Part shown: piece after piece, positions 1-64,000 of the stretch
How positions within the stretch are numbered: position 1 is the stretch's first letter
Layout of the letters: the number at the start of each line of letters is the position of its first letter
Source: Lentisphaeria bacterium UBA1724
Lineage (GTDB): Bacteria; Verrucomicrobiota; Lentisphaeria; Oligosphaerales; Oligosphaeraceae
Assembly: GCA_002315885.1 (NCBI GenBank)
Contig: DCIO01000110.1
Span: 201 to 64,200 of the forward strand
Direction of reading: 5' to 3'
DNA: 64,000 bases
The notes under the pieces: model-generated
The model's database searches: none
Told to the model about the DNA's origin: nothing
What the model saw: the letters and a program-made list of their open reading frames with translations, nothing else
Program-made: the position numbers and the translations under genes

Positions 1-8
1 TATTATTC

Positions 9-2264
9 TTGTTATTCTGCCTGGTGTTGTGTGGGCAGAGTGTGGATTTTGGCAAATCCGCCCGGGATTTTTCGACTTCTGGGGATGAGGGGACCCGTGC
101 GGTCTACCATAGCCAGAGTGGCGTCTTGGAGTTGGGGACCCGTTTTCAGAATGAGGGCTCCCGTCGTGCCTGCTGGGATTTGCCGGTCTCCCTGGATTTG
201 AACAAGATTGCGGGTGTGCGTTTCCGTGTGCGTTTCCTCAATGCGGATTTAGCTAGCCAGCTGGACTTTTTCATTCGCATGGATGGGGTATGGCTGCGTG
301 CGGCGATTTCTCCCCAGACCAATGGCAAGTGGGAGGAGTTCGTCATTTCCAAGGCGTCCTTCATGCCTGAAGGAAGTGGCCAATTCAGCTGGCGTCATTG
401 TGACTGCATTCGCTTTGCGGCCTGGCGTGGATCTCCTGGGGAATGCGCCATCCACTTGGCTGCGCTGGATTTCATTCCGGCGAATGTCTCGTTGGCGATT
501 ATCCGCAGTGGTTTTGGAACGAAGGTCTCGGAGAATTCCCGCAAGGAGGCCCTGCGCTATGCGAAGAATCTGGGTGAGGTATTGGTGTCGGGGGGCATCT
601 ATCCCGCGGTCATTGACGAGCAGGATGTCACCCAGGCCATTCTGAAGCAATACCGCTGTGTCGCTCTGCCTGGGGGCGAATTCACCAGCGACAATACGGT
701 GAACCAACTGACTGCCTATCTGCGGCAGGGCGGTCGCATCAGCGGGTTCTACAACCTGCCGCCCCGATTGGCCAATGCCATGCAGTTGCCTGCGGGAAAA
801 TTCCTGAAGTCATCCAGCTTGCCACAGCCTATTACACAGCTCCAGACCAACGGCGGGGCCACATTTAAACAAAATTGTAATGCTTTGCTTGCGGTGACGG
901 CGAGCCCTTCGGAGAATCTGAAGTTCCGTGCCTATTGGGTGGATGCCACGGGGCACAAGACTCCCTATCCCGCCATCGTCCAGACGCCATACGGTTTTTG
1001 GATGACATACGTCTATCTGAACCAGGATCCCGGGAAGGCGCTTCCTGTTCTGGCGGCATTCTTTGAGGATTTTGTGCCTGGATTGCGCAAGGCGGGTGCG
1101 GAGCAGTTAGTGAAATTGGCGAAATTTGCGTTAGGGAATGCGGGTGCGGGTGACCATACGGTTGCGAAGAAGCACCTGGCTCGTGCCCAGGAACGCCAGC
1201 AGTCCAAGGACTACCCCGGGGTAGTTGCGGCGACCTCAGCGCTCATTGGCGCATTGGCCGATGAGGGGCTCCATGTGGCGACGACCGGCACCTCCTCGGG
1301 AAATTCCAAGGAGATGCGGGGTGCCTGGATACGCTCTGGGACGGGTCTTCCTGGCGAAAATTGGTGGAAGACCCTCCGTCGTCTGAAAATTGCCCAATAC
1401 AATGCCATCTTCCCTCATTTCCTTTCTCCCCACGCAGCTGCCTGGCCCTCCAAGACAATTACAGGGCGGTTGGTGAATGCCAAGGAAGACGTGGTTGCGG
1501 AGTGTACGGCGGCGGGGGCCAGTCTTGGCATACAGGTCCATGCCTGGGTGCAGGTCCTGAGCATTGCGGACGCCTCCGAGACAACAAAGAATGCCTTTGC
1601 GAAAGCGGGGCGTCTGCAGAAGAAAGCCAATAGTCAGACGGTGCCCTGGCTCTGTCCCACCCAGCGTGAGAATCGTATGTTGATGGCACAGGCGGTGGCG
1701 GAGTTGGCGCGCAAATACGACTTGGCGGGCATACAGTTGGATATGCTTCGCTATGAAAGCAGCAACGCGTGCTACTGCGAACACTGCAAAGCCGCATTCC
1801 AGCGTTTTGCGGGACATGCGCTTGTGCAGTGGCCGCAATGCACCCACGAGAAGGAAAAATCCGCCTGGGAGGCCTTCCGCATTCACCAGATTACCGCTCT
1901 GGCGCAGGAGTTGTCCAAGGCGATTCGTGGTGCGCGTCCGAAGATCCAGGTCTCTGCGGCAGTTTATTCCAATCTGAATGATGCCAAGAAAAATGTGGGT
2001 CAGGATTGGGTGGAGTGGTTGCAGAAGGGCATCGTGGATTTCGTGTCTCCTATGGACTATCGGCCTTCTGTGGCTTTGTTCCAGGGGGATTTGACACGAC
2101 AGCGTGCCGATGCGGGCCAATTCGCCAATCGCATTCGTCCCGGCATCGGATTGACGGTCAATAATCTCTCCAAGGAGGAACTCCAGCGGCAAATCCAGGC
2201 AGTTCGTGCAGCTGGGATGGAGGGCTTCATCCTCTTTGAATTGACCCACGGAAGCGAGCTATAG
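9..2264 (+). CDS. Large glycan-associated protein with C-terminal GHL10/DUF187-like (glycoside-hydrolase-like TIM barrel) domain; 5' end possibly outside window
   Basis: 751-codon ORF. The frame stays open back to nt 3, so the true start may lie upstream of the window. The C-terminal half has motifs I associate with DUF187/GHL10 (GIQLDMLRYES, CYCEHCKAAF, VDFVSPMDY). Family call from memory. Confidence 0.6.
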   Translation: MLFCLVLCGQSVDFGKSARDFSTSGDEGTRAVYHSQSGVLELGTRFQNEGSRRACWDLPVSLDLNKIAGVRFRVRFLNADLASQLDFFIRMDGVWLRAAISPQTNGKWEEFVISKASFMPEGSGQFSWRHCDCIRFAAWRGSPGECAIHLAALDFIPANVSLAIIRSGFGTKVSENSRKEALRYAKNLGEVLVSGGIYPAVIDEQDVTQAILKQYRCVALPGGEFTSDNTVNQLTAYLRQGGRISGFYNLPPRLANAMQLPAGKFLKSSSLPQPITQLQTNGGATFKQNCNALLAVTASPSENLKFRAYWVDATGHKTPYPAIVQTPYGFWMTYVYLNQDPGKALPVLAAFFEDFVPGLRKAGAEQLVKLAKFALGNAGAGDHTVAKKHLARAQERQQSKDYPGVVAATSALIGALADEGLHVATTGTSSGNSKEMRGAWIRSGTGLPGENWWKTLRRLKIAQYNAIFPHFLSPHAAAWPSKTITGRLVNAKEDVVAECTAAGASLGIQVHAWVQVLSIADASETTKNAFAKAGRLQKKANSQTVPWLCPTQRENRMLMAQAVAELARKYDLAGIQLDMLRYESSNACYCEHCKAAFQRFAGHALVQWPQCTHEKEKSAWEAFRIHQITALAQELSKAIRGARPKIQVSAAVYSNLNDAKKNVGQDWVEWLQKGIVDFVSPMDYRPSVALFQGDLTRQRADAGQFANRIRPGIGLTVNNLSKEELQRQIQAVRAAGMEGFILFELTHGSEL

Positions 2265-2265
2265 G

Positions 2266-2292
2266 GGAATTAGGAATTAGGAATTAGGAATT
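2266..2292. repeat. Tandem heptamer array (GGAATTA) x ~4
   Basis: ggaatta ggaatta ggaatta ggaatt read directly, starting 2 nt after the TAG stop at 2262-2264. Confidence 0.9.
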
Positions 2293-2404
2293 TTTGATTC
2301 TTGATGCTGGAAGATTGGGGAGAATATTTGGGAATTTTCGCGGATTTCGTGGTTTCAAAACCTATCTTCTTGGGGAATGCGCGTTCTAGGATATATTAAC
2401 TTTT

Positions 2405-3238
2405 ATGCAGAAATCCCTTTCTCCACGACAATTCTCTTTTCGTGGCAAATCCCTTGCGTTTACGCCAGGAATGCCTTTGCTGATGGGCATTGTCAATGCC
2501 ACGCCGGATTCCTTTTCCGATGGAGGGAGATACTTCTCGCCTTCTGTCGCAGTGGAGCACGCCTTGACGTTGTTGATGGAGGGCGCGGCAGTGCTGGACA
2601 TCGGTGGCGAGTCCACTCGTCCCGGTTCGGTTCCTGTTTCTGCAGAGGAGGAACTCTCTCGCGTGGTTCCTGTCATAGAAGGGGTGCGCAAATGCACCGG
2701 GGCACCGATTTCGGTGGACACCTCCAAGGCGGTGGTGGCCCGTGCGGCGCTGGAAGCCGGGGCAGACATCGTCAATGATGTCACCGCCTGTCGTGACGAT
2801 GGGATGGCCGGGGTGCTACGGGATTTTCGTGCGGGGTGCGTTCTGATGGACGACCGTCCGCTTCCTGGTGGCAGCGAGGCTTTTTCGCAGGTCCGCGGGT
2901 ATCTCCTGGAGCGCCGTGAAGCGCTGATGGCTTCCACGGGATTGGAAGCATCCTACTTCCTTTTGGATCCCGGCGTGGGTTTTGGGAAGGACCTGGAGCA
3001 GAATCTGGAATGCGTCCGACGTGCTGCGGAGTTTGCGGATGGAGAGAGCGGGGCGCTGTTGGGCGTCTCCCGAAAGTCCTTCATTGGGAAAATCTGTGGC
3101 GAGAGTGAGCCCTGCCGTCGTCTTCCTGGAACGCTGGCCGTGGCGGTGTTATCCCGCCGTGTCCAGGTCCTTCGTGTCCATGATGTCTCTGAACATCGTC
3201 AAGTTCTGCAAATTACTCAGGCAATTCAATCGCTGTGA
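2405..3238 (+). CDS. folP: Dihydropteroate synthase
   Basis: Pterin-binding motifs GIVNATPDSFSDGG, LDIGGESTRPG, VDTSKA, NDV, DPGVGFGK in canonical order; 277 aa. Confidence 0.93.
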   Translation: MQKSLSPRQFSFRGKSLAFTPGMPLLMGIVNATPDSFSDGGRYFSPSVAVEHALTLLMEGAAVLDIGGESTRPGSVPVSAEEELSRVVPVIEGVRKCTGAPISVDTSKAVVARAALEAGADIVNDVTACRDDGMAGVLRDFRAGCVLMDDRPLPGGSEAFSQVRGYLLERREALMASTGLEASYFLLDPGVGFGKDLEQNLECVRRAAEFADGESGALLGVSRKSFIGKICGESEPCRRLPGTLAVAVLSRRVQVLRVHDVSEHRQVLQITQAIQSL

Positions 3239-4257
3239 ATACGCTACTTCCCATTTTACAATCCGTGAATGACATCTTCTGGATTGTCGCACAGGTTGTC
3301 CTTTTGACATGCGCCTATTGGATTATCCTGCGGATTTTCCGCCATACGCAGGGCATTTATACCCTCTTTGCGGTGGTCTTCTTCTGGCTGGCGGTCAATT
3401 TCCTGAATAGCTGGGTGAATGTTTCCGTGATTACCTACCTGGCGGATGGATTGGTTAAGATTTTGCCCTTGGCGCTGGTGATTCTCTTCCAGGACGAAAT
3501 CCGGCGTTTCCTGGCTCATCCCATGGTGTGGGTGCGGCGCTTCGCACTGCAATTCCGTCTGCGTCGCGACCGCGTCATGCGTGGCGAGGTCATTCGTCGC
3601 AGCGTCGATGAGTTGGTCAAGGGGGTCTGTTGCCTGACAACAGATGAGAAATGGCGGGCGTTTTTGCGGGATTACTACCACGTGGACTTGGAGAAAGAGC
3701 GCCTGCAGAATGTGAATACGGGCGCGTTAATCGCCCTGGAAGGCATTACGGGCTTGGAGGAAATCCGGGGGGCGGGTGAACAACTGGACTGCGAAATCAA
3801 CTACCGACTCATTCGCACGATTTTCTATCCGGGGACGGCGTTGCATGATGGCGGTGTTATTCTGCGCATGACTCGTTCCGGGTTACACATCACTGCGGCG
3901 GGGTGCCGTTTTCCCATGGCGACCAAGAGCGATGGTCCTGTGCATGCCAGAACCAACGCGGCGCACGGCATGGCGGAACGTACGGATGCCTTCGTGTTGA
4001 TGGTTTCGGAGGAACGCGGGAGTGTCTTGCGACCCGATGAGGAGGACCCCCATCGTATGCATCGCTTTGAATCGCCCCAGGAATTACGCGAGTCGCTGAT
4101 TGAGTTTTGCCGTCAGAATGAGCGCGCAATCGTGGAAGTCAAGCAGAAGGATGTCCACGAATCGGCGGAAAACGGGGAGTCTGGAAAGGCATCCGAGACC
4201 GTATCGAAGTCGGAGTCCCATCAGGAAGAAGTCGCTGAGGTCAAAAAGGAGAAATAG
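3235..4257 (+). CDS. cdaA: Diadenylate cyclase (c-di-AMP synthase), membrane-anchored CdaA type
   Basis: N-terminal hydrophobic helices followed by a DAC domain (GALIALEG, FYPGTALHDGGVIL, RTNAAHGMAERTDAFVLMVSEERG). The GTG start overlaps the folP stop (GTGA). Confidence 0.9.
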   Translation: MNTLLPILQSVNDIFWIVAQVVLLTCAYWIILRIFRHTQGIYTLFAVVFFWLAVNFLNSWVNVSVITYLADGLVKILPLALVILFQDEIRRFLAHPMVWVRRFALQFRLRRDRVMRGEVIRRSVDELVKGVCCLTTDEKWRAFLRDYYHVDLEKERLQNVNTGALIALEGITGLEEIRGAGEQLDCEINYRLIRTIFYPGTALHDGGVILRMTRSGLHITAAGCRFPMATKSDGPVHARTNAAHGMAERTDAFVLMVSEERGSVLRPDEEDPHRMHRFESPQELRESLIEFCRQNERAIVEVKQKDVHESAENGESGKASETVSKSESHQEEVAEVKKEK

Positions 4258-4259
4258 CC

Positions 4260-5396
4260 ATGGTCTCTGGAAAACATCCCATTCCTCAGCAGGAAAAGAA
4301 GGCCGTCCTGCGCCGTTGGGACAGGCGGTTGCGCGCATTTGATTTCTGGCGTCTGTTGATTGCCCTGGGGTTGGCGTTGGTGACGTGCTCTGTCATCCGT
4401 CGTCAAGGTGCGGACAGTTCCTATGCGTCCTGGCGTGAAATCAAAAATGTCCAGGTTACCCTGGGCAATCAGAGTCTTGCGGGCAATCTGTATGTCCTGC
4501 CGCAGACCTTCCAGGTGGATTTGAATGTGGCCGTGGATGCGCTTCACCGAACAGGGTCTTATCAGCCAGAACAATTTGGCATCGAAATCAACGAACAGCG
4601 TCTTTTGGCGGTATTGAATAGCCTTCCTCAGAACAACTCTGCTGACCCCCAGGTCGTGGATTACACGATAACGGAGGCGGATGTGGTGACGAAGCCCGCC
4701 GGTGTGGTTGTCCGTGGCGTTGCCCATGCCAATCTGAAGATCAAGTGCGACCGTATTGGCGTGCGTGAAGTCCCTGTGCGCTTGACGGTGGACCGCAATC
4801 AGGAGGAGAGTGGCTGGACATACGAGTGTGTGCCCTTGACTTCCGTGGTTCGTGTGACGGGGCCGGAATATATGCTTTCGCGCATCAAGACCATCTCTAC
4901 GGAGATGATTGTTCCCAAGGACACGCAGACCTATCATGGGATGATTGGGTTGGTGAAACCCGCGGACATGCCGGAACTTTCCCTGTCCATGGACCATATT
5001 GAATACGAGGTCATTCCCCAGAAGGACTCGAAGGAGTTGGTTACCCGTGCTTTCAACCATTTGCAGATTTATTTCCTGATGCGTGGTGACAGCATGCTGG
5101 AACCCAAGTTTGTTCCCGGTGAGTCGTCTCGTGAGGTGGATATCCATTTGCGTGGTCCCTCGAAGATACTGAAAGGCATGAGTATCGAGGATTTGCGGGT
5201 AGTCTGCGATTTGACGCCGTACACGATGGCTGGCAAGCAGAATGTGAAATTGGGTGTTCTGGATTTGCCAGATGGTGTGAAGGTAGTGGAAATCCTGCCT
5301 CGTGGAATTTTGGCTGTGGAGTTGGGGTATCGTCATGATGGGCAGCCTGAGCCCGTGGTTGTTCCGGAAGTGGTTCCTGTCCCTAGCGCACCTTGA
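4260..5396 (+). CDS. YbbR-like domain protein (CdaA regulator-type)
   Basis: 378-aa ORF starting 3 nt after cdaA. N-terminal TM helix followed by beta-rich repeated modules. Its position 3' of cdaA matches the canonical cdaA-cdaR(ybbR) pairing. Confidence 0.65.
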   Translation: MVSGKHPIPQQEKKAVLRRWDRRLRAFDFWRLLIALGLALVTCSVIRRQGADSSYASWREIKNVQVTLGNQSLAGNLYVLPQTFQVDLNVAVDALHRTGSYQPEQFGIEINEQRLLAVLNSLPQNNSADPQVVDYTITEADVVTKPAGVVVRGVAHANLKIKCDRIGVREVPVRLTVDRNQEESGWTYECVPLTSVVRVTGPEYMLSRIKTISTEMIVPKDTQTYHGMIGLVKPADMPELSLSMDHIEYEVIPQKDSKELVTRAFNHLQIYFLMRGDSMLEPKFVPGESSREVDIHLRGPSKILKGMSIEDLRVVCDLTPYTMAGKQNVKLGVLDLPDGVKVVEILPRGILAVELGYRHDGQPEPVVVPEVVPVPSAP

Positions 5397-5407
5397 GCGA
5401 GTCAACC

Positions 5408-6364
5408 ATGAGTCTTTTTCCTCCGACATATCCAGCGGTCGCCCAGTCGCCCATATTGGTGGTTACAGGTCCTACGGCCACGGGCAAGACCCATCTGGCG
5501 GTAGAATTGGCTCGGGAATTCGGCGGGGAAATCCTCAGCGTGGATTCGCGGCAGGTCTATCGGGGAATGGATGTCGGGACGGGGAAGGACATCTCGGAGT
5601 ATTCCGAGGGGGGCGCGCCGGTGCCTTGTCATCTGCTGGACATCGTGGAACCCTCCGAAAAATACGACCTCTTCCGATTTTTGCAGGATGCGCGGGAGTG
5701 TCTCTGTGAGGTCCATTCCCGTGGCCGGTTGCCAATTCTGTGTGGCGGGACCGCGCTTTATTTGGCGGCGCTGTTGGATGGCTATGAGATGGCGGGTGGT
5801 CCCCCGGACTGGGAGGAGCGGAAGCGCCTGGAGACACTGGATACCCCCGCGTTGATGGAAATTCTCCGTAGCGTCGCTTCCCCAGAATTGCTTGCTCGGA
5901 CGGACGTCAGCCAGGATAGACGGATTATCCGTGCCATCGAAATTGCCCGCAGTGGTGTCACAGAAGTGCCGCCGCGCCTTTCGAATACGCTGATTTTGGC
6001 GCCGAAATTCACCCGTGAAGAAGTCCGTGAACGCATTCGTGTGCGGCTGGACGCGCGTCTGGATGCGGGGCTGGTGGAGGAAGTGCGCGGGTTGCATGAG
6101 GCGGGGATTTCCTTTGAAAAGCTTGAGTGGTTCGGGCTGGAATACCGCTATCTCTCGCGTTATCTTTCGGGGGCACTCTCCTACGATGAAATGCATAACG
6201 AACTCCTGAACCGCATTCGGGATTTTGCCAAGAGCCAGGATACCTGGTTCCGGAAATTCGAGCGGGAAGGGCATGCCATCCATTGGCTTCCCGCAGGGGA
6301 TGTGGGTGAGGCGAAAGCAATCGTTCGCGATTTCCTTTCGGGAACTCAATCGCGCGGCGCGTAA
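5408..6364 (+). CDS. miaA: tRNA dimethylallyltransferase
   Basis: VVTGPTATGKTHLAVELA P-loop, ILSVDSRQVYRGMDVGTGK, GGTALY motifs. ATG at 5408 is preferred over the TTG at 5393, which overlaps the upstream stop. Confidence 0.92.
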   Translation: MSLFPPTYPAVAQSPILVVTGPTATGKTHLAVELAREFGGEILSVDSRQVYRGMDVGTGKDISEYSEGGAPVPCHLLDIVEPSEKYDLFRFLQDARECLCEVHSRGRLPILCGGTALYLAALLDGYEMAGGPPDWEERKRLETLDTPALMEILRSVASPELLARTDVSQDRRIIRAIEIARSGVTEVPPRLSNTLILAPKFTREEVRERIRVRLDARLDAGLVEEVRGLHEAGISFEKLEWFGLEYRYLSRYLSGALSYDEMHNELLNRIRDFAKSQDTWFRKFEREGHAIHWLPAGDVGEAKAIVRDFLSGTQSRGA

Positions 6365-6444
6365 ATAGGGTATATTAAGGCGTTCCCCTGGAAAATCTTT
6401 TATTTGCCGCAAGTAAGCCACCCCTTTTCTACGGATTCTCCCTC

Positions 6445-7452
6445 ATGTACTGGTATATCAAATACCCACTAATCGCCATTCTTGTCATGGGCCTGTTGGG
6501 GCTGAGTGGCCTTGTCTGGCGTTCCTGCGTGAAGAATTCCTCCGAAACCGAGGAAGCGGATGTGGCGGAGCAAGTCGCAAAGCATCTGGCTAAGCCTTCC
6601 ACACCTGCAGAAGGGCAGCCGTCTGCCGCGGTGGTGGAACCTGCACAGCCGCAGGCGCCCGTTGTCACTCCTCCTGTCGTAGTGGGGGTGGATGAGCGCC
6701 TGAATGCCGCTCGCCAGCAATTTGACCGTGGGATGCTTGTGGCGGCGCGCCAGATTGCCCGTGGTGTCTTGAAGATGGAAGGGGTTACGGAATTCAGTCC
6801 CGTCTGGCTGGATGCGGTGAAGGTCATTAACGACGTGAACAAGAAGTTGATGAATTCTTCCGCACCCGCTGACGAGAAGAAATTCTACCGTGTTGTGAAG
6901 GGCGATTCCTTAAGTGTGATTGCCAGCCGTCATTACACCAGCATTGGGGCGTTGATCCGTTGCAACGAAAGCCTCCAGCGGGATGACGGCAAGGCGCCGA
7001 TTATCCGTCCCAGCCAGACTCTCAGCTACATCCAGGGCACCTGGTCGATTCGTGTTTCCAAGCAGCATTTCCTGCTGATGCTCTATCTGGACAACCAGCT
7101 CTATCGCGTTTGGACGGTGGGCATCGGGCGGGAAAATCGCACTCCCGTGGGCAAATTCGTCATCGCAGGAAAATTGGTGGATCCTGCCTGGACGCCGCCA
7201 GGGAAGTATATCCCCGCAGGTGATCCCGAGAATGTCCTGGGGACTCGCTGGATGAAATTGACGCCCATTGAGGGCACGGATCCCAGCCTGGAGGGTTATG
7301 GCATTCACGGCACCACGGAGCCCGATACCGTGGGCACCAGTTGTTCCCTGGGGTGCGTCCGCCTGCGTAACGAAGAGGTCGAGGAACTCTACGATTTCAT
7401 TCCTGAGCCAGGTGGTTCTTGTCCCCCCGTGAAGGTGACGATTGAGGAGTAA
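6445..7452 (+). CDS. L,D-transpeptidase with LysM domain
   Basis: N-terminal TM helix, Pro/Ala-rich linker, LysM (YRVVKGDSLSVIASRHY), and a YkuD catalytic motif (GIHGTTEPDTVGTSCSLGCVRL). Confidence 0.85.
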   Translation: MYWYIKYPLIAILVMGLLGLSGLVWRSCVKNSSETEEADVAEQVAKHLAKPSTPAEGQPSAAVVEPAQPQAPVVTPPVVVGVDERLNAARQQFDRGMLVAARQIARGVLKMEGVTEFSPVWLDAVKVINDVNKKLMNSSAPADEKKFYRVVKGDSLSVIASRHYTSIGALIRCNESLQRDDGKAPIIRPSQTLSYIQGTWSIRVSKQHFLLMLYLDNQLYRVWTVGIGRENRTPVGKFVIAGKLVDPAWTPPGKYIPAGDPENVLGTRWMKLTPIEGTDPSLEGYGIHGTTEPDTVGTSCSLGCVRLRNEEVEELYDFIPEPGGSCPPVKVTIEE

Positions 7453-7457
7453 TTTCC

Positions 7458-8417
7458 ATGCCTTCTGAAGGGAATCTTGATTTTGCGGAGCCAGTACTGG
7501 AGTTGGTGCATCGTGCGGAGGCGCTGAAACGCCACGCACAGCAGAATCACCTGCACATTGACTCCGAACTGAAGACGCTTTTTGAGCGGATCCAGGAAGT
7601 GGAGGTGCGTTACCAGGATAGCCTGACGCCCTGGCAGCGTGTCCGCCTGGCCCGTCATCCCATGCGTCCCCATCCGCAGTATTTCTGCCGGATGATTTTC
7701 TCGGATTTGCTGGAGTTGCATGGTGACCGACGTTTTGGCGATGACTGGGCGGTTGGTGGCGGATTTGCCCGTCTGGGTGACAAGACCGTGATGGTGATTT
7801 TCACGCGGAAGGGCCACAACTTGGAACAATATCTCCAAAACCACTTCGGTTGTCCTGAGCCAGAAGGCTATCGGAAGGCCCTGCGTTTGATGAAGATTGC
7901 CGAGAAAGCCCATTGTCCCATTGTGACAATTGTGGATACTCCCGGAGCATATCCCGGCATCTCCGGCGGCGAACGACACATCGGCGAGGCCATCGCGGTG
8001 AATCTTCGGGAGATGTTCCGCCTGACGGTGCCGATTTTGTGCGTGGTGACAGGCGAGGGCGGTTCCGGCGGCGCACTAGGGCTTGCCGTGGGAAATCGCG
8101 TGCTGATGCTGGCCAATGCCTATTATTCCGCCATCACGCCCGAGGGCTGTGCCGCAATTCTTTGGCGAGACGAAAATAAGACCGCCGATGCCGCCGCCGC
8201 GCTGAAACTGACCGCCGACGACCTCCTGAAAATGAAGGTGATTGATGAAATCGTCCCCGAACCCCTGGGAGGCGCACACTGCAATCCTGGCGAGGCCGCG
8301 GCAATCCTGAAGGCCGCAATTATCAAGAACCTCAAAGCACTATGCAAGAAGTCCGCCTCCCGACTGAAGGAAGACCGATATGACCGCTTCCGGGAGATGG
8401 GAATCTATAAAGACTAA
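7458..8417 (+). CDS. accA: Acetyl-CoA carboxylase carboxyltransferase subunit alpha
   Basis: LDFAEP, RLARHPMRP, GDRRFGDD, PEGYRKALRLMKIAEK, TIVDTPGAYPG, GEGGSGGALG: full-length AccA pattern. Confidence 0.93.
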   Translation: MPSEGNLDFAEPVLELVHRAEALKRHAQQNHLHIDSELKTLFERIQEVEVRYQDSLTPWQRVRLARHPMRPHPQYFCRMIFSDLLELHGDRRFGDDWAVGGGFARLGDKTVMVIFTRKGHNLEQYLQNHFGCPEPEGYRKALRLMKIAEKAHCPIVTIVDTPGAYPGISGGERHIGEAIAVNLREMFRLTVPILCVVTGEGGSGGALGLAVGNRVLMLANAYYSAITPEGCAAILWRDENKTADAAAALKLTADDLLKMKVIDEIVPEPLGGAHCNPGEAAAILKAAIIKNLKALCKKSASRLKEDRYDRFREMGIYKD

Positions 8418-8446
8418 TGCTTAATGCTTAATGCTTAATGCTTAAT
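8415..8446. repeat. Tandem heptamer array (TAATGCT) x ~4.6; its first unit contains the accA stop codon
   Basis: taatgct x4 plus taat read directly. Same unit (reverse complement ATTAAGC) at 38693-38724 and 46909-46939. Confidence 0.9.
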
Positions 8447-8457
8447 TATTTATAAGG

Positions 8458-8477
8458 AAGGGGGAGGGAGCCCCCTT
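8458..8477. terminator. G/C hairpin between convergent accA and OPT genes (possible bidirectional terminator)
   Basis: AAGGGGG-agggag-CCCCCTT: 7-bp stem, 6-nt loop. No clear U-run on either strand, so terminator function is uncertain. Confidence 0.3.
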
Positions 8478-8489
8478 GCCCCCGCTTAT

Positions 8490-10352
8490 TCAATTTGGAT
8501 TTCGGCGTCGAATGGTTTTCCAGATGATGAGGATGGTAATGGTGAGGAGGACCAGACTTCCCGCCATGCCCGTCGAATAGTGGTTGGAGAGATTTATGCA
8601 GTCATCCCAGTGCAGGACGGCGAGGAGTGCCAGGAGAATTCCCATGATTCCTTCGCCCGCAATCAATCCTGAACAAAGGAGCACGCCCCGTTCCGAGGGT
8701 TCATTTTTTCCGTCAATCATGTGTTTTAGTAATCCGCCGATAAGAATGGGTGCGGTGGATGCCATCGGCAGGAATACGCCAATGGCAACGCCCAGTGAAG
8801 GAATGCCCAGCAGTTCCATCGTCAGGGAGATGGCGGCGCCCACAAGCAACAAATCCCAGGACATCGTGTCCTGCATGACGCCCTCGACCACCAATTTCAT
8901 CAGATGGGCCTGCGGGGCTGGGAGTTGCTCGGAGCCGAAGCCCCAGGCTTTGTCCAGAAGAAGCACCACGCCACCGACGCAGCAGGCAGCCCCTAGAACG
9001 CCAATGATCTCGCCGATTTGCTGTTTTTGGGGCGTCGCTCCAAGCAGGAACCCTGTCTTCAAATCCTGAGAGGTGTCTCCCGCAATGGTGGTGATGATGC
9101 AGCACATGGTGGCGATGGCCATGGCGGCAATCATTCCCTCCGTAGGTGACAATGAGGTCCGTTTGAGAATCGACGCGGCAATGAGCAGTGCGGCGATCGT
9201 CATTCCTGAACAGGGTGAGTTGCTGGCACCGATGATGCCGACAATGCGCGACGCCACCAGCGAAAAGCAAAACCCGCAGACTGCAAAGAGCAGTACACCG
9301 AAGCAATTCAGCGGAATTTGGGGCAGGGCCGCCAGCAAGACCAGCACTAGGACGATCCCCGCCACAAGAAGCCGGTTGTCCAGATCCTTGTCGGTTCTGG
9401 CATCCTCTTTGTCTCCTGCTTTCAGCCCTTTGAAGGCGCCTGCCAGAGAGGCTCCGATGAGGGGCATGGCTTTTATCAATCCCGTAATGCCCCCGCAGGC
9501 GACTGCCCCCGCGCCAATGTATCGGATATAGGTGCTCCAAATGGCGGGTGCGCCACCCTGTTCGTAGATGGAGGCGATGGTGGAGCTGCCCGGAGCAATC
9601 ACATTCTCGCCGCCGAATTTGACAATCAGGGGAATTAGCACGAACCAGCTCAGAAAACTCCCCGCGAAGAGTGTGGCAGATACCTTCAGACCGCAAATGT
9701 ATCCCACGCCTAACAGGGCAGGGTAGGGCTCCATGGCGAATATGGTCTGAAGTTTTTTGACGGGAACCACGACGGCGGACGAACAGAGACGCAAGCCGTC
9801 TATCAGCAACTTGCTGACGGCACCGAGTATGGCACCAATGAAAATGGCGGAACCATTTTGGGCTTTGTTTTCCGCGGAGAGCAGGACGACGGCGCAGGCG
9901 CGTCCCTCGGGAAACAGGAGCCGTTCGTGTTCCGTCTTCACCAGGAAATGCCGTAAGGGAATCATGAACAGCACGCCCAGGACGCCACCAAAGAGCGCCA
10001 AAAGGGTAATGGTGCTGAAGGGCTGGGGCTTGGTGACCCCTTCCTGACTCCACAAGGCAAAGACTGGCACCGTGAAGATCACGCCCGCCGCCATGGACTC
10101 TCCCGCAGAGGCGATGGTCTGAGCCATGTTGTTCTCCAAAATGGATTGCCTGCGAAGCAACACACGAAGGATGATCATAGAGATGACCGACGCGGGAATA
10201 GAGGCGGATATCGTCATGCCGATACGCAATCCCAGATAGGCATTCGCGGCTCCAAATACAACGGAAAGAATTACGCCAATGAGGATTGACGCGACGGAAA
10301 ATTCACGTTGGTTTTGGTTGGATGAAATAAATGGATGTGAGTCAAAATTCAT
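8490..10352 (-). CDS. OPT-family oligopeptide transporter
   Basis: 620-aa polytopic membrane protein. The N-terminus (REFSVASILIGVILSVVFGAANAYLGLRIGMTISASIPASVISM) is typical of bacterial OPT transporters. Confidence 0.85.
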   Translation of the reverse strand: MNFDSHPFISSNQNQREFSVASILIGVILSVVFGAANAYLGLRIGMTISASIPASVISMIILRVLLRRQSILENNMAQTIASAGESMAAGVIFTVPVFALWSQEGVTKPQPFSTITLLALFGGVLGVLFMIPLRHFLVKTEHERLLFPEGRACAVVLLSAENKAQNGSAIFIGAILGAVSKLLIDGLRLCSSAVVVPVKKLQTIFAMEPYPALLGVGYICGLKVSATLFAGSFLSWFVLIPLIVKFGGENVIAPGSSTIASIYEQGGAPAIWSTYIRYIGAGAVACGGITGLIKAMPLIGASLAGAFKGLKAGDKEDARTDKDLDNRLLVAGIVLVLVLLAALPQIPLNCFGVLLFAVCGFCFSLVASRIVGIIGASNSPCSGMTIAALLIAASILKRTSLSPTEGMIAAMAIATMCCIITTIAGDTSQDLKTGFLLGATPQKQQIGEIIGVLGAACCVGGVVLLLDKAWGFGSEQLPAPQAHLMKLVVEGVMQDTMSWDLLLVGAAISLTMELLGIPSLGVAIGVFLPMASTAPILIGGLLKHMIDGKNEPSERGVLLCSGLIAGEGIMGILLALLAVLHWDDCINLSNHYSTGMAGSLVLLTITILIIWKTIRRRNPN

Positions 10353-10472
10353 AGGAAGTGCCTCCTGGCTGTACGCCTGAGCCCGCCACGCATGTATTTA
10401 ATGCCTTAATATATCAGTGATATTCCGAATTGTCCTTCATTCTGGCTTTCGGGTTATTCCAGGTGTAGCCAG

Positions 10473-10594
10473 GTTGAAAAATCTTGAATTCGTGATGATT
10501 GTCTAGTTGAAAAATCTTGAATTTGTGATAGTGTTTGGGTTGAAAAATCTTGAATTCGTGATAAATTCATTGGAAAGGATCTTGAATTCGTGAT
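10473..10594 (+). repeat. Four 24-bp direct repeats at exact 33-bp phasing (iteron/operator-like) upstream of the AAA-ATPase gene
   Basis: GTTGAAAAATCTTGAATT[C/T]GTGAT at 10473, 10506 and 10539, plus a degenerate copy tGgAAAggATCTTGAATTCGTGAT at 10571. The array ends 18 nt before the ATG. Confidence 0.85.
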
Positions 10595-10612
10595 TTTGAG
10601 TAGAAGGATGTG

Positions 10613-11965
10613 ATGAGAAGGAAAATTTATAATCTTCTATTAGACTGGAAACAAAATGATGCTGCAAAGACTGCTCTTTTGATTGATGGAGCCCGTCGTG
10701 TAGGGAAAAGTTACATTGCTGAAGAGTTTGCAAAAAAAGAATATAGTAGCTATATCCTGGTTGATTTTAACAGGGTTGACAAGGGAGTCAAGGATTTATT
10801 TAGTCACTATTTGAATGATCTTGACACTTTATTTTCTTATTTGAGTGCGTTTTTCAATGTTTCCTTGATTCCTGGGAAGTCGTTGATTATTTTTGATGAG
10901 GTTCATTTGTGTCCTCGTGCGCGTTCAGCGATCAAATACCTTGTGGCTGATGGCAGGTATCACTTCCTGGAAACTGGTTCTTTGATGTCAATAAAATCCA
11001 ACGTGGCTGATATTGTCATTCCTTCCGAAGAACGTCATGTAAAAATGTATCCTCTTGATTTTGAGGAATTTCTTTGGGCTATGGGGAATGATACGTTGAT
11101 GCCCTTTCTTAAGGATTGTTTTTTGGCACATAGTCCCCTTGGCAATGTTCTTCATCGGAAGGCAATGGATTATTTTCGGCAGTATTTGCTCGTGGGTGGG
11201 ATGCCACAGGCTGTGCAGGAATATATTGAATCGCGGGATTTTGTTAAAACAGATATTGTGAAACGTGATATTTTGACACTTTATCGTTCAGATATCATCA
11301 AGCATGCCAAGGGATACGAAAGAAAAGTTGAGTCAATTTTTGACGAGATTCCTGCCCAACTACAGCGCCACGAGAAAGTTTTTCGTCTTTCTTCCATTAG
11401 TAAGGCCACTCGTTTTCGGGAGTACGAAGATGCTCTATTCTGGCTTGATGATGCCATGATTATCAATAGTTGCTATCGAACCACAGAGCCGAGTATCGGA
11501 TTGAAACTAAGCCAAGAGATTTCAACTTTGAAGTGTTATATGGGAGATACAGGTCTTTTGGTCAGTCATGCTTTTGATGAAAAGGCGATTGTAAATGAAG
11601 AGATATACAAGAAACTTCTCTTTGGCCGACTTGAATTCAATGAGGGGATGATTATTGAGAACATGGTGGCTCAAATGCTGACGGCTGCGGGAAATAAGTT
11701 GTTCTTCTATTCCAACTCTAGTCGAGAATGTGCCGCCGATCGTATGGAGATTGATTTTCTGATAGAAAAATCAATCATTACTAGCCGACATAATATCTCT
11801 CCCGTTGAGGTGAAGTCTGGAAAAAACTACTCCTTTTCGTCTTTGCAGAAATTCTGTCGTAAGTTTGCGATGCAAGTGGATAGACCTTTGATACTTCACT
11901 CAGGGGACATCATGGAGAAAGAAGGTTACCAATGTATCCCTCTATATATGACACCATTCCTTTAA
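10613..11965 (+). CDS. AAA+ ATPase with DUF4143-type C-terminal (PD-(D/E)xK-like) domain
   Basis: Walker A DGARRVGKS, Walker B IIFDEVH. C-terminal EIDFLI...VEVKSG nuclease-like motif. GAAGGA lies 5 nt upstream of the ATG at 10613. Confidence 0.8.
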   Translation: MRRKIYNLLLDWKQNDAAKTALLIDGARRVGKSYIAEEFAKKEYSSYILVDFNRVDKGVKDLFSHYLNDLDTLFSYLSAFFNVSLIPGKSLIIFDEVHLCPRARSAIKYLVADGRYHFLETGSLMSIKSNVADIVIPSEERHVKMYPLDFEEFLWAMGNDTLMPFLKDCFLAHSPLGNVLHRKAMDYFRQYLLVGGMPQAVQEYIESRDFVKTDIVKRDILTLYRSDIIKHAKGYERKVESIFDEIPAQLQRHEKVFRLSSISKATRFREYEDALFWLDDAMIINSCYRTTEPSIGLKLSQEISTLKCYMGDTGLLVSHAFDEKAIVNEEIYKKLLFGRLEFNEGMIIENMVAQMLTAAGNKLFFYSNSSRECAADRMEIDFLIEKSIITSRHNISPVEVKSGKNYSFSSLQKFCRKFAMQVDRPLILHSGDIMEKEGYQCIPLYMTPFL

Positions 11966-11975
11966 TTTCAATGGT

Positions 11976-12012
11976 CTCCCCCGTTGTGCTGCGGGGGAGG
12001 TGCCTGTTTTTA
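11976..12012 (+). terminator. Rho-independent terminator of the AAA-ATPase gene
   Basis: CTCCCCCG-ttgtgctg-CGGGGGAG, 8-bp stem, followed by gtgcctgttttta. Confidence 0.6.
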
Positions 12013-12084
12013 TCATCTTTTGATAATCATCTTATGATAATTTGATAACGGCATTCTGAATTGTTTTTGATTCTGCGTGCTGCG

Positions 12085-15000
12085 TTATTCCAGGTATAGC
12101 CAAGCGAAGCGTGAGGGATTTTTGCCGTAGAAGATCCCTGGTGTCCATTCGATATATCCGTCCATGGAGTTGAGTTTTGCGACAGGTCTGTCTGTGGTAT
12201 CCATATCTGGGACGACGAACGAGATGCCGTATGTATTTTCGGCCGTTGGGTTCGGCAATCCGATGACCTTCCATGGGACGGAGAATTCCATGGTGATGGT
12301 ATCGCCATGGATGGTCTGTGCGGCTTTGGTGAGGTTGAGTAGATGTGCGAGATTTGCCCAAGTGTATACGAATGCGCCGTTGTCATCGCATCCCAGTGCG
12401 AATTCGTAGAGTTTACCGATGTCGCTTGCCTTCATTGCGGGTCCCTTTTCTCGGATGGAGACCTGTATGGCGTCTCCTTTCCAGATATCGCCGGTCTTTT
12501 CGGGATTGACATGGATGTCATCTCGGACTTGTGCCGCGATATAGAGGCATTCTTCATCCCATGCGAATGCCACTCGTGCGGAGAGGTCGGAATTTCCGCC
12601 ATACGGGTGTGTCTTGTAGATGATGCGGCGGGGAGTATTTTCGCCCACTTGGACGAATTGCCGTCCTTCCCAGTCCGATAAATCGCCGTCGAGAACGATT
12701 CCCGTGGCTTTTGAGGCGTGGTATTCTGGGCGTGGGGGCTGGATGGAGGTGATGGCCTTGACTTGGGAGAGCACCAGCATGGCGGAGAATTGGGCTTCCT
12801 CCAGTTCGGCGTCCTTGTCGGTGATTAGCGTCAAGCAGGTGGAGCGGCTGGAATTTGGTGCGACCTCTTTGAGGAAGAGGGTTTCCGCGCCTGCGTACGG
12901 TGTGGTGCAGCCTTCGGGAAGGGATAGCTGAACCTGCAAGTCCTGGGAATGAGAGGTATTGTTTTTGACGACGACCTCGCAGGGGAAGGAATCGCCCGCA
13001 AAGATTTGCTCGGGTAGTCTCACTTCCACTTCAAAGGGATCCGTTACCTTGAAGCGCATGGGTAGTGTCAGGGCGCCGTCATGCTCTGCAAAAGTGATGC
13101 GTGTGGTGAAAAGTCCGCCGTTGGTTGCCAGGACTTTCTGCGCCATCTCGAAAGATATTCCGAGTTTCGCATCAATGACGCCATTCTGGGGGACGACCGT
13201 CATGCGTGTGGCATTCTCTGCATCCAGTATTGCTTCGATGGTAGCGTCGGTCTTGAAATTGCCTTTCAAGTGGAGGTCGATGACGGGATTCTCACCTGTG
13301 ACCAACTTGACAATGTCGGGGGCTTCCACCTCGCATTTCACATTGCGCAACAGGAGGAATTTCTCCGCCGCATTCCTAAGGCGTTCATCCTTGGGGGCAT
13401 TCAGCGTCTCTCGCGCGGATTTCTCCGCTTGCGTGAGCACGTCCTGGTTGTCGGCGGGAACGATGTGCAGGACCGCGACTTCCTGGGGTAGGAGGGCGGT
13501 CTTTCGGCGGGCACCGTTTGGAACGACCTCCATAGGCGCGCGACCATTTTGGGTGATGAGTGTCAGCAGGACGTCCTTGCTGTTATCCAGTTTCGGCAGG
13601 TTGTATTCCAGGGGCTGGACTTCATCCGTGTAGTTGACCAGATAGACGCAGAGCTCGCCTTTGGCATTCTGCCAGTAGGTGCCCTGGAGGGCAGGTACAT
13701 TTCCTTCGGAGGCGGGGTAGCTCTTTCCAGGGCGGAAATTCCAGGTCTCGTGGACGAGTGGCACTGTGTTGAGAGGCGTGATTTCGCCCATCAATTCGCC
13801 CAGTGAGAGGAAATCCAGTGTGGCTTCGCGGAGTTTCGCCAGTTGCATCTGGTAGTTGAAGCGGTGTTCGAAACGCTTCCCCAGTAGGTAGTCCACATTC
13901 CAGCCCAGTTGGGTTCCCCAGAGGAATGCCCGTCCCTGGATCATACGGAATGCCTGGTCGGTGTCTTCCGGTGTGGTGGTGCTTCCGAAGTAGTATGTGT
14001 ATCCGGAGTAGATTGCCGCCAGGAGGGGGACATCCGTGTCATGGAATTGTCCCCATGTCAGGAAGGCATGGATGTTATCCATGTAGCACTCGGTGGTGTT
14101 TTCCGTGGTGAGGAATGCGTTGTGTTTTGCGGCTTCCTGATTGATTGCGCTAAGCATTTCCCGATAGCCGTCCACCCAGTATGTGCCGCCACCGAGGGTG
14201 TGCCCGTGTTCGGGGTTGTAGCAGAGGGCGGGGGCGGAAGCGCCGATTTGGTCCAGGTAGATGGCATTGAAGTGGCAGTCATTGAGCATCCAGTCGCAGA
14301 CTTCCAGCATTTTCTTCTGCCAAGTCTCGGAGGCGGAACACATGGGTGCCTGGCGGCGCTGGGATGGATAGATTTCCACGTAGGTCTCGCCCTTGGGATC
14401 CAGGCTGGCGCCCGTAATGCCCTCGGTCTTGAAGGAATCGATGTCCAAATCCCAAAGACGACCATTGATATAGGGCATGCAGATTTGACCGCGTGCCGCA
14501 ATCGCCTGGGCGGTATCGGGGACGCCGGGCTTGGCGGGGTTGTATTCGGGATAGTAGGTGTCGAAGGGGATTACATGCCAGTCGTACCAGTGGACACCGT
14601 GCTTGACGGGACAGCGCTCCATGGCGGTCTGCATGTATTTGGACATCCCAGGACCATCCTTCCAGGTCTGGAACCAATAGCAGATTTCCTGGATGGCCTT
14701 GGGATAATCCGGGTTCTCTCGGATGAGGCCCTGTTTTAGCCACTTGGCATTTTCCGCCGCCCAGGCGCGGTAGAGTTTTGCGGCTTTCCACCAGGTGCCC
14801 TGGAAGACTTCCGTGACGTAGGGGAAGGGTTGGTGGAGTCCCACGCCTGGTGTGCCTTGATTTTCGGCAAGGAGCGCGAAATAGGAATCGGGGTCGATGG
14901 TGAGGCGCATGGTCTTGGGGCGTGCCTCGCCGTCATGGCTGGCGAAATAGAGCCCATAGCCGTCCTGCATAAAAGCGAAGAACTGTGTGGGTGCGCCGCC

Positions 15001-16632
15001 GCTGCTGGGATAGAGGAATTCGTAGTTCGGGTTGCTCTTGCGGTGGAGTTTCCCTCCGGTATTGCAATCCGGAGTGAGGATGTCTGCTGCGCCTGGCGTT
15101 GCAACCTGGCTCAGGATGGGAAATTCGCTGGTCCAAAGACCGGATGCCGTGCTATGGTTGTCCACGGTCAGCATCCATTCGGCGCGGGAGCCTATGACAT
15201 GGATGGTTGCGGTCACGTCGGCAGTGCCCGTTTCGTCCACGGGCAGATTCTTCCAGGTGATGGTGATGGTGTCGCCATCGCGTTGAATGGCGGTGTTTTC
15301 CATTGGCACATCCAGGCTGCTGCGGGTGAAGGTCTCGTCGGAGGCCATGCCTTTCCTGAAATTGAGGCGCCACAACGGCCGCGGGTCCTGGCTGGCGCAA
15401 AAGATGGGGCCGCCTTTCTTGGAACGGATGCCATTGCAGGCGAAGCCGTGGGCGATGTCCGAAAAGGAGAGCACCAGGTCGTCGAACTCGAATACTTTGG
15501 CGCCCTGGAATTCGGTGGCCTTGTCGGCACTAAGGGCTGCAGTGCTTGCATCCGTGGTGTATGCCAGGACAACGGGTGCCTTGGCCTGGCTGAGGAATGA
15601 GGCATACCACTGGGAAGCCGTGCTGGATGGCCCCAAATAGAGCTTCGTGTCGATGGAAACACCGTCTTTGAGCTGCCAGACCTTGTTGGGCCGCAGGTAG
15701 TAGACGAATTGCTTCTGGGCATCGAAGCCGGTGGCAGGAGCAACCATGCCCACGGCGTCGTGGTCATTTTCCATGACAATCCATCCCTCCTTGAATACAT
15801 TGACCGCCTCGGGTTCCACAAGGCGATTGGGGAGGATTTCCTTTGCGTGGACGCCCTCCTGGTCCTCCCAGGCAAAGCGGTTGTATTTGAGGACATTGTT
15901 GGAGATTTGGCAGAAATTCAATTCGGGCCAGGTGTAGCCATCAGGGACGGTGCCGGTGAATTCCACTTGGACCACGGGGGAGAATGCGGTGTAGATGAAA
16001 CGGTAGTGGACTACGGGGGTTCCTGGCGCGTAGATGCCTGCATCGCTGATGTAGCCCGTGGTGGTCTCCACGACGGCGCGGAGGGGATTGGCGGAGACGA
16101 GGCGCGCGGTGCCCATTTCGTCCAGATATGCACGGTATTGCCCGCCCCGTTCTTTGCTGTGGAGTCGGTCAATGAAGGTGAGGGTGTTGTCGGTGTTCCC
16201 GCTGAAATTGAAGGAGAAATCCCGTGGCAGGCCGCCTGCGCCGAGGGTAGGGTGGTTCAGTGAGAAATACTGGTTGCGTATCTGGATGGTGCTGCCCTCA
16301 ACAAAGGCATTCAAATCAGTGGATAGGTCAGCGGGCACTCCTTCGACAAAGGAGAAATTGCGATTCTCTCCTGCGCGGACAATCCCAGACAGAAGGATGC
16401 TCAGGGTGGCGGTGCCGTCAGACTCTTCCGTAAAGGCATAGGGCGTGGACGCATTGGAGAGGGAATCTACCAACGCCTTCCCCTTCGCCTCGGAATATTG
16501 CTCGGGGGACAAACTGCAATTCACCACCAGGTTCGTGTAGTCAGAGGAAATCTTCTTGACTTCCACCTTGACTACGGCGAAGAGGCTACAGGCCAATAGG
16601 AGTAACACGGATAATGCCAGGAGTTTTTTCAT
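12085..16632 (-). CDS. Very large secreted multidomain protein; central DUF6259-like putative glycoside-hydrolase core, C-terminal CBM9/DOMON-like carbohydrate-binding domain
   Basis: 1515 aa with signal peptide MKKLLALSVLLLLACSLFA. Core motifs HWYDWHVIPFDTYYPEY, AIYLDQIGA, EHGH. C-terminal DGDLSDWEG...AFAWDEECLYIAAQVRDD. Function call from memory, tentative. Confidence 0.6.
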   Translation of the reverse strand: MKKLLALSVLLLLACSLFAVVKVEVKKISSDYTNLVVNCSLSPEQYSEAKGKALVDSLSNASTPYAFTEESDGTATLSILLSGIVRAGENRNFSFVEGVPADLSTDLNAFVEGSTIQIRNQYFSLNHPTLGAGGLPRDFSFNFSGNTDNTLTFIDRLHSKERGGQYRAYLDEMGTARLVSANPLRAVVETTTGYISDAGIYAPGTPVVHYRFIYTAFSPVVQVEFTGTVPDGYTWPELNFCQISNNVLKYNRFAWEDQEGVHAKEILPNRLVEPEAVNVFKEGWIVMENDHDAVGMVAPATGFDAQKQFVYYLRPNKVWQLKDGVSIDTKLYLGPSSTASQWYASFLSQAKAPVVLAYTTDASTAALSADKATEFQGAKVFEFDDLVLSFSDIAHGFACNGIRSKKGGPIFCASQDPRPLWRLNFRKGMASDETFTRSSLDVPMENTAIQRDGDTITITWKNLPVDETGTADVTATIHVIGSRAEWMLTVDNHSTASGLWTSEFPILSQVATPGAADILTPDCNTGGKLHRKSNPNYEFLYPSSGGAPTQFFAFMQDGYGLYFASHDGEARPKTMRLTIDPDSYFALLAENQGTPGVGLHQPFPYVTEVFQGTWWKAAKLYRAWAAENAKWLKQGLIRENPDYPKAIQEICYWFQTWKDGPGMSKYMQTAMERCPVKHGVHWYDWHVIPFDTYYPEYNPAKPGVPDTAQAIAARGQICMPYINGRLWDLDIDSFKTEGITGASLDPKGETYVEIYPSQRRQAPMCSASETWQKKMLEVCDWMLNDCHFNAIYLDQIGASAPALCYNPEHGHTLGGGTYWVDGYREMLSAINQEAAKHNAFLTTENTTECYMDNIHAFLTWGQFHDTDVPLLAAIYSGYTYYFGSTTTPEDTDQAFRMIQGRAFLWGTQLGWNVDYLLGKRFEHRFNYQMQLAKLREATLDFLSLGELMGEITPLNTVPLVHETWNFRPGKSYPASEGNVPALQGTYWQNAKGELCVYLVNYTDEVQPLEYNLPKLDNSKDVLLTLITQNGRAPMEVVPNGARRKTALLPQEVAVLHIVPADNQDVLTQAEKSARETLNAPKDERLRNAAEKFLLLRNVKCEVEAPDIVKLVTGENPVIDLHLKGNFKTDATIEAILDAENATRMTVVPQNGVIDAKLGISFEMAQKVLATNGGLFTTRITFAEHDGALTLPMRFKVTDPFEVEVRLPEQIFAGDSFPCEVVVKNNTSHSQDLQVQLSLPEGCTTPYAGAETLFLKEVAPNSSRSTCLTLITDKDAELEEAQFSAMLVLSQVKAITSIQPPRPEYHASKATGIVLDGDLSDWEGRQFVQVGENTPRRIIYKTHPYGGNSDLSARVAFAWDEECLYIAAQVRDDIHVNPEKTGDIWKGDAIQVSIREKGPAMKASDIGKLYEFALGCDDNGAFVYTWANLAHLLNLTKAAQTIHGDTITMEFSVPWKVIGLPNPTAENTYGISFVVPDMDTTDRPVAKLNSMDGYIEWTPGIFYGKNPSRFAWLYLE

Positions 16633-16685
16633 AGGACGGATAGGACGGGTAGGACGGGTAGGACGGGTAGGACGGATAGGACGGG
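16632..16685. repeat. Tandem nonamer array (TAGGACGGR) x6, abutting/overlapping the start codon of the 1515-aa gene
   Basis: taggacgga taggacggg x3 taggacgga taggacggg read directly. In the sense of the minus-strand gene this reads (CCCGTCCTA)n followed immediately by ATG (16630-16632). Confidence 0.9.
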
Positions 16686-16720
16686 AATTGAGAATTGAGA
16701 ATTGAGAATTGAGAATTGAG
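16685..16720. repeat. Tandem heptamer array (GAATTGA) x5, directly 3' of the stop of the 860-aa gene
   Basis: gaattga x5 read directly. The stop codon (tta on the plus strand) is at 16721-16723. Same unit in the same gene-relative orientation at 48651-48686. Confidence 0.9.
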
Positions 16721-19303
16721 TTACCGTCTTTCCACCCATTTTGCGGCGTAGAGTCCTGCGGGGTGGATGTCGTGTGCGGGGGCGATGATTTGTCCGTGGA
16801 GGCGTTCTTTGCCGAAGAGTGTTGCGATGGGGATTTCCAGGGTAATTTGGAGGGTGGTGTCCTTTCCCTTGATGTCTGTGGGGATGTCCCAGTCGAAGGG
16901 CGCCCAGAGACGGCATCCCAGATTCTGTCCGTTGATTGCGACGGATGCGCAGTGTCCTGCGGTCTCCAGGCGGAGTGCGTCGGCGGTTTCGGGGATGTTG
17001 ACCGTCCGAGTCAGAGTGGCTTTCCCGATGAAATTTCGGAATCCCTGTTCGGAGAGTGGTCCCAGTCGGACACTCTTGGGCAGTGGTCCGATGGTCATTT
17101 CGCCTGGGCGTACCATTTTGACGGCGAAATTGCCCAGTAGGAATGCGCTGGGCAGGTAGGGGTATTCCGTCTTTTTGCCATCCAGTGCGAGAGTGTGTCT
17201 GCCGGATTCCAGGTCGATTGTCTCGCTGGTGCGGTAGAGTGGCGCCACCCCCTGGGGAAGGCCCTCGCCTGGGTTGCTGGCGGAAATGGGCGTGCCATCC
17301 ATTCGCACTGCCCCTGGGACGCCGTATGCGCGGATTAGTGCCTTGGGGCAGGGCGTGTCCTTGGCGACTGTCAGGCGGAGAGTCCCCTCTGCATCGTATT
17401 CGGGGCAGAGGATGTTCTTGCGGTCCAGCACGATTTCCCAGGGTGCGTCGGGGAGGTCCAATGCGTATTCCACGAAATCGGCAGAGGGTTGGTCGGTGTC
17501 GTGGAAGATTTTGATGTCGCCCGCGGGCAGATTGAAGATGATATCCCGGTCGGGGTTGGGACCGATACGGAAATGCAGACGCCGGGTGGGTGCATCGGGT
17601 TCTCGGAGGTCCAGGGCAACGCAGGTGCCGTCGTCGTAGTATCGGAGCATGACGTCCCTGGCGAGGGTGTCTCGTGAATTCATGACTCGGAAAGGCTGGC
17701 AGTAGTTGATGTCGAGATAGAGCATGAATGCCGCCATGTCGAAGAAGGTCTTCTTGCTGATTTCGTCGTAGATTGAGCCGTCCTTTTGGAATGTGACCAC
17801 GGCCAGTGCGTCTTTCGAGGCGGCGTCATCCTTGTGGATGAATCTCCAGGAGCGTTGGTAGCGTGTCATGAGTCGCAGGTAGTACGGCTGGTTGGAGAAG
17901 TCCTCTGCGTAGCGGATTTCCACCTCGACTTTGTTCCAGGGTTTCCGTGCAAAACGCGCGGCTTCCTTTGCGGTTTCGCCCAATTGGTCATAGTGGTCGA
18001 ACCAGGTCTGAGCGGGTGAGGTGGGGTTGAACCACATGGTCTTGTGGAGATTCCCTTCCGCCTGGAATTGCGAGACCGCCAGCAGATAATGGTCCACTCC
18101 GAAGAGCGCGGTGAGCCAGATCATCTGTTTGTAGGAACCGGGCTGCATGTCACCGGGGCCTAGGGCGAATAATTCCGCCAATCCGCAGCCACGCTGACGA
18201 CTGCCGTATTCCACCGTTCCCAGGGTCTGCCATTCGATGGCGTCGGGATTGGTGTTGGTGAAGATTTCGTCCATCCCCGGCATGGAGAAGCCCGCATTTG
18301 CCAGGAGTGGATCGCCGTTGTATCGGGCGGCCTGGCAATCCAATTCGTTCATCAGGTGCCCCGTAAGGAGGATGCCGTGGTTTTCGCACCAGGTGCGGAT
18401 GGTATCGAAGTATGTCTTGCGGAAACGCGCTCCCATGAGCTTCTGGTATGGAACCCGATAGCAGAAGGGCGCGGTGCCCTGGAGATGGGCGCGGAGGTCC
18501 TCTTTCAATTCGTGTCCCGTCAATTCTCGGTATTCTTCCTCCAGTTCGGGATACCAGGCCAGGCGGACTTCGGTGTCGCTGTCGCCCTCATATTGCTCGT
18601 AGTAGTATGCTACGGAGGGCTCGTCAGAGAAAATGCCCTTGATGAGCGTGCCGAAATACTTCCCGAAGCGCTTGTAGTATTCTTCGTGGGTGAGCTGGAT
18701 GAAGAGTTCCACCGCCTCGGGATTCAGCAGGTTGGGGAACTGCTTCAGGGACTTGAGCTCGAAGGTGATTTCGCTAGGCTGTTTTTTTCGCCCTAAAGGG
18801 CTCACACAGGACAGAAGGGCCTCTCTACTAGCCCGGGGTTGGGAATTCTTCCTGGCATAGAGGCACTGGACGGCGAAGGCCTCCCGTGCCTGCATTACGC
18901 GCCCCGCGCATTGTCCGCTGGGCCAATTGAATTCGTCATAGAGCCAGATGGATGTATAGCCGTGCGCTTCTGCGGCGTCCAACACATTCTGGATTGCCTG
19001 GAACCACTCTTCGGAGAGGTATTCCAGCTCACAGCCCGAGCGGGGATAGAGCAGAAACTGGGTGATGCCCACCCGCCGGAATTCCCCCATGAATTGGGAG
19101 ATGAACTCCCGGGAGGGGCGCCCCGTTACCGCACTCATGGGAATTAGCGGATTTTCCTGGGGGGCGGGAGTTTTTCGCGCTAAAGCGCTCACACAGGACG
19201 GAAGGGACTCTCTGCTATCCCGAGGAGTGGTGTTTTGTTGGGCAGGAAGAAGCATGGCAAGCGGGAAAAACAGAAGAAGCAGAAATCGCATGAATTGATT
19301 CAT
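16721..19303 (-). CDS. Secreted glycoside-hydrolase-like protein with C-terminal jelly-roll (GH2 sugar-binding-like) domain; contains two in-frame repeat-element insertions
   Basis: 860 aa with signal peptide MNQFMRFLLLLFFPLAMLLPA. TIM-barrel-like N-terminal part (FLLYPRSG, WLYDEFNWPSG). C-terminal RNFIGKATLTRTV...INGQNLG. Function tentative. Confidence 0.6.
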   Translation of the reverse strand: MNQFMRFLLLLFFPLAMLLPAQQNTTPRDSRESLPSCVSALARKTPAPQENPLIPMSAVTGRPSREFISQFMGEFRRVGITQFLLYPRSGCELEYLSEEWFQAIQNVLDAAEAHGYTSIWLYDEFNWPSGQCAGRVMQAREAFAVQCLYARKNSQPRASREALLSCVSPLGRKKQPSEITFELKSLKQFPNLLNPEAVELFIQLTHEEYYKRFGKYFGTLIKGIFSDEPSVAYYYEQYEGDSDTEVRLAWYPELEEEYRELTGHELKEDLRAHLQGTAPFCYRVPYQKLMGARFRKTYFDTIRTWCENHGILLTGHLMNELDCQAARYNGDPLLANAGFSMPGMDEIFTNTNPDAIEWQTLGTVEYGSRQRGCGLAELFALGPGDMQPGSYKQMIWLTALFGVDHYLLAVSQFQAEGNLHKTMWFNPTSPAQTWFDHYDQLGETAKEAARFARKPWNKVEVEIRYAEDFSNQPYYLRLMTRYQRSWRFIHKDDAASKDALAVVTFQKDGSIYDEISKKTFFDMAAFMLYLDINYCQPFRVMNSRDTLARDVMLRYYDDGTCVALDLREPDAPTRRLHFRIGPNPDRDIIFNLPAGDIKIFHDTDQPSADFVEYALDLPDAPWEIVLDRKNILCPEYDAEGTLRLTVAKDTPCPKALIRAYGVPGAVRMDGTPISASNPGEGLPQGVAPLYRTSETIDLESGRHTLALDGKKTEYPYLPSAFLLGNFAVKMVRPGEMTIGPLPKSVRLGPLSEQGFRNFIGKATLTRTVNIPETADALRLETAGHCASVAINGQNLGCRLWAPFDWDIPTDIKGKDTTLQITLEIPIATLFGKERLHGQIIAPAHDIHPAGLYAAKWVERR
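18786..18826 (+). repeat. Interspersed hairpin element ('CACAGGAC element'), intragenic copy, GCCC/GGGC stem variant
   Basis: tttcgccctaaagggctcacacaggacagaagggcctctct. Translated in the host CDS as ..LLSCVSPLGRK.. Confidence 0.85.
19173..19213 (+). repeat. Interspersed hairpin element, intragenic copy, GCGC/GCGC stem variant
   Basis: tttcgcgctaaagcgctcacacaggacggaagggactctct. Translated in the host CDS as ..LPSCVSALARK.. Confidence 0.85.
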
Positions 19304-19351
19304 GATTCAAGATTTTGGATTTCAATCAATTCAGAATCGAGAATCAAGAAT

Positions 19352-20104
19352 CTATTTTGGGAAGGACACTGCCACACCGATGCGTGCGGCGGCGGCCATC
19401 AGGAGTTCCAGGCGCTTTTGAAGCGGTGTGTCGTCATAAACAGACATGTTGTTGGAAAGCGAGAGTCCCGCGATGAGTTCGCCGTTCATGGAACGGACGG
19501 GGACAGCCAAGGACCAGACGCCCTCCACGGATTCATTCTGGATCAAGGCGTATTGCTTCTCGGCGATTTCACCGCAGAGGCGGTCCAATTTTCCCACGTC
19601 GGTGACGGTTTCCCGGGTGACTTGCCGGCGGATGATGCGCTTAAAGAGACGCCGCCGTTCCTCGGTGGGCATGAGCGCCACGATCAGTCGTCCGCATGCG
19701 GTGGAGTGGAGTTGGTCCATCCAGCGTTGTTCTGGGGGCGTAAAGAAGTTGTCTTCGGGATTCAGGATGGACAGGCAGAGCAGGGTGTCATTCTCGATGG
19801 TGCCCAGGAAGACGGTGCATTGGGTGTCATCCCGCAGTTCTTTCAGGATTGCGTTGGAGGACTTTCGCAGGTCATGCCAGTGGTCGGCGGCCTGTCCCAG
19901 GTAGAAACAGTGGGACCCCAGGCGGTACTTTCGGGAGGTGTCCTGGCTGACAAGCCGCAGAGAGTAGAGCTCACGGAGGATGTTCCCTACAGTCTGCTGA
20001 GATAGGCCTAGCTGTTGCGCCAACATGCTGGCGGAGACCGTCTCCGGGCTATTTGCCGCCAGGATGTCTAGGATTTCGATGGCTCTGTCTATGGATTGGA
20101 TCAT
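19352..20104 (-). CDS. IclR-family transcriptional regulator
   Basis: MIQSIDRAIEILDILA...MLAQQLGLSQQTVGNILRELYSLRLV winged HTH plus a C-terminal IclR effector domain. The start is set at the ATG at 20104, because the longer ORF (to 20173) begins inside repeat DNA. Confidence 0.85.
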   Translation of the reverse strand: MIQSIDRAIEILDILAANSPETVSASMLAQQLGLSQQTVGNILRELYSLRLVSQDTSRKYRLGSHCFYLGQAADHWHDLRKSSNAILKELRDDTQCTVFLGTIENDTLLCLSILNPEDNFFTPPEQRWMDQLHSTACGRLIVALMPTEERRRLFKRIIRRQVTRETVTDVGKLDRLCGEIAEKQYALIQNESVEGVWSLAVPVRSMNGELIAGLSLSNNMSVYDDTPLQKRLELLMAAAARIGVAVSFPK

Positions 20105-20111
20105 GGGCAAT

Positions 20112-20250
20112 TGGGGATTTCGCGCTAAAGCGCTGGGGATTTCGCGCTGGTGATTTCGCGCTAAAGCGCTCACACAGGACAGAAGGGTCTCTCTCCTTTC
20201 CAGGGGGATTGGTAAAAGCGCTGGGGATTTCGCGCTGGGGATTTCGCGCC
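20112..20250 (+). repeat. Cluster of five GGGGATTTCGCGCT-type 14-mers surrounding one CACAGGAC element (20154-20194)
   Basis: ggggatttcgcgct at about 20113, 20135, 20223 and 20237, plus ggtgatttcgcgct at about 20149. The full element tttcgcgctaaagcgctcacacaggacagaagggtctctct is at 20154-20194. Confidence 0.85.
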
Positions 20251-20300
20251 CCTCGTTTCGCTGGGCTTGCGCCCGCTACACGAGGGGCTGCACCTACGGG
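20249..20300 (+). repeat. Second interspersed element family (CCCCTCGT...ACGAGGGG stem-loop), copy 1
   Basis: cccctcgtttcgctgggcttgcgcccgctacacgaggggctgcacctacggg. 8-bp inverted repeat. Closely similar to 32573-32624. Confidence 0.8.
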
Positions 20301-20345
20301 CGGCTGGCGCCGCCTCTTGGCTTCCCGCAGTTCTGAGGGGGAAAA

Positions 20346-21368
20346 TTAATCTTCTTTCCAGAGGGTGGTGATTTTCTTGAAGGTGTTCACGCGTTCCAGG
20401 TTCATGGCGTCGGGGGCATCCATGGTGGGGCAGATCCAGGCGCCTTCCTCGAATTCATTCCAAGCGAAGGTCATGATGTGCCCTAGCTGGGAGGCGCTGG
20501 GATTGTCCTTCATCCAGGTCTTGAGGGTTTTGGCGGCGTCCAGGAGTTCTGCGGGGGTGGCCTTTGGGGCGTAGGTCTCGGTGGGATAGGCGCACCAGGG
20601 GACGGGGTGGTCGATGCGTGGTTGTGGATCCCACCCCATGGTGAAAAGCGGAATGGAGGGGAAGGAACCGCTGGCGCGGACGGTGTTGGCCCTGAGGCAT
20701 CCCTCGGCCAGTTCGCCGTAGGTCTTGGTGGGCAGGCCGAATGCGTATGCGGAGAGTGCGCAGATGTCGGTGCCGGGTGCGGGTGGTTCTCCCCAGGTCA
20801 TGAAGGTGAAGAATGGCTCTGGTGTGCCGGCTTCCTGGCAGATTTTGCGAATGCGCTGTTGGAGTTCGTCCCAGGGTGCCACGTAGAAGAACACCAGCGG
20901 TCTGCCGTCGATCTTTTCATAGCAATCCTGTTGCATAGTCAGCGCCAGGTCCTTCAGTTCCGCATCCGTGTAGGGATGGCTGTTGATGAGGATGGCGCAG
21001 AGGTGGAGCTTGTTTCGCAGGGGGCTCTGGAGGTGCTTCATACGGGCGCCCACCAATTCGCAGACATGTGCATCTACTGTGATGGCGGCGGAAGTGTCCA
21101 CGTGGTCTTCATGGGGTTCCCGGTCATACCAGCAGTATGCGAAGTAGTCGATGCCCGCGTCAATGGCCAGTTGCATTTCCCGGTCGAAGGATTCTTGGGT
21201 GCGCTCAGGGAAGTCGATTTTGCCGTCTCCCAGGTCGATGGCGTAGTAGGGGGTGCGGTCACGGAATTTCGTTTCCCCCAGGGACTTGGTGGCGTAGCTG
21301 CCGAAGAATGTGGTAGAGGGAAGGGCGCAATCCCAATTGACAACGCCCACGCGTTTGATGATGCTCAT
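20346..21368 (-). CDS. Hypothetical protein, possibly a glycoside-hydrolase-like TIM-barrel (GH99/WbsX-like?)
   Basis: 340 aa from MSIIKRVGVVNWD. This start leaves a 29-nt gap after the upstream gene; the longer ORF would overlap it. No signal peptide. Function call weak. Confidence 0.5.
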   Translation of the reverse strand: MSIIKRVGVVNWDCALPSTTFFGSYATKSLGETKFRDRTPYYAIDLGDGKIDFPERTQESFDREMQLAIDAGIDYFAYCWYDREPHEDHVDTSAAITVDAHVCELVGARMKHLQSPLRNKLHLCAILINSHPYTDAELKDLALTMQQDCYEKIDGRPLVFFYVAPWDELQQRIRKICQEAGTPEPFFTFMTWGEPPAPGTDICALSAYAFGLPTKTYGELAEGCLRANTVRASGSFPSIPLFTMGWDPQPRIDHPVPWCAYPTETYAPKATPAELLDAAKTLKTWMKDNPSASQLGHIMTFAWNEFEEGAWICPTMDAPDAMNLERVNTFKKITTLWKED

Positions 21369-21397
21369 GATGGTTATGGTGTTACAATTATTTTGCG

Positions 21398-24300
21398 TTA
21401 CGGTTCGTCTGCAATTTTCAGTAATCGGAATTCGTGCCATGGGATAGGCAGTGTCGCCTGCTGATCCTGGGTGAGTCGTTCGTTGGTCACTGCGTCGTAG
21501 ATGACGGGGGCGCTAAATCCGAGTTTCGTGAGGTCCAGGGAGAATTGTGTGTCGTCACCTAATGCGCCCACCATGATCATCGCTTCGTGGGATTTTTTGA
21601 GCACGGTGCATTTCACGGTATCGGGCTCGATGGAGATGGGTTGGTTGTTTTCGTAGGATGGGGAGACCTGGCATTCGGGCCAGCCGTAGCCGAAATTCCG
21701 GACGATATCCAGGGTGGGTGCCAGGGTCTCGAATGCGGGCAGTCCGTAGCCCGTGTAGTTATCCACGATATCGAATGCGAACATCAATGCGATTGCGGAG
21801 CGCACCTGGTGGTCGCGATGTTTTCCTTCGCCGCCAGCCTGGAGCAGGACTTGGGGCGCCAGCCCCGCCTGAGTGCCGATGGTCTCGGTGAGGATATACC
21901 CTGGGGAGAAGCGCTCCTGGTAGTCCTTGTCGCCGTAGTTGAGTTCCCAGTTCAAACCGAAGGTGCCAAAGCTCATGACGGGCAGGATGTGGCAGTTGGT
22001 TTCGTGGAGGACAATCCAGGGGAAGCCATCCACGGTCTTTCCTTCCTGGAAGAGCATCACCGCGGCGCGCTTGATCATTTGGCGCATGCCCAGGAAGGAA
22101 TACTGGGGTGAAAAACGACCCTGGGAGAGCTCTCGGACGGGTCCCATCATATCGTCGTAGTTCTGGGTCTCGTTGGTGTTGTCGAAGTAGATGCCGTCAA
22201 TGCCGCCCTGGCGCACCAATTCCCGCAGATAGTAGAGATAGAAATCCTGGTAACTGTGCTGTGGGATGCCCGCATACATATCGTAGTGGATGTTCCGGAA
22301 TGCGGCCATATCCCATTCGTCCGCGTATGTGGTCAATTCTGGCCAGCGTGTATCGTATTGCCGTGGATTGATGTAGGTGATGATGTAGTGGGAGTGCCGT
22401 GCGCGGTTTCTTGCGGCGTGTCCCAGATGGGAATCCCAGCGTCGGGTGTCCTTTCCAATCACATCTGCGTGCTTTGCCATGAAGGCATCTACGTGGGACT
22501 GGATTTCCTCGTCAGTGGCACCATAGCAATTCTTCAGGAATTGGACGTGGCTGTAATCGCCGTCGGGGGGCCGGAGCCAGTCGAAGGCGCTCCACATGGT
22601 GACTTCGTTGACGGAGGCAATGGGGATTGAATTTGCGGCTACGTAGCCTGCTTCCGTTACGCTGGAATAGCGTCGGTAATTTGGAAGCTGTGGCTTGACG
22701 GGACTTGCCTGGAAGCCCATGGTGATTTTGAAGGGTTGATCCCAAGTGCAGGGCTCTGTCACCACGTTGATGCGCAGGATGACCTGGTCGCCTTCGCGAA
22801 TGATTTCCGTATGTGAGGAGTCCAGCGCTAGGCTGTAGTTCGCATCGCTTTCCCCGCACCAGCACAGGCCCTTTTTGATGCCGCCAATCCAGGTATAGCT
22901 ACGGAAGTTCCCTGGGATGCCGATATGTGGTGCGGCGAGGCTACGCCAAACCACGCCGTCGCCTTCTGGGATGAAATCGGAGGGATTTCGGCGAATCCAA
23001 TGGCTGCTGTGGAAGAGCCGGGCCACGTCCTTACGGAGTGGCATGTCCAAATAGAAGTTCTGGACTTGGCGTGGCACACTGGGAGTAATTTCGATGGTGG
23101 TCCATACAAATCCATCGTAGTCCATCTCGTGGTGGAACTGGAAATTCACTTGGCTGAAGTCCACCTCGTCTGTGAGGCGCACCCGGTCCTCGGAGACTTC
23201 GTCGTAAGTGATTTTGCCAGGGGGTAGCGGTTCGCCATCCAGGAAGAAATTCATGGGCTTGGCCAGGATGTCCTCCCCTTCCGCGAATACGGAGGAGACG
23301 CGGCCCGTTTCGCCGAAGACATATCCCGTCAGGAGGGCATCAACGCGATTTTCTTTCTGGTGAGTCTGGAGTGGTCGGAAAGGCGGCAGGATGATACGGT
23401 CATCGCCGATGTGGTTGTTTTCCCAAATGAAGTGCTTGTAGTCAAAATGATGGGTGTGCTGCCAGGCAATCTTGCCGTCTTTCTTGGCCTCCACACTGAG
23501 GGTGTATGTGCCTTCGGCAAGCTGGGGCAGCGACCATTTCGCTTCGTTGGCGAACTCCCCCAGGGTGCCGGGGACTCGCTGGAGTTCGGTGCCCTGGCTG
23601 TCCCGGATGATGTATTCCACTACGTCGAAATCGGCGATTTTCGTCATGTCCTCGCAATAGATGCGTGCTTTTGCGCGGTTTGTGGAGGGGTAGATGCCGA
23701 AGCTGAAGCCCGTGTCGGGGATTTGCTTTTTCCAGTCCAGGCCCTTTTCGGGATTCCAGGAATACTCTTGCTTCAGGAGGGTCTTGTCTCCTGCGTCGAT
23801 ACGGCAGGTCAGGGTTCGGTGGAGGTTGTCCGCGCAGGTCAGGGAGAGATCGAAATGCGCTGGAGAACCCGCCGTCGGGGTCTTGATTTGGTCCAGCATC
23901 TCGGGATTGCCCAGGGACTCGATGGTGGCGCGGCAATGGACTGGGAAGGCTTCGCCACCCTCAGGCGCGGTCACCGTCCAACGGCAGATCTTGTAGTCAG
24001 TGCCTGTGGGGGAGCCGATGACGATGCCGTAGCGGAGACCAGGCGCGGTGGCGTCAAAGGTGACTTCCGCACCGCCATCCAGGGTGAGGCGTGCGATTTC
24101 CTCGGCGGAGGTGAAATGGCGGACTAGGTCGATGCGGCAGGTGTCGCCATCCTGGGGAAGTCCACCCAGGTCCTCCCAGGGGACCGCAAGCTCCCAGCAC
24201 CACTTCTTGCCGACGGGGAGGAGCTCCTGGGCGTTGGTCTTTTTGTGGAGCACCTTGCCATTGATGTCAACCACGAATTCCATTTCGTCTTCGGGATTCA

Positions 24301-24577
24301 GCGGAATATCGTAGTATTGGCTCAGCGGGCTTTCTGCCGCAAGATAGAGATTCTTCCCGTCCCGTGCGCAGTAGAAGGTCACCTCGCGCAAGGCGCCAAT
24401 GCGGGTCGCCTCGGAGACGACGCCACTGGTGACGACGCCCTGGGCGTATTCGCCCTCGCCGATCTGGTTGTCCTGCACGGGCGCAGTGGATGCCATACCC
24501 AGTCGGAACTCCAGGGATGATGCCCAGAGGAGTCCCGAGAAGAGGAATGCTAGAAGGATGGCTAGGCGGTGTCTCAT
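21398..24577 (-). CDS. Large secreted protein, DUF6067-like putative glycoside hydrolase; paralogue of 24582..27809
   Basis: 1059 aa with signal peptide MRHRLAILLAFLFSGLLWA. Collinear similarity to the neighbour (e.g. GIYFDNTNE vs GLYLDNLYD; ILTETIGTQAGLAP vs IQTDTLGTQTGVTP; HETNCHILPVMS vs HLTDCNVVPWLS). Confidence 0.6.
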   Translation of the reverse strand: MRHRLAILLAFLFSGLLWASSLEFRLGMASTAPVQDNQIGEGEYAQGVVTSGVVSEATRIGALREVTFYCARDGKNLYLAAESPLSQYYDIPLNPEDEMEFVVDINGKVLHKKTNAQELLPVGKKWCWELAVPWEDLGGLPQDGDTCRIDLVRHFTSAEEIARLTLDGGAEVTFDATAPGLRYGIVIGSPTGTDYKICRWTVTAPEGGEAFPVHCRATIESLGNPEMLDQIKTPTAGSPAHFDLSLTCADNLHRTLTCRIDAGDKTLLKQEYSWNPEKGLDWKKQIPDTGFSFGIYPSTNRAKARIYCEDMTKIADFDVVEYIIRDSQGTELQRVPGTLGEFANEAKWSLPQLAEGTYTLSVEAKKDGKIAWQHTHHFDYKHFIWENNHIGDDRIILPPFRPLQTHQKENRVDALLTGYVFGETGRVSSVFAEGEDILAKPMNFFLDGEPLPPGKITYDEVSEDRVRLTDEVDFSQVNFQFHHEMDYDGFVWTTIEITPSVPRQVQNFYLDMPLRKDVARLFHSSHWIRRNPSDFIPEGDGVVWRSLAAPHIGIPGNFRSYTWIGGIKKGLCWCGESDANYSLALDSSHTEIIREGDQVILRINVVTEPCTWDQPFKITMGFQASPVKPQLPNYRRYSSVTEAGYVAANSIPIASVNEVTMWSAFDWLRPPDGDYSHVQFLKNCYGATDEEIQSHVDAFMAKHADVIGKDTRRWDSHLGHAARNRARHSHYIITYINPRQYDTRWPELTTYADEWDMAAFRNIHYDMYAGIPQHSYQDFYLYYLRELVRQGGIDGIYFDNTNETQNYDDMMGPVRELSQGRFSPQYSFLGMRQMIKRAAVMLFQEGKTVDGFPWIVLHETNCHILPVMSFGTFGLNWELNYGDKDYQERFSPGYILTETIGTQAGLAPQVLLQAGGEGKHRDHQVRSAIALMFAFDIVDNYTGYGLPAFETLAPTLDIVRNFGYGWPECQVSPSYENNQPISIEPDTVKCTVLKKSHEAMIMVGALGDDTQFSLDLTKLGFSAPVIYDAVTNERLTQDQQATLPIPWHEFRLLKIADEP

Positions 24578-24581
24578 GAAC

Positions 24582-27500
24582 CTACTTCAGCGGTTTCAGG
24601 TAGAGGATTGCGGGGGTGTATGCCTTTACGGGGATTGCCAGGCGGCGGTTCTCGCCAAGGGGGATTTCCTGGTCGGTTTCGGCATTGACGACGGTGTAGT
24701 CTTCGGGGAGGATGAATTCGCCGGTGGCGTCCTGGTCGGTCAGATTTCCCACCAGGAGCATGGCCTGGTTGTCGGCGCGCTTGATGAAGCAGCAACGGAC
24801 GCCCTGGGTGAGTTCCTTCACGGGGTTTCCCTTCATCCAGCAGGGGTAGACTTCCGTGGTGGGGTCGCCGTAGCCGAAATCCCAGACTGTATCGCGCTGC
24901 TTGAAGAAGTGCGCGTTGCGTGTGATGCCGGCATCAGTCTGTGCCAGCAGTCCGTATGCGAAGGTCAGGGCCAGGGCGGATTGTGTAGCGGCAGTGCCAT
25001 TGGCACCTGAGGAATTGACGATGACGAATGGGGTGACGCCAGTCTGGGTGCCCAGGGTGTCGGTCTGGATGAAGGCATCGGAGAAGCGTTGTGGGAAGGG
25101 CTTGTCTCCGAAATTCATTTCCCAGTCCAGGCCATGGGATGCCAGGGAGAGCCATGGGACTACATTGCAGTCGGTGAGGTGGATCATCAGGATGGGGCGC
25201 CCATTGAGCATCAGGCCGTGCTCCAGGGATGTTACGGAGACGCGTCGGATGAGCTCGCGAATCTTGAAGAAGTGCCAGATGGGTACTGCCTGGGTATCGT
25301 AGGGCGTCAGTTCTGGGTCTTCGCAGAAGGTATCGTAGAGGTTGTCCAAGTAGAGGCCCTTCCAGCCCTTGTCGATGAGTCTCAGGGTATTCCACAGGAG
25401 GAAGTCGATGTAGCTCTCTCCTGGTAACCCCGCGTATTCGTCGCGGTAGTTCTTTGCGGGGCGCCAGGCGCCCATATACCATTCGTCGATATACATGGAC
25501 CACTCGGGCCAGCTGGGGCAGGATGCCTTGGGGTTCATGTATGCCAGGTTGATGTGGGTGTTCTTCCAGAAACGGCAACCCTGGTACATTCGTGTGACCA
25601 AGTCGTCTCCCACCTCGGGGGTGCCTGTCTTCCAGATGCTGAAATTCTCGTCAGTAATGCCATTCTTTTCCAGGTATTTCTGGGAGAATTCACGGACTTC
25701 CTCCTCGGTTTCCCAGTTTTCTGCGGCCATGTAATCCACGAAGGACCAGTCGTCGTTGGGGACCTGTGCGACACCGTCGTCCACCCGTGCGCACATGAAG
25801 CGTATGTAGTTTGCGATATTGTATTCCAGGCAGATTGCCTGCTTGGGATTTTGTGCGTTGTGCATGGTTCCGCACTGCTTGCGCCAGGCGGGATCCTGGG
25901 GGCGGGTGGGAGTGGCCTGCAGGGCGAAGATGATTTCACGAGGCGCATTCAGCTCAAAGGGCTTGTTGGCCAGATTCAGACGCAGGGTGGTAGTCTCGCC
26001 TTTGCGGATGATTTCCTGTGCGGAGGTGTTTTCGGAGCGCTCCCAGTTGAGTGGCGTTTCGCAGATGAATGCCATGCCGCGGTAGGTTTCACCCAACCAG
26101 ATGTAGGGACGGAAGCCACCATGGCGGTATTGCTTCTCGCTCTCGTCCCGGCTGCCCCAGACCACGCCATCCTCCGTGGCGAGGGTCTTGTGGATATTCT
26201 TGCGCATGCCGTTGCCCAGGGCGCAGACATACTTGACATCCTCGCTCTTTAGGGGGATGTCGATGCGGACGTCAGAGAGCTTGACGGGCTTGGCCGTGGG
26301 TTCGATGACCATGGTGATTTTGCAGAAGCCATCGAAGTCGTATTCCTGGTGGAGACGCACGCGGACGCCTTTGTCGCTGACAAGCACGCTCTCCAGAACC
26401 ACCCGGTCTTCCGCGGTTTCCAACACTACGGGGGCGCCTTCGGGACGGGCGACCGTGCCGTCAATGGTCATCTGGACAGGGGCTGACAGGAGTTCGCCGC
26501 CCTTTGCCTGGATGGAATCCCAGAGTGCGTTGCCCAGATGATATGCGGTCTGTAGGCCAGAGATGGTCTCGTTGGCGTAGGTCAGGGGGATGTATGGTGG
26601 CAGGACGGTGCGTTTGAGACCGATGTTCAATCCCTGCCAGGGGAATTTCTGGATGGTGAAATCCCGCTTGAGGAGCAAGGTCTCGCCATCTTTGTTCTGC
26701 ATTTCCGCCAGGATGTCGTACTTTCCCAGAGGTAGCTCGGGGAGTTCCCAGCGGGATTGGAAATTTGTTGCCGACTGCTGGGTATAGACGGTGCCGTCTT
26801 CTCCTACGATTTTGAAGGAGATTTGCTGGAGGGCGTCGAGCTTCTCCTGGCTGACACAGGTGACGCGCGCCTTGGCGATGCGCTTGGTGGGATAGACTCC
26901 GATGTCCAGTACGTATGGCGGGTCGGGATCCACGAATGCCACGCCGGCGTTGTAATGCCAGGTGAAGTCGCGACGATAGAGGAGTTTCCCGTCCTTGAGG
27001 TCGGTGATGGTGGAGGTGATGGTGCGGTCCAGGGGTGTGAGGATGGCACGAAGTGTGGTGGTGATTTCCTTGCCCGCCTCGGGTGCCAGTTCGGTATTCA
27101 GGTGGCTGGGGGGCTCGATGGAGACCATCAGCGCGGAGACCTTGACTTTGGGTGCGTCAACGCCTGGATTTGCGGCGGACCACTGGATTTCGTAGCCAGC
27201 GCCCTTCCAGCGATTACCGAAGGTCTTGAAGCCCACCACGGGGATGCCCGCCTGGGGAACGAATGTGCCCGCGTCGCCCCAGGACCAGGTCACCAACTCG
27301 TGAAGATTCTGGAATTCACGGGTGATCTGCAAGCGGTATTCCGTGCCGTCATCAATGCCTTTCAGCCCGAAAGCGCTCCAGGGAATCGCGGCTTCGAAGT
27401 CCAGGACGCCCTTGCTCTGGGTCGCCCGGGAAATCACGCCATCCACCTGGCACGAGCCGTCAGTCTCGAAGACAATTTGCATCATGGAGTCTTTTCCGAA

Positions 27501-27809
27501 GGCGACGATGATTCGGTCGTCCTTGGAAAGGACCATGGGTTCGGGAGGCAGTTCGCTCTTCTGGGAGATGAAGAGGTAGTCCGCGTTGTAGCCGATGTTG
27601 TGATGTACATCACGACGGCTCAGCATGCCCGTCTCCTGGGAATAGGAGCCAAAGCTGGGGGAGGACATCACCCATTCCTCCAGTCCCGATTTGCCGTCAA
27701 CGACGGGCGCCTGGGGCATGGGAGGCAGGCGGAGATAGGCGGTGCTTGGCGGTTCCAGGGCAAAGAGACCAAGGGCAACGGCGAGCAAAAGGAGGGGGAT
27801 GCGCTTCAT
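24582..27809 (-). CDS. Large secreted protein, DUF6067-like putative glycoside hydrolase; paralogue of 21398..24577
   Basis: 1075 aa with signal peptide MKRIPLLLLAVALGLFA. Same domain order as the downstream paralogue; only 4 nt separate the two genes. Confidence 0.6.
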   Translation of the reverse strand: MKRIPLLLLAVALGLFALEPPSTAYLRLPPMPQAPVVDGKSGLEEWVMSSPSFGSYSQETGMLSRRDVHHNIGYNADYLFISQKSELPPEPMVLSKDDRIIVAFGKDSMMQIVFETDGSCQVDGVISRATQSKGVLDFEAAIPWSAFGLKGIDDGTEYRLQITREFQNLHELVTWSWGDAGTFVPQAGIPVVGFKTFGNRWKGAGYEIQWSAANPGVDAPKVKVSALMVSIEPPSHLNTELAPEAGKEITTTLRAILTPLDRTITSTITDLKDGKLLYRRDFTWHYNAGVAFVDPDPPYVLDIGVYPTKRIAKARVTCVSQEKLDALQQISFKIVGEDGTVYTQQSATNFQSRWELPELPLGKYDILAEMQNKDGETLLLKRDFTIQKFPWQGLNIGLKRTVLPPYIPLTYANETISGLQTAYHLGNALWDSIQAKGGELLSAPVQMTIDGTVARPEGAPVVLETAEDRVVLESVLVSDKGVRVRLHQEYDFDGFCKITMVIEPTAKPVKLSDVRIDIPLKSEDVKYVCALGNGMRKNIHKTLATEDGVVWGSRDESEKQYRHGGFRPYIWLGETYRGMAFICETPLNWERSENTSAQEIIRKGETTTLRLNLANKPFELNAPREIIFALQATPTRPQDPAWRKQCGTMHNAQNPKQAICLEYNIANYIRFMCARVDDGVAQVPNDDWSFVDYMAAENWETEEEVREFSQKYLEKNGITDENFSIWKTGTPEVGDDLVTRMYQGCRFWKNTHINLAYMNPKASCPSWPEWSMYIDEWYMGAWRPAKNYRDEYAGLPGESYIDFLLWNTLRLIDKGWKGLYLDNLYDTFCEDPELTPYDTQAVPIWHFFKIRELIRRVSVTSLEHGLMLNGRPILMIHLTDCNVVPWLSLASHGLDWEMNFGDKPFPQRFSDAFIQTDTLGTQTGVTPFVIVNSSGANGTAATQSALALTFAYGLLAQTDAGITRNAHFFKQRDTVWDFGYGDPTTEVYPCWMKGNPVKELTQGVRCCFIKRADNQAMLLVGNLTDQDATGEFILPEDYTVVNAETDQEIPLGENRRLAIPVKAYTPAILYLKPLK

Positions 27810-28128
27810 GATTGTGTTTTTGGGGAAAGAATGGATATAAATCTTGTATTATTGTAATTCTATGAAAATATAATCAAAAATCAAGCGATGGTTGATAATT
27901 CTGTGAGAATTTTTCTCGAAGCTCTCGCTTCGCGCACACGACTGCTTCGAGCACACGACTGCGGCGCCCGCCAACCTGACCGCAATGCAATATATTACGG
28001 AAAATCGCGGGACAGAAGTCTCGTGGCGGTGATAGAAATTGCCGGAAATAGCCGAATAATCTTGGATAACGGTCTGTCTGAAGACAGGCACTGCTATCCC
28101 CGCATGGGGAGCATATTTTGGTGTTTCC

Positions 28129-28875
28129 ATGTCGTTCCCCGCGTCTCGCCGTCCATTTACGCTTATTGAGTTATTGGTCGTCATTGCAATTATCGCGATT
28201 TTGGCGGCCATGCTCCTGCCGGCACTTTCTTCTTCTCGAGAACATGCCCGCGCTGTCGGTTGCGTATCGAATATGAAGCAACTGTCGTTGGTTTACTTAT
28301 TCTACTGCAATGACTACGAGGATTATCTTCCCTGCCTGAATAACCTGAATCCAGGAGGAACAAACAGCTATGGACAGACAATCACTGCCAAAAACTGGCT
28401 GGATGACCTGGTAGCGCAATACTTGGGAAACAAGCAGGCATCCGTCAATCCGTCAAAAGTGCTTCGTTGTCCCGATGAAATGACCCAAGAGGACATCACG
28501 ACCAACTACGGCCTGAACTACCTCATTGCTTCCAATGGAAACGGAAGTCTGAAGATCACGACTTTTCCCAATCACGCACAGACAAGCATGCTCGTGGAAA
28601 ACTATGGACATCTCTGTTATTATTGCTTCACGCAGAATACTACGGGTATGCACGCGACAGGCAGCGCTTACGCTACCAACAGAGCACCATTCTTCCGCCA
28701 TAAAAAGTGCACCCGATGCGTTACGGCATTCCTTGATGGTCATTGCGAGCAATTGGAAAAGAAGCGAATCCCGTGCATGGAAAGTTATCCAGAGACAGAA
28801 GAGGCTATCTTGAGAAACACGTGGTTCAATATGGGGAAAGTCGTGGAGACCACACTGACGATTGAAGGACTCTAG
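28129..28875 (+). CDS. Prepilin-type N-terminal cleavage/methylation domain protein (DUF1559 / HX9DG-like family)
   Basis: [24 protein letters not shown] pilin-like N-terminus. C-terminal [16 protein letters not shown] resembles the H-X9-DG motif (here H-X11-DG). Confidence 0.85.
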
Positions 28876-28930
28876 GCTTTCCGAAGGGACCGTCAAACCG
28901 CCATTACGGTCGGGGGGACGGGCGCCGCCC

Positions 28931-29058
28931 TTTTTCGACGGCGGGGACGCCGTCGGTACACCCCTTTTCGACGGCGGGGACGCCGTCGGTACATCCCTTT
29001 TTCGACGGCGGGGACGCCGTCGGTACACCCCTTTTCGACGGCGGGGACGCCGTCGGGA
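28931..29058. repeat. Four tandem 33/34-bp units, each with an 8-bp-stem GGGA-tetraloop hairpin
   Basis: TTTTCGACGGCGGGGACGCCGTCGGTACACCCC x4. Hairpins CGACGGCG-GGGA-CGCCGTCG at 28936, 28969, 29003 and 29036. Lies between convergent genes. Confidence 0.9.
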
Positions 29059-29066
29059 CTTCCTGG

Positions 29067-29483
29067 TTACTTTTCTTGTTCGAGATATTTAGTCAGTTCA
29101 GCGACTGCCATTTGGATAAGTCTGGTGGTATTGTAGTCTGAGATACCGACCACGATATTTTCGCATTGGTTGAAGGGGATCAGGATGCGTCTGGCGTTGC
29201 TTTGGGCGACAGCCAATGCCATGGCGGGGGTGATTTCGCCATACATGGCATCTGCGATGACAATTCCCAGGGGGCCAATGATGACATCTGCGGTGCGGCA
29301 AGCCACGATGACCGCGTTTTCGCCGGTTGCGGCGTGAGTCGCACCTGCCTTTAACATGACGCTGGCGGCGACGCTGTTTGTGCCGACGGCGAGGATGTCC
29401 ATTTCGGGGTAGGCGTTACGGATGGCGGAAACCAGTTGTTTCCCCAGTCCGCCACCATGTGCATCAATAATCAGTATTTTCAT
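29067..29483 (-). CDS. DUF3842-family protein
   Basis: 138 aa from MKILIIDAHGGGLGKQLV...GTNSVAASVMLKAGA...TGENAV...GPLGIV, matching the DUF3842 pattern I remember. The longer ORF (to 29717) overlaps the next gene. Confidence 0.75.
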   Translation of the reverse strand: MKILIIDAHGGGLGKQLVSAIRNAYPEMDILAVGTNSVAASVMLKAGATHAATGENAVIVACRTADVIIGPLGIVIADAMYGEITPAMALAVAQSNARRILIPFNQCENIVVGISDYNTTRLIQMAVAELTKYLEQEK

Positions 29484-29556
29484 AATGAAAACAAAACATC
29501 CCCGAGTGGAGAATGACGCGCTCGGGGATGTCGGGGGTAATTGCCAGGCAGCAGAG

Positions 29557-31194
29557 TTACTTGATTTCGTTCTGCATGGCGACCAATTGGTCCGCGCCAT
29601 ACATCTTGCGCAGTTTGGGTTTCTCAATCTTGCCCGTGGGATTCCGAGGAACCTCTGCGAAGATGAGCTTCTTGGGGCGCTGGTAGCGAGGCAGTGCCAG
29701 GCAGAATTCCTCCACATCGGCCTCGGTTAGCTTGCAGTCTGGCTTGACCTCGATGATGGCGGCGGCAATTTCGCCCAGTCGTGCATCGGGAAGACCGATG
29801 ACCGCCACATCCTTGATGGCGTTGTTCTTGCGGAGGAAGTCCTCGATTTGGACAGGGTAGAGGTTTTCGCCGCCAGTGATGATGACGTCCTTCTTGCGGT
29901 CCACCAGATAGATGAAGCCGTCCTCGGACATCTTAGCCATATCCCCGGTGAAGAGCCAGCCGTTATCCAGGACTTCCTTGGTAGCCTTTTCGTCCTTGTA
30001 GTAGCATCGCATGACGCCGTCGCCCTTCAGTGCCAGTTCGCCCACTTCGCCGGGAGCCACATCCTGGTGTTTTTCGTCCACGATGCGTGTCTGCCAGCCG
30101 TATCCCGGGATGCCGATTGCGCCCACGTGGTCGATATTTTCCACGCCCAGGTGGACCGCGCCTGGTCCGATGGACTCGCTGAGGCCGTAGTTGGTGTCAT
30201 ACTGGTGTTTCGGGAAGAGTGTCTTCCAGCGCTTGATGAGGCTGGGTGGGACGGGCTGTGCGCCGATGTGCATCAGCCGCCACTGCTCCAGTTCGTAGTG
30301 GCTCAGTTCGATTTCGCCTCGTTCGATGGCATCCAGGATATCCTGGGCCCAGGGAACCAGCAACCAGACGATGGTGCAGTGTTCGTGGGAGACGGTGTGG
30401 ATGATCCACTCTGGCTTGGTGCCTTTCAGCAGGACTGCCTTGCCACCCACCAGGAAGCTGCCGAACCAGTGCATCTTGGCGCCTGTGTGGTAGAGGGGCG
30501 GGATGCAGAGGAAGACGTCGTCCCGTGTCTGGCCGTGGTGATTCTGCTCCACCTTCGCCGCGTGCACCAGGCTGCGGTGTGGATGGACAATCGCCTTGGG
30601 GAAGCCCGTGGTGCCGCTGGAGAAGTAGATGGCGGCATTCATGTCGTCAGTCAACTTGACGCCAGGTGCGTCGCTGGAGCAGTGTGATACCAGTGAGTAG
30701 TATGGCTCCGCGAAAGAGGGGCAGTCACCACCCACGTAGAGCAGTGTGGTGGGACGGGAGAAGCGGTCGCAGATGGCTTCCACGCGGCCGATGAATTCCG
30801 GTCCGAAAATCAGCACATCCACATCTGCCAGATTCAGGCAGTAGCGGATGTCGTCGGAGGAATAGCGGAAATTCAGGGGCACCGCCATGCAGCCGCTCTT
30901 CAGGATGCCGAAATAGATGGGCAGCCACTCCAGGCAGTTCATCAGCAAAATGCCGACTTTGGCACCACGGGGCAGACGGCGGGTCAGGAGGAAATTCGCC
31001 AGGCGGTTGGCCTTCTGGTCAAATTCACGCCAGGTCATCTCAGAACGGAAGGTATCCACGGAGCTGGGCTCAATCAGAGAATACTCACGCCAGGATGTGT
31101 GGCGCTTCTCTAGCTCCTGAGGATTGATTTCCACTAACGCGACATCGTCGCCGTATTTCTGGGCATTCTGCTCCAGGATTTCTGTGATGGGCAT
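29557..31194 (-). CDS. AMP-dependent acyl-CoA synthetase / long-chain fatty-acid-CoA ligase
   Basis: YFSSGTTGFPKAI AMP-binding motif, TGDMAKMSEDGFIYLVDRKKDVIITGGENLYP, PRNPTGKIEK. Start set at MPITEILEQNAQKYG (31194); the upstream extension runs through repeat DNA. Confidence 0.88.
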   Translation of the reverse strand: MPITEILEQNAQKYGDDVALVEINPQELEKRHTSWREYSLIEPSSVDTFRSEMTWREFDQKANRLANFLLTRRLPRGAKVGILLMNCLEWLPIYFGILKSGCMAVPLNFRYSSDDIRYCLNLADVDVLIFGPEFIGRVEAICDRFSRPTTLLYVGGDCPSFAEPYYSLVSHCSSDAPGVKLTDDMNAAIYFSSGTTGFPKAIVHPHRSLVHAAKVEQNHHGQTRDDVFLCIPPLYHTGAKMHWFGSFLVGGKAVLLKGTKPEWIIHTVSHEHCTIVWLLVPWAQDILDAIERGEIELSHYELEQWRLMHIGAQPVPPSLIKRWKTLFPKHQYDTNYGLSESIGPGAVHLGVENIDHVGAIGIPGYGWQTRIVDEKHQDVAPGEVGELALKGDGVMRCYYKDEKATKEVLDNGWLFTGDMAKMSEDGFIYLVDRKKDVIITGGENLYPVQIEDFLRKNNAIKDVAVIGLPDARLGEIAAAIIEVKPDCKLTEADVEEFCLALPRYQRPKKLIFAEVPRNPTGKIEKPKLRKMYGADQLVAMQNEIK

Positions 31195-31309
31195 GACTGA
31201 CTCCTTATAATCAAAATCTTCCGCATGAAAGCGGCAAACCGATAGTATAAAGGCAATTGCACGTTTTTCACATGGATTCGGCGGCTTTTTCGGGTTTCTT
31301 TGGGAGGAA

Positions 31310-31339
31310 TAGGACGGATAGGACGGATAGGACGGATAG
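31310..31339. repeat. Tandem nonamer array (TAGGACGGA) x3.3 in divergent intergenic region
   Basis: taggacgga x3 plus tag read directly. Same unit and same orientation as 16632-16685. Lies 115 nt upstream of the minus-strand acyl-CoA synthetase start. Confidence 0.9.
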
Positions 31340-31415
31340 ATGAACGCATAATGGGAAACGATATACATTATCCACACACGTTTCTACAAAAATGCATTGA
31401 TAGAATCATCATCCC

Positions 31416-32510
31416 ATGAAATCCATTTTACTGCTGTTTTCTTTTGTTTCCTTTGTCGTCATGGCTGCTGAATTCTCTGAACTCCAACCCGCCAGCGGTT
31501 CTCAAGTCGAGTTGCTCAAGGGCAAGCACATCGCATTCCTGGATGGTCGTGCAGAACGCCAGGCGAAGAATTTCACGGAATGGGTCGAAATGAAGGAATT
31601 GGTCTCCAATCCCCATGACGATTGCCAGCCTCAGCCCGTGGTCTTTCGTTGGCAGGTTTCGGAGGGTGTGGTCCCCCTGCGGTTGGTCTTGACGGGGGAC
31701 ACCTTCGTCCGTCGGGTGGATATCCAGGGGAAGAATTCCGTGGAGGTCTACAATCTGATGGCGGGGGTGGATTACCGCTGGTACCTGGAAGGGGTTGACG
31801 CAGCTGGTACGCCAGTACGCTCCGCCATCAATTCCTTCCAGACTTCTCCCCGTCCACCCCGGCTCATCCGTTTGCCTGGCATCTCCAATGTGCGTGATTT
31901 CGGTGGTTGGAAGACCGCCGACGGCAAGTATGTCATTCGGCAGGGGTTGCTCTATCGCGGCGGCGAGTTCGACGGACATCAGCATATCACACCCGAAGGG
32001 CTGGAGGTCCTCAAGAACGATCTGCGACTCAAGACGGACCTGGATTTGCGTGGCATGGCGGAAATCGAAAAGGGCATGCCGGAATACCCCCTGGCCTCCA
32101 TCGGAGTTCAGTTGATTCACAAGCCCATGCCGGGAAGCGAGTATGCCACGCTCCGGCACAAGAAGGCCGTGGCGGAACTCATGCACATCCTGGCAAATCC
32201 CGCGGTCTATCCCCTCTATACGCATTGCTGGGGCGGCGCCGACCGCACTGGCGAACTCATCATGCTCCTTCAGGCAATCTTGGGAGTGGGCGACGAAGAA
32301 CTCTTCGATGACTACGAAATGACCTCCTTCGGACGCTGGGGAGAACGCTCCAGGCACAGCGAGGTCTATACCAAAGTACTCGCCGCATTGGCGGAATACG
32401 GAGACGACAATACGCCTATCTCCATCAAGGCAGAGGCATTCCTCAAGGACGGCGGACTCTCACAGCAGGATATCGATACACTCCGGGCTATCTTCTTGAA
32501 GAAGCTCTAA
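31416..32510 (+). CDS. Secreted protein-tyrosine-phosphatase-like protein (CX5R, Y_phosphatase3-type)
   Basis: Signal peptide MKSILLLFSFVSFVVMA. N-terminal beta-sandwich-like part. C-terminal HCWGGADRTG P-loop (C-X5-R). Confidence 0.7.
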   Translation: MKSILLLFSFVSFVVMAAEFSELQPASGSQVELLKGKHIAFLDGRAERQAKNFTEWVEMKELVSNPHDDCQPQPVVFRWQVSEGVVPLRLVLTGDTFVRRVDIQGKNSVEVYNLMAGVDYRWYLEGVDAAGTPVRSAINSFQTSPRPPRLIRLPGISNVRDFGGWKTADGKYVIRQGLLYRGGEFDGHQHITPEGLEVLKNDLRLKTDLDLRGMAEIEKGMPEYPLASIGVQLIHKPMPGSEYATLRHKKAVAELMHILANPAVYPLYTHCWGGADRTGELIMLLQAILGVGDEELFDDYEMTSFGRWGERSRHSEVYTKVLAALAEYGDDNTPISIKAEAFLKDGGLSQQDIDTLRAIFLKKL

Positions 32511-32572
32511 CGGGGACTGACATAAATCGTTTGAAGCTCCGCCGCCTTTCGCCTTTCCGCGGTTCTGGAATG

Positions 32573-32624
32573 CCCCTCGTTTCGCCGGGTTGACGCCCGC
32601 TACACGAGGGGCGCACCTACGGGG
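32573..32624 (+). repeat. Second interspersed element family (CCCCTCGT...ACGAGGGG), copy 2
   Basis: cccctcgtttcgccgggttgacgcccgctacacgaggggcgcacctacgggg. Aligns with 20249-20300 with few substitutions. Confidence 0.8.
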
Positions 32625-32695
32625 ACCTGAACGGTCCCCCTCTGCTCTTCCGCGCCTCGGGGGCGGTTGCGCCCCTTGAGGAACGTAGAGCAAAC

Positions 32696-32734
32696 AAAAA
32701 TCCCCGGGTGGTTTGGGACCGCTCGGGGATTTTT
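32696..32734. terminator. Bidirectional rho-independent terminator between phosphatase gene (+) and purA (-)
   Basis: AAAAATCCCCG-ggtggtttgggaccgct-CGGGGATTTTT: A-run/stem/T-run symmetric. Confidence 0.6.
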
Positions 32735-32755
32735 CGTTTGTATTGATATGGGGGA

Positions 32756-34036
32756 CTAGAACATCTTCATGCGTGTGATGGTCTTGTCACGTTCGGGACC
32801 CACGGAGACGATGCCCACGGGTGCGCCCGCCACTTCGCCGATGCGCTCCACGTACTTCTTGCAGTTTTCGGGGAGTTCGTCGTAGGTCTTGCATTCGGTG
32901 GTGGACTGCATCCAGCCGGGCAGGGTCTCGTAGATGGGTTCAACAGCGCCCAGGACCTTCAGGCTGGCGGGGAATTCCTTCATCACTTCGCCGTTGTAGC
33001 GATAGCCCACGCAGACCTTGATTTCGGGGAAGGTGTCCAGGATGTCCAGGCGGGTGAGGGCGATGCAATCCAGTCCATTGAGCTGGACGGCATAGCGGAC
33101 CACGGAGAGATCCAGCCATCCGCAGCGGCGTGGACGGCCGGTGGTGGCGCCGTATTCGTGGGCGATTTCGCGGATGCGGTTACCCGTTTCGTCCAGCAAT
33201 TCAGTGGGGAAGGGGCCCTCGCCGACGCGTGTGCCGTATGCCTTGACCACGCCCACCACCTTCTGGATGTGCTTGGGACCGATGCCCAGGCCCACGCAGA
33301 CTGCGCCTGCGGTGGGATGGGAGCTGGTGACGAAGGGGTAGGTGCCGTGGGAGAGATCCAGCATGGCGGCCTGTGCGCCCTCGAAGAGGATCTTCTTGTC
33401 CTGGGCGATGAGTTCGGAGACCAGTGCGCCAGTGTCGCAGACGTATGGGCGGAGCTTGTCGGCATAGCCACAGTATTCGTTGTAGATGGTGTCGAAATCG
33501 AAGGGCTTTTCGCCGAAGGCTTCCAGGATGCGGTTCTTGTATGCCAGGGCGTTCTTCAGCTCTTCCGCAAATGCCTCCTTGTCCATCCAGGAGACCACGC
33601 GGATGCCGATGCGGTCGGCGGCGTCTGCATAGCAGGGACCGATGCCACGGCCGGTGGTGCCGACTTTGCCAGTGCCCTTCAGGCGCTCCTGAAGGCCGTC
33701 AAAGACTTTATGATAGGGCATGACCACGTGGGCGCGGTTGGAAATGCGCAGGCCATCCCAGCTCTTGCCAGTGGCTTCCAGGGCGGACAACTCCTGCAGG
33801 AGGACCACGGGATCCAGGACCACGTCATTGCCGATGATGCAGGTGCATCCCGAGTAGAGAATGCCCGAAGGAAGCAGGTGCAGCTTGTAGGTATTGCCGT
33901 CTGCGACGACCGTGTGACCCGCGTTGCTACCGCCCTGATAACGGGCGACCACATCTGCCTGGGAGGCCAGGTAGTCCACGATTTTGCCTTTGCCTTCGTC
34001 GCCCCATTGGGTTCCGACTACTACGATGGTTGACAT
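32756..34036 (-). CDS. purA: Adenylosuccinate synthase
   Basis: MSTIVVVGTQWGDEGKGKIVD, GGSNAGHTV, TTGRGIGP, GATTGRPRRCGW. 426 aa from the ATG at 34036; the listed 550-aa ORF is an upstream over-extension. Confidence 0.93.
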   Translation of the reverse strand: MSTIVVVGTQWGDEGKGKIVDYLASQADVVARYQGGSNAGHTVVADGNTYKLHLLPSGILYSGCTCIIGNDVVLDPVVLLQELSALEATGKSWDGLRISNRAHVVMPYHKVFDGLQERLKGTGKVGTTGRGIGPCYADAADRIGIRVVSWMDKEAFAEELKNALAYKNRILEAFGEKPFDFDTIYNEYCGYADKLRPYVCDTGALVSELIAQDKKILFEGAQAAMLDLSHGTYPFVTSSHPTAGAVCVGLGIGPKHIQKVVGVVKAYGTRVGEGPFPTELLDETGNRIREIAHEYGATTGRPRRCGWLDLSVVRYAVQLNGLDCIALTRLDILDTFPEIKVCVGYRYNGEVMKEFPASLKVLGAVEPIYETLPGWMQSTTECKTYDELPENCKKYVERIGEVAGAPVGIVSVGPERDKTITRMKMF

Positions 34037-34103
34037 GTTGGTTTTCTCCTTTATGGATTGGAAAGAAATTGTTTGCCGGGCGACGACGTGTTGGCAGTCG
34101 TCA

Positions 34104-34880
34104 TTATCGGCGCAGAGGTAATGTAGTGCGTTGGGCGATTTCGGCTTTGATGCCATCGCAAGTATAGCCGTCGGTATGGACCATGGATGCGATGAGTGCC
34201 GCGTCGGCGTGTGCGGTTTCGAAGGCGTCGATGATGTGGTCCACAGTTCCTGCACCGCCGGATGCGATGACGGGGACGTGGACTGCCTCGGCCACCTTGC
34301 GGGTAATCTCCACTTCGTAGCCATTGCGGACGCCGTCGGTGTCAATGGCATTGAGGCAGATTTCGCCTGCGCCCAGTTCCACGGCGTGCTTTGCCCATTC
34401 CACCACATCCCACTTGGTGGGAGTGCGGTAGCCTTGGATGAAGACCTGGTAGCCCGAGGGAAATTCCTGTGAGACGCCTACCTTCTTGGCATCCAGTCCC
34501 AGCACCACGCATTGGCTGCCGAAGGCGTTGGCGCTGGCGGTGAGGATACTGGGATCCTGGACGGCTAGGGAGTTTAGGGAGACCTTGTCCGCCCCCGCCA
34601 GCAATGCGTTTCGCATGTCTGCGGCGGAGCGGATGCCACCACCCACGCAGAAGGGGATGAAGACCCGCTTCGCGGCATCGGCCACCATCTCGATGTCAAT
34701 GGGGCGGTGTTCCGCGGAGGCGGTGATGTCGTAGAAGACCAGCTCGTCGGCGCCTTCCCGGCAGTATTTGTCCGCCAGTTCCACCACGTCGCCGATGTCC
34801 TTGTTGTCATGGAACTTGACGCCCTTGGTGACGCGGCGGTTAATGACGTCCAAACAGACGATGATTCGTTTCAGCAGCAT
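34104..34880 (-). CDS. hisF: Imidazole glycerol phosphate synthase, cyclase subunit
   Basis: MLLKRIIVCLDV, DELVFYDITAS, FCVGGGIRS, ASGGAG. The start at 34880 lies 4 nt after the hisH stop. Confidence 0.92.
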   Translation of the reverse strand: MLLKRIIVCLDVINRRVTKGVKFHDNKDIGDVVELADKYCREGADELVFYDITASAEHRPIDIEMVADAAKRVFIPFCVGGGIRSAADMRNALLAGADKVSLNSLAVQDPSILTASANAFGSQCVVLGLDAKKVGVSQEFPSGYQVFIQGYRTPTKWDVVEWAKHAVELGAGEICLNAIDTDGVRNGYEVEITRKVAEAVHVPVIASGGAGTVDHIIDAFETAHADAALIASMVHTDGYTCDGIKAEIAQRTTLPLRR

Positions 34881-34884
34881 CTTC

Positions 34885-35538
34885 CTAGCCCTCCTGTCCA
34901 TCCCATTCCAGGAAATTCTGGAAGAGCTTGAGTCCCCACTGTCCCGAGCGTTCGGGGTGGAATTGGGTGGCGACCAGGTTCTTTCGGGCCGCCACGGAGC
35001 AGAAATGAATCCCGCCGTATTCGGTGATGCCGATGGCTGGTTCTGTGCGCGGCAATTCCGTTGCCGCGTTTGGAACGCAGTAGTACGAGTGAACGAAGTA
35101 GAATGGGGTATCCTGTGGGATGCCCTGGAAGAGCGGGTGTTCCTTCTGGAAGGTCACCGCATTCCAGCCCATCTCGGGAATCTTCAGCTCGGGATGCGCG
35201 GGAAAGTCGAAGCGCTGGACTTTGCCTGGGAAGAATCCCAATGCCTGCTGGCCGCCGTCTTCATCGCTCCAGTCAAAGAGGAGCTGCATGCCGATGCAGA
35301 TGCCCAGCACGGGACGGCCCGCATTGAGGGCATTGGCCAGGAGCCGGTCGTAGCCACGTGCGCGGACGGCGGCCATGGCGCTCTTGGCGGAGCCGTCACC
35401 CGGGAAGATGATTGCGCCTTCGGAGAGTGCCTCGCTGGCGTGGGTTGCCATGACGGGGTCCACGCCGAAGCGCTGGCACGCCAGACGGACGCTGGTCAGA
35501 TTGCCAGCGCCGTAGTCGAGAATTGTGACAGGTGCCAT
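34885..35538 (-). CDS. hisH: Imidazole glycerol phosphate synthase, glutamine amidotransferase subunit
   Basis: ILDYGAGNLTSV, LGICIGMQLL (catalytic Cys), TQFHPERS. Confidence 0.92.
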   Translation of the reverse strand: MAPVTILDYGAGNLTSVRLACQRFGVDPVMATHASEALSEGAIIFPGDGSAKSAMAAVRARGYDRLLANALNAGRPVLGICIGMQLLFDWSDEDGGQQALGFFPGKVQRFDFPAHPELKIPEMGWNAVTFQKEHPLFQGIPQDTPFYFVHSYYCVPNAATELPRTEPAIGITEYGGIHFCSVAARKNLVATQFHPERSGQWGLKLFQNFLEWDGQEG

Positions 35539-35545
35539 CTAGGGC

Positions 35546-37084
35546 TTACTCCCACTCGATGGTGCTTGGTGGCTTGGAGGTGATGTCCAGCACCACGCGA
35601 TTCAGTCCACGCACTTCGTTGACGATGCGGTTGGAGACGCGTCGCAGGAGGTCGTCGGGCAGGTTGACCCAGTCGGCAGTCATGCCATCCTGGGATTCCA
35701 CCACGCGCAACGCCACCACGTAGTCGTAGGTACGCTGGTCGCCCATGACGCCGACGGTGCGGACGGGCAGGAAGACGCAGAATGCCTGCCAGAGCTTGTA
35801 GTAGAGCCCCGCTTTCTTGACTTCTTCCACGAAGATGTCATCCGCTTCGCGCAGCAAATCCAGAGTGCGCTTGGTGACGGCGCCCAGGTGACGGACGCCC
35901 AGGCCAGGTCCCGGGAAGGGCTGGCGCAGGATGACTTCGTCGGGCAACCCCAGCGCACGGCCTACTTCGCGGACTTCGTCCTTGAAGAGTTTATTCAGTG
36001 GTTCCAGCAGTTTGAACTTCAGGTCCTTTGGGAGGCCGCCCACATTGTGGTGGCTCTTGATCATGGCGGCGGGATTGCCGTTGATGGGCATGGACTCGAT
36101 GACATCGGGGTAGGTGGTACCCTGGGCCAGGAAGGTGGCACCGTCCACGCTACGTGCGGCATCCGCGAAGACCTCGATGAATTCCGCGCCGATGATGTGT
36201 CGTTTGGCCTCGGGTTCATCCACGCCCGCCAGCTTCACCAGGAAGCGGTCGGAGGCGTCGATGTAACGCAGATCCATATTGAAATTGCGTCCGAAGAGCT
36301 CCTGGACGCGCTCGGCTTCGTTCTTGCGGAGGAGGCCGTTGTTGACGAAGATGCAGGTCAGCTGTCGGCCGATTGCCTTGTGGATGAGTGCGGCGGCCAC
36401 GCTGGAATCCACGCCACCGGAGAGTCCTAGGATGACCCGCTCATTGCCCACGGTTTCGCGGATGCGCTTGACGGAGTCCTCGATGAAGGACGCCATATTC
36501 CAGGAGCCCTGGCAACTGCAGATCTTCAGGCAGAAATTACGGAGGATTTGGATGCCGTTGGGGGAATGGACTACCTCGGGATGGAATTGTATGCCGTAGA
36601 GTTTCTTGCCTTTCAGCTGGCATGCGGCGAATTCGCAATTCTGGGTGATGGCCAGGGTCTCGATGGAGGTGGGCTCCATGGTGACTTTGTCGCCGTGGGA
36701 CATCCAGACGGTCTGTTCGGGGGCCATGCCGTCGAAGAGTTCGCCCGCCTTCTGGATGTGCAGTTGCGCACGGCCGTATTCGCGCTCGGGAGCGGAGGAG
36801 ACTGCACCGCCGCTGTATTTTACCAGCAGCTGCATGCCGTAGCAGATGCCCAGGACGGGTATGCCCAGTTCCAGGATGGCGGGATCCAGCTGGGGGGAGC
36901 CCGCGTCATAGACGCTGGCGGGACCGCCGGAGAGGATGATGCCCTTGGGCGCCATGGCCGCGATTTCGGCGGCGGTGGTGTTGCAGGGAATGACCTGGCT
37001 ATAGACGTGGCATTCGCGAATCCGCCGTGCAATCAGCTGGCAGTATTGTGAGCCATAGTCAAGGACTACGATGGTCTCTTCCAT
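35546..37084 (-). CDS. guaA: GMP synthase (glutamine-hydrolysing)
   Basis: GATase LGICYGMQLL, ATP-PPase SGGVDSSV, C-terminal ...PPSTIEWE. 512 aa. Confidence 0.95.
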   Translation of the reverse strand: MEETIVVLDYGSQYCQLIARRIRECHVYSQVIPCNTTAAEIAAMAPKGIILSGGPASVYDAGSPQLDPAILELGIPVLGICYGMQLLVKYSGGAVSSAPEREYGRAQLHIQKAGELFDGMAPEQTVWMSHGDKVTMEPTSIETLAITQNCEFAACQLKGKKLYGIQFHPEVVHSPNGIQILRNFCLKICSCQGSWNMASFIEDSVKRIRETVGNERVILGLSGGVDSSVAAALIHKAIGRQLTCIFVNNGLLRKNEAERVQELFGRNFNMDLRYIDASDRFLVKLAGVDEPEAKRHIIGAEFIEVFADAARSVDGATFLAQGTTYPDVIESMPINGNPAAMIKSHHNVGGLPKDLKFKLLEPLNKLFKDEVREVGRALGLPDEVILRQPFPGPGLGVRHLGAVTKRTLDLLREADDIFVEEVKKAGLYYKLWQAFCVFLPVRTVGVMGDQRTYDYVVALRVVESQDGMTADWVNLPDDLLRRVSNRIVNEVRGLNRVVLDITSKPPSTIEWE

Positions 37085-37137
37085 AGGTGTATCTCAGAAG
37101 CAATGAAAAAACAGATTTGCCCGAAAAATCAGTATGG

Positions 37138-38574
37138 CTAGATGGTCACGGCGTTGCCGGCGACGGCCTGCTGGGCATTCTCGGCCAGGAAGGGCTTGAC
37201 TTCCTCGGCCAGGAATTCCGCCACCTGCTGTGGGGCGCGGCCCACATACTTTTCGGGACGGAGGGTTTCGGAAAGGTCCAGATTGACCTTGGCGAAATGG
37301 GGATCCTTGGCCAGGCGCTCCAGCAGGTCGTTGTCACCGCCGTCAATCTTGACGTGTGCGGCTGCGGCCTGTGCGTTGGCGCGGATGACTTCGTGGAGTT
37401 CCTGACGGTCGCCGCCTGCCTTGACGGCGTCCATCATGATGTTTTCGGAAGCCATGAAGGGCAGTTCTGCCGCCAGGCGCTTTGCGATGACCTTGGGATA
37501 GACCACCAGGCCATTGGAGACATTGGCGAAGAGGTCCAGGATGCCGTCCACTGCCAGGAATGCCTCTGCCACGGCGATGCGCTTGTTGGCGGAGTCATCC
37601 AGGGTCCGTTCGAACCACTGTGTGGCCACGGTGATGGCGGGATTCAGGGCATCGCAGATGACATAGCGGGAGATGGAGGCGATGCGCTCACTGCGCATGG
37701 GGTTCCGCTTGTATGCCATGGCGGAGGAGCCAATCTGGGATTTTTCGAAGGGCTCTTCCACTTCCTTTAGGTGCTGAAGCAGACGGATGTCGTTGGAGAA
37801 CTTGGTTGCGGTCTGTGCGATGCCGGAGAGCACATTCAGGATGCGGGCATCAATCTTGCGGGAATAGGTCTGGCCGGAGACCGCGTAGCAGCCCGGGAAG
37901 CCCAGTTTTTCCGCAATCATGGCGTCCAGTTTGCGGCACTTGGCGTGGTCCCCATTGAAGAGTTCCAGGAAGCTGGCCTGGGTGCCGGTGGTGCCCTTGC
38001 TGCCCAGGAGCTTCAGGCCATTCATCACGTAATCCAGGTCCGCGATGTCGGAGAGGACATCCTGGAGCCAGAGGGTGGCGCGCTTGCCCACGGTGGTGGG
38101 CTGTGCGGGCTGGAAGTGTGTGAATGCCAGGGTGGGCATGTCGGCATACTTCTCGGCGAAGGCCGCCAGGTTCTCCACCACGGTGACCAGCTTTCCACGC
38201 AGGAGTTTCAGGCCTTCCCGCATGATGATCAGGTCGGTGTTATCACCAACATAGCAGGAGGTAGCTCCCAGATGGATGATGCCCTTCGCCTTGGGGCACA
38301 GCTCGCCGTAGGCAAAGACGTGGCTCATCACATCGTGACGGACAATCTTCTCGCGGGCCTCGGCCACCTCGAAGTTGATGTCTTCCACATGGGCACGCAA
38401 CTCCTCAAGCTGCTCGTCGGTGATGGAAAGACCCAGGGATTGCTCGGATTCCGCCAGGGCAATCCACAGCTTGCGCCAGGTGGAGAACTTGTGCTGCTCC
38501 GAGAAGATGCGCTGCATCTCCTTGCTTGCGTATCGGACGGAGAAGGGACTCTGGAAGGTATCGTGGTTGGACAT
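37138..38574 (-). CDS. purB: Adenylosuccinate lyase
   Basis: 478 aa. Fumarate-lyase signature GSSAMAYKRNP plus typical N-terminus SPFSVRYASKEM. Confidence 0.92.
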   Translation of the reverse strand: MSNHDTFQSPFSVRYASKEMQRIFSEQHKFSTWRKLWIALAESEQSLGLSITDEQLEELRAHVEDINFEVAEAREKIVRHDVMSHVFAYGELCPKAKGIIHLGATSCYVGDNTDLIIMREGLKLLRGKLVTVVENLAAFAEKYADMPTLAFTHFQPAQPTTVGKRATLWLQDVLSDIADLDYVMNGLKLLGSKGTTGTQASFLELFNGDHAKCRKLDAMIAEKLGFPGCYAVSGQTYSRKIDARILNVLSGIAQTATKFSNDIRLLQHLKEVEEPFEKSQIGSSAMAYKRNPMRSERIASISRYVICDALNPAITVATQWFERTLDDSANKRIAVAEAFLAVDGILDLFANVSNGLVVYPKVIAKRLAAELPFMASENIMMDAVKAGGDRQELHEVIRANAQAAAAHVKIDGGDNDLLERLAKDPHFAKVNLDLSETLRPEKYVGRAPQQVAEFLAEEVKPFLAENAQQAVAGNAVTI

Positions 38575-38581
38575 GGCTTAA

Positions 38582-38612
38582 TTTCGCGCTAAAGCGCTCA
38601 CACAGGACAGAA
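38582..38612 (+). repeat. Interspersed hairpin element (CACAGGAC element), 3'-truncated copy
   Basis: tttcgcgctaaagcgctcacacaggacagaa, 8 nt after the purB start codon region (intergenic). Confidence 0.85.
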
Positions 38613-38692
38613 AATTGGTATGCGGAATGAGTTACGGATGGGGAGATGTCCCCATACTCCTCTTTTACTCAATGCTTCATGATTTCTACTTC

Positions 38693-38724
38693 ATTAAGCA
38701 TTGAGCATTAAGCATTAAGCATTG
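38693..38724. repeat. Tandem heptamer array (ATTAAGC) x ~4.5, directly 3' of the purC stop in gene sense
   Basis: attaagc attgagc attaagc attaagc attg read directly. In purC sense this reads TAA-ttc-(AATGCTT)n, the same orientation as the array after accA. Confidence 0.9.
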
Positions 38725-38726
38725 AA

Positions 38727-39617
38727 TTATGCCTTCAGTTTTGCCAGGGCGCCTTCGTACTTCTCCACGGTCTTGGCGACGATTTCGGGAGGCAGTTCGG
38801 GGGCGGGGGGCTGGTGGTTGAAGTGGATGGAATCCAGGTAGTCGCGGACAAACTGCTTGTCCAGGCTGGGGGGATTCTTTCCGGGGGCGTAGGATTCCTG
38901 TGGCCAGAAGCGGCTGGAGTCGGGAGTGAGGACCTCGTCCGCCAGGACCAGCTCGCCATTTTCGTCCACGCCGAATTCGAATTTGGTATCTGCGATGATG
39001 ATACCGCGGGCGCGTGCGTAGTCTGCGGCCTGGAGATAGAGGGAGATGGATGCCTCCTTCAGGGCGGTAGCCAGGTCGTCACCGATGACCTTCTTCAGTT
39101 CATCGAAGGTGATTGCCATGTCGTGGCCGGACTCTTCCTTGGTGGTGGGAGTGAAGATGGGCTCGTCCAGCTTGTCGGCGTTGACATAGCCCTCACGGAG
39201 CTGGATGCCGCAGACCTTGCCGGTCTTGGTGTAGCTCTCATAACCGGAGCCAGTCAGATAGCCTCGGACGATGCACTCCACGGGGAGCATCTTGAGCTTC
39301 TTGACGATCATGGAACGTCCGTCCAGGTCCTTGGCGTACTTCTGGAGCACGGCGGGATACTTGGTCACGTCGGCGGTGATCAGGTGGTTCTTCAGGCCAG
39401 TCAGGATGGAGAACCAGTTCAGGCTCACCTGGGTCAGGACCTTGCCTTTGCCGGGAATGCCGTTGGGCATGATGCAGTCGAAAGCGCTGATGCGGTCGGT
39501 GGCCACGAAGAGCAGGCTGTCGCCCAAATCAAAGACGTCACGGACTTTGCCAGTCTTGGGGGCGGAAATCTCGGGGATGCAAGTGCCCAGCAGGGCGCCA
39601 TTCTTGTCGTAGTTCAT
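38727..39617 (-). CDS. purC: Phosphoribosylaminoimidazole-succinocarboxamide (SAICAR) synthase
   Basis: 296 aa, long-form PurC: GKVRDVFD, ATDRISAFD, ADTKFEFG, TPDSSRFW. Confidence 0.92.
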   Translation of the reverse strand: MNYDKNGALLGTCIPEISAPKTGKVRDVFDLGDSLLFVATDRISAFDCIMPNGIPGKGKVLTQVSLNWFSILTGLKNHLITADVTKYPAVLQKYAKDLDGRSMIVKKLKMLPVECIVRGYLTGSGYESYTKTGKVCGIQLREGYVNADKLDEPIFTPTTKEESGHDMAITFDELKKVIGDDLATALKEASISLYLQAADYARARGIIIADTKFEFGVDENGELVLADEVLTPDSSRFWPQESYAPGKNPPSLDKQFVRDYLDSIHFNHQPPAPELPPEIVAKTVEKYEGALAKLKA

Positions 39618-40018
39618 GGTAAAAAGGAGTGGTGTTGTGTATGAAACGAAAACAGAAATTCCGGAAAATACTAAATGTATTACTTAATCAAAAGATTATC
39701 GGGCAGTTTCGGGAAAAGAGCATAGAGAATATTGCCAGAATATTGTTAAATTTGATACTATTTGGGTGATTAGGTTGTGGGTGCTTTCGACGATGACGAA
39801 GTTGGGCAGAAAGGAACGCATGTACAGGACTGTGTGCATCTTGACCGCAATTTCGACAATGTCTCTTCTTCTGACAGGAATTCGGTATGAATGGAGAAGG
39901 TCTGGAGGGAAATCCCCCTGTATGCCGTCCCGTAACGGAGATTGGTATTACATTACCTTGTTTTACAAAAACAGTTCCCATCTCTATTCCCAACTGAACT
40001 TCTGTTAACGACTGAACT

Positions 40019-40576
40019 ATGGCACAGGATTTGAATCATGAAATCGCAGAACGCATCTGCGAACTACGCGACCTACAGGAAGTTACCATTGTTGAGATGG
40101 CCGAGAAACTCGGTGTTTCCGAAGAGACCTACCGCAAGATGGAAAGCGGTTCCGAGGACTTGTCCGTCAGCTGCCTGAATGAAATCGCGCAGATTCTGAA
40201 GGTGGATCTCTCCCTGTTGCTGACGGGTAAGGAGTCCCACTCCATCGCCTTTACGGTGACGCGCGCGGGTAAGGGCGTGCAGGTCAACCGCCGTAAGCAG
40301 TATCAGTATTCCGCACTTTTCCCGCATTTCAAGGGCAAGGTCATTGAGCCGCTTCTGGTATCCTGCCCCAGCAAAGGCGAAGACGCATCCGTGGCGCTGA
40401 ACTCCCATCCTGGTCAGGAAATGGACTATGTCCTGGAAGGCAAGCTGAAGATTGTCCTCTGTGGCAATGAAATCGTCCTGGGCCCTGGTGACAGCATCTA
40501 CTTCGATTCCAGCAATCCCCACGGCATGGCCGCTGTCGGCGACTGCCCTGCGAAATTCATCGCCATCGTCATCTAG
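40019..40576 (+). CDS. XRE-family HTH regulator with C-terminal cupin domain
   Basis: N-terminal HTH_3 (LRDLQEVTIVEMAEKLGVSEETYRKMESG). C-terminal cupin_2 (HPGQEMDYVLEG...GDSIYFDSSNPHG). Confidence 0.85.
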   Translation: MAQDLNHEIAERICELRDLQEVTIVEMAEKLGVSEETYRKMESGSEDLSVSCLNEIAQILKVDLSLLLTGKESHSIAFTVTRAGKGVQVNRRKQYQYSALFPHFKGKVIEPLLVSCPSKGEDASVALNSHPGQEMDYVLEGKLKIVLCGNEIVLGPGDSIYFDSSNPHGMAAVGDCPAKFIAIVI

Positions 40577-40652
40577 GCAACGCGGTTATACGCATTCCGT
40601 TGTTAGACTGCAGTTGCTTTTTGGTTGAATCTTCCAACAAACGATACGCCTT

Positions 40653-42383
40653 ATGTCTCTCCTCTCAAAATTCCTTCCGCGAATTGAATTCGACTCCTAT
40701 CAGGATTTCCTTCACAACTACAAGGTGAATGTCCCTGAACATTTCAATTTCGCATACGATGTGCTGGATTGCTATGCCGACGAGGAACCCGAGCGAGTCG
40801 CATTGGTATGGTGTGACGACAATGGTGAAGAGCAGGTGATTACCTTTGCGGAATTGCGCCGTCGTTGCAATCGTCTGGCGAATCTGCTGAAATCCGAAGG
40901 CATCGGCAAGGGTGACAGCGTCATGCTGGTGTTGAAGAGCCGTCACGAGTTCTGGACGGCGATGATGGCCTGTCACAAAGTGGGCGCTGTTGCGATTCCC
41001 GCCACCCACATGCTGAAGGAGCACGATTTAGTCTACCGTTTCGAATGCGCGGAGGTCAAGGCGCTGATTGCGGTGGAGTCCGACAATCTGCTGGACGAGG
41101 TGGATACCGCGCAGGTCAAGACGGGGGATATCCTGAGGACGAAGATTTGTGTCTCTGGTGCCCGTCCTGGCTGGATTGACTACCACGCGGTGGAGGGGAG
41201 TTACTCCGAGGATTGGTCGACTCCTCCCCGTGCGGAGCGCAACGAATCCGGCGACCCCATGCTGATCTACTTCACCAGTGGCACCAGCGGCAATCCCAAG
41301 ATGGTTCTCCATGCCTACGAGCAGGCCCTGGGCTATATCCTCTGCGGAAAATACTGGCAGAATGTCCAGGATGGCGGTCTGCATTACACCATGGCAGATA
41401 CAGGCTGGGCCAAGTGCGCCTGGGGAAAACTCTACGGACAGTGGATTTCCGGCACGCGGATTTTCGTTTACGACTACGACCGCTTTGATGCGGAGAAGAT
41501 GCTGGAGAAGGTGGTGCAGTACAAGGTGACCTCCTTCTGTGCACCACCCACGGTCTATCGTTTCCTCATCAAGCAGGACCTGAGCCGTTTTGACCTATCC
41601 AACATCAAGTATGCCACCACGGCGGGCGAGCCCCTGAATCCCGAGGTCTACTACCAGTTCCTCCACAAGACTGGACTGAAGATCCGCGAGGGCTTCGGGC
41701 AGACCGAAACCGTGGTTATCGCCGCCAACTGGCCCTGGGATGACCCAAAACCGGGTTCCATGGGACGGCCTTCACCCTCACTGAACCTGGAGTTGGTCGG
41801 TCCCGACAACAAGGTGGTGGAAGCCGGTGAAGAGGGCGAGATGTGCCTCCGCACCGGTGACGGCTATCTGGTGGGACTCTTCCGCGGTTACCATCATGCC
41901 GAGGAACAGACCAAGTCCCGCTGGCATGACGGGTACTACCACGCCGGCGATATGGCATGGCGCGACGAGGACGGATTCCTGTGGTTCATGGGACGCGCCG
42001 ACGATGTGATCAAGACGTCGGGATACCGCGTGGGACCCTTCGAAGTGGAAAGCGCTGTCATGGAGCATCCCTCGGTGCTGGAGTGCGCCATCACGGGCGT
42101 GCCTGACCCCACCCGCGGCCAGGTCATCAAGGCCACCATCGTGCTGACCAAGGGGTATGAGCCTACCGAGGAACTCAAGAAGGAAATCCAGACCTTCGTC
42201 AAGCACAATACCGCGCCTTACAAGTATCCCCGCGTCATCGAATTCGTCAGCGAATTGCCCAAGACGGTCTCGGGGAAGATTCGCCGTCAGGAAATCCGCG
42301 AACAGCAACAGCGCATCTGGGCGGAGGCAGCCGCGAAGGAAGCCGAATACCAGGCGCAGCAGAAGTCCGACGCCGCAAAATAA
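40653..42383 (+). CDS. AMP-forming acyl-CoA synthetase (medium-chain/ACSM-like)
   Basis: YFTSGTSGNPKMV, GEPLNPEV, GQTET, YHAGDMAWRDEDGFLWFMGRADDVIKTSGYRVGPFEVE, PKTVSGKIRR. Confidence 0.88.
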   Translation: MSLLSKFLPRIEFDSYQDFLHNYKVNVPEHFNFAYDVLDCYADEEPERVALVWCDDNGEEQVITFAELRRRCNRLANLLKSEGIGKGDSVMLVLKSRHEFWTAMMACHKVGAVAIPATHMLKEHDLVYRFECAEVKALIAVESDNLLDEVDTAQVKTGDILRTKICVSGARPGWIDYHAVEGSYSEDWSTPPRAERNESGDPMLIYFTSGTSGNPKMVLHAYEQALGYILCGKYWQNVQDGGLHYTMADTGWAKCAWGKLYGQWISGTRIFVYDYDRFDAEKMLEKVVQYKVTSFCAPPTVYRFLIKQDLSRFDLSNIKYATTAGEPLNPEVYYQFLHKTGLKIREGFGQTETVVIAANWPWDDPKPGSMGRPSPSLNLELVGPDNKVVEAGEEGEMCLRTGDGYLVGLFRGYHHAEEQTKSRWHDGYYHAGDMAWRDEDGFLWFMGRADDVIKTSGYRVGPFEVESAVMEHPSVLECAITGVPDPTRGQVIKATIVLTKGYEPTEELKKEIQTFVKHNTAPYKYPRVIEFVSELPKTVSGKIRRQEIREQQQRIWAEAAAKEAEYQAQQKSDAAK

Positions 42384-42398
42384 TCCACGCCTCTCGAA

Positions 42399-42428
42399 AG
42401 CCGCCGGAGCTCCTCCGACGGCTTTTTT
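42399..42428 (+). terminator. Rho-independent terminator after acyl-CoA synthetase gene
   Basis: AGCCGCCGGAG-ctc-CTCCGACGGCT (one mismatch) followed by TTTTTT. Confidence 0.65.
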
Positions 42429-42437
42429 GTTCCTATC

Positions 42438-43403
42438 ATGTCCTCTCTCTTGAACATATCGCACTTGACGGTGGAATTCGACTCCGATGACGGCGTCGTC
42501 CATGCGGTCAATGACGTCGGCTTCACATTGTCTCCTGGCGAGTCCCTGGGGATTGTGGGGGAATCCGGCTGTGGGAAGTCCGTGACTTCCATGTCAATTC
42601 CTCGGTTGATTCCCTCTCCGCCGGGCCGGACGGTTTCGGGGAGCATTCAATTTGACGGCCGAGAACTGGTCAGCTTGGCACCCAGTGAATTGCGGAAAAT
42701 CCGCGGGGCGGAAATCGGTGTGATCTTCCAGGAACCCATGACCGCGTTGTCGCCTTTGCATCGCATCGGCGACCAGATGCTGGAGACCATCCGACTTCAT
42801 CGAAAAATGGCTGCTGTCCAGGAGCAGGAGTTGATTCTGTCTTGGTTGAAGCGGGTGGGTATCGCGGATCCCTCCCGTTGCCTGAAATCCTTCCCCTTCG
42901 AACTCTCGGGAGGAATGCGCCAGCGAGTGATGATTGCCATGGCGATGCTCCTGGAACCCAAGCTGGTGATCGCCGATGAGCCTACTACCGCTTTGGATGT
43001 GACAATCCAGGCACAGGTGCTGGATCTGCTGCACGAGGTCACTTCTGACAAGACACGCTCCCGGGCGCTGCTGTTGATTACCCACGATTTGGGCGTCATC
43101 TGGGAGATGTGCACTCGTGTGGTGGTGATGTATGCCTCGCGGGTGGTGGAGGAAGCCCCTACTCAGGAACTCTTCCGCAATCCCACTCATCCCTACACCC
43201 AGGGGTTGCTGGAATCCAGTCCCAGCCTTCAGGATGACCCCGCGAATCTCAAGAGCATCCCAGGGAGCGTCCCAAGCCTCCTGCGTCCCCCCGCAGGTTG
43301 CCCCTTCGCCTCCCGTTGCCCCAAGGCCACCGACCAGTGCCGCAAGACGCTGCCTCCCATGCGGGAACTCTCCCCAGGACACCGCGTCGCCTGCTGGGGG
43401 TGA
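42438..43403 (+). CDS. Oligopeptide/dipeptide-type ABC transporter ATP-binding protein (OppD/DppD-like), no cognate permease or binding protein nearby
   Basis: Walker A GESGCGKS, signature LSGGMRQR, Walker B LVIADEPTTALD, C-terminal NPTHPYTQGLL...PPAGCPFASRC oligopeptide-ATPase extension. Confidence 0.88.
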   Translation: MSSLLNISHLTVEFDSDDGVVHAVNDVGFTLSPGESLGIVGESGCGKSVTSMSIPRLIPSPPGRTVSGSIQFDGRELVSLAPSELRKIRGAEIGVIFQEPMTALSPLHRIGDQMLETIRLHRKMAAVQEQELILSWLKRVGIADPSRCLKSFPFELSGGMRQRVMIAMAMLLEPKLVIADEPTTALDVTIQAQVLDLLHEVTSDKTRSRALLLITHDLGVIWEMCTRVVVMYASRVVEEAPTQELFRNPTHPYTQGLLESSPSLQDDPANLKSIPGSVPSLLRPPAGCPFASRCPKATDQCRKTLPPMRELSPGHRVACWG

Positions 43404-43475
43404 GGCGGGGGATTCCCCCACGAAGTTGTCGTATCGTGCTATATTTTCTTGCAAAGAGAAATTCAAGGAACAAAA

Positions 43476-43955
43476 ATGTTACTCTACCATGGGAGCAATC
43501 AAGCAGTTACGCAACCTGTGCTGTTGCGTCCAGAACGCCGTCTTGATTTCGGCATGGGGTTCTATTTGACTTCCTCACGGGAACAGGCGGAGCGATGGGC
43601 AGTCCGCACTTGGGAACGCAGAAAACAAGGGCGTCCGACTACGACTGTATTCGAATACCCGTTTCCAGTTCCTAAAGATTTGACTGTCCTGACTTTTCCG
43701 CGGGCCAATGCCGATTGGCTGGAGTTCGTTGCGGCAAATCGCCGGGGAATGTCTGTAAATGATAACTACGATCTCATAGTAGGGCCTGTGGCCAATGATC
43801 AAACTGTTACTACTGTGACTCTTTTCCTGGGAGGATTCCTGGAGCTGGAGGAGGCTATTCGTCGTCTGGCGCCTCAGAGATTGTGTGATCAATATGTCTG
43901 TAAAACAGAAAAAGCTCTTGGACTGCTTACTCTATCTGAGGTGATTGAGCAATGA
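43476..43955 (+). CDS. DUF3990-domain protein
   Basis: MLLYHGSNQ...LDFGMGFYLTSSREQAERWA is the DUF3990 N-terminal pattern as I remember it. AT-richer than the flanks. ATG at 43476 preferred within ORF 43449..43955. Confidence 0.75.
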   Translation: MLLYHGSNQAVTQPVLLRPERRLDFGMGFYLTSSREQAERWAVRTWERRKQGRPTTTVFEYPFPVPKDLTVLTFPRANADWLEFVAANRRGMSVNDNYDLIVGPVANDQTVTTVTLFLGGFLELEEAIRRLAPQRLCDQYVCKTEKALGLLTLSEVIEQ

Positions 43956-44200
43956 ATGAAAAATTTATGCCATTTCTTCTTGACTTCTACTGCCGTGAAG
44001 TCGTAACACGAATTTGCGAAAAGTATTCCCTTTCGGAGTTCGATGCAATGCGTCGTTTCCTCTTCTCCCAGACATACGAGATGCTATCAAATCCCAAAAT
44101 GGCAATGTGGGAATTTGGTCAGGCCGCCCTCTTTGAAATTTGGGAGTGCGAACAAGAGACAGGAAATCCAAGGAACTCTCAATATATTGCAGGAGAATAA
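43952..44200 (+). CDS. DUF3791-domain protein (copy 1)
   Basis: 82 aa. The start overlaps the DUF3990 stop (ATGA). Helical, ...YSLSEFDAMRRFLFSQTYEML... Confidence 0.7.
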   Translation: MNEKFMPFLLDFYCREVVTRICEKYSLSEFDAMRRFLFSQTYEMLSNPKMAMWEFGQAALFEIWECEQETGNPRNSQYIAGE

Positions 44201-44201
44201 G

Positions 44202-44435
44202 ATGAAGGAACTCTCCAAGGAAATGCAATTCTTTATCTTCCTCTTGGAACAGTACGCATACGCAAAGGGGATGCCGGCTGATACAATTCTGAAACAGTGG
44301 GATGAATGTGGCATCACCATGCGAATCTTCAGAATGTATGACCTCTATCATTGTGAAGCATTGGAAAATGCCTTCCAAGATATAGATGCCATGTTGGCAG
44401 AAGTGAACGACTCTTCAAAGGAAGGTAGCGCATAG
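44202..44435 (+). CDS. DUF3791-domain protein (copy 2)
   Basis: 77 aa from MKELSKEMQFFIFLLEQYAYAKGMP..., starting 1 nt after the previous stop. Part of listed ORF 44043..44435. Confidence 0.65.
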   Translation: MKELSKEMQFFIFLLEQYAYAKGMPADTILKQWDECGITMRIFRMYDLYHCEALENAFQDIDAMLAEVNDSSKEGSA

Positions 44436-44539
44436 AAAAACTGGTAGGTGTCGAAAAAAAGCATTTTTCAGAAAAAAAGTCCTTTTTTAAGAGGAAATGA
44501 CTTGAAATCTGAAAAAAAGACACTATCTTAAGCCCCGTT

Positions 44540-44616
44540 GCCAAAGTAGCTCAGTCGGTTAGAGCAGCTGGCTGTTAACCAGCGGGTCCGGGGTTCAAGT
44601 CCCTGCTTTGGCGCCA
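44540..44616 (+). tRNA. tRNA-Asn (anticodon GTT), CCA encoded
   Basis: Cloverleaf drawn by hand. Acceptor GCCAAAG/CTTTGGC, D stem GCTC/GAGC, anticodon stem GCTGG/CCAGC with loop CTGTTAA, T arm CGGGG-TTCAAGT-CCCTG, discriminator G, CCA. Confidence 0.93.
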
Positions 44617-44623
44617 CTCTTAA

Positions 44624-44659
44624 AAGCGCTCGGTCGTCAACGGCCGGGCGCTTTTTTTT
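44624..44659 (+). terminator. Rho-independent terminator after tRNA-Asn
   Basis: AGCGCTCGGTCG-tcaa-CGGCCGGGCGCT (12-bp stem with two G-U pairs) followed by TTTTTTTT. Confidence 0.8.
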
Positions 44660-44702
44660 GCTCAAAATTTAGTAAAAACTATCAAAATTAGCAAATAAGT
44701 AT

Positions 44703-44724
44703 TTGACAAATCAAATTAAGTCAA
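44703..44724 (+). promoter_or_regulatory. Palindrome TTGAC-N12-GTCAA overlapping a putative -35/-10 (TTGACA ... TAGATT) upstream of lexA; candidate operator
   Basis: ttgacaaatcaaattaagtcaa read directly, about 70 nt upstream of the lexA ATG. Promoter and operator assignment is purely by eye. Confidence 0.3.
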
Positions 44725-44796
44725 TAGATTAAGGTCGTTATCACTGATTTTCTTTTGTGTTTTCAGGAGAAACTACCACAAAAACAGGAGCGACCA

Positions 44797-45420
44797 ATGA
44801 AAGGATTGACTGACAAACAGAAGCAGATTCTGGATTTTATCGGCAAATATGGCCAAGAGCAGGGCATGGCCCCTACCATCAATGAAATCAGCGACCACTT
44901 TGATGTGACGCCCGCTACCGCGTTTGCCCACGTGAAGGCCCTCCAGCGTAAGGGTGTCCTCAATCGTTCTTCCAAGGCACGGAGCATCTCTCTGCCTGGC
45001 ACCCCAAAGATGCACCACTTCTCCATGAGCCTCTCCATCCCTGTGCTGGGACGCATTTCCGCGGGAATCCCTGGCGAGGTGGAGGAGCATGTCGAACGCT
45101 ATGTCACTCTGGATCCGTCTCTGATTGCCAACCGTGCTCTCAATGGGCAGCCGCTCTTTGCGGTGAAGGTCCAGGGCGAAAGCATGAGGGATGCGGGCAT
45201 TCTGGATGGGGATCTGCTGATTGCCCAGAAGGCCGACAAGGTCAAAATCGGCGATGTGGTCATCGCGTGCCTGGATGACGCCGTCACCGTGAAATACATC
45301 TACCTCACCGATGGCAAATGGGAACTGCGCCCCGCCAATTCCGAGTTCTCTTCCCGTTTCGTGGATTTGGACAAATTGCAGGTCCAGGGGACCGTCATCG
45401 GATTGATGCGCCAGTATTAA
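44797..45420 (+). CDS. lexA: LexA repressor (SOS regulator)
   Basis: N-terminal wHTH (LTDKQKQILDFI...INEISDHFDVTPATAFAHVKALQRKGVL), Ala-Gly cleavage site (RISAGIP), S24 peptidase Ser/Lys (VQGESM ... VTVKYIY). AGGAG lies 6 nt upstream of the ATG. Confidence 0.93.
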   Translation: MKGLTDKQKQILDFIGKYGQEQGMAPTINEISDHFDVTPATAFAHVKALQRKGVLNRSSKARSISLPGTPKMHHFSMSLSIPVLGRISAGIPGEVEEHVERYVTLDPSLIANRALNGQPLFAVKVQGESMRDAGILDGDLLIAQKADKVKIGDVVIACLDDAVTVKYIYLTDGKWELRPANSEFSSRFVDLDKLQVQGTVIGLMRQY

Positions 45421-45429
45421 TTGGATGTC

Positions 45430-46152
45430 ATGGCGGAGTCAAAAGAACAACCGACGAAGGAGTCCCGCTGGTTTGCGCTGGCGGGGCGTCTGATTGGCGT
45501 TCTGGCACTGGCGGTGCTTTTTCTAGTGCCTGCCACCGCATTGATTGGTGGCGGTGTGGGGAAGGACCATTCCCCCGCCTTCCTGGTTGCCTGGGGGGGG
45601 GATGGCGGCTTGCCTGCCGTGGCGCTGGTGAATGCTTTGTCGGAGAGCGCGGAGGAGGCGGTGGTGCTCCTGCCTGGGTGTTCCACGGCGGGAAGCGCAC
45701 TGCGGACTTCCTTGCAAAATGACGGCGTGGCAATGCTGGCAGGGGTGTTTCTTCCCACTGGCGCACCTTATCCAAAAGGCGCTAAGGCGCTCCTCAAGGG
45801 GCTGGAGGTACGTCGGATTGTGGTGGCGGAGGATTCCAGAAGTCGCGGCGATTGGCAGAGCGTCATCCAGGATGCCGTGGAGACGGGCACCGCCATGGAA
45901 CGGCTACAACCCCAGGAGGGACGACAGTGGACAACGGAATTCGACGGGTGGACTTTTGTCTATCGGCGTCTTCCTGGCGGCGAAAACGAGGGGGAGCTTT
46001 ATCGTGGCAAGAATGGATGCCATTTTTTCTTCCGAAATCTGGAAAGCGGTGAATTCCTTCTGGAACGTCAGGAGGGTGAGGTGACGACACAGTTACTGGA
46101 ACTGCCTCGCATCAACCACAATGGCGTGAAGCGGATTCCTATGGGGAAATAG
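45430..46152 (+). CDS. Hypothetical membrane-anchored protein, tightly coupled to lexA
   Basis: ORF begins 1 nt (TTG) or 10 nt (ATG 45430) after the lexA stop. One N-terminal TM helix (WFALAGRLIGVLALAVLFLVPATALIGGG). I recognise no family. Confidence 0.6.
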   Translation: MAESKEQPTKESRWFALAGRLIGVLALAVLFLVPATALIGGGVGKDHSPAFLVAWGGDGGLPAVALVNALSESAEEAVVLLPGCSTAGSALRTSLQNDGVAMLAGVFLPTGAPYPKGAKALLKGLEVRRIVVAEDSRSRGDWQSVIQDAVETGTAMERLQPQEGRQWTTEFDGWTFVYRRLPGGENEGELYRGKNGCHFFFRNLESGEFLLERQEGEVTTQLLELPRINHNGVKRIPMGK

Positions 46153-46261
46153 CCTTTTCGGAGAAAGAGTATTCCAGGGTTACGGCGATAGGGGCAATTT
46201 AGGATATATTGAGGAATTGGCGGAAAATAAAAGTGTGTGGCAATCGTTAATGGAGGTAGCA

Positions 46262-46696
46262 ATGAGTTCTTATGTAGAACTGCCCATGGGCATTAGCTTG
46301 ATTCCGTGTGATACTCTCATTGAGGATCGCATTTCGGGGAAGAAGTCTCTCGTGGGTATCATTGGCGCCATTCGGGTCACCAAGTTCCCCTGCGTCTATC
46401 CCGCGTTTCATTTGCTTGTCTCCCTGACCAGCGGCAATGGCAGCTACCCCTGCACGTTGGAGTTGGTTAGTGAGAGCAAGAACGAGGTGATTTTTTCGGG
46501 AAAGGGAACGCTGAAATTCAAGAACCCCACGCAGGTCGTGGATCTGGTCTTCATGCTCCAGCGTCTGAATTTCAACTACCCCGATACCTACTGGATTAAG
46601 TTCCTGGTGGATGGGGAAACCCTGATGATGCGCCCCTTGCACGTGACCTTGCTGGACCCCCCGGAGGATTCCGCAAAACGCGATGCTTCGCTCTAA
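46262..46696 (+). CDS. Small hypothetical protein (beta-rich; possibly DUF6941-like)
   Basis: 144 aa from the ATG at 46262, preceded by GGAGG 5 nt upstream. Pattern IPCD...GIIGAI...FP...FHLLVSL...WIKFLVDGE resembles DUF6941 from memory; low certainty on family. Confidence 0.6.
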   Translation: MSSYVELPMGISLIPCDTLIEDRISGKKSLVGIIGAIRVTKFPCVYPAFHLLVSLTSGNGSYPCTLELVSESKNEVIFSGKGTLKFKNPTQVVDLVFMLQRLNFNYPDTYWIKFLVDGETLMMRPLHVTLLDPPEDSAKRDASL

Positions 46697-46703
46697 ACCT
46701 TTT

Positions 46704-46862
46704 TTTCGCCCTAAAGGGCTCACACAGGACAGAAGGATCTCGTACCTGCTCAAGGGCTCACACAGGACAGAAGGGCCTCGAAGCTGCTCCAGGTTTTCCA
46801 GTTTTCGCCCTAAAGGGCTCACACAGGACAGAAGGGCATCGGAGTTGCTCCAGGTTTTCCAG
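46704..46862 (+). repeat. Three CACAGGAC elements (one 5'-truncated) embedded in a ~62-bp tandem unit
   Basis: Copies at 46704, 46752 and 46803. The last two are each followed by ...gctccaggttttccag. All GCCC/GGGC stem variant. Confidence 0.88.
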
Positions 46863-46908
46863 TTTTCCCAGTGGCGAAGAGGGGTATGGGGAAACCTCCC
46901 CATCCTTC

Positions 46909-46939
46909 ATTAAGCATTAAGCATCAAGCATTAAGCATT
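46909..46939. repeat. Tandem heptamer array (ATTAAGC) x ~4.4, 8 nt upstream of gspF ATG
   Basis: attaagc attaagc atcaagc attaagc att read directly. Preceded by hairpin ATGGGGA-aacc-TCCCCAT (46886-46903). Confidence 0.9.
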
Positions 46940-46946
46940 TCAAAGA

Positions 46947-48143
46947 ATGCCGTTATTCAAATACAAAGTCAGTGATGCCGCAGGCAAGGTCAGCGAAATC
47001 CTCATCGAGGGCGATTCGCAGAATGACGCCGCGCGGCGTTTGCAGCGTCGTGGGATGGTCCCCTTGGCGTTCCTGGGGGAGGGCGCAGCCGCGCGTGGTC
47101 ACCAGGGTTTCCTGAAGAAGGGCGTGGATGTGGTGGATTTCACGGATAGGTTGGTGCCCTTGCTGGAGGCGAATATCCCCCTGGAGCGAGCACTGGCAAT
47201 TCTGGGAGACGAACCCGATAACCCACAGCTGCAGAAGTTGGTGGGGGATTTACGCCGTGGACTTCATGAAGGCCGCCGTCTTTCTGATTTGGTCAAAGAC
47301 CAGGGAAGCACCTTCCCCGCAGTCTATGCGGGTGTGGTGGAGGCCGGCGAGGAGGCTGGCGCTCTGCCGCAGGTGATGGGGCAGCTGCGGAATTTCATGA
47401 CTACCGCAGCAGAACTCAAGAGCTTCATCATCTCCAGTTCCATTTATCCCGGCTTCATTGCAGTGGCGGGTATCGCCATGCTGGGGTTTGTGCTGGGTGT
47501 CATCGTCCCGAAATTCGCCACCTCCCTGGCAGGGGCGGGCATCCAATCCGCCGCCACGGATTTCCTGATGGCGGTCTCCAATTTCGTGCGGTCATACTGG
47601 TGGATTTCCTTTATCCTGGTGGCGCTCTTGATTTGGATGATTTCACAAATCCGCCGGACTGACACGGGCCTTCGTCGCTGGTGGGATAGCCTCACGGTGA
47701 AGTTGCCCATTTTCGGCAAATTGGTCCTCTACAGCAATCTCTCCCGTTTTGCCCGGACCATGGCGATTCTGATGCGCAGTGGCGTGCCGCTGTTGAATAC
47801 CGTCTCCATCGCCAATCGCGTCATCCAGAATCTGACCATGCGTGGGTCCCTGGACGAAGTGGCGGGAGAATTGCGTCAGGGACAGAAGATTTCTGGGGCA
47901 CTCTCCAAGAGCAACTACATTCCTTCCATGATGCTCCGTATGATTTCCGTGGGCGAAGAGACGGGCAATGTGGAAGAGATGCTGGACCGTGTGGCGGACC
48001 GCTACGAAAATGACCTGAAGAAGTCCATCAAGCGTCTGCTCTCCCTTTTCGAGCCACTGATCATTGTCTTCCTGGGATTGGGCATCGGTCTGGTGGTGCT
48101 GTTGATGTTCACGGCCATCATGGATATGCAGCACGCGGTATAA
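46947..48143 (+). CDS. gspF: Type II secretion system protein F (GspF/PilC family)
   Basis: 398 aa. Two T2SSF repeats with three TM segments; typical N-terminus MPLFKYKVSDAAGKV...EGDSQNDAARRLQRRG. Confidence 0.88.
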   Translation: MPLFKYKVSDAAGKVSEILIEGDSQNDAARRLQRRGMVPLAFLGEGAAARGHQGFLKKGVDVVDFTDRLVPLLEANIPLERALAILGDEPDNPQLQKLVGDLRRGLHEGRRLSDLVKDQGSTFPAVYAGVVEAGEEAGALPQVMGQLRNFMTTAAELKSFIISSSIYPGFIAVAGIAMLGFVLGVIVPKFATSLAGAGIQSAATDFLMAVSNFVRSYWWISFILVALLIWMISQIRRTDTGLRRWWDSLTVKLPIFGKLVLYSNLSRFARTMAILMRSGVPLLNTVSIANRVIQNLTMRGSLDEVAGELRQGQKISGALSKSNYIPSMMLRMISVGEETGNVEEMLDRVADRYENDLKKSIKRLLSLFEPLIIVFLGLGIGLVVLLMFTAIMDMQHAV

Positions 48144-48207
48144 TTCACGCCAAAAGAACAACCTGAATTTCTTTCATTCGAACTCTCCAACGGAAAAATT
48201 ACCCATT

Positions 48208-48645
48208 ATGGAAAAGTCTGTCAACAAGAAAATGCGCCGCATGGCGGTGCGCCGCTCTTTTACCTTGATTGAAATCATGATTGTCGTGGTCATCATCGGT
48301 ATGCTTGCCGCATTGGTGGGACCACAGATCATCGGTTCGCTGGACAAGGCGCGCGTCAAGACCACACAGGCGCAGTTGATGAACCTCAAGGACGCCGTCC
48401 AGTCCTTCTATATGGATTGCAGCGAATATCCCGCCAGCTTGGATGACCTCATGACCAAGACCAGCAATTCCAAGTGGGAAGGCCCCTATCTGGATGCCAA
48501 GAACCTGCCGAAAGACGGCTGGGATAATGATTTTACCTACACCTGCCCGGGTTCCGATGGACAGCCCTTCGATATCATGAGCTACGGCGCAGATAAGACT
48601 CAGGGCGGAGAGGGCTACAACGCCGATCTCTCCTGCTGGCAGTAG
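48208..48645 (+). CDS. gspG: Type II secretion major pseudopilin GspG
   Basis: FTLIEIMIVVVIIGMLAALVGP prepilin N-terminus plus GspG core (KARVKTTQAQLMNLKDAV..., WEGPYL, DGWDNDFTY, SYGADK). Confidence 0.9.
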   Translation: MEKSVNKKMRRMAVRRSFTLIEIMIVVVIIGMLAALVGPQIIGSLDKARVKTTQAQLMNLKDAVQSFYMDCSEYPASLDDLMTKTSNSKWEGPYLDAKNLPKDGWDNDFTYTCPGSDGQPFDIMSYGADKTQGGEGYNADLSCWQ

Positions 48646-48650
48646 GGCGA

Positions 48651-48686
48651 TTCTCAATTCTCAATTCTCAATTCTCAATTCTCAAT
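48651..48686. repeat. Tandem heptamer array (TTCTCAA = rotation of TCAATTC) x5, 5 nt after the gspG stop
   Basis: ttctcaa x5 read directly. Reverse complement of the GAATTGA array at 16685-16720, i.e. the same orientation relative to the upstream gene. Confidence 0.9.
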
Positions 48687-48691
48687 GTAGG

Positions 48692-48716
48692 CAAGGGGAG
48701 GTATCCCTTTTTTTAT
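48692..48716 (+). terminator. Weak hairpin plus T-run between gspG and gspH (possible attenuating terminator)
   Basis: AAGGG-gaggtat-CCCTT followed by TTTTTT. Only a 5-bp stem. Confidence 0.4.
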
Positions 48717-48725
48717 CGAATTCGC

Positions 48726-49268
48726 ATGTCGTCTTGTTTTTGCCAACGCCGTAGCTACACCATGATTGAGATGATTGTGGTGTGCGTCATCATCATGTTG
48801 GTGGTGGCGTTGGTGGCACCGCGTGTCGGTGGTGGCGGTCGTCGCATGGCGGCGGAGCAGGCCTTGTCGGCGATACGTGAGGCATACGGCGAGACGGCCA
48901 TGCGTGCCCGTGCCACGGGGAAACCCATGGTATTGGTCTTGAATCCCGGTCAGAAGAGCTTCCAGGTCTCGAGTCTGACCCAGTCCCTGGACAAGGATTG
49001 GCATCCCGGTGTCCTGGCGCCGTTGACTGGGACGGAAGGGAAGGGCGCTATCCTGCCTGGAGCCAATTCCTACGACGTGCCTGACGGCGTTGAGTGGACG
49101 GAATTGCCCGAGAATACGGATGGCTATGATGGCATCGCATACTTTTTCTATCCCGATGGGGAGGCCGCTGGACCCGAGGTCGCCTGGAATATGCATGGTC
49201 GTTCCTATCGACTGATTATGGATAGTGTCCTGGGAAAGGCCACGATACTGGAAGAACTGACGAGATAA
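48726..49268 (+). CDS. gspH: Type II secretion minor pseudopilin, GspH-like
   Basis: SYTMIEMIVVCVIIMLVVALVAP prepilin-like N-terminus. 180 aa, located 3' of gspG. Subfamily (H) assignment is tentative. Confidence 0.65.
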   Translation: MSSCFCQRRSYTMIEMIVVCVIIMLVVALVAPRVGGGGRRMAAEQALSAIREAYGETAMRARATGKPMVLVLNPGQKSFQVSSLTQSLDKDWHPGVLAPLTGTEGKGAILPGANSYDVPDGVEWTELPENTDGYDGIAYFFYPDGEAAGPEVAWNMHGRSYRLIMDSVLGKATILEELTR

Positions 49269-49270
49269 CT

Positions 49271-49897
49271 ATGATTGCGCAATTGACGGGAACCCTTTTG
49301 GAGTGCACTGCGGAAAAGGCGGTGGTGGATGTGCATGGCGTGGGATACGAGATGCTGATACCCGTCTCTACCGCGGAAAAACTCCCTCCGGTGGATGCCT
49401 CGGTCACCCTCTATACCTCCATGGCGGTTCGGGAGGACGCCATCACCCTCTATGGCTTTGCCACCCGCCAGGAAAAGCGCCTCTTCGAGACCATCGTGGC
49501 GTCGGTGAAGGGCTTTGGTCCTCGCATGGCGCTGGGGGTGCTCTCATCTATGTCCATCCCTGCGCTATTGCAGGCGGTGGCTTCCGAAGACTTGAAATTG
49601 CTGTCGAAAATCAACGGCGTTGGCAAGAAGAGTGCCGCCCAGTTGGTTCTGGATTTGAAGGGCCATATCGGCGAATTCGGGGAGGCCACGGGGATTGCAC
49701 CCGCTGCCGTATCCGGCGAAGCTGCCCCCAAGGAGCTCTCTTCCGCGGCGCAGGATGCCGTCAAGGCCCTGGAGACCCTGGGCTACAAGCACGACGATGC
49801 CCAGAAGGCAATCCAGGCGGTCCTGGCGGATGCTCAGGGACAGGAGCTCTCTACCTCTGCGTTGATTACGCGTTCTCTGGGAAAATTTCGGAGCTAG
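49271..49897 (+). CDS. ruvA: Holliday junction branch-migration complex subunit RuvA
   Basis: MIAQLTGTLLE...VVDVHGVGYEM..., HhH motifs (INGVGKKSAAQLVLDLK), C-terminal domain III. Confidence 0.92.
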   Translation: MIAQLTGTLLECTAEKAVVDVHGVGYEMLIPVSTAEKLPPVDASVTLYTSMAVREDAITLYGFATRQEKRLFETIVASVKGFGPRMALGVLSSMSIPALLQAVASEDLKLLSKINGVGKKSAAQLVLDLKGHIGEFGEATGIAPAAVSGEAAPKELSSAAQDAVKALETLGYKHDDAQKAIQAVLADAQGQELSTSALITRSLGKFRS

Positions 49898-49910
49898 GGG
49901 GTAATTTCGC

Positions 49911-50942
49911 ATGGCATCAGAAGATACTCGTTTTATCACCTCTGAGATGAACTCCAAGGAAGAGGAGTTCGACAAGAGCCTCCGTCCGCAGATGTTTGCG
50001 GATTTTCCGGGGCAGGGGAATGTGAAGGAGCAACTCCAGATTATGGTCGCCGCGGCCACGGGGCGTGGCGAGCCCCTGAACCACGTGCTGCTGTCGGGAC
50101 CTCCTGGATTGGGCAAGACCACCCTGGCCAATATCATTGCCAATGCCTGCGGACGTCAGCTTAAAGCCACCAGCGGACCCGTCATTGAAAAGCCCGGCGA
50201 TTTGGCGGGGTTGCTTTCCAGTCTGGATGAGGGCGATGTGCTTTTCATCGATGAAATCCACCGCCTGCCCCGTCAGGTGGAGGAATACCTCTACAGCGCC
50301 ATGGAGGACTTCCGCATCGACATCATGGTGGATTCCGGCGTGGCCGCCCGTTCCGTGCAGGTCAATCTGCCCCATTTCTGCCTGATTGGCGCCACCACCC
50401 GTCAGGGGAAGCTCTCGGCGCCTTTGCGGGACCGCTTCACCATGAAATGCCGAATGGCGTATTACTCGCCTTTGGAACTCCAGACTATCCTGATACGCAG
50501 CGCGCGGGTACTTTCCGTACAAGCGGAGGAAGAGGGACTTCTGGAAATCGCGCGCCGCGCGCGGGGGACTCCCCGTATCGCCAACAACCTCCTTCGGTGG
50601 GTGCGGGATTTCGCACAGGTCCGGCATTCTTCCGTGGTGACCAAACCCATTGCCGCTGAAGCCCTGAAGATGCTCAATATCGATGACGACGGATTGGACG
50701 AAATGGACAACCGGATCCTGGAGACCATCATCGTCAAGTTCAAGGAACGCCCCGTGGGACTGAAGTCCCTGGCGGTAGCCGTGGGCGAGGAAGAAGAGAC
50801 CATCGAGGATGTCTACGAACCCTACCTCATCCAGGAGGGGTTCCTCCTGCGTACTCCCAGCGGCCGAATCGTCACCGACCGAGCCCTGCGGCGCTTCGGG
50901 CGCACTTCCGGAACCGCGCCCCATCAACCCGAACTCTTCTAA
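49911..50942 (+). CDS. ruvB: Holliday junction DNA helicase RuvB
   Basis: LRPQMFADFPGQ, GPPGLGKTTLA, LFIDEIHRL, GATTR, RGTPRIANNLLRWVRD. Confidence 0.95.
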   Translation: MASEDTRFITSEMNSKEEEFDKSLRPQMFADFPGQGNVKEQLQIMVAAATGRGEPLNHVLLSGPPGLGKTTLANIIANACGRQLKATSGPVIEKPGDLAGLLSSLDEGDVLFIDEIHRLPRQVEEYLYSAMEDFRIDIMVDSGVAARSVQVNLPHFCLIGATTRQGKLSAPLRDRFTMKCRMAYYSPLELQTILIRSARVLSVQAEEEGLLEIARRARGTPRIANNLLRWVRDFAQVRHSSVVTKPIAAEALKMLNIDDDGLDEMDNRILETIIVKFKERPVGLKSLAVAVGEEEETIEDVYEPYLIQEGFLLRTPSGRIVTDRALRRFGRTSGTAPHQPELF

Positions 50943-50946
50943 ATAA

Positions 50947-51115
50947 CCCCGGGGCTCTCGCCCCGGGCACAGGACCCGGGGGCTGCCGCTCCGGGCACAC
51001 GACCCGGGGGCTCTGCGCTCCGGGCACACGACCCGGGAGCTCTGCGCTCCGGGCACACGACCCGGGGGCTGCCGCCCCCTCCCGGGGCTCTCGCTCCGGG
51101 CACAGGACCCGCTCC
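50947..51115. repeat. About five tandem 28-32-bp GC-rich units, each with a CCGGG-CACACGA-CCCGG hairpin
   Basis: ccgggcaca[c/g]gacccggg[g/a]gct[ctg/gc]cgct at 50963, 50991, 51020 and 51049, plus a degenerate end copy at 51096. Starts right after the ruvB stop. Confidence 0.88.
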
Positions 51116-51166
51116 TTTGTTGTGTGCTTTGAGGCGAGAGCCTCAAGAAATAATACGACCTGGAAT

Positions 51167-52093
51167 ATGCCGAAATACCTACCCATTCTCGCTTTTCTCT
51201 TCGCGGTATCGCTTTTTGGGCAGTCCTTTGAGACGCGCCAGCAATTTGCCCCGAAACCCGCGACGCTGGATCCCGCGAAAGCCCTCCAGCCTCAGCCGCT
51301 CTTCAAACTGCCCGAACCCGCGCCTGCGCCGAAGGATGTCCCCGTGAGGAAGGTGGCTCCCGTACGACCCTTCGAACCCGATTTCTCTTTGGGATTGGGT
51401 CTCTCCACCAAGTATTTCCGGGATGGCTGGTGCCAGAATTCCTCGCCCGTCTTTACGCAACAGGCGGAAATCACCGAAAGCGGGTTGTATCTCGGCGTGC
51501 GGTCCACATACAACTTCTCGGATAAGGCGGGACGCCGTCGCCGTTTTCAGGACGATCGTCTCTACATGGGCTATGGAATGAAATTCGTGAATGCGGGCAT
51601 TATGGGACCCGTCCTCGTGGATATTTGCTGGACATATAACCAGTATCCCGGAAATTCCAATGAGAATTCAGGTGAGGTGTCTTTGGCATTCCTGCTGGAC
51701 GAAATCTACCAGAAGGGCATTTTTGCGCTGACGGGCGGTCTGACGTTGTGCCACAACTACGGCAAGAACGAGACTTACGCCATCGCCGATATCACTACCC
51801 ATTTCGCCCTGAACGAAAAGGGCACTCTCCAGTTGGAAAATGGCTTTCTGCTCTATTGGGGCGATACGCGGAAGATGCAGAAACTGACCGACGACGACTG
51901 CGACGGCAATGCCTTCTATACCATTGCCTGGCATAGCGCAATTCCCTGGGCTTTTGCGGAGCATTGGTCGCTGGAGCCCTTTGTGGAAGTGGATTGCCAC
52001 CCCGATGGCCGCGCACGGGATGCGGCGCGTTCCAGCGATTTCAATTCCGCAGGGACCTTCTGGGGGGGAATTCGTCTGAACTGCTGTTTCTAA
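51167..52093 (+). CDS. Hypothetical secreted protein, possible outer-membrane beta-barrel
   Basis: Signal peptide MPKYLPILAFLFAVSLFGQS (ATG 51167 within ORF 51122..52093). Alternating-hydrophobicity strands. C-terminal ...GGIRLNCCF ends in Phe as in many OMPs. Confidence 0.55.
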   Translation: MPKYLPILAFLFAVSLFGQSFETRQQFAPKPATLDPAKALQPQPLFKLPEPAPAPKDVPVRKVAPVRPFEPDFSLGLGLSTKYFRDGWCQNSSPVFTQQAEITESGLYLGVRSTYNFSDKAGRRRRFQDDRLYMGYGMKFVNAGIMGPVLVDICWTYNQYPGNSNENSGEVSLAFLLDEIYQKGIFALTGGLTLCHNYGKNETYAIADITTHFALNEKGTLQLENGFLLYWGDTRKMQKLTDDDCDGNAFYTIAWHSAIPWAFAEHWSLEPFVEVDCHPDGRARDAARSSDFNSAGTFWGGIRLNCCF

Positions 52094-52294
52094 ACTCCTA
52101 TGGCTGAGTCTTCCTTGATGCTGCGGTGGTGGTCTTCGTTACCCTGTTCCGCAAACGCATCGAGGCGCGTGTTCGTGACGTACAAGCACAGACACTTGCG
52201 TCATGAAAATTATATTCATCGCCCTCTAACGCGGAATTTTGCGGTATAGTACGGGATAATCTTTTTTTGTTCCATACATTTCCCACTTGTTTTT

Positions 52295-54250
52295 ATGAAA
52301 GAACTTAGTCATCGCCCTAGGAATTTGGGTCTGGCCGTCGCTTGTGGCGGTCTTGTTTTCCTGGTGGTCGGGTTGTTTATCATCAACTCCGGCCACGCAA
52401 AAGCCATGACCCCCGCTTGCACCGCCGCGGTCATGACTGCGGCATTGGGATTGCTTGCCGCTGGACGCGCAATTTTTGAACGCAGACAGCGTCAGGAAGA
52501 ACGGGATGCGGCAGAATATCACCGCCAGCATGGCGCCACCGAACTCTTTGGGGATGCCGACGAGGCAGTGCGTCTGGCGACCCGTTCCAATACCCAGTTC
52601 GTCAAGTATTTCGTTCCCGCCGCCACCATCGGCATGGGCGTCGCGCTGGGACTCTTTGTCCTCAATCGCTGGATCGCTTTGCGGTATCTGGATTATGACT
52701 ATCAGGTGGCAAATCCCCTCTCTCTGGCGATTCTCTCCTTCTGCTGCTGCATCGCTACACTGGTGGCAGGGAGCTTCTTCATCGGCGTCTCCCGTGAACA
52801 GGGCTGCCGCTGGATCCGTCCCGCCGCCGCATGGTTGCTCTTGACGGGCTTCCTCTATCTGCTGGGCAGCTTCATCTTCTTCAGCCGCCATTTCCATCGC
52901 TTCCAGGAGAGCATGGACCGCTCTTTGAGCAAATTGGGGCTGATTGTCCTGGCGATTCTGGCCATCGAGATGATTCTCTCCTTCGTCATCGAGTTCTATC
53001 GTCCCAGAATGCCCAATGAAGAAGAGCGCCCGCTTCCCGAGTCCCGTCTGCTCTCTCTCTTCACCGAGCCCGGCAGTGTGGCCCGAAATGTGGCGAATTC
53101 TCTGGACTACCAGTTTGGTTTCCGGGTTTCCGACGCCTGGTTCTACCACTTCCTGGAGCGGACCATCGTTCCCCTCTTCATGGTGATGGTGGCGGCCTTC
53201 TGGCTGATGACCTGCATCGTTGTGGTGGATTCCTCCGAGACCGCTCTCCGTGAGCGTTTCGGTCGTGTCGTCTCCACCACCCCCATGGGGCCTGGCTCCT
53301 ATTTCAAGCTGCCCTATCCCTTCGAGACGATCTATCGCTTCTCTTCCGACAAAGTCCAGGAACTGACCATCGGCGGTCATGACGAAGATGAGGAAGTGGA
53401 GCAGCCTGGTTCTCACGACAGCCACTCCGAGGATGGCCATGGTCACGGCGAGGAAAAGCACGAGGAAAATGAGGCCGTGGTGCTTTGGACGGTCCAGGAA
53501 GAACACAAGGGCGAGGCGAATTTCCTGGTGGGTGCCAAGAATGTGGAGCGCATGAGCCTGGATATCCAGGGCAACGCCATGGGCCAGCAGGGCGTGGGAC
53601 TCTTCAGTGCACACATCCCGCTCTTCTTCCGTGTCAATGACCTCTACAAGTATTCCTATCTAAATCGCAATGCGGGTGAAATCCTCAAGAATCTCGCCCA
53701 ACGCGAGCTGCTGGAGTATTTTATCCACTGCGATTGGGACGACCTGCTGGGCGCGGGCCGTGGTGAAGCCATGTCTGTCCTCAAAGAGCGCATTCAGAAA
53801 TCCGCGGATGAGATGGATTTGGGTGTGGAAGTGGTCTTCGTGGCTCTTACAGGCCTCCATCCCCCATTTGGCGTGGGCGAGTCCTTTGACCGCATCACTG
53901 CCTCCACGGTGGATAAGAAGCGCATGGTTCAGGATGCCCAGACCTTCGCCAACAGCAACCGCGTCATCTCCGACGCCGTGCAGCGCCAGGTCCTCAATGA
54001 AGCCAACGCCTACAAGGAAAGCCATATCGTCCTGGCGGAGGCGGATGCCCAGCGCTATGCGGGGCAGGTGCTCTGCTACAATGCTTCTCCCAAGCAGTAT
54101 ATGCTGAACAGCTACTACGATGCCTTTGAAGAGCGTGGCAGCCTGGTCCGGAAGTATGTCGTCACCGGCAATGCCTCCAACGAAGTCCTTTGGCTGAATT
54201 TGGAGCGCAAGGCCAAGAATGCCCTGCTGGACTTGAACCTCTCCGAGTAG
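52295..54250 (+). CDS. Polytopic membrane protein with C-terminal SPFH/band-7 (HflK-like) domain carrying a His/Asp/Glu-rich insert
   Basis: 651 aa. About 300-aa multi-TM N-terminal region, then an SPFH core (LRERFGRVV...YFKLPYPFE) and an HflK-like C-terminus (AQTFANSNRVISDAVQRQVLNEANAYK). Insert GGHDEDEEVEQPGSHDSHSEDGHGHGEEKHEE. Confidence 0.7.
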   Translation: MKELSHRPRNLGLAVACGGLVFLVVGLFIINSGHAKAMTPACTAAVMTAALGLLAAGRAIFERRQRQEERDAAEYHRQHGATELFGDADEAVRLATRSNTQFVKYFVPAATIGMGVALGLFVLNRWIALRYLDYDYQVANPLSLAILSFCCCIATLVAGSFFIGVSREQGCRWIRPAAAWLLLTGFLYLLGSFIFFSRHFHRFQESMDRSLSKLGLIVLAILAIEMILSFVIEFYRPRMPNEEERPLPESRLLSLFTEPGSVARNVANSLDYQFGFRVSDAWFYHFLERTIVPLFMVMVAAFWLMTCIVVVDSSETALRERFGRVVSTTPMGPGSYFKLPYPFETIYRFSSDKVQELTIGGHDEDEEVEQPGSHDSHSEDGHGHGEEKHEENEAVVLWTVQEEHKGEANFLVGAKNVERMSLDIQGNAMGQQGVGLFSAHIPLFFRVNDLYKYSYLNRNAGEILKNLAQRELLEYFIHCDWDDLLGAGRGEAMSVLKERIQKSADEMDLGVEVVFVALTGLHPPFGVGESFDRITASTVDKKRMVQDAQTFANSNRVISDAVQRQVLNEANAYKESHIVLAEADAQRYAGQVLCYNASPKQYMLNSYYDAFEERGSLVRKYVVTGNASNEVLWLNLERKAKNALLDLNLSE

Positions 54251-54297
54251 CGTGAAACCCTTTTGAATTCAATAACTCAATTCCAAATCATACGATT

Positions 54298-55230
54298 ATG
54301 AAAGACGAAAAACAACAGAAAATGATCTCCAAGCACTGGCCGGTGGTTCTGCTGGCATTGCTGGTTGTGGCGATTTTCATTGTGGTCATGGTTACCTTCC
54401 AGGTGAAGGAAACCGAATACGCGCTGTTGAAGACCTACTCGGGCGAGTTGGTGGAATACGGCAGCGGCCTGCATTTCCGCTGGCCCTTCATCAACTCCAT
54501 CTGGCGCCATGACAAGCGCATCCAGTGCTATGAGCTGGCCATCGGTCATGACGAACAGTATATGACCAGCGATAACCAGCAGATTGTCATCTCCACCTAC
54601 GTCCTCTGGAAAGTGGGCGATCCCAAGACCTTCCTCAAGTCCCTGGATTCCACCGAGGCCGCCGAGCGCAAGCTCTCCGACGAAGTCCGCGGCGCCCGTT
54701 CCGCCATCATCTCCAAGTACGCCTTCTCTGCCATGGTTGGCGAACGTGATGGCGCCAGCGTCCTCTCCCAGATTGAGGACGAAATGCGTAACGCCATCCA
54801 CGACAGCGTGCTGAGACAGTTCGGTATCGATATCGTCCGCATTGGCTTCCGTCAGTTGGGCTTCCCCGCCACCGTCACCCAGAACATCTTCGCCGCCATG
54901 ATTTCCGAGCGTGAAGCGAAGGCCAAGAAGTTCGAGATGGAAGGCCAGGCCGAGGCAGATAAGATCCGCAGTGACGCCACTACCCAGGCTTCCAAGATCA
55001 TCACCATGGCCCAGGCCGAAGCCACCAAGATCCGTGGTGAAGGCGATGCCAAGGCCGCCGAGGCATACAAGGTCTTTGCCCAGAATCCCGAACTGGCCAC
55101 CTTCCTGCGCAATCTGGAAGCCCTGAAGGGTTCTCTCGGCGAAAAGGACACCCTGATTCTGGATACCACCACCGCTCCCTTCAATCTGCTGGCTCCCGGC
55201 GCTCTGCAGAAGATTTCCGAAGGCAAGTAG
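54298..55230 (+). CDS. hflC: Protease modulator HflC (SPFH family)
   Basis: Collinear with the E. coli HflC pattern: TM helix, GLHFRWPFI, ...AAMISEREAKAKKFEMEGQAEADKIRSDA...RGEGDAKAAEAY...NPELATFLRNLEALK. Confidence 0.85.
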   Translation: MKDEKQQKMISKHWPVVLLALLVVAIFIVVMVTFQVKETEYALLKTYSGELVEYGSGLHFRWPFINSIWRHDKRIQCYELAIGHDEQYMTSDNQQIVISTYVLWKVGDPKTFLKSLDSTEAAERKLSDEVRGARSAIISKYAFSAMVGERDGASVLSQIEDEMRNAIHDSVLRQFGIDIVRIGFRQLGFPATVTQNIFAAMISEREAKAKKFEMEGQAEADKIRSDATTQASKIITMAQAEATKIRGEGDAKAAEAYKVFAQNPELATFLRNLEALKGSLGEKDTLILDTTTAPFNLLAPGALQKISEGK

Positions 55231-55254
55231 GGTTATTTCCACGGAGAAAATACC

Positions 55255-56499
55255 ATGGAAGACAGCAATCTCGAACTCCAAAATGGCGGAAACGCACAAG
55301 GGACTGGCCTGGCGAGCCTGACCCGGATGCTCCGCATTCTCTTCTTCTGTTTCCTCGCACTGATTATCGGTGTCTTCGTCTACTACTTCGTTTTCAGCGG
55401 TATCTTCCGGGTGGACGAGCAGTTCGAAGCCATGCAGCTGCGTTTCGGTGTGCTCCAGAAGCACGCCGGCGATACGGGTGACTCTCCCATCCTTCAGAGC
55501 GGCAAGTGGTACTGGTCCTATCCGTATCCCGTTGACGAAGTGATCATGGTCCCCGCCAACAAATCCGTCTCCGTCTCCACGGAAAGCACCTTCAAGGCCT
55601 GGGTCGCCCCCACTGGCGCCATGATGGGCGCTGCCGCCCGCGAACTGCGCAATGGCGTGGATGGCTATCTGGTGGCAGGCGACATGCATATCTTCCATGC
55701 GGAGTGGGTTGTCTCCTACCGCGTAGATGACGCAGCCAGCTACTACCTGAACTTCTATGACGACACCAAGACCACCAAGTCCTTCTATCTGCCCTCCTCC
55801 GAGCAGGTCAAGGCAGAAGACCGCCTCCGTGGTCATGAGCTGATCATCCGAAACCTGCTTTCCGACGCCGTCCTGTCCGAGACCGCCAACTGGACTACCG
55901 AGGATATCATCCGCGCCAGCAAGGTCATCAAGAACGACCAGGGTGCCATGGAGACCGTCCGCATTGAGGACCGTGTCCGCAGTCGTCTGGCGAAGTTGGT
56001 GGACGAGATTGGCCTGGGCATTGAGTTGCAGACGGTGACTCTGGTGGGCATCTATCAGCCCCCCGCCGCCGCACTGCAGGCCTTCAACCAGGTCAATGCC
56101 AGCGAGCGTAATCGTCAGACCACCATCCAGACTGCCGAGACCTACGCCAATCAGATTCTGACTCAGGCTGCCGCCACCAGCGACCGCCTGGTGAACGAGG
56201 CGAAGGCCTATCAGGAGACTGTGGTGGGCAAGTTGGAAGCCCAGGCGCAGTATTTCCTCTCCATCCAGGAGCAGTACAAGTCAAATCCCCAGTCCACGCT
56301 GACGGTGTTGTATGCCGAGGCGCTGGGTGAGATGCTCTCCCGCGTCCCCAACAAATACGTCCTCCATCAGAGTGCCGATGGTTCCAAGCAGGAGCTCCGT
56401 CTGCAGATTTCGCAGATCCCCGAGAATCCTCCTGCTCCCGCTGGCGTAGGGATGGAGTCCTCCAACGAGCCTGCCTCCGCGCAGCCCTCTGGCGAATAG
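55255..56499 (+). CDS. hflK: Protease modulator HflK-like (SPFH family)
   Basis: TM helix then an SPFH core. C-terminal ...ALQAFNQVNASERNRQTTIQTAETYANQILTQAAATSDRLVNEAKAYQ... matches the HflK coiled region. Confidence 0.75.
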   Translation: MEDSNLELQNGGNAQGTGLASLTRMLRILFFCFLALIIGVFVYYFVFSGIFRVDEQFEAMQLRFGVLQKHAGDTGDSPILQSGKWYWSYPYPVDEVIMVPANKSVSVSTESTFKAWVAPTGAMMGAAARELRNGVDGYLVAGDMHIFHAEWVVSYRVDDAASYYLNFYDDTKTTKSFYLPSSEQVKAEDRLRGHELIIRNLLSDAVLSETANWTTEDIIRASKVIKNDQGAMETVRIEDRVRSRLAKLVDEIGLGIELQTVTLVGIYQPPAAALQAFNQVNASERNRQTTIQTAETYANQILTQAAATSDRLVNEAKAYQETVVGKLEAQAQYFLSIQEQYKSNPQSTLTVLYAEALGEMLSRVPNKYVLHQSADGSKQELRLQISQIPENPPAPAGVGMESSNEPASAQPSGE

Positions 56500-56529
56500 A
56501 TTTCAAGAAAGGAAGGAAATTAGTTACCT

Positions 56530-58491
56530 ATGGAAAACGAAACTCCTAGCGTTAACAACAACGCCAAACCCCACACCGAGGTGACCCGCGTCACCAAGTC
56601 GGACATGGGGCGTTTGGGTGCCGCGCTCTTTGGCGGCATCCTCGTCCTGGATTCCTGGCTGGCGGGGATTTTCTTCGCGGGGAAGATTGACCAATTTGCC
56701 ATGGATTTCTTTGCGCTGCTTGGCGCAGTGATTCTCTCCGTGCCCATCTTCTGGGAAGCGGGGAAGGACCTCTTCCATGGGAAGGTCGGCATGAACGAAC
56801 TGGTGGCACTGGCCCTGCTGGGCGCCTTCGCCTCCGGTCCCGGAAACTACCGCACAGCAGGCGCGGTGGCATTCTTCATGCTGATTTCCATCACCATCGA
56901 GAAGCGTACCGCAATCGGTGCGGAGGCCGCCATCGAGGCCGTCGTCCGCATGACTCCCCGTACGGCCCGTCGTGTGAAGAAAGACGGCTCCGAGGAGGAG
57001 TGCGATGCCATTCAGGACTTGAACATCGGCGACACCTGCCGTGTGCGTCCTGGCGAGAATTTCCCTGCGGATGGTAAGATCACGAAGGGCAATTCCACAG
57101 TCAACCAGGCATCCATCACGGGTGAATCTCTGCCCACGGATAAGAACGAGGGCGATGAGGTCTACGCGGGTACCCTGAACTTGACGGGTTTGGTGGAATT
57201 CACCGTGACCCGCAAGGGCACCGACACCACGCTGGGTAAAGTCCGCAACCTGATTGCGGATGCCGAGCAGTCCAAGATGCCCATCCAGCGCATCATCGAC
57301 CAGTATATCGGCTACTACACCCCCGTGGTGCTGATGATTGCGGGATTGACCTGGTTCGTCACCAAGGACATGAGCCGCGTTATCGCCGTGCTGGTCATGG
57401 CAGTTCCCGCCGCGCTGGTCCTGGCCCATCCCTCTGCGGTTATCGCCGCAATCTCCGCCGCATCCCGTCTGGGTATCCTGATCAAGGATGTCTCCCAGAT
57501 TGAGCTAGTGGCCAAAATCAAGGCAATCATCTTCGATAAGACGGGTACCCTGACTGAGGGTAACCTGGAAGTCGCCCGCCTGGAGCCCGTCTCCGATGGT
57601 GATTTGGCCCAGTTGGTCCAGGTGGCAGTCTCCGTGGAACACCACTCCAACCACCCCACCGCCATGGCCATCAAGAAATTGGCGGCAAAGGTCGGTATTG
57701 ACGTGGTTACTCCCGACAAATACGAAGAAGTCGCAGGTAAGGGTGTTTCCGCTACCGTTGACGGCAAAGAGTGCTACGTTGGCCGTTTCAGCTGGCTTGG
57801 CGAAATGGGCATCGATGTCTCCAGCCTGGAAGAGAGTCGCGAGAAGACCCAGAAGGAAGGCATGTCCATCGTCTGCGTTGCCTGCGATGGCAAGGCACTG
57901 GGTTGGATTGGTCTGCAGGATGCCATCCGCACCGTGACTCCCGAGGCAGTCCGCGAACTGAAGGAAATGGGCGTGGAGCATTGCTGCATGGTCACGGGTG
58001 ATAACCAGCAGGTGGCCAATGTGGTTGCCGAGAAGATTGGCATCACCGAGGTCTATGCGGGATGCCTGCCTGAAGAGAAGGCCAAGGTGGTTGGCGAACT
58101 GAAGAAGCAAGGCAACATCGTCGCCGTGGTTGGTGATGGTGTCAACGACGCTCCCGCACTTGCCGCCGGTGATATCGGTATGGCCATGGGTGCCTTCGGT
58201 AGCGACATCGCGGTCCAGTCCGCTTCCATCGCTCTGATGAACAACGACCTGCGCCGTATTCCCTTCTTCATCGGTCTGGCCCGTCAGACCCGTATGCTGA
58301 TGAACCAGAATCTGGCAATCGGCATGTCTTTCATCACGGTGGGCGTCTACTTCGCCATCGCGGGTGACCTGGGCCCCATCGGTGCGGCTCTGATCCATAC
58401 CATCTCCAGCTTGCTGGTCATCTTCAACAGCGCCCGTCTGGTCCGCTCTGGCGAGGCACTGGGCGCCGCCAATGAGGGCGCACAGCAGTAG
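56530..58491 (+). CDS. P1B-like P-type ATPase lacking the CPx transmembrane metal motif and any N-terminal metal-binding domain
   Basis: TGES (ITGESLP), DKTGTLT, NHP, MVTGD, GDGVNDAPAL all present. At the position where heavy-metal pumps have xCPCALGLATP this protein reads AVPAALVLAHP. Confidence 0.85.
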   Translation: MENETPSVNNNAKPHTEVTRVTKSDMGRLGAALFGGILVLDSWLAGIFFAGKIDQFAMDFFALLGAVILSVPIFWEAGKDLFHGKVGMNELVALALLGAFASGPGNYRTAGAVAFFMLISITIEKRTAIGAEAAIEAVVRMTPRTARRVKKDGSEEECDAIQDLNIGDTCRVRPGENFPADGKITKGNSTVNQASITGESLPTDKNEGDEVYAGTLNLTGLVEFTVTRKGTDTTLGKVRNLIADAEQSKMPIQRIIDQYIGYYTPVVLMIAGLTWFVTKDMSRVIAVLVMAVPAALVLAHPSAVIAAISAASRLGILIKDVSQIELVAKIKAIIFDKTGTLTEGNLEVARLEPVSDGDLAQLVQVAVSVEHHSNHPTAMAIKKLAAKVGIDVVTPDKYEEVAGKGVSATVDGKECYVGRFSWLGEMGIDVSSLEESREKTQKEGMSIVCVACDGKALGWIGLQDAIRTVTPEAVRELKEMGVEHCCMVTGDNQQVANVVAEKIGITEVYAGCLPEEKAKVVGELKKQGNIVAVVGDGVNDAPALAAGDIGMAMGAFGSDIAVQSASIALMNNDLRRIPFFIGLARQTRMLMNQNLAIGMSFITVGVYFAIAGDLGPIGAALIHTISSLLVIFNSARLVRSGEALGAANEGAQQ

Positions 58492-58538
58492 GAATTTTCA
58501 TTAACACAACACCCCTTACATAAGAGGAAATACATTCC

Positions 58539-59747
58539 ATGGCAGACGAAAACAAGGAAGAACTGGTGGTAGAGGCGGTAGGCCTGACCAAAATCTTCAA
58601 GGATTTCTGGAATCGTCCGAAGGCGCGTGCCGTCAACGGTCTGAATTTAGGGATTAAGAAAGGCGAGGTCTTTGGGCTTCTGGGCCCCAATGGTTCTGGT
58701 AAGTCCACCACCATCAAGATGATTCTGGGACTGCTCTATCCCACCCGCGGCGAATTGCGCGTCTTTGGTCAGGATCCCCAGAATGTCTCCATCAAGAGCC
58801 GCATTGGCTATCTCCCTGAGGAGACCTACCTCTACAAGTATCTGACCGCTTTCGAGACGCTGGATTTCTACGGCGCACTCTTCGGCTTGGATGCGGAACA
58901 GCGCAAGACCCGCGCCAGCCAGTTGCTGGAAATGGTGGGTCTGGCACACGCCGTCGACCGCCCCGTTGGTGAATTCTCCAAGGGTATGGCTCGTCGTATC
59001 GGTCTGGCACAGGCCCTGGTCAATGACCCCGACCTGGTCATCCTGGATGAGCCCACCAGCGGTCTGGATCCCATCGGTTGCCGAGAAGTCAAGGACGTCA
59101 TCCGTCTGCTGGCCAGCCGTGGCAAGACCGTCATCCTGTGCAGCCACCTTCTGGCTGATGTCCAGGATGTCTGCCAGCGCGTGGTGGTGCTCTACGGTGG
59201 ACAGATCCGCGCCCAGGGCCTCTTGACTGACATCCTCCGTCAGGAAGACAAGACGCAGATCATCACTCCCAGACTCTCCGCTGAGACTGTGGCCGAACTG
59301 AAGAATTTCCTCTCCGCACACGGCGTGAAGGATTTGGACAAAGTCGCGGTGGACAATCCTGGTCTGGACCTGGAAGACTACTTCCTGGAAGTGGTCCGTC
59401 AGGCCACCGAGCAGAAGGTCTCCACCGCAGGTGCTCACGCCCCTGGCGCCATGCCCGAATATCTGCAGGGCAATGTTCCTACGGGCCAGCAGCTCCTGCA
59501 GTCCCTCAAGGGCGATGCGGAAGAAGAGAAGCGCAAGGCGGAGGCCGCCAAGGCCGAGGCCAAGCTCCGTGCCGAGATGGCCGCCAAGGAAGCCGAGAAG
59601 CTCAAGGCCCTGGAAAGCCTGAAGGGCGAGGACAAGCCCTCCGAGGAAGAAGTCAAGGCCGCCGAAAAACAGGCGCTGGACGAAAAGGCCGCCAAGGACC
59701 GCGAGGAACTCAACAAGAAGCTGGCTGGACTCAACTTCAAGAAGTAA
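58539..59747 (+). CDS. ABC transporter ATP-binding protein (ABC-2/NatA-like) with Lys/Glu/Ala-rich C-terminal tail
   Basis: Walker A GPNGSGKST, signature FSKGMARR, Walker B LVILDEPTSGLD, H-loop CSHL. About 100-aa tail KRKAEAAKAEAKLRAEMAAKEAEKLKALE... Confidence 0.88.
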   Translation: MADENKEELVVEAVGLTKIFKDFWNRPKARAVNGLNLGIKKGEVFGLLGPNGSGKSTTIKMILGLLYPTRGELRVFGQDPQNVSIKSRIGYLPEETYLYKYLTAFETLDFYGALFGLDAEQRKTRASQLLEMVGLAHAVDRPVGEFSKGMARRIGLAQALVNDPDLVILDEPTSGLDPIGCREVKDVIRLLASRGKTVILCSHLLADVQDVCQRVVVLYGGQIRAQGLLTDILRQEDKTQIITPRLSAETVAELKNFLSAHGVKDLDKVAVDNPGLDLEDYFLEVVRQATEQKVSTAGAHAPGAMPEYLQGNVPTGQQLLQSLKGDAEEEKRKAEAAKAEAKLRAEMAAKEAEKLKALESLKGEDKPSEEEVKAAEKQALDEKAAKDREELNKKLAGLNFKK

Positions 59748-59770
59748 CTCCCCTCCCATAGCACAAAAAC

Positions 59771-59812
59771 AAACGCCGCCCCGGACTACCTAGGACGGCG
59801 TTTTGTTATTTT
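59771..59812 (+). terminator. Rho-independent terminator ending the 52295-59747 gene string
   Basis: AAACGCCGCCC-cggactaccta-GGACGGCGTTT (one mismatch) followed by TGTTATTTT. Confidence 0.7.
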
Positions 59813-59992
59813 ATCATCGTATTATGGATTGCGACGGCTTAAGTCAGTGTATTACAAGATATCAGATAGAAAGGAATGTCTTGACAAAATCTTGAAAATT
59901 TTCAAAAGAATGGCTATAATACATATATTGTACATAACCATAATTGATTATCCTGCCAATAATTACATAATTAAACATTTGGTGAACCTCTT

Positions 59993-62900
59993 ATGACTAC
60001 CTTCAAAAAACTGTCTTCTCGTCTTCTGTCTGTTGGCGTCTTGCTGTTGGTTTCCTGTGTCGTTTGGGGCAATTGGACGCTGGAGTGCGTCTCGGGTTCC
60101 ATTATCAATGGGAAATTCTATGAGAACATCTATATGGATGGCTTCTCTGACCAGGGTGCGATGCGGATATATGTCTCAACGGACAGCGAAAATCTGAATT
60201 CGCTTTCGTTGTCTTTCGAGTACCCCGAAAGTGGCAATATCTCAAATGCGGTAATGGAGTGGGGAGAGGACGTCCCTCCAGGATCGGGTGATGGTGAGGC
60301 GTCTTTTTACGAGGATTATGACCGTATTGATATTGTTCTTTCCATGCCTTCACGAGGGGATGTCTTTATTCCCGCAGGAACGTCCAGAAAACTCGTGGGG
60401 ACGGTCTATTATGACATTCTATTCCCTGAAAGCGACTTAAATTTCCCCACTCCTATAGTAAATGCCGCATATACGACGAAAAATCAGCCGTACAAAAGTA
60501 GCGTCAATGTCACTGGTCCTAGTGATGTGGAGGTGATTTCTGGATTTAATTTCAGGACGTTGCAGGGCTCTGGCTATGGCATTAAGTCGTATTCTAGCCT
60601 GACGATTGATCCAACCGATGATAGTCATTTTGAGTGTGTTTCTTGGAATGGCAGCGCGCTTGTTCCGTCGGATGAAGTCAAATTTGTCGATGCCTCGACA
60701 AGTGCTTCTGGCATTTTGACGATTCGGGATGGGAAAATCATCTATGAGCCATCCGGCTTTTTCGGGGAGGCGATAATCTCCTACCGGGCGGCTTCCACGA
60801 ACCCCGACATTACCTCGGAAATCGAGGGAGAGGTGACAGTTACTGTCGCGGAAAATATCCCCGAATGGCAAATTGATTTGGTGGCGGGCTCTATCGTCAA
60901 TGGCGAATTTTTCCCTGGACAATACCTGAAAAATATCTCGACTTACGTAGCGACACAGGTCTATGTCACGACAGATGACAATGCATTGAATTCCCTGTCC
61001 CTTGGTTTTAAGCTACCCTCCAATTTGACCTGCGACCATGTCGAGTGGGGCGAGGGGCTCCCGCCTACTTCGGGAAACGCGGATTGGGATGTTGAAGCTG
61101 ATCGCAGCCTTTCAATCCTAGGCTCCATGTCTTCGCGTTCCATGCCTTTTATCCCCGCCAATAGCACGCGCAAATTGCTGGCGACAATCTTCTATAATCC
61201 CGCCTCACAGGAAGGGGAACTCGCCCTAACTAATCTCCCGACGGTCCATGCAGCCTATTCCACGCAAAATCAGAATTGCAAGAATTTCTTCGCCTTCGGT
61301 AATCAGAAGGATATGAGTGTCGGTGAGGGCTTCTATTTCGGAACGAAACAGAATTTCACCATGCCTGTGAGCAGTTTCTTGGCAACCCAGGCAAATGACG
61401 CATCTCATTTCGATTGCAAAATCTGGGATGGTAAGCAACTCGCTCCTTCCGGTGATGTCAAGTTCTCCGCCGCCAGTGCGGATTGGGGTGGCGTGGTGAC
61501 CCTGCTGGATAATGGCACACTCTTCTTCGTTCCAAGTGACAGTTTTGCCGGTGTTGAGACGGTCTCCTATGAGGTGACGGCAAAGGTCCTGGGACATGAT
61601 GCAACGCTTCGTGGTACGTTTGATGTTACGGTTCAGGCCCCCTCTTCACCTGCCTCTGCAATTACGGTGGATGCGGAAGGGAATTTCACTGTGGATACAC
61701 AGGAAGATTTTCCCATTGAATATGGCACTCCGCTCCCCTATATCCCGGGACAGATCGCCATCCATTCGGACAAATCTCTCATCATAGATACAGAGCTTCA
61801 TTCTGGAAAAGATGTCAATTTGCAGGCATGCCAGGATGTGGTGTCGTGGGGTGACATCGAGACCGAGGGCAATGTCAGGATTTCTGCGGGGAACGATGTA
61901 AACTTGTGTGGTGATGTATTTTCCGAGGGCTGTGTGGAGATTGAATCATACGGTAGCATTTGTGTCTCTTCGGACATTGATGCCTGGGACGGTGATGTCT
62001 CGCTTTCCGCAGAAAAGGATATCGAGAGCTGGGGACATATTACCAGCGCAAATGGTGTCACTCTAAAGGCGCGTGGGAATATCGCAGTGCAAGGGGATGT
62101 GGAGGCCTGGAATGACATTTCCATCGCTTCTTATGAGGGAAATGTCGGAACGATGGGCAATTTGCGGGCTGGCGTTGATATTGTGATTGACGCCGCTGGC
62201 GATGTGAAATGCATGGGCGATATTGAAGCGGGATATGACGTTGTTATCTGTTCATCCCACGACATCGAACTCACGGGGAAAGTGCGGCTTGACGATCCTG
62301 ATGGCCATGTGGACATATATGCCTATGGCGATCTCCTGATTGGCAATGGCTGTTTTACGGGTTTCAAGGGCAATCTGAATATCCGGGCAGGACGTCAGAT
62401 TACCATTGGCGAAGGCGCTTTTGAGAACGCGAAGATTGGCGATTTGGATTTCACCCACAACTATCTATCCATTGAACGAAATGCCTTCAAGGGCTGTTCT
62501 GGGTTGCGTTCAATCGGGTTGTCCTTCTTTACCCGTCTTTACGATTCTGCTTTTGCGGGATGTGTTGATTTGGAAAAGGTTTATCTGCCCTCGGACCAGG
62601 TGCTGGCATCCTTCCCTGACAATGCCTTCGAGGGGTGCAAGAGCAACCTGACCTTCTATGTCAATTCCACGGGCCCCGAGGGGACGACCTGGAATGGCTA
62701 TGCCGTGTTCTACGTGAAGGGGAAGGGCACAACCGAAGCCTTGCAGGAGAATGTCAGCAAAATCAGCGAGGATTTGAGCGGTTTGCAGCAGAAATGCGAG
62801 TCAATCGCCCCCATGCAGGAGGCTGTCAATCAGTATTCAATTGAAATTGAGACCCTGAAGAGTGCGAATACCCAGAAGGATGCGACCATCGCCGAATTGA

Positions 62901-63277
62901 CGCAGAGAGTGGAGGTCCTGGAACAAGAATTGACGTCCTTGCTTGAGGTGCTTCGGAGTGGCGAGCCAAAACAGGTCTTGACCGCTACCTCTGGAGGAAA
63001 CTTCGACTGGGTAGAATTGCCGACGGACTTCACTTACGCCACAAATGATAGCTTCCGCCTGAAGCCCGGATGGAATATGCTCTCCATGCCTGAACTGGAA
63101 ATGACCAAGGAGAGCATTGATGAATTCCTGAAGCACGGATTCTTCTATCATTACAACGAAGTGAACAAGACATACGAAAAATTGAAGGACAATCGCCTGG
63201 CTCCCAGAGAGAGCTACTGGTTCTATCTGAACGATAACTTCGACTGCACAATCCACTTCAGAACACTCGAAAAGTAG
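59993..63277 (+). CDS. Giant surface/adhesin-like protein: 2 x (cohesin-like + Ig-like) modules, beta-helix repeats, BspA-type LRR, coiled coil, C-terminal domain
   Basis: 1094 aa with N-terminal signal/anchor LLSVGVLLLVSCVVWG. Internal duplication (residues ~27-300 vs ~300-570). GD[VI]-rich beta-helical repeats ~590-790. LRR NAFKGCSGLRSI...SAFAGCVDLEKVYLP. Heptad region ~905-975. AT-richer than neighbours. Confidence 0.75.
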   Translation: MTTFKKLSSRLLSVGVLLLVSCVVWGNWTLECVSGSIINGKFYENIYMDGFSDQGAMRIYVSTDSENLNSLSLSFEYPESGNISNAVMEWGEDVPPGSGDGEASFYEDYDRIDIVLSMPSRGDVFIPAGTSRKLVGTVYYDILFPESDLNFPTPIVNAAYTTKNQPYKSSVNVTGPSDVEVISGFNFRTLQGSGYGIKSYSSLTIDPTDDSHFECVSWNGSALVPSDEVKFVDASTSASGILTIRDGKIIYEPSGFFGEAIISYRAASTNPDITSEIEGEVTVTVAENIPEWQIDLVAGSIVNGEFFPGQYLKNISTYVATQVYVTTDDNALNSLSLGFKLPSNLTCDHVEWGEGLPPTSGNADWDVEADRSLSILGSMSSRSMPFIPANSTRKLLATIFYNPASQEGELALTNLPTVHAAYSTQNQNCKNFFAFGNQKDMSVGEGFYFGTKQNFTMPVSSFLATQANDASHFDCKIWDGKQLAPSGDVKFSAASADWGGVVTLLDNGTLFFVPSDSFAGVETVSYEVTAKVLGHDATLRGTFDVTVQAPSSPASAITVDAEGNFTVDTQEDFPIEYGTPLPYIPGQIAIHSDKSLIIDTELHSGKDVNLQACQDVVSWGDIETEGNVRISAGNDVNLCGDVFSEGCVEIESYGSICVSSDIDAWDGDVSLSAEKDIESWGHITSANGVTLKARGNIAVQGDVEAWNDISIASYEGNVGTMGNLRAGVDIVIDAAGDVKCMGDIEAGYDVVICSSHDIELTGKVRLDDPDGHVDIYAYGDLLIGNGCFTGFKGNLNIRAGRQITIGEGAFENAKIGDLDFTHNYLSIERNAFKGCSGLRSIGLSFFTRLYDSAFAGCVDLEKVYLPSDQVLASFPDNAFEGCKSNLTFYVNSTGPEGTTWNGYAVFYVKGKGTTEALQENVSKISEDLSGLQQKCESIAPMQEAVNQYSIEIETLKSANTQKDATIAELTQRVEVLEQELTSLLEVLRSGEPKQVLTATSGGNFDWVELPTDFTYATNDSFRLKPGWNMLSMPELEMTKESIDEFLKHGFFYHYNEVNKTYEKLKDNRLAPRESYWFYLNDNFDCTIHFRTLEK

Positions 63278-63313
63278 TTCCGGGAGGCGCACAGAAATAC
63301 CATAGGATTGGTA

Positions 63314-64000
63314 ATGTCATCAATCAAAAATTCAATTCAGATTGCCTTGCGTGCAACGTTGTTCTATGTTGTCATGCTCTGTGCCCAGGGGCTTTTTGCA
63401 AATTGGTCTCTGGACATGGTTTCTGGCTCCGTTGTCCAGGGGGAATTCATGGAAGGCAGTTACATCAATGGAATATCCACTGATGCTGCCGTCCAGATTT
63501 ATCTCACGACCGATGAAAAGGCCTTGCGTGGTATCTACACCCTCATGGAACGTCCCACTAATGCGACTTGGAAAAAGGTCGTCTGGGAGAATGTTTTGCA
63601 GAATGATGCAGGCAAGCCTCTGTCTTCTTTGACTGCCCCTCAGACTCAGGTCAAGATTGAGGCGGGGCCTGGTGGAACCGCACTTTCCGCCAATACCGGT
63701 CGTGTCCTGGTTGGCACCATCTATTACAAGATTGATGAAGTGATTAAGGACTCTCTTGCTCTTTCCTTTGTTTCAATTCAGGCTGCTAATACTCCTGGTG
63801 GTGATAATTACAAGACCAAAGTTAGTGTCACTGGTCCTTCTGCCTTGTTTCTCCTGGAGGCCTTCAATTTCTCCACGATTGACGAGAACCCCTTTGAGAT
63901 GGACGAGGATGGGGATCCCTTGGTCATCGATGCGGCGGATGGGGACCACTTCGAGGCATCCGCCTGGAATGGCACCGAAGTTGTCGCCACAACTGATGTG
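63314..64000 (+). CDS. Paralogous surface protein, N-terminal part (runs off window end)
   Basis: Not in the ORF track because no stop is reached. ATG at 63314, open for 229 codons to nt 64000. MSSIKNS...FANWSLDMVSGSVVQGEF...VLVGTIYYKI...KVSVTGPS... aligns with the first module of the 1094-aa protein. Confidence 0.7.
   Translation, partial: MSSIKNSIQIALRATLFYVVMLCAQGLFANWSLDMVSGSVVQGEFMEGSYINGISTDAAVQIYLTTDEKALRGIYTLMERPTNATWKKVVWENVLQNDAGKPLSSLTAPQTQVKIEAGPGGTALSANTGRVLVGTIYYKIDEVIKDSLALSFVSIQAANTPGGDNYKTKVSVTGPSALFLLEAFNFSTIDENPFEMDEDGDPLVIDAADGDHFEASAWNGTEVVATTDV

Follow-up and report, generated by a model that had tools for sequence, protein, structure and literature searches.

A short interspersed repeat read in frame within a glycoside-hydrolase-like gene of a Victivallales-like bacterium

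Rickettsia palindromic elements (RPEs) are dispersed through intergenic DNA and also sit, in frame, within conserved protein genes, where the host open reading frame (ORF) remains intact and the added peptide is tolerated by the fold (PMC10969869). They are approximately 100–150 bp in length, palindromic over the whole unit, found only in Rickettsia and represented by dozens of coding-sequence insertions (PMC10969869). In-frame fusion with host ORFs, together with spurious or extended ORF calls, is also known for ERIC, BOX, QMITE1 and the Anabaena MITEs (PMC10969869). A preliminary description of the locus considered here knew of no account of such colonization in PVC-type bacteria. Our literature search likewise found no account of such elements in Lentisphaerota or the PVC group, but the novelty is smaller than was implied because ERIC, BOX, QMITE1 and the Anabaena MITEs, well beyond Rickettsia, are also found in frame within genes (PMC10969869). 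The repeat analysed here, from a stretch of 64 000 nucleotides of a Lentisphaeria contig (the window), adds Lentisphaerota (PVC group) to the bacteria in which short repeats colonize protein genes in frame. It is a concrete case, open to checking, of a repeat that supplies an enzyme loop and rewrites the N-termini of two proteins.

REP and REPIN sequences are short, hairpin-bearing and mostly extragenic, often lie in tandem clusters, lack terminal inverted repeats and target-site duplications, and are mobilized by RAYTs; REPs are imperfect palindromes of 20–40 nt with a conserved GTAG-type head, often arranged as inverted pairs. Elements derived from IS200/IS605 also lack terminal inverted repeats and target-site duplications. 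They insert strand-specifically relative to replication, 3' of a fixed tetranucleotide or pentanucleotide, and carry subterminal hairpins at both ends.

The repeat in the window has a core of 41 nt and a long form of 55–60 nt (Table 1). Exact matches to the pattern TTTCGCSCTAAAGSGCTCACACAGGAC start at positions 18786, 19173, 20154, 38582, 46704 and 46803 of the + strand. The 100 shuffled controls contained no match, which confirms the interspersed element of approximately 41 bp with two copies inside the 860-codon ORF. A half copy at 46756 was picked up with a 19-mer core and a partial copy at 20116–20134 was added by nhmmer, which found no copies in the window beyond these six full, one half and one partial copies, every one of them on the + strand. 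The core is almost unchanging among copies, with 27 invariant positions, and its minus-strand reading is AGAGAGNCCCTTCTGTCCTGTGTGAGCSCTTTAGSGCGAAA. Such near-invariance could signal a sequence-specific function instead of recent spread. A 4-bp stem (GCSC/GSGC) that closes a TAAA loop is the sole consistent structure; it is paired in nine of nine copies, and a double change from C-G to G-C separates six copies from three. The palindrome spans 12 nt (GCSCTAAAGSGC), and no inverted repeats of at least 7 nt were found in or around the copies, so the element is without terminal inverted repeats. It had been called a hairpin and palindromic element; the hairpin stands, but the unit is barely palindromic. 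Inspection of the flanks of all copies gave no target-site duplication and only a one-sided T-run of 3–7 nt.

Table 1. Coordinates of the repeat copies and associated genes in the window.
Feature	Position	Strand	Remarks
Host ORF, 860 codons	16721..19303	-	Glycoside-hydrolase-like TIM barrel, no Pfam family
Intragenic long-form copy, 60 nt	18783..18842	+	Minus-strand reading at approximately residues 155–174, QPRASREALLSCVSPLGRKK; nhmmer long-form hit
Long-form copy at the 5' end of the ORF	19170..19230	+	Approximately residues 25–45; in-frame GTG at codon 38
IclR-family regulator	19352..20095	-	True start MIQSIDR; Pfam HTH_IclR at residues 1–52, also IclR_C; JGI call of 250 aa
Partial copy (T-run and hairpin, 20112–20134) and tandem 14-nt sub-repeats GGGGATTTCGCGCT flanking the full copy	20112..20250	+	
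Long-form intergenic copy	20151..20210	+	Upstream of the IclR-family gene; its GTG gives an over-extended 273-aa ORF
Core-only copy	38579..38613	+	purC–purB spacer; ends 7 nt upstream of the minus-strand purB ATG
Tandem array, two full cores and one half core	46701..46862	+	Downstream of the DUF6941 gene, upstream of the T2SS-F gene

The element resembles RPEs in forming a dispersed multi-copy family that lies both between genes and in frame in a conserved gene, with an unbroken host ORF and an added peptide placed where the fold (here that of a predicted model) can accommodate it. It differs in its length of 41–60 nt, its 4-bp stem and its coding cases, which comprise one internal copy and two at gene 5' ends. 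Its host is Victivallales-like, with its closest protein homologues in Victivallales and Lentisphaeria metagenome-assembled genomes (MAGs), and it matched no RNA or repeat family in the Rfam searches. In-frame joining to ORFs and misleading ORF calls are shared with ERIC, BOX, QMITE1 and the Anabaena MITEs; unlike the element, which has neither terminal repeats nor target duplications, those families have terminal inverted repeats or are modular, and are usually larger. With REP/REPIN sequences it shares shortness, a hairpin, a mostly extragenic location, tandem clusters and the lack of terminal inverted repeats and target duplications, whereas the 12-nt palindrome within a 41-nt unit, the direct orientation of all copies, the presence of GTAG in one copy only and the absence of a RAYT gene from the approximately 89 kb examined set it apart. 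Terminal inverted repeats and target duplications are lacking as in IS200/IS605-derived elements, but there is a single hairpin and no common target motif save the variable T-run.

Searches of Rfam at both gathering and E-value thresholds assigned no family to the element; a sub-threshold chance match to a snoRNA fell on the neighbouring hairpin. Promoter and terminator scans placed no site within the element and gave no sigma-70-like promoter match. An intrinsic terminator was rejected, as the T-run precedes the hairpin, the wrong order, on both strands. A CsrA site (ACAGGAC) and a CRISPR repeat were dropped together, on account of irregular spacing, absent spacers and a poor motif fit. A lipobox or Tat motif in the encoded peptide was likewise discarded: the Cys is too distant from any hydrophobic core and the motif is missing in orthologues.

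The 860-residue host protein gave no Pfam hit. Of its 790 homologues, proteins from Victivallales MAGs come closest, and even the nearest is only approximately 60% identical. The AlphaFold2 model is confident (pLDDT 90.3, pTM 0.90), with low pLDDT confined to the insert and residues 1–45, and its Foldseek matches include structures of GH106, GH42 and GH35, at E-values as low as 2e-20. Compared with 24, and then 117, aligned homologues, the protein shows a net gain of 20 residues (exactly 60 nt) at the internal copy, and the SCVSPLGR columns hold no residues in any of the 117. This is the clean indel that the preliminary description had anticipated, and as judged from the alignment the copy at 18783–18842 is a genuine in-frame insertion into a conserved glycoside-hydrolase-like (GH-like) gene, with the ORF unbroken. 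The same empty columns bear on the opposite reading, in which the protein had the peptide segment from the outset and fragments of the gene gave rise to the intergenic copies. That reading would have the peptide in distant orthologues, and no evidence in its favour was found; moreover, copies with an identical core lie at a distance of 28 kb and on another contig, against approximately 60% identity between the host protein and its closest homologue. We regard it as extremely improbable.

In the model, the insert lies between the strands at residues 144–152 and 179–190, at the tip of a β-hairpin, with pLDDT values of 56–79. Unrelated insertions occur in the same loop in approximately 12 homologues, and the loop is variable across the family. 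The structure prediction thus agrees with the suggestion of a tolerated loop, and the 20 added residues are predicted to form a surface loop at a position compatible with the fold. The insertion persists because the unit is 60 nt, the frame is open and the site is an insertion-tolerant β-hairpin tip; its outcome resembles that of RPEs. The predicted tryptic peptide of the insert is EALLSCVSPLGR.

Could the intragenic copies be an assembly artefact, or the gene a decaying pseudogene? Repeats do confuse these assemblies, with contigs that break at copies and two arrays that differ between versions. Against this, an independent assembly of a different sample from a second metagenome (L014; sample 3300020112) matches window positions 15125–21158 without gaps at 99.97% identity, crosses all three local copies and encodes an 860-residue protein with 859 of 860 residues identical. 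The ORF is intact, every family-invariant residue is kept and the predicted fold is confident, so that an artefact or pseudogene is highly improbable.

The 5'-end copy is of a different kind. It had been placed right after a signal peptide, which does not hold: the first approximately 45 residues are absent from most homologues, which begin M-x(2-11)-ENPLIPM, and are disordered in the model (pLDDT below 50). The comparison with homologues puts the copy at 19170–19230 at the ancestral start-codon position, and not as an internal insertion. From this position, translation would have to begin inside the element, at the GTG, or farther upstream. A DUF7379 gene on another contig from this metagenome (L015) has a similar 5' end, which bears two copies in tandem and in frame. 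Its orthologues open directly with a signal peptide, and the two copies likewise occupy the ancestral start-codon position. Neither gene retains another start codon in the stretch from the element to the conserved N-terminal feature, and the two proteins would gain element-encoded N-terminal residues. With a profile of the frame-A peptides, an exhaustive search recovered a single genuine further host (P0124), three other hits being unrelated repeat proteins.

The disordered and poorly conserved N-terminus would also suit a gene in which the 19173 copy is an untranslated 5' leader, translation of the GH-like protein opens at M56 (ATG at 19138) and only one copy is coding. Nine of the 117 homologues are annotated with a start at the equivalent Met, and an AGGA lies 17 nt upstream of this ATG. 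However, ENPLIP (residues 50–55) would then be lost, and it is present in 108 of 117 homologues, with P52, L53 and P55 at least 90% conserved; it is perfectly kept here despite the divergence of the protein from its relatives, and residues 53–61 form the first β-strand of the model (pLDDT of approximately 97). We consider an untranslated leader possible, if somewhat unlikely.

Both intragenic copies are read in one common minus-strand frame, as previously proposed, giving SLPSCVSALARK at residues 33–44 and LLSCVSPLGRK at residues 163–173. This frame was also said to be free of stops in every copy, which is true of the core; four of the six core frames are open, however, so an open frame alone is weak evidence. 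Of the sense frames of the long form, only the one used by the intragenic copies is free of stops in each of the three, and their sharing it is therefore not an independent coincidence.

In total, approximately nine full copies are known at six loci on two contigs of one genome (approximately 89 kb examined), so that copy number, frame statistics and orientation bias are anecdotal. Pattern scans with a 24-mer containing S positions and with the 19-mer core gave no hits in GTDB species genomes or JGI metagenome contigs; the core was also absent from IMG/VR and, by blastn, from plasmid (PLSDB) and phage records, and was missing at two loci of relatives. Within the collections scanned, the element is so far confined to one uncultured Victivallales-like bacterium.

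The explanation that we consider probable is that of a lineage-restricted, non-autonomous short interspersed repeat, with an RPE-like effect on a gene but not itself an RPE. The Pfam lists of the approximately 89 kb contain no transposase and no empty-site allele was seen; mobility itself is inferred from the near-identical dispersed copies. Copies would be dispersed to new loci by an enzyme acting in trans, which probably recognizes the conserved core or the small hairpin on single-stranded DNA. Single-stranded recognition is suggested because terminal inverted repeats and target duplications are lacking and because orientation tracks the G-rich strand on both contigs: in the window the + strand, which carries the copies, has a GC skew of +0.076, and in the second contig, with its copies on the - strand, the + strand value is -0.113. 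All six loci agree with the sign of the skew (chance of approximately 0.03), although the loci are few and skew is confounded with gene direction. The element also amplifies locally into tandem arrays, with spacings of 36, 69 and 99 nt, each divisible by three. The contig is approximately 93% coding, yet only one or two of five loci lie within coding sequence; most coding-sequence insertions would be purged by purifying selection.

At four of the six loci, the element lies in the sense orientation 0–16 nt upstream of a conserved coding start or start codon, a placement that hints at a cis role or a preferred target. If the element were a functional cis module at gene 5' ends (a leader, a translation-start cassette or a regulator binding site), it would provide a small hairpin, then GAAA, and a GTG in phase, with the internal copy and the antisense array as by-products. 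From its sense 3' end, the distance is 7 nt to the purB ATG, 13 nt to the IclR ATG and 16 nt to the ENPLIP codons, and the DUF7379 signal-peptide core follows it directly. Frame A keeps phase with each of the four genes downstream, the tandem spacings preserve phase, the GH-like and DUF7379 genes are left with no other start past the element and ahead of their conserved N-terminal part, and the core is near-invariant with stem pairing maintained. Set against this are the array at 46704, which is antisense to both neighbouring genes, the mid-gene position of the 18783 copy, the lack of a sigma-70-like promoter or Rfam family, and the absence of a functional theme common to the host genes. GTG starts would be unusual, as 62 of 63 called genes start with ATG, and two of the four cases were found through being in frame, which is an ascertainment bias. 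A cis module is in our view unlikely. Decidedly unlikely is a mobile cassette that inserts strand-specifically just upstream of, or onto, coding starts and donates a hairpin, an A-rich spacer and an in-phase GTG. If this were true, genes without an ATG of their own (GH-like and DUF7379) would be translated from the element, with (M)S[AP]L[AG]R[KRN] as an N-terminal peptide in common, and the mid-gene copy would be a rare off-target event.

Whichever way the interspersed repeat spreads, its copies mislead annotation and assembly. The IclR ORF is over-extended at its N-terminus from the GTG within the element, as had been proposed; the Pfam HTH match opens at residue 1 of MIQSIDR. ORF 46247..46903, also suspected earlier, is spurious because it lies antisense to a gene that matches DUF6941 in Pfam. 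Contigs of other assemblies terminate inside the element at window positions 38610 and 46821, as expected of a multi-copy repeat. Masking would help MAG annotation pipelines to deal with spurious ORFs, over-extended starts, broken metagenome contigs and version-dependent array lengths. Two tandem arrays vary in length between versions of the same contig, the JGI record being 64 nt longer at the array at 46701..46862.

The copy of the element at 18783-18842 corresponds to a clean 20-residue insertion in the 860-aa product of the ORF 16721..19303 (-), as judged by alignment with 24 and then 117 homologues, none of which has residues in the SCVSPLGR columns. At 60 nt, the net insertion is as long as the long form of the repeat, which nhmmer had delimited independently. 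The insert is flanked in the model by strands E144-152 and E179-190 and has pLDDT values of 56-79, with values of at least 94 around it. In orthologues the equivalent strands are connected by a 6-7-residue turn (x-x-D-G-x), and in about 12 homologues of the larger alignment this loop contains other, unrelated insertions of 4-16 residues. Over 15125-21158 the window is 99.97% identical, without gaps, to a 6,034-bp contig from another metagenome (JGI 3300020112), whose 860-aa product shares 859 of 860 residues with the window protein. The clean 60-nt indel, the retention of all family-invariant residues and this second contig agree, and three alternatives were therefore rejected: an assembly artefact (by the gapless contig), a pseudogene (by the 860-aa product with every invariant residue in place) and an ancestral origin of the peptide (by the empty columns). 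The preliminary description had proposed an in-frame copy within the coding sequence near 18786, visible as an indel of ~15-25 aa; this is upheld, with neither orthologues sharing the peptide nor a disrupted or misassembled ORF being found.

The protein has no Pfam family, but 790 homologues were found, the nearest (~60% identical) from Victivallales or Lentisphaeria MAGs. The AlphaFold2 model, built from 118 sequences, is confident (pLDDT 90.3, pTM 0.90) and matches structures of GH106, GH42 and GH35 (E-values down to 2e-20, identity ~10%). The earlier label 'glycoside-hydrolase-like' is thus supported at the level of the predicted fold, and the adjoining genes (Pfam GH123_N and DUF6259/CBM9) agree with it.

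Exact matches to the 27-nt pattern TTTCGCSCTAAAGSGCTCACACAGGAC occur at 18786, 19173, 20154, 38582, 46704 and 46803, all six on the + strand, and in none of 100 shuffles; the positions first reported for the element are therefore confirmed. A 19-mer of its core picks up a half copy at 46756, and a profile search with nhmmer recovers a partial copy at 20116-20134 but no further copies in the 64 kb. The unit conserved across the whole family is ~41 nt, and a longer form of 55-60 nt is common to the three copies near the glycoside-hydrolase-like gene (18783-18842, 19170-19230 and 20151-20210). A 4-bp stem capped by a TAAA loop is the sole secondary structure that recurs consistently. Pairing is kept in all nine copies, and one C-G to G-C double change (six versus three copies) provides modest sequence evidence, a single compensatory event, that the stem may be important. 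Inverted repeats of at least 7 nt are absent from the copies and their surroundings, so that the name 'palindromic element' is an overstatement. Rfam searches and scans for sigma-70-like promoters and intrinsic terminators gave no match to the element.

Loci of the element in the window and on contig EMG_10003664 of the same metagenome
Feature	Coordinates	Strand	Position
Element copy	18783-18842	+	Inside ORF 16721..19303 (-)
Element copy	19170-19230	+	5' end of ORF 16721..19303 (-)
Element copies	20112-20210	+	End 13 nt before the IclR ATG
Element copy	38579-38613	+	3' end 7 nt before the purB ATG
Element array	46701-46862	+	Past the DUF6941 gene stop codon, ahead of the T2SS-F gene; antisense to both
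Two tandem copies	10001-10141 (EMG_10003664)	-	5' end of the DUF7379 gene

The copy at 19170-19230 is less straightforward. Most homologues start M-x(2-11)-ENPLIPM and lack the first ~45 residues of the query (24, then 117 homologues), which have pLDDT values below 50. ENPLIP is present in 108 of the 117, P52, L53 and P55 are conserved at 90% or more, and residues 53-61 form the first β-strand of the model. No ATG, GTG or TTG lies between the element and this strand; the in-frame starts further upstream are ATG at codons 1, 5 and 17 and GTG at codon 38, within the element. If the strand is made, at least the part of the element encoding SALARK must therefore be translated, and we consider it probable that this is so. 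A start at M56, making the copy a 5' leader, is rather unlikely, even with nine homologues annotated as starting at the equivalent Met; translation of the element is the more likely reading. The in-frame location claimed for this copy thus probably holds for the SALARK part, in a 5'-end stretch that most homologues lack. The signal peptide proposed ahead of it is at best putative: residues 7-20 form a hydrophobic stretch that looks like one, but signal peptides are absent from most of the family.

When the peptides of frame A (the sense frame open in every long-form copy) were used for an exhaustive profile search, a second host emerged, a 1193-aa DUF7379 protein (P0124) with source labels identical to those of the glycoside-hydrolase-like protein. 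The two copies at its gene start are in frame and 69 nt apart. Its orthologues have a signal peptide right from the start. P0124 itself has no start codon from the second copy to the hydrophobic core, and its start must therefore be inside the element or upstream, as in the glycoside-hydrolase-like gene. Both copies are part of a 69-nt tandem duplication that includes the non-element flank CCCCATGGAAGCCATG, which indicates that a whole segment was duplicated and not that the element inserted twice. At the IclR locus the Pfam HTH match begins at residue 1 of MIQSIDR; the 273-aa ORF is therefore over-extended from the element GTG, as initially suspected. ORF 46247..46903, which is antisense to the DUF6941 gene, is spurious.

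At four of the six loci the element is in the sense direction and 0-16 nt separate it from the downstream start codon or the beginning of the conserved coding sequence, with frame A in phase with the downstream gene at all four, and the tandem spacings are 36, 69 and 99 nt. The main rival explanation, an action in cis at gene 5' ends, draws on this pattern. However, these loci are subject to ascertainment bias, one array is antisense, one copy is mid-gene and ATG is almost the only start codon used in this genome (62 of the 63 genes called), and we regard such a role as improbable. Across the window and the DUF7379 contig, a Shine-Dalgarno-like motif precedes only 19 of the 63 genes, and initiation seems to be largely independent of Shine-Dalgarno pairing in this organism.

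We favour, as the likely reading, a new, lineage-restricted short interspersed repeat that would disperse by a mechanism acting in trans, amplify locally through slippage or unequal exchange and survive where harmless: in spacers, at gene 5' ends and in a tolerant surface loop, the last because the 60-nt long form is open in one sense frame. Scans of GTDB species genomes, JGI metagenome contigs, IMG/VR, plasmids and phages (collections excluding the window's own contig) gave no match to the core, and two loci of relatives lack it as well. Same-organism contigs of other assemblies terminate within the element at 38610 and 46821, as would be expected if the repeat has many copies. Tandem arrays at 46701-46862, 20112-20250 and the DUF7379 gene show that the element amplifies locally, as does the 46704 array, to which the JGI record of the window contig (EMG_10000474) gives 64 nt more. 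The two records differ only in this array and in a 33/34-nt hairpin array (TTTTTCGACGGCGGGGACGCCGTCGG; 28928-29094), for which the window has ~69 nt more; the cause could be collapse during assembly or a true difference in length. The contig is ~93% coding, but only one or two of five loci are in coding sequence, which fits selection against most gene insertions. All copies are on the strand of positive GC skew (window +0.076; DUF7379 contig -0.113, with its copies on the minus strand). A link of insertion to replication and single-stranded DNA would be consistent with this; however, the loci number only six and skew is confounded with gene direction.

The likeness to Rickettsia palindromic elements (RPEs) drawn in the preliminary description lies in the outcome for host genes, as with intragenic ERIC, BOX, QMITE1 and Anabaena MITEs, for which a recent review describes in-frame fusions as not unusual (PMC10969869). 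The element belongs to none of these groups: it differs from RPEs in size and in the extent of its palindrome, from MITEs in having no terminal repeats or target duplications, and from REPs in its palindrome and in the GTAG feature. A literature search found no such repeat described for Lentisphaerota, and the claimed novelty holds to that extent; the element is a real feature, with only one internal coding-sequence insertion documented, and the phenomenon is established elsewhere.

The + strand order of element, ATGGGGA...TCCCCAT hairpin and CATTAAG heptamer array is shared by 38579-38723 and 46701-46939, though the genes around the two loci run in opposite directions. The three parts may therefore form a larger cassette, or their orientation may follow the chromosome strand. 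Intergenic spacers are largely short tandem repeats (16625-16717, 19305-19350, 31294-31348, 38689-38723, 46905-46939 and 10472-10594), many adjoining start or stop codons: 9-mers GGACGGGTA at two loci, heptamers (GAATTGA, GATTCTN and, at two loci, CATTAAG) and a 33-nt repeat. Between ruvB and the next gene, G+C-rich hairpins of 28/29 nt (CCGGGCACAGGACCCGG...) are arrayed in tandem at 50948-51111. This array and the element have the octamer CACAGGAC in common, on one and the same strand; the octamer occurs ten times in the window (2.1 expected), nine on the + strand. A 41-nt hairpin (GCCCCTCG...CGAGGGGC) with two copies at 90% identity (20248-20288 and 32572-32612), one adjoining the element cluster, seems to represent a further family of small interspersed repeats.

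Follow-up and report, generated by a model that had tools for sequence, protein, structure and literature searches.

A short, probably selfish interspersed repeat in a gut Victivallales genome fragment, with one copy in frame in a glycoside-hydrolase-like gene

The window analysed here, a stretch of 64,000 nucleotides taken as a whole, is a fragment of a gut Victivallales genome, and the nearest named homologs of its proteins were found in Victivallales and Lentisphaeria MAGs. Both strands of the window were scanned with the degenerate 25-mer GCSCTAAAGSGCTCACACAGGACAG (hairpin plus core), allowing three mismatches at most, and seven matches were found, all on the plus strand, at 18790, 19177, 20158, 38586, 46708, 46746 and 46807. 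The 14-nt core by itself recovers the identical seven sites, and none of 100 dinucleotide-preserving shuffles contained a match to the 25-mer. With nhmmer --max and with a covariance model run with its filters off, the sole addition was a solo hairpin module at 20118-20134, and neither search recognized any copy on the minus strand or any decayed copy; the family, as seen here, thus appears to be young and sharply delimited. The first-pass annotation had reported seven copies in one orientation among flanking genes on both strands, and the pattern scan (seven of seven on the plus strand, none on the minus strand) and the gene calls agree with this. The copies, and the genes that hold four of them in their coding region or leader, are the following.

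16721..19303, minus strand: host gene of c1 and c2, encoding an 860-aa glycoside-hydrolase-like protein (790 homologs, structure search)
18785..18844, plus strand: c1, full-length copy of 60 nt, GCCC/GGGC stem (pattern scan, gap in homologs)
19171..19231, plus strand: c2, GCGC stem, core variant GGACGG (pattern scan, homolog alignment)
19352..20104, minus strand: IclR-family regulator gene, whose leader holds c3 and the solo hairpin module
20118..20134, plus strand: solo 5' hairpin module TTTCGCGCTAAAGCGCT, without the core (nhmmer, covariance model)
20153..20213, plus strand: c3, GCGC stem, in the leader of the IclR-family gene (pattern scan)
37138..38574, minus strand: purB (adenylosuccinate lyase), whose leader holds c4
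38582..38612, plus strand: c4, 5' module only (3'-truncated), GCGC stem (pattern scan)
46700..46751, plus strand: c5, array unit A, GCCC/GGGC stem, short variant 3' part (pattern scan)
46752..46801, plus strand: c6, array unit B, 5' hairpin arm replaced, core and full 3' module present
46802..46862, plus strand: c7, 61 nt, GCCC/GGGC stem (pattern scan)

The element is made up of two modules. Within the 34-nt 5' module, a T run precedes a 4-bp hairpin (GCSC-TAAA-GSGC), after which comes an unpaired core of 18 nt, TCACACAGGACAGAAGG; the module is followed by a variable 3' module of about 25 nt, usually with a second small hairpin and a G-rich end. Among intact copies, 29-34 of the 34 positions of the 5' module are identical, and the 5' modules of c1, c5 and c7 do not differ at all across 28 kb; the identity of the 3' modules across loci is 35-70%, with neighbours closer to each other (c1 to c3 are alike, and so are c6 and c7). 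When aligned, the copies form a mosaic, and the type of stem is independent of the type of 3' module, because c1 pairs a GCCC stem with a 3' half like that of c2 and c3. The two stem forms described previously, GCGC-TAAA-GCGC (at 19173, 20154 and 38582) and GCCC-TAAA-GGGC (at 18786, 46704 and 46803), were both recovered; only these two positions differ between the two forms of the module, besides a private A>G in one GCGC copy. The copy at 46752, which had been called 5'-truncated, has indeed lost the 5' arm of its hairpin, but the arm is replaced there by other sequence.

In the first helix, 93.8% of the pairs are kept by pair count; one pair is changed on both sides (CG in four cases, GC in three), and no single-arm mismatch was found in the stems of the intact copies. 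By our own uniform-substitution estimate, the probability of a complementary double change in a module of about 30 nt is about 0.003, so that, judging from the sequences, the change in the stem is unlikely to be due to chance and the pairing is probably real. The same change had been put forward as a sign that the hairpin is under selection. The complementarity stands, but the step to selection is less secure: the covariation may represent a single event, or it may be the result of hairpin-templated correction, which is the known mechanism of quasipalindrome mutation, rather than of selection. The hairpin (-3 to -4 kcal/mol as DNA and about -6 to -7 kcal/mol as RNA) is predicted in nearly all folds and yet is weak, with 5-33% of shuffles folding equally well. 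Eight of nine folds of the whole element (60-70 nt) were no better than those of shuffles (z = -0.5 to +1.8), the exception being the minus strand of c3 (z = -2.31). A second helix covaries between c1 (GGGC/GCCC) and c2 (GGGA/TCCC); however, a conserved second hairpin was rejected, with 64.5% pairing overall and a helix that is not kept in the other copies. The 3' hairpin has 3-4 bp and shifts in position.

No terminal inverted repeats were found, the ends TTTTCGCCC... and ...GGGGTTGGGA being unrelated as inverted repeats, and no target-site duplications are visible at the copies; no direct repeat flanks c1. The bases 5' of the stem are TTTC after the T run in all copies, and a WTTT run always precedes CGCSC, with a target and the T run of the element itself being inseparable. 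At the gathering threshold, no Rfam family matched the element (only a tRNA at 44540-44613 passes), and a relaxed Rfam scan of the array region at 46650-46950 gave only matches of E > 2, far under the gathering scores, so a known RNA family was rejected. A reading as promoter or terminator was likewise rejected, because neither a sigma-70-like promoter nor a terminator consensus exists within the elements.

On the minus strand, c1 constitutes exactly 60 nt, or 20 in-frame codons (S154-K173; SQPRASREALLSCVSPLGRK), of the gene for the 860-aa protein. This segment is gapped in all 13 aligned homologs (40-61% identity), and invariant residues continue on both sides of it; the T run leaves the exact boundary uncertain by about 3 nt. 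In the AlphaFold model (pTM 0.81), which is otherwise confident, residues 155-175 lie between the strands at 144-152 and 179-190 and have a pLDDT below 50; the c1 peptide maps to this low-confidence loop of the host protein, whose fold is glycoside-hydrolase-like according to a structure search. Exactly one minus-strand frame is open through all of c1, and it is the one that is used. This clean in-frame loop insertion is the most notable feature of the family. The second copy in the gene, c2, falls in an N-terminal extension that is missing from the homologs; it is upstream of the conserved Met56, at a distance of 33 nt, and the true start of the gene may be Met56 at 19138. As an in-frame coding copy, c1 is certain and c2, which is in the same frame of the same gene, is possible; peptide searches gave no other host proteins. 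Within 19138-19303, the called start ATG lies inside a heptamer repeat, and the N-terminus there, MNQFMRFLLLLFFPLAMLLPAQQ, is signal-peptide-like and lacking in homologs. If the N-terminal extension of the 860-aa product is real, a new N-terminus would have been created by repeats.

The solo hairpin module and c3 are found 14 nt and about 50 nt, respectively, upstream of the ATG (20104) of the IclR-family gene, and 14-nt partial repeats, GCGCTGGGGATTTC, surround c3 at 20130-20162 and 20218-20249. The ATG of purB (38574) is only 7 nt from c4. The first array unit, c5, begins 4 nt past the stop codon of a DUF6941 gene, and the array c5-c7 lies between two plus-strand genes, DUF6941 and gspF, in antisense to them. 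GC skew is positive from position 1 to about 50 kb, across all copies, which are therefore situated within one skew domain. The strand bias had been offered as a sign of mobilisation; the orientation is uniform, but the independent loci number only about five, all five sharing it (two-sided P = 0.0625) within one stretch of GC skew.

The tandem unit of about 62 bp noted in the first-pass annotation at 46704-46862 was found as a tandem array with a period of 61: Tandem Repeats Finder gave 1.9 copies with 94% matches at 46752-46867. A period of 38 separates the first two cores of the array, and the 27-nt stretches between its 34-nt modules are 87% identical to each other (20/23). A CRISPR-like array was rejected, because these 'spacers' are near-identical, the period-61 units match at 94% and the other copies are dispersed singly. 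By exact protein matches, the window belongs to an IMG contig (3300001598|EMG_10000474, 68,784 bp; the JGI copy is called L051 here). We compared the two, and exactly two differences were found, both of them tandem arrays. In L051, the element array is about 64 nt longer and has five cores, with a truncated copy at the position of c7 followed by a further A'-B' pair. This longer five-core array also exists in a second metagenome (L052, L071), and the window has the shorter version. In the other array, which is composed of 33/67-nt hairpin units at 28.9 kb, the window exceeds L051 by one 67-nt double unit. Because the window and the JGI record disagree at these two arrays, array lengths are assembly-sensitive. 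Independent assemblies of the same species break within the element, the Logan contigs L053 and L054 ending at 38610, L052 ending at 46821 and L071 starting in the array; this is the behaviour of a multicopy k-mer, and the element fragments metagenome assemblies of its host species in this manner. The dispersed copies are identical in four samples (JGI 3300001598, JGI 3300020112, SRR5323917 and SRR1221442), and no filled/empty-site polymorphism was found among the same-species assemblies, all of which have the same copies.

The element is absent from about 80 kb of five relatives, four of which (L073, L062, L059 and L058) have a PurB 86-92% identical to that of the window and one of which (L056) was reached via a 52%-identical homolog of the host protein of c1. 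It is also absent from the orthologous purC-purB spacer in all four of the PurB relatives, and the closest relatives found via the glycoside-hydrolase-like and PurB homologs (L056, L058-L064 and L073) have no element. A likeness of the module to the 3' end of purC in relatives (nhmmer E of about 1-9) was treated as chance. A 17-nt pattern, which is too short, found 50 single chance matches in GTDB genome contigs and none with the rest of the element; two scans of the JGI metagenome collection (evidently without the source samples) with 22-23-nt patterns, and a pattern scan of IMG/VR, gave no matches. At the protein level, a chimeric query of the four open frames of the element found nothing at E <= 10 among 5.8 billion proteins, and the array ORF matched none of 1.84 billion representative proteins. 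As for mobilising enzymes, no transposase Pfam family, including Y1_Tnp, is present in the gene calls of the contig at 1,075-53,137 and 54,620-68,784. The statement that no RAYT or IS200/IS605 transposase lies in the window is hence borne out for these two parts of the 68.8-kb contig.

We are rather confident that these copies belong to a selfish dispersed repeat family, and we put at roughly 0.6 the probability of the fuller reading, namely that the element is a young, lineage-specific, non-autonomous interspersed repeat of about 60 nt that expands locally by slippage. By appearance, it is a selfish mini-element of recent origin and of a generally familiar kind. The earlier proposal that the repeat is mobile or expanding agrees with the in-frame insertion that homologs lack, with the relatives that have no copies and with the assemblies that break at the element; the label that was given to the mechanism is not established, as described below. 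New copies insert at unrelated sites in a single orientation, and established copies then expand or contract by slippage or by unequal recombination between their own short repeats. Such local expansion gives rise to the 38-, 61- and about 125-nt structures of the array and to the 14-nt partial repeats, and the microhomologies GGGCTCACAC and GCGCT account for the 38-nt, 61-nt and 14-nt structures. Copies persist where the harm is small, as in intergenic leaders, or in a surface loop of a protein, provided that they are read in the only fully open frame and have a length divisible by three. Insertion may proceed via a single-stranded intermediate, and a trans-acting enzyme of the HUH/Y1 type, encoded elsewhere in the genome, may recognise the hairpin together with the conserved single-stranded core. 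A mechanism of this sort would explain why terminal inverted repeats and target-site duplications are lacking, why all copies share one orientation and why only the 5' module is strongly conserved. Mobilisation of single-stranded DNA by an HUH enzyme is therefore the mechanism that we would name first, as a tentative guess.

Among the other explanations, the best is that the element is a functional cis-acting motif, either a protein-binding site or a leader-RNA element of the minus strand, which was recruited before several genes and whose 34-nt module is kept for function and not for mobility. The placement of c2, c3 (with the solo hairpin) and c4, all in sense upstream of three minus-strand starts, puts three of the five loci just upstream of start codons. 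Drift is confined to the rest of the element, the 5' module being nearly invariant; the stem covaries; and in the 3' hairpin of c6 the minus strand has G-U where the plus strand has A-C, all of which are consistent with this reading. However, the leader between purC and purB is without the element in all relatives examined, and because relatives lack it, we do not read the element as a conserved regulatory site. Moreover, one copy is within a coding region, the array is antisense between two plus-strand genes, units are tandemly duplicated and truncated, and the glycoside-hydrolase-like enzyme, the IclR-family regulator and purB share no obvious regulon. Together with the absence of promoter or terminator consensus sequences and of an Rfam family, these features make a cis-acting function unlikely, and the reading as a selfish dispersed repeat is preferred.

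REP sequences are imperfect palindromes that reach up to 65 nt and form a stable GC-rich stem-loop with a conserved unpaired tetranucleotide at its foot; in a REPtron, they flank the cognate RAYT gene. They are generally palindromes of 20-40 nt with an unpaired GTAG or CGTC tag, often arranged as inverted pairs (PMC3733652, PMC6006769). The first-pass annotation had attributed the repeats to mobilisation of the REP/RAYT or IS200/IS605 type, and a bona fide REP or REPIN family moved by RAYT (TnpA-REP) would share several features with the element: both REP/BIME/REPIN sequences and the present repeats are short, hairpin-bearing, multicopy and mostly extragenic, form local clusters and include occasional intragenic copies, as intragenic REPs are known (PMC3733652). 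Both are also presumed to be handled as single-stranded DNA, and both are without terminal inverted repeats or target-site duplications. The window has other tandem repeats with GC-rich hairpins (28928-29063) that are more REP-like than the element. In the element, however, the sole conserved helix is of 4 bp with a 4-nt loop, giving a palindrome of 12 nt, in contrast to the stems of roughly 8-15 bp in REPs; the only GTAG is an accidental one in the 3' loop of c1, and CGTC is lacking as a tag, with WTTT or TTTC as the 5' tetranucleotide instead. All copies are direct and none is on the minus strand, a long conserved unpaired core follows the hairpin, and no Y1 gene such as that for RAYT is found nearby or elsewhere in the gene calls of the contig. 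Because the palindrome size, the tag and the inverted doublets all differ from those of REPs, the REP/RAYT label fails on these three defining features, and a true REP family is very unlikely.

The IS200/IS605 label is not established either, although its resemblance to the element is closer in some respects. Like the PATEs of this family, the element has no terminal inverted repeats or target-site duplications, its copies are oriented strand-specifically at the about five independent loci, and a variable interior separates the small hairpins close to its two ends. An orientation set by the lagging-strand template would fit the single orientation within one GC-skew domain, and the hairpin that is followed by a conserved single-stranded tract also fits mobilisation of the IS200/IS605 type. 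The hairpins of IS200/IS605 elements are of 20-25 nt (PMC6006769). Those of the present element are far shorter than these TnpA-bound hairpins, the one at the 5' end being of 12 nt, so that subterminal hairpins of about 20-25 nt do not exist at both ends, and its two hairpins are unrelated in sequence; insertion in this family takes place 3' of a fixed tetranucleotide, whereas the element has no definable target tetranucleotide, and no tnpA or tnpB was seen in the gene calls of the contig. A further idea, which we consider decidedly improbable, is that the 34-nt module represents the recognition and cleavage site of an undescribed mobilisation system in Lentisphaerota, either strand-specific for single-stranded DNA (HUH-like) or RNA-guided, that spreads a 60-nt frame-compatible cassette in a single orientation. 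If this were true, the element would belong to none of REP, PATE and MITE but would found a mini-element class of its own, a new one.

A classical MITE, which derives from an insertion sequence by deletion and relies on a DDE transposase for its movement, would likewise be small, non-coding, multicopy and mostly intergenic, and in-frame insertions of MITEs are documented (PMC10969869). MITEs end in inverted repeats of about 4-30 bp and are flanked by target-site duplications (PMC10969869), whereas the ends of the element share no inverted repeats and no duplication is found at c1, where the borders are set within about 3 nt by homolog alignment; this argues against a classical MITE as defined in that paper. 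In addition, all copies are in a single orientation and the element is not AT-rich, and we regard the MITE reading as highly improbable. Finally, chance similarity or an assembly artefact, for which only the disagreement between the window and the JGI record at the two tandem arrays could be cited, is ruled out for the dispersed copies by the shuffles and by the identity of these copies in independent assemblies from four samples, and has next to no probability overall.

The selfish interspersed repeat proposed here can also be compared with other known families. The palindromic elements of Rickettsia (RPEs) are palindromes of about 100-150 bp with many intragenic copies, and coding repeats of this type insert repeatedly, in frame, into ORFs that are unrelated and encode a conserved peptide there. 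As in RPE and the intragenic ERIC/BOX-type repeats, an in-frame copy exists in a conserved enzyme gene, where it encodes a loop peptide and leaves the rest of the protein intact; unlike RPE, the element is of 60 nt, is weakly palindromic and has one certain in-frame case. The BOX elements of Streptococcus pneumoniae (boxA-boxB-boxC), the modules of which are of 45-59 nt and jointly form one long stem-loop, resemble it in their modular build, which includes modules that occur alone, copies that are truncated and sub-units repeated in tandem to a variable extent. BOX and the present element have no sequence relation, and their phyla differ. To our knowledge, there are hardly any descriptions of small interspersed repeats from the PVC/Lentisphaerota lineage, and this family is a clean example of a 20-codon in-frame insertion that is tolerated in a loop of a conserved glycoside-hydrolase-like protein. 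As it stands, it is a descriptive addition to a well-known class and opens no new question. Should a complete genome reveal an orientation linked to replication as well as a cognate HUH enzyme, mobilisation of the single-stranded-DNA type would be extended to an unusually small hairpin.

The window harbors a number of other repeats. The array at 28928-29063 consists of four tandem 33-nt units between convergent genes; each unit has an 8-bp GC-rich hairpin (TTTTCG-ACGGCG-GGGA-CGCCGT-CGGTACA), more REP-like than the element studied here. Heptamer arrays of the type (CATTAAG/AGCATTA)n, which recall the STRR heptamers of cyanobacteria, are present in both orientations in intergenic leaders at 8415-8446, 38692-38723 and 46908-46939, and also at about 3480-3520 of L065; the Logan contigs L066 and L072 end in heptamer arrays. 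Among other heptamers, (GAATTGA)n is found at 16685 and (ATTCTCA)n, as its reverse complement, at 48650; two more are (GGAATTA)n, at 2266, and TGATTCA/AGAATCA, at 19296-19352. A tandem 9-mer, (ATAGGACGG)n, is found in six copies at 16631-16684, ending beside the start codon of a minus-strand gene for a 1515-aa DUF6259/CBM9 protein, and in 3.4 copies at 31309-31339.

A second small repeat, with the hairpin GTATGGGGA-NNN-CTCCCCATCC, was recognized at 38636-38657 (minus strand) and 46884-46905 (plus strand), in each case with a copy of the element on one side and a CATTAAG heptamer array on the other; reading the two sites on both strands gives four matches, where 0.02 would be expected. Two plus-strand copies of a hairpin element of 41 nt, GCCCCTCGT...ACGAGGGGC, with a 9-bp stem are found at 20248-20288 and 32572-32612, with 90% identity, the former being the immediate downstream neighbour of c3 and its 14-mer repeats. 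The spacer between two plus-strand ORFs at 50946-51111 contains a GC-rich 29-nt unit, CCGGGCACACGACCCGGGGGCTCTGCGCT, in about 4.4 tandem copies, and 3.8 tandem copies of a 33-nt AT-rich unit, GTTGAAAAATCTTGAATTCGTGATAATGTCTA, are found at 10473-10594, in a low-GC stretch upstream of an AAA_14/DUF4143 gene. Upstream of position 1 of the window, L065 has two tandem units of about 60 nt (…CGCCTTCGGCATGCAGGGCGGGGGCTCGTTC…) at 3380-3480; these precede the CATTAAG-type heptamer array upstream of a GHL10 gene, and two independent contigs, L066 and L067, start inside them.
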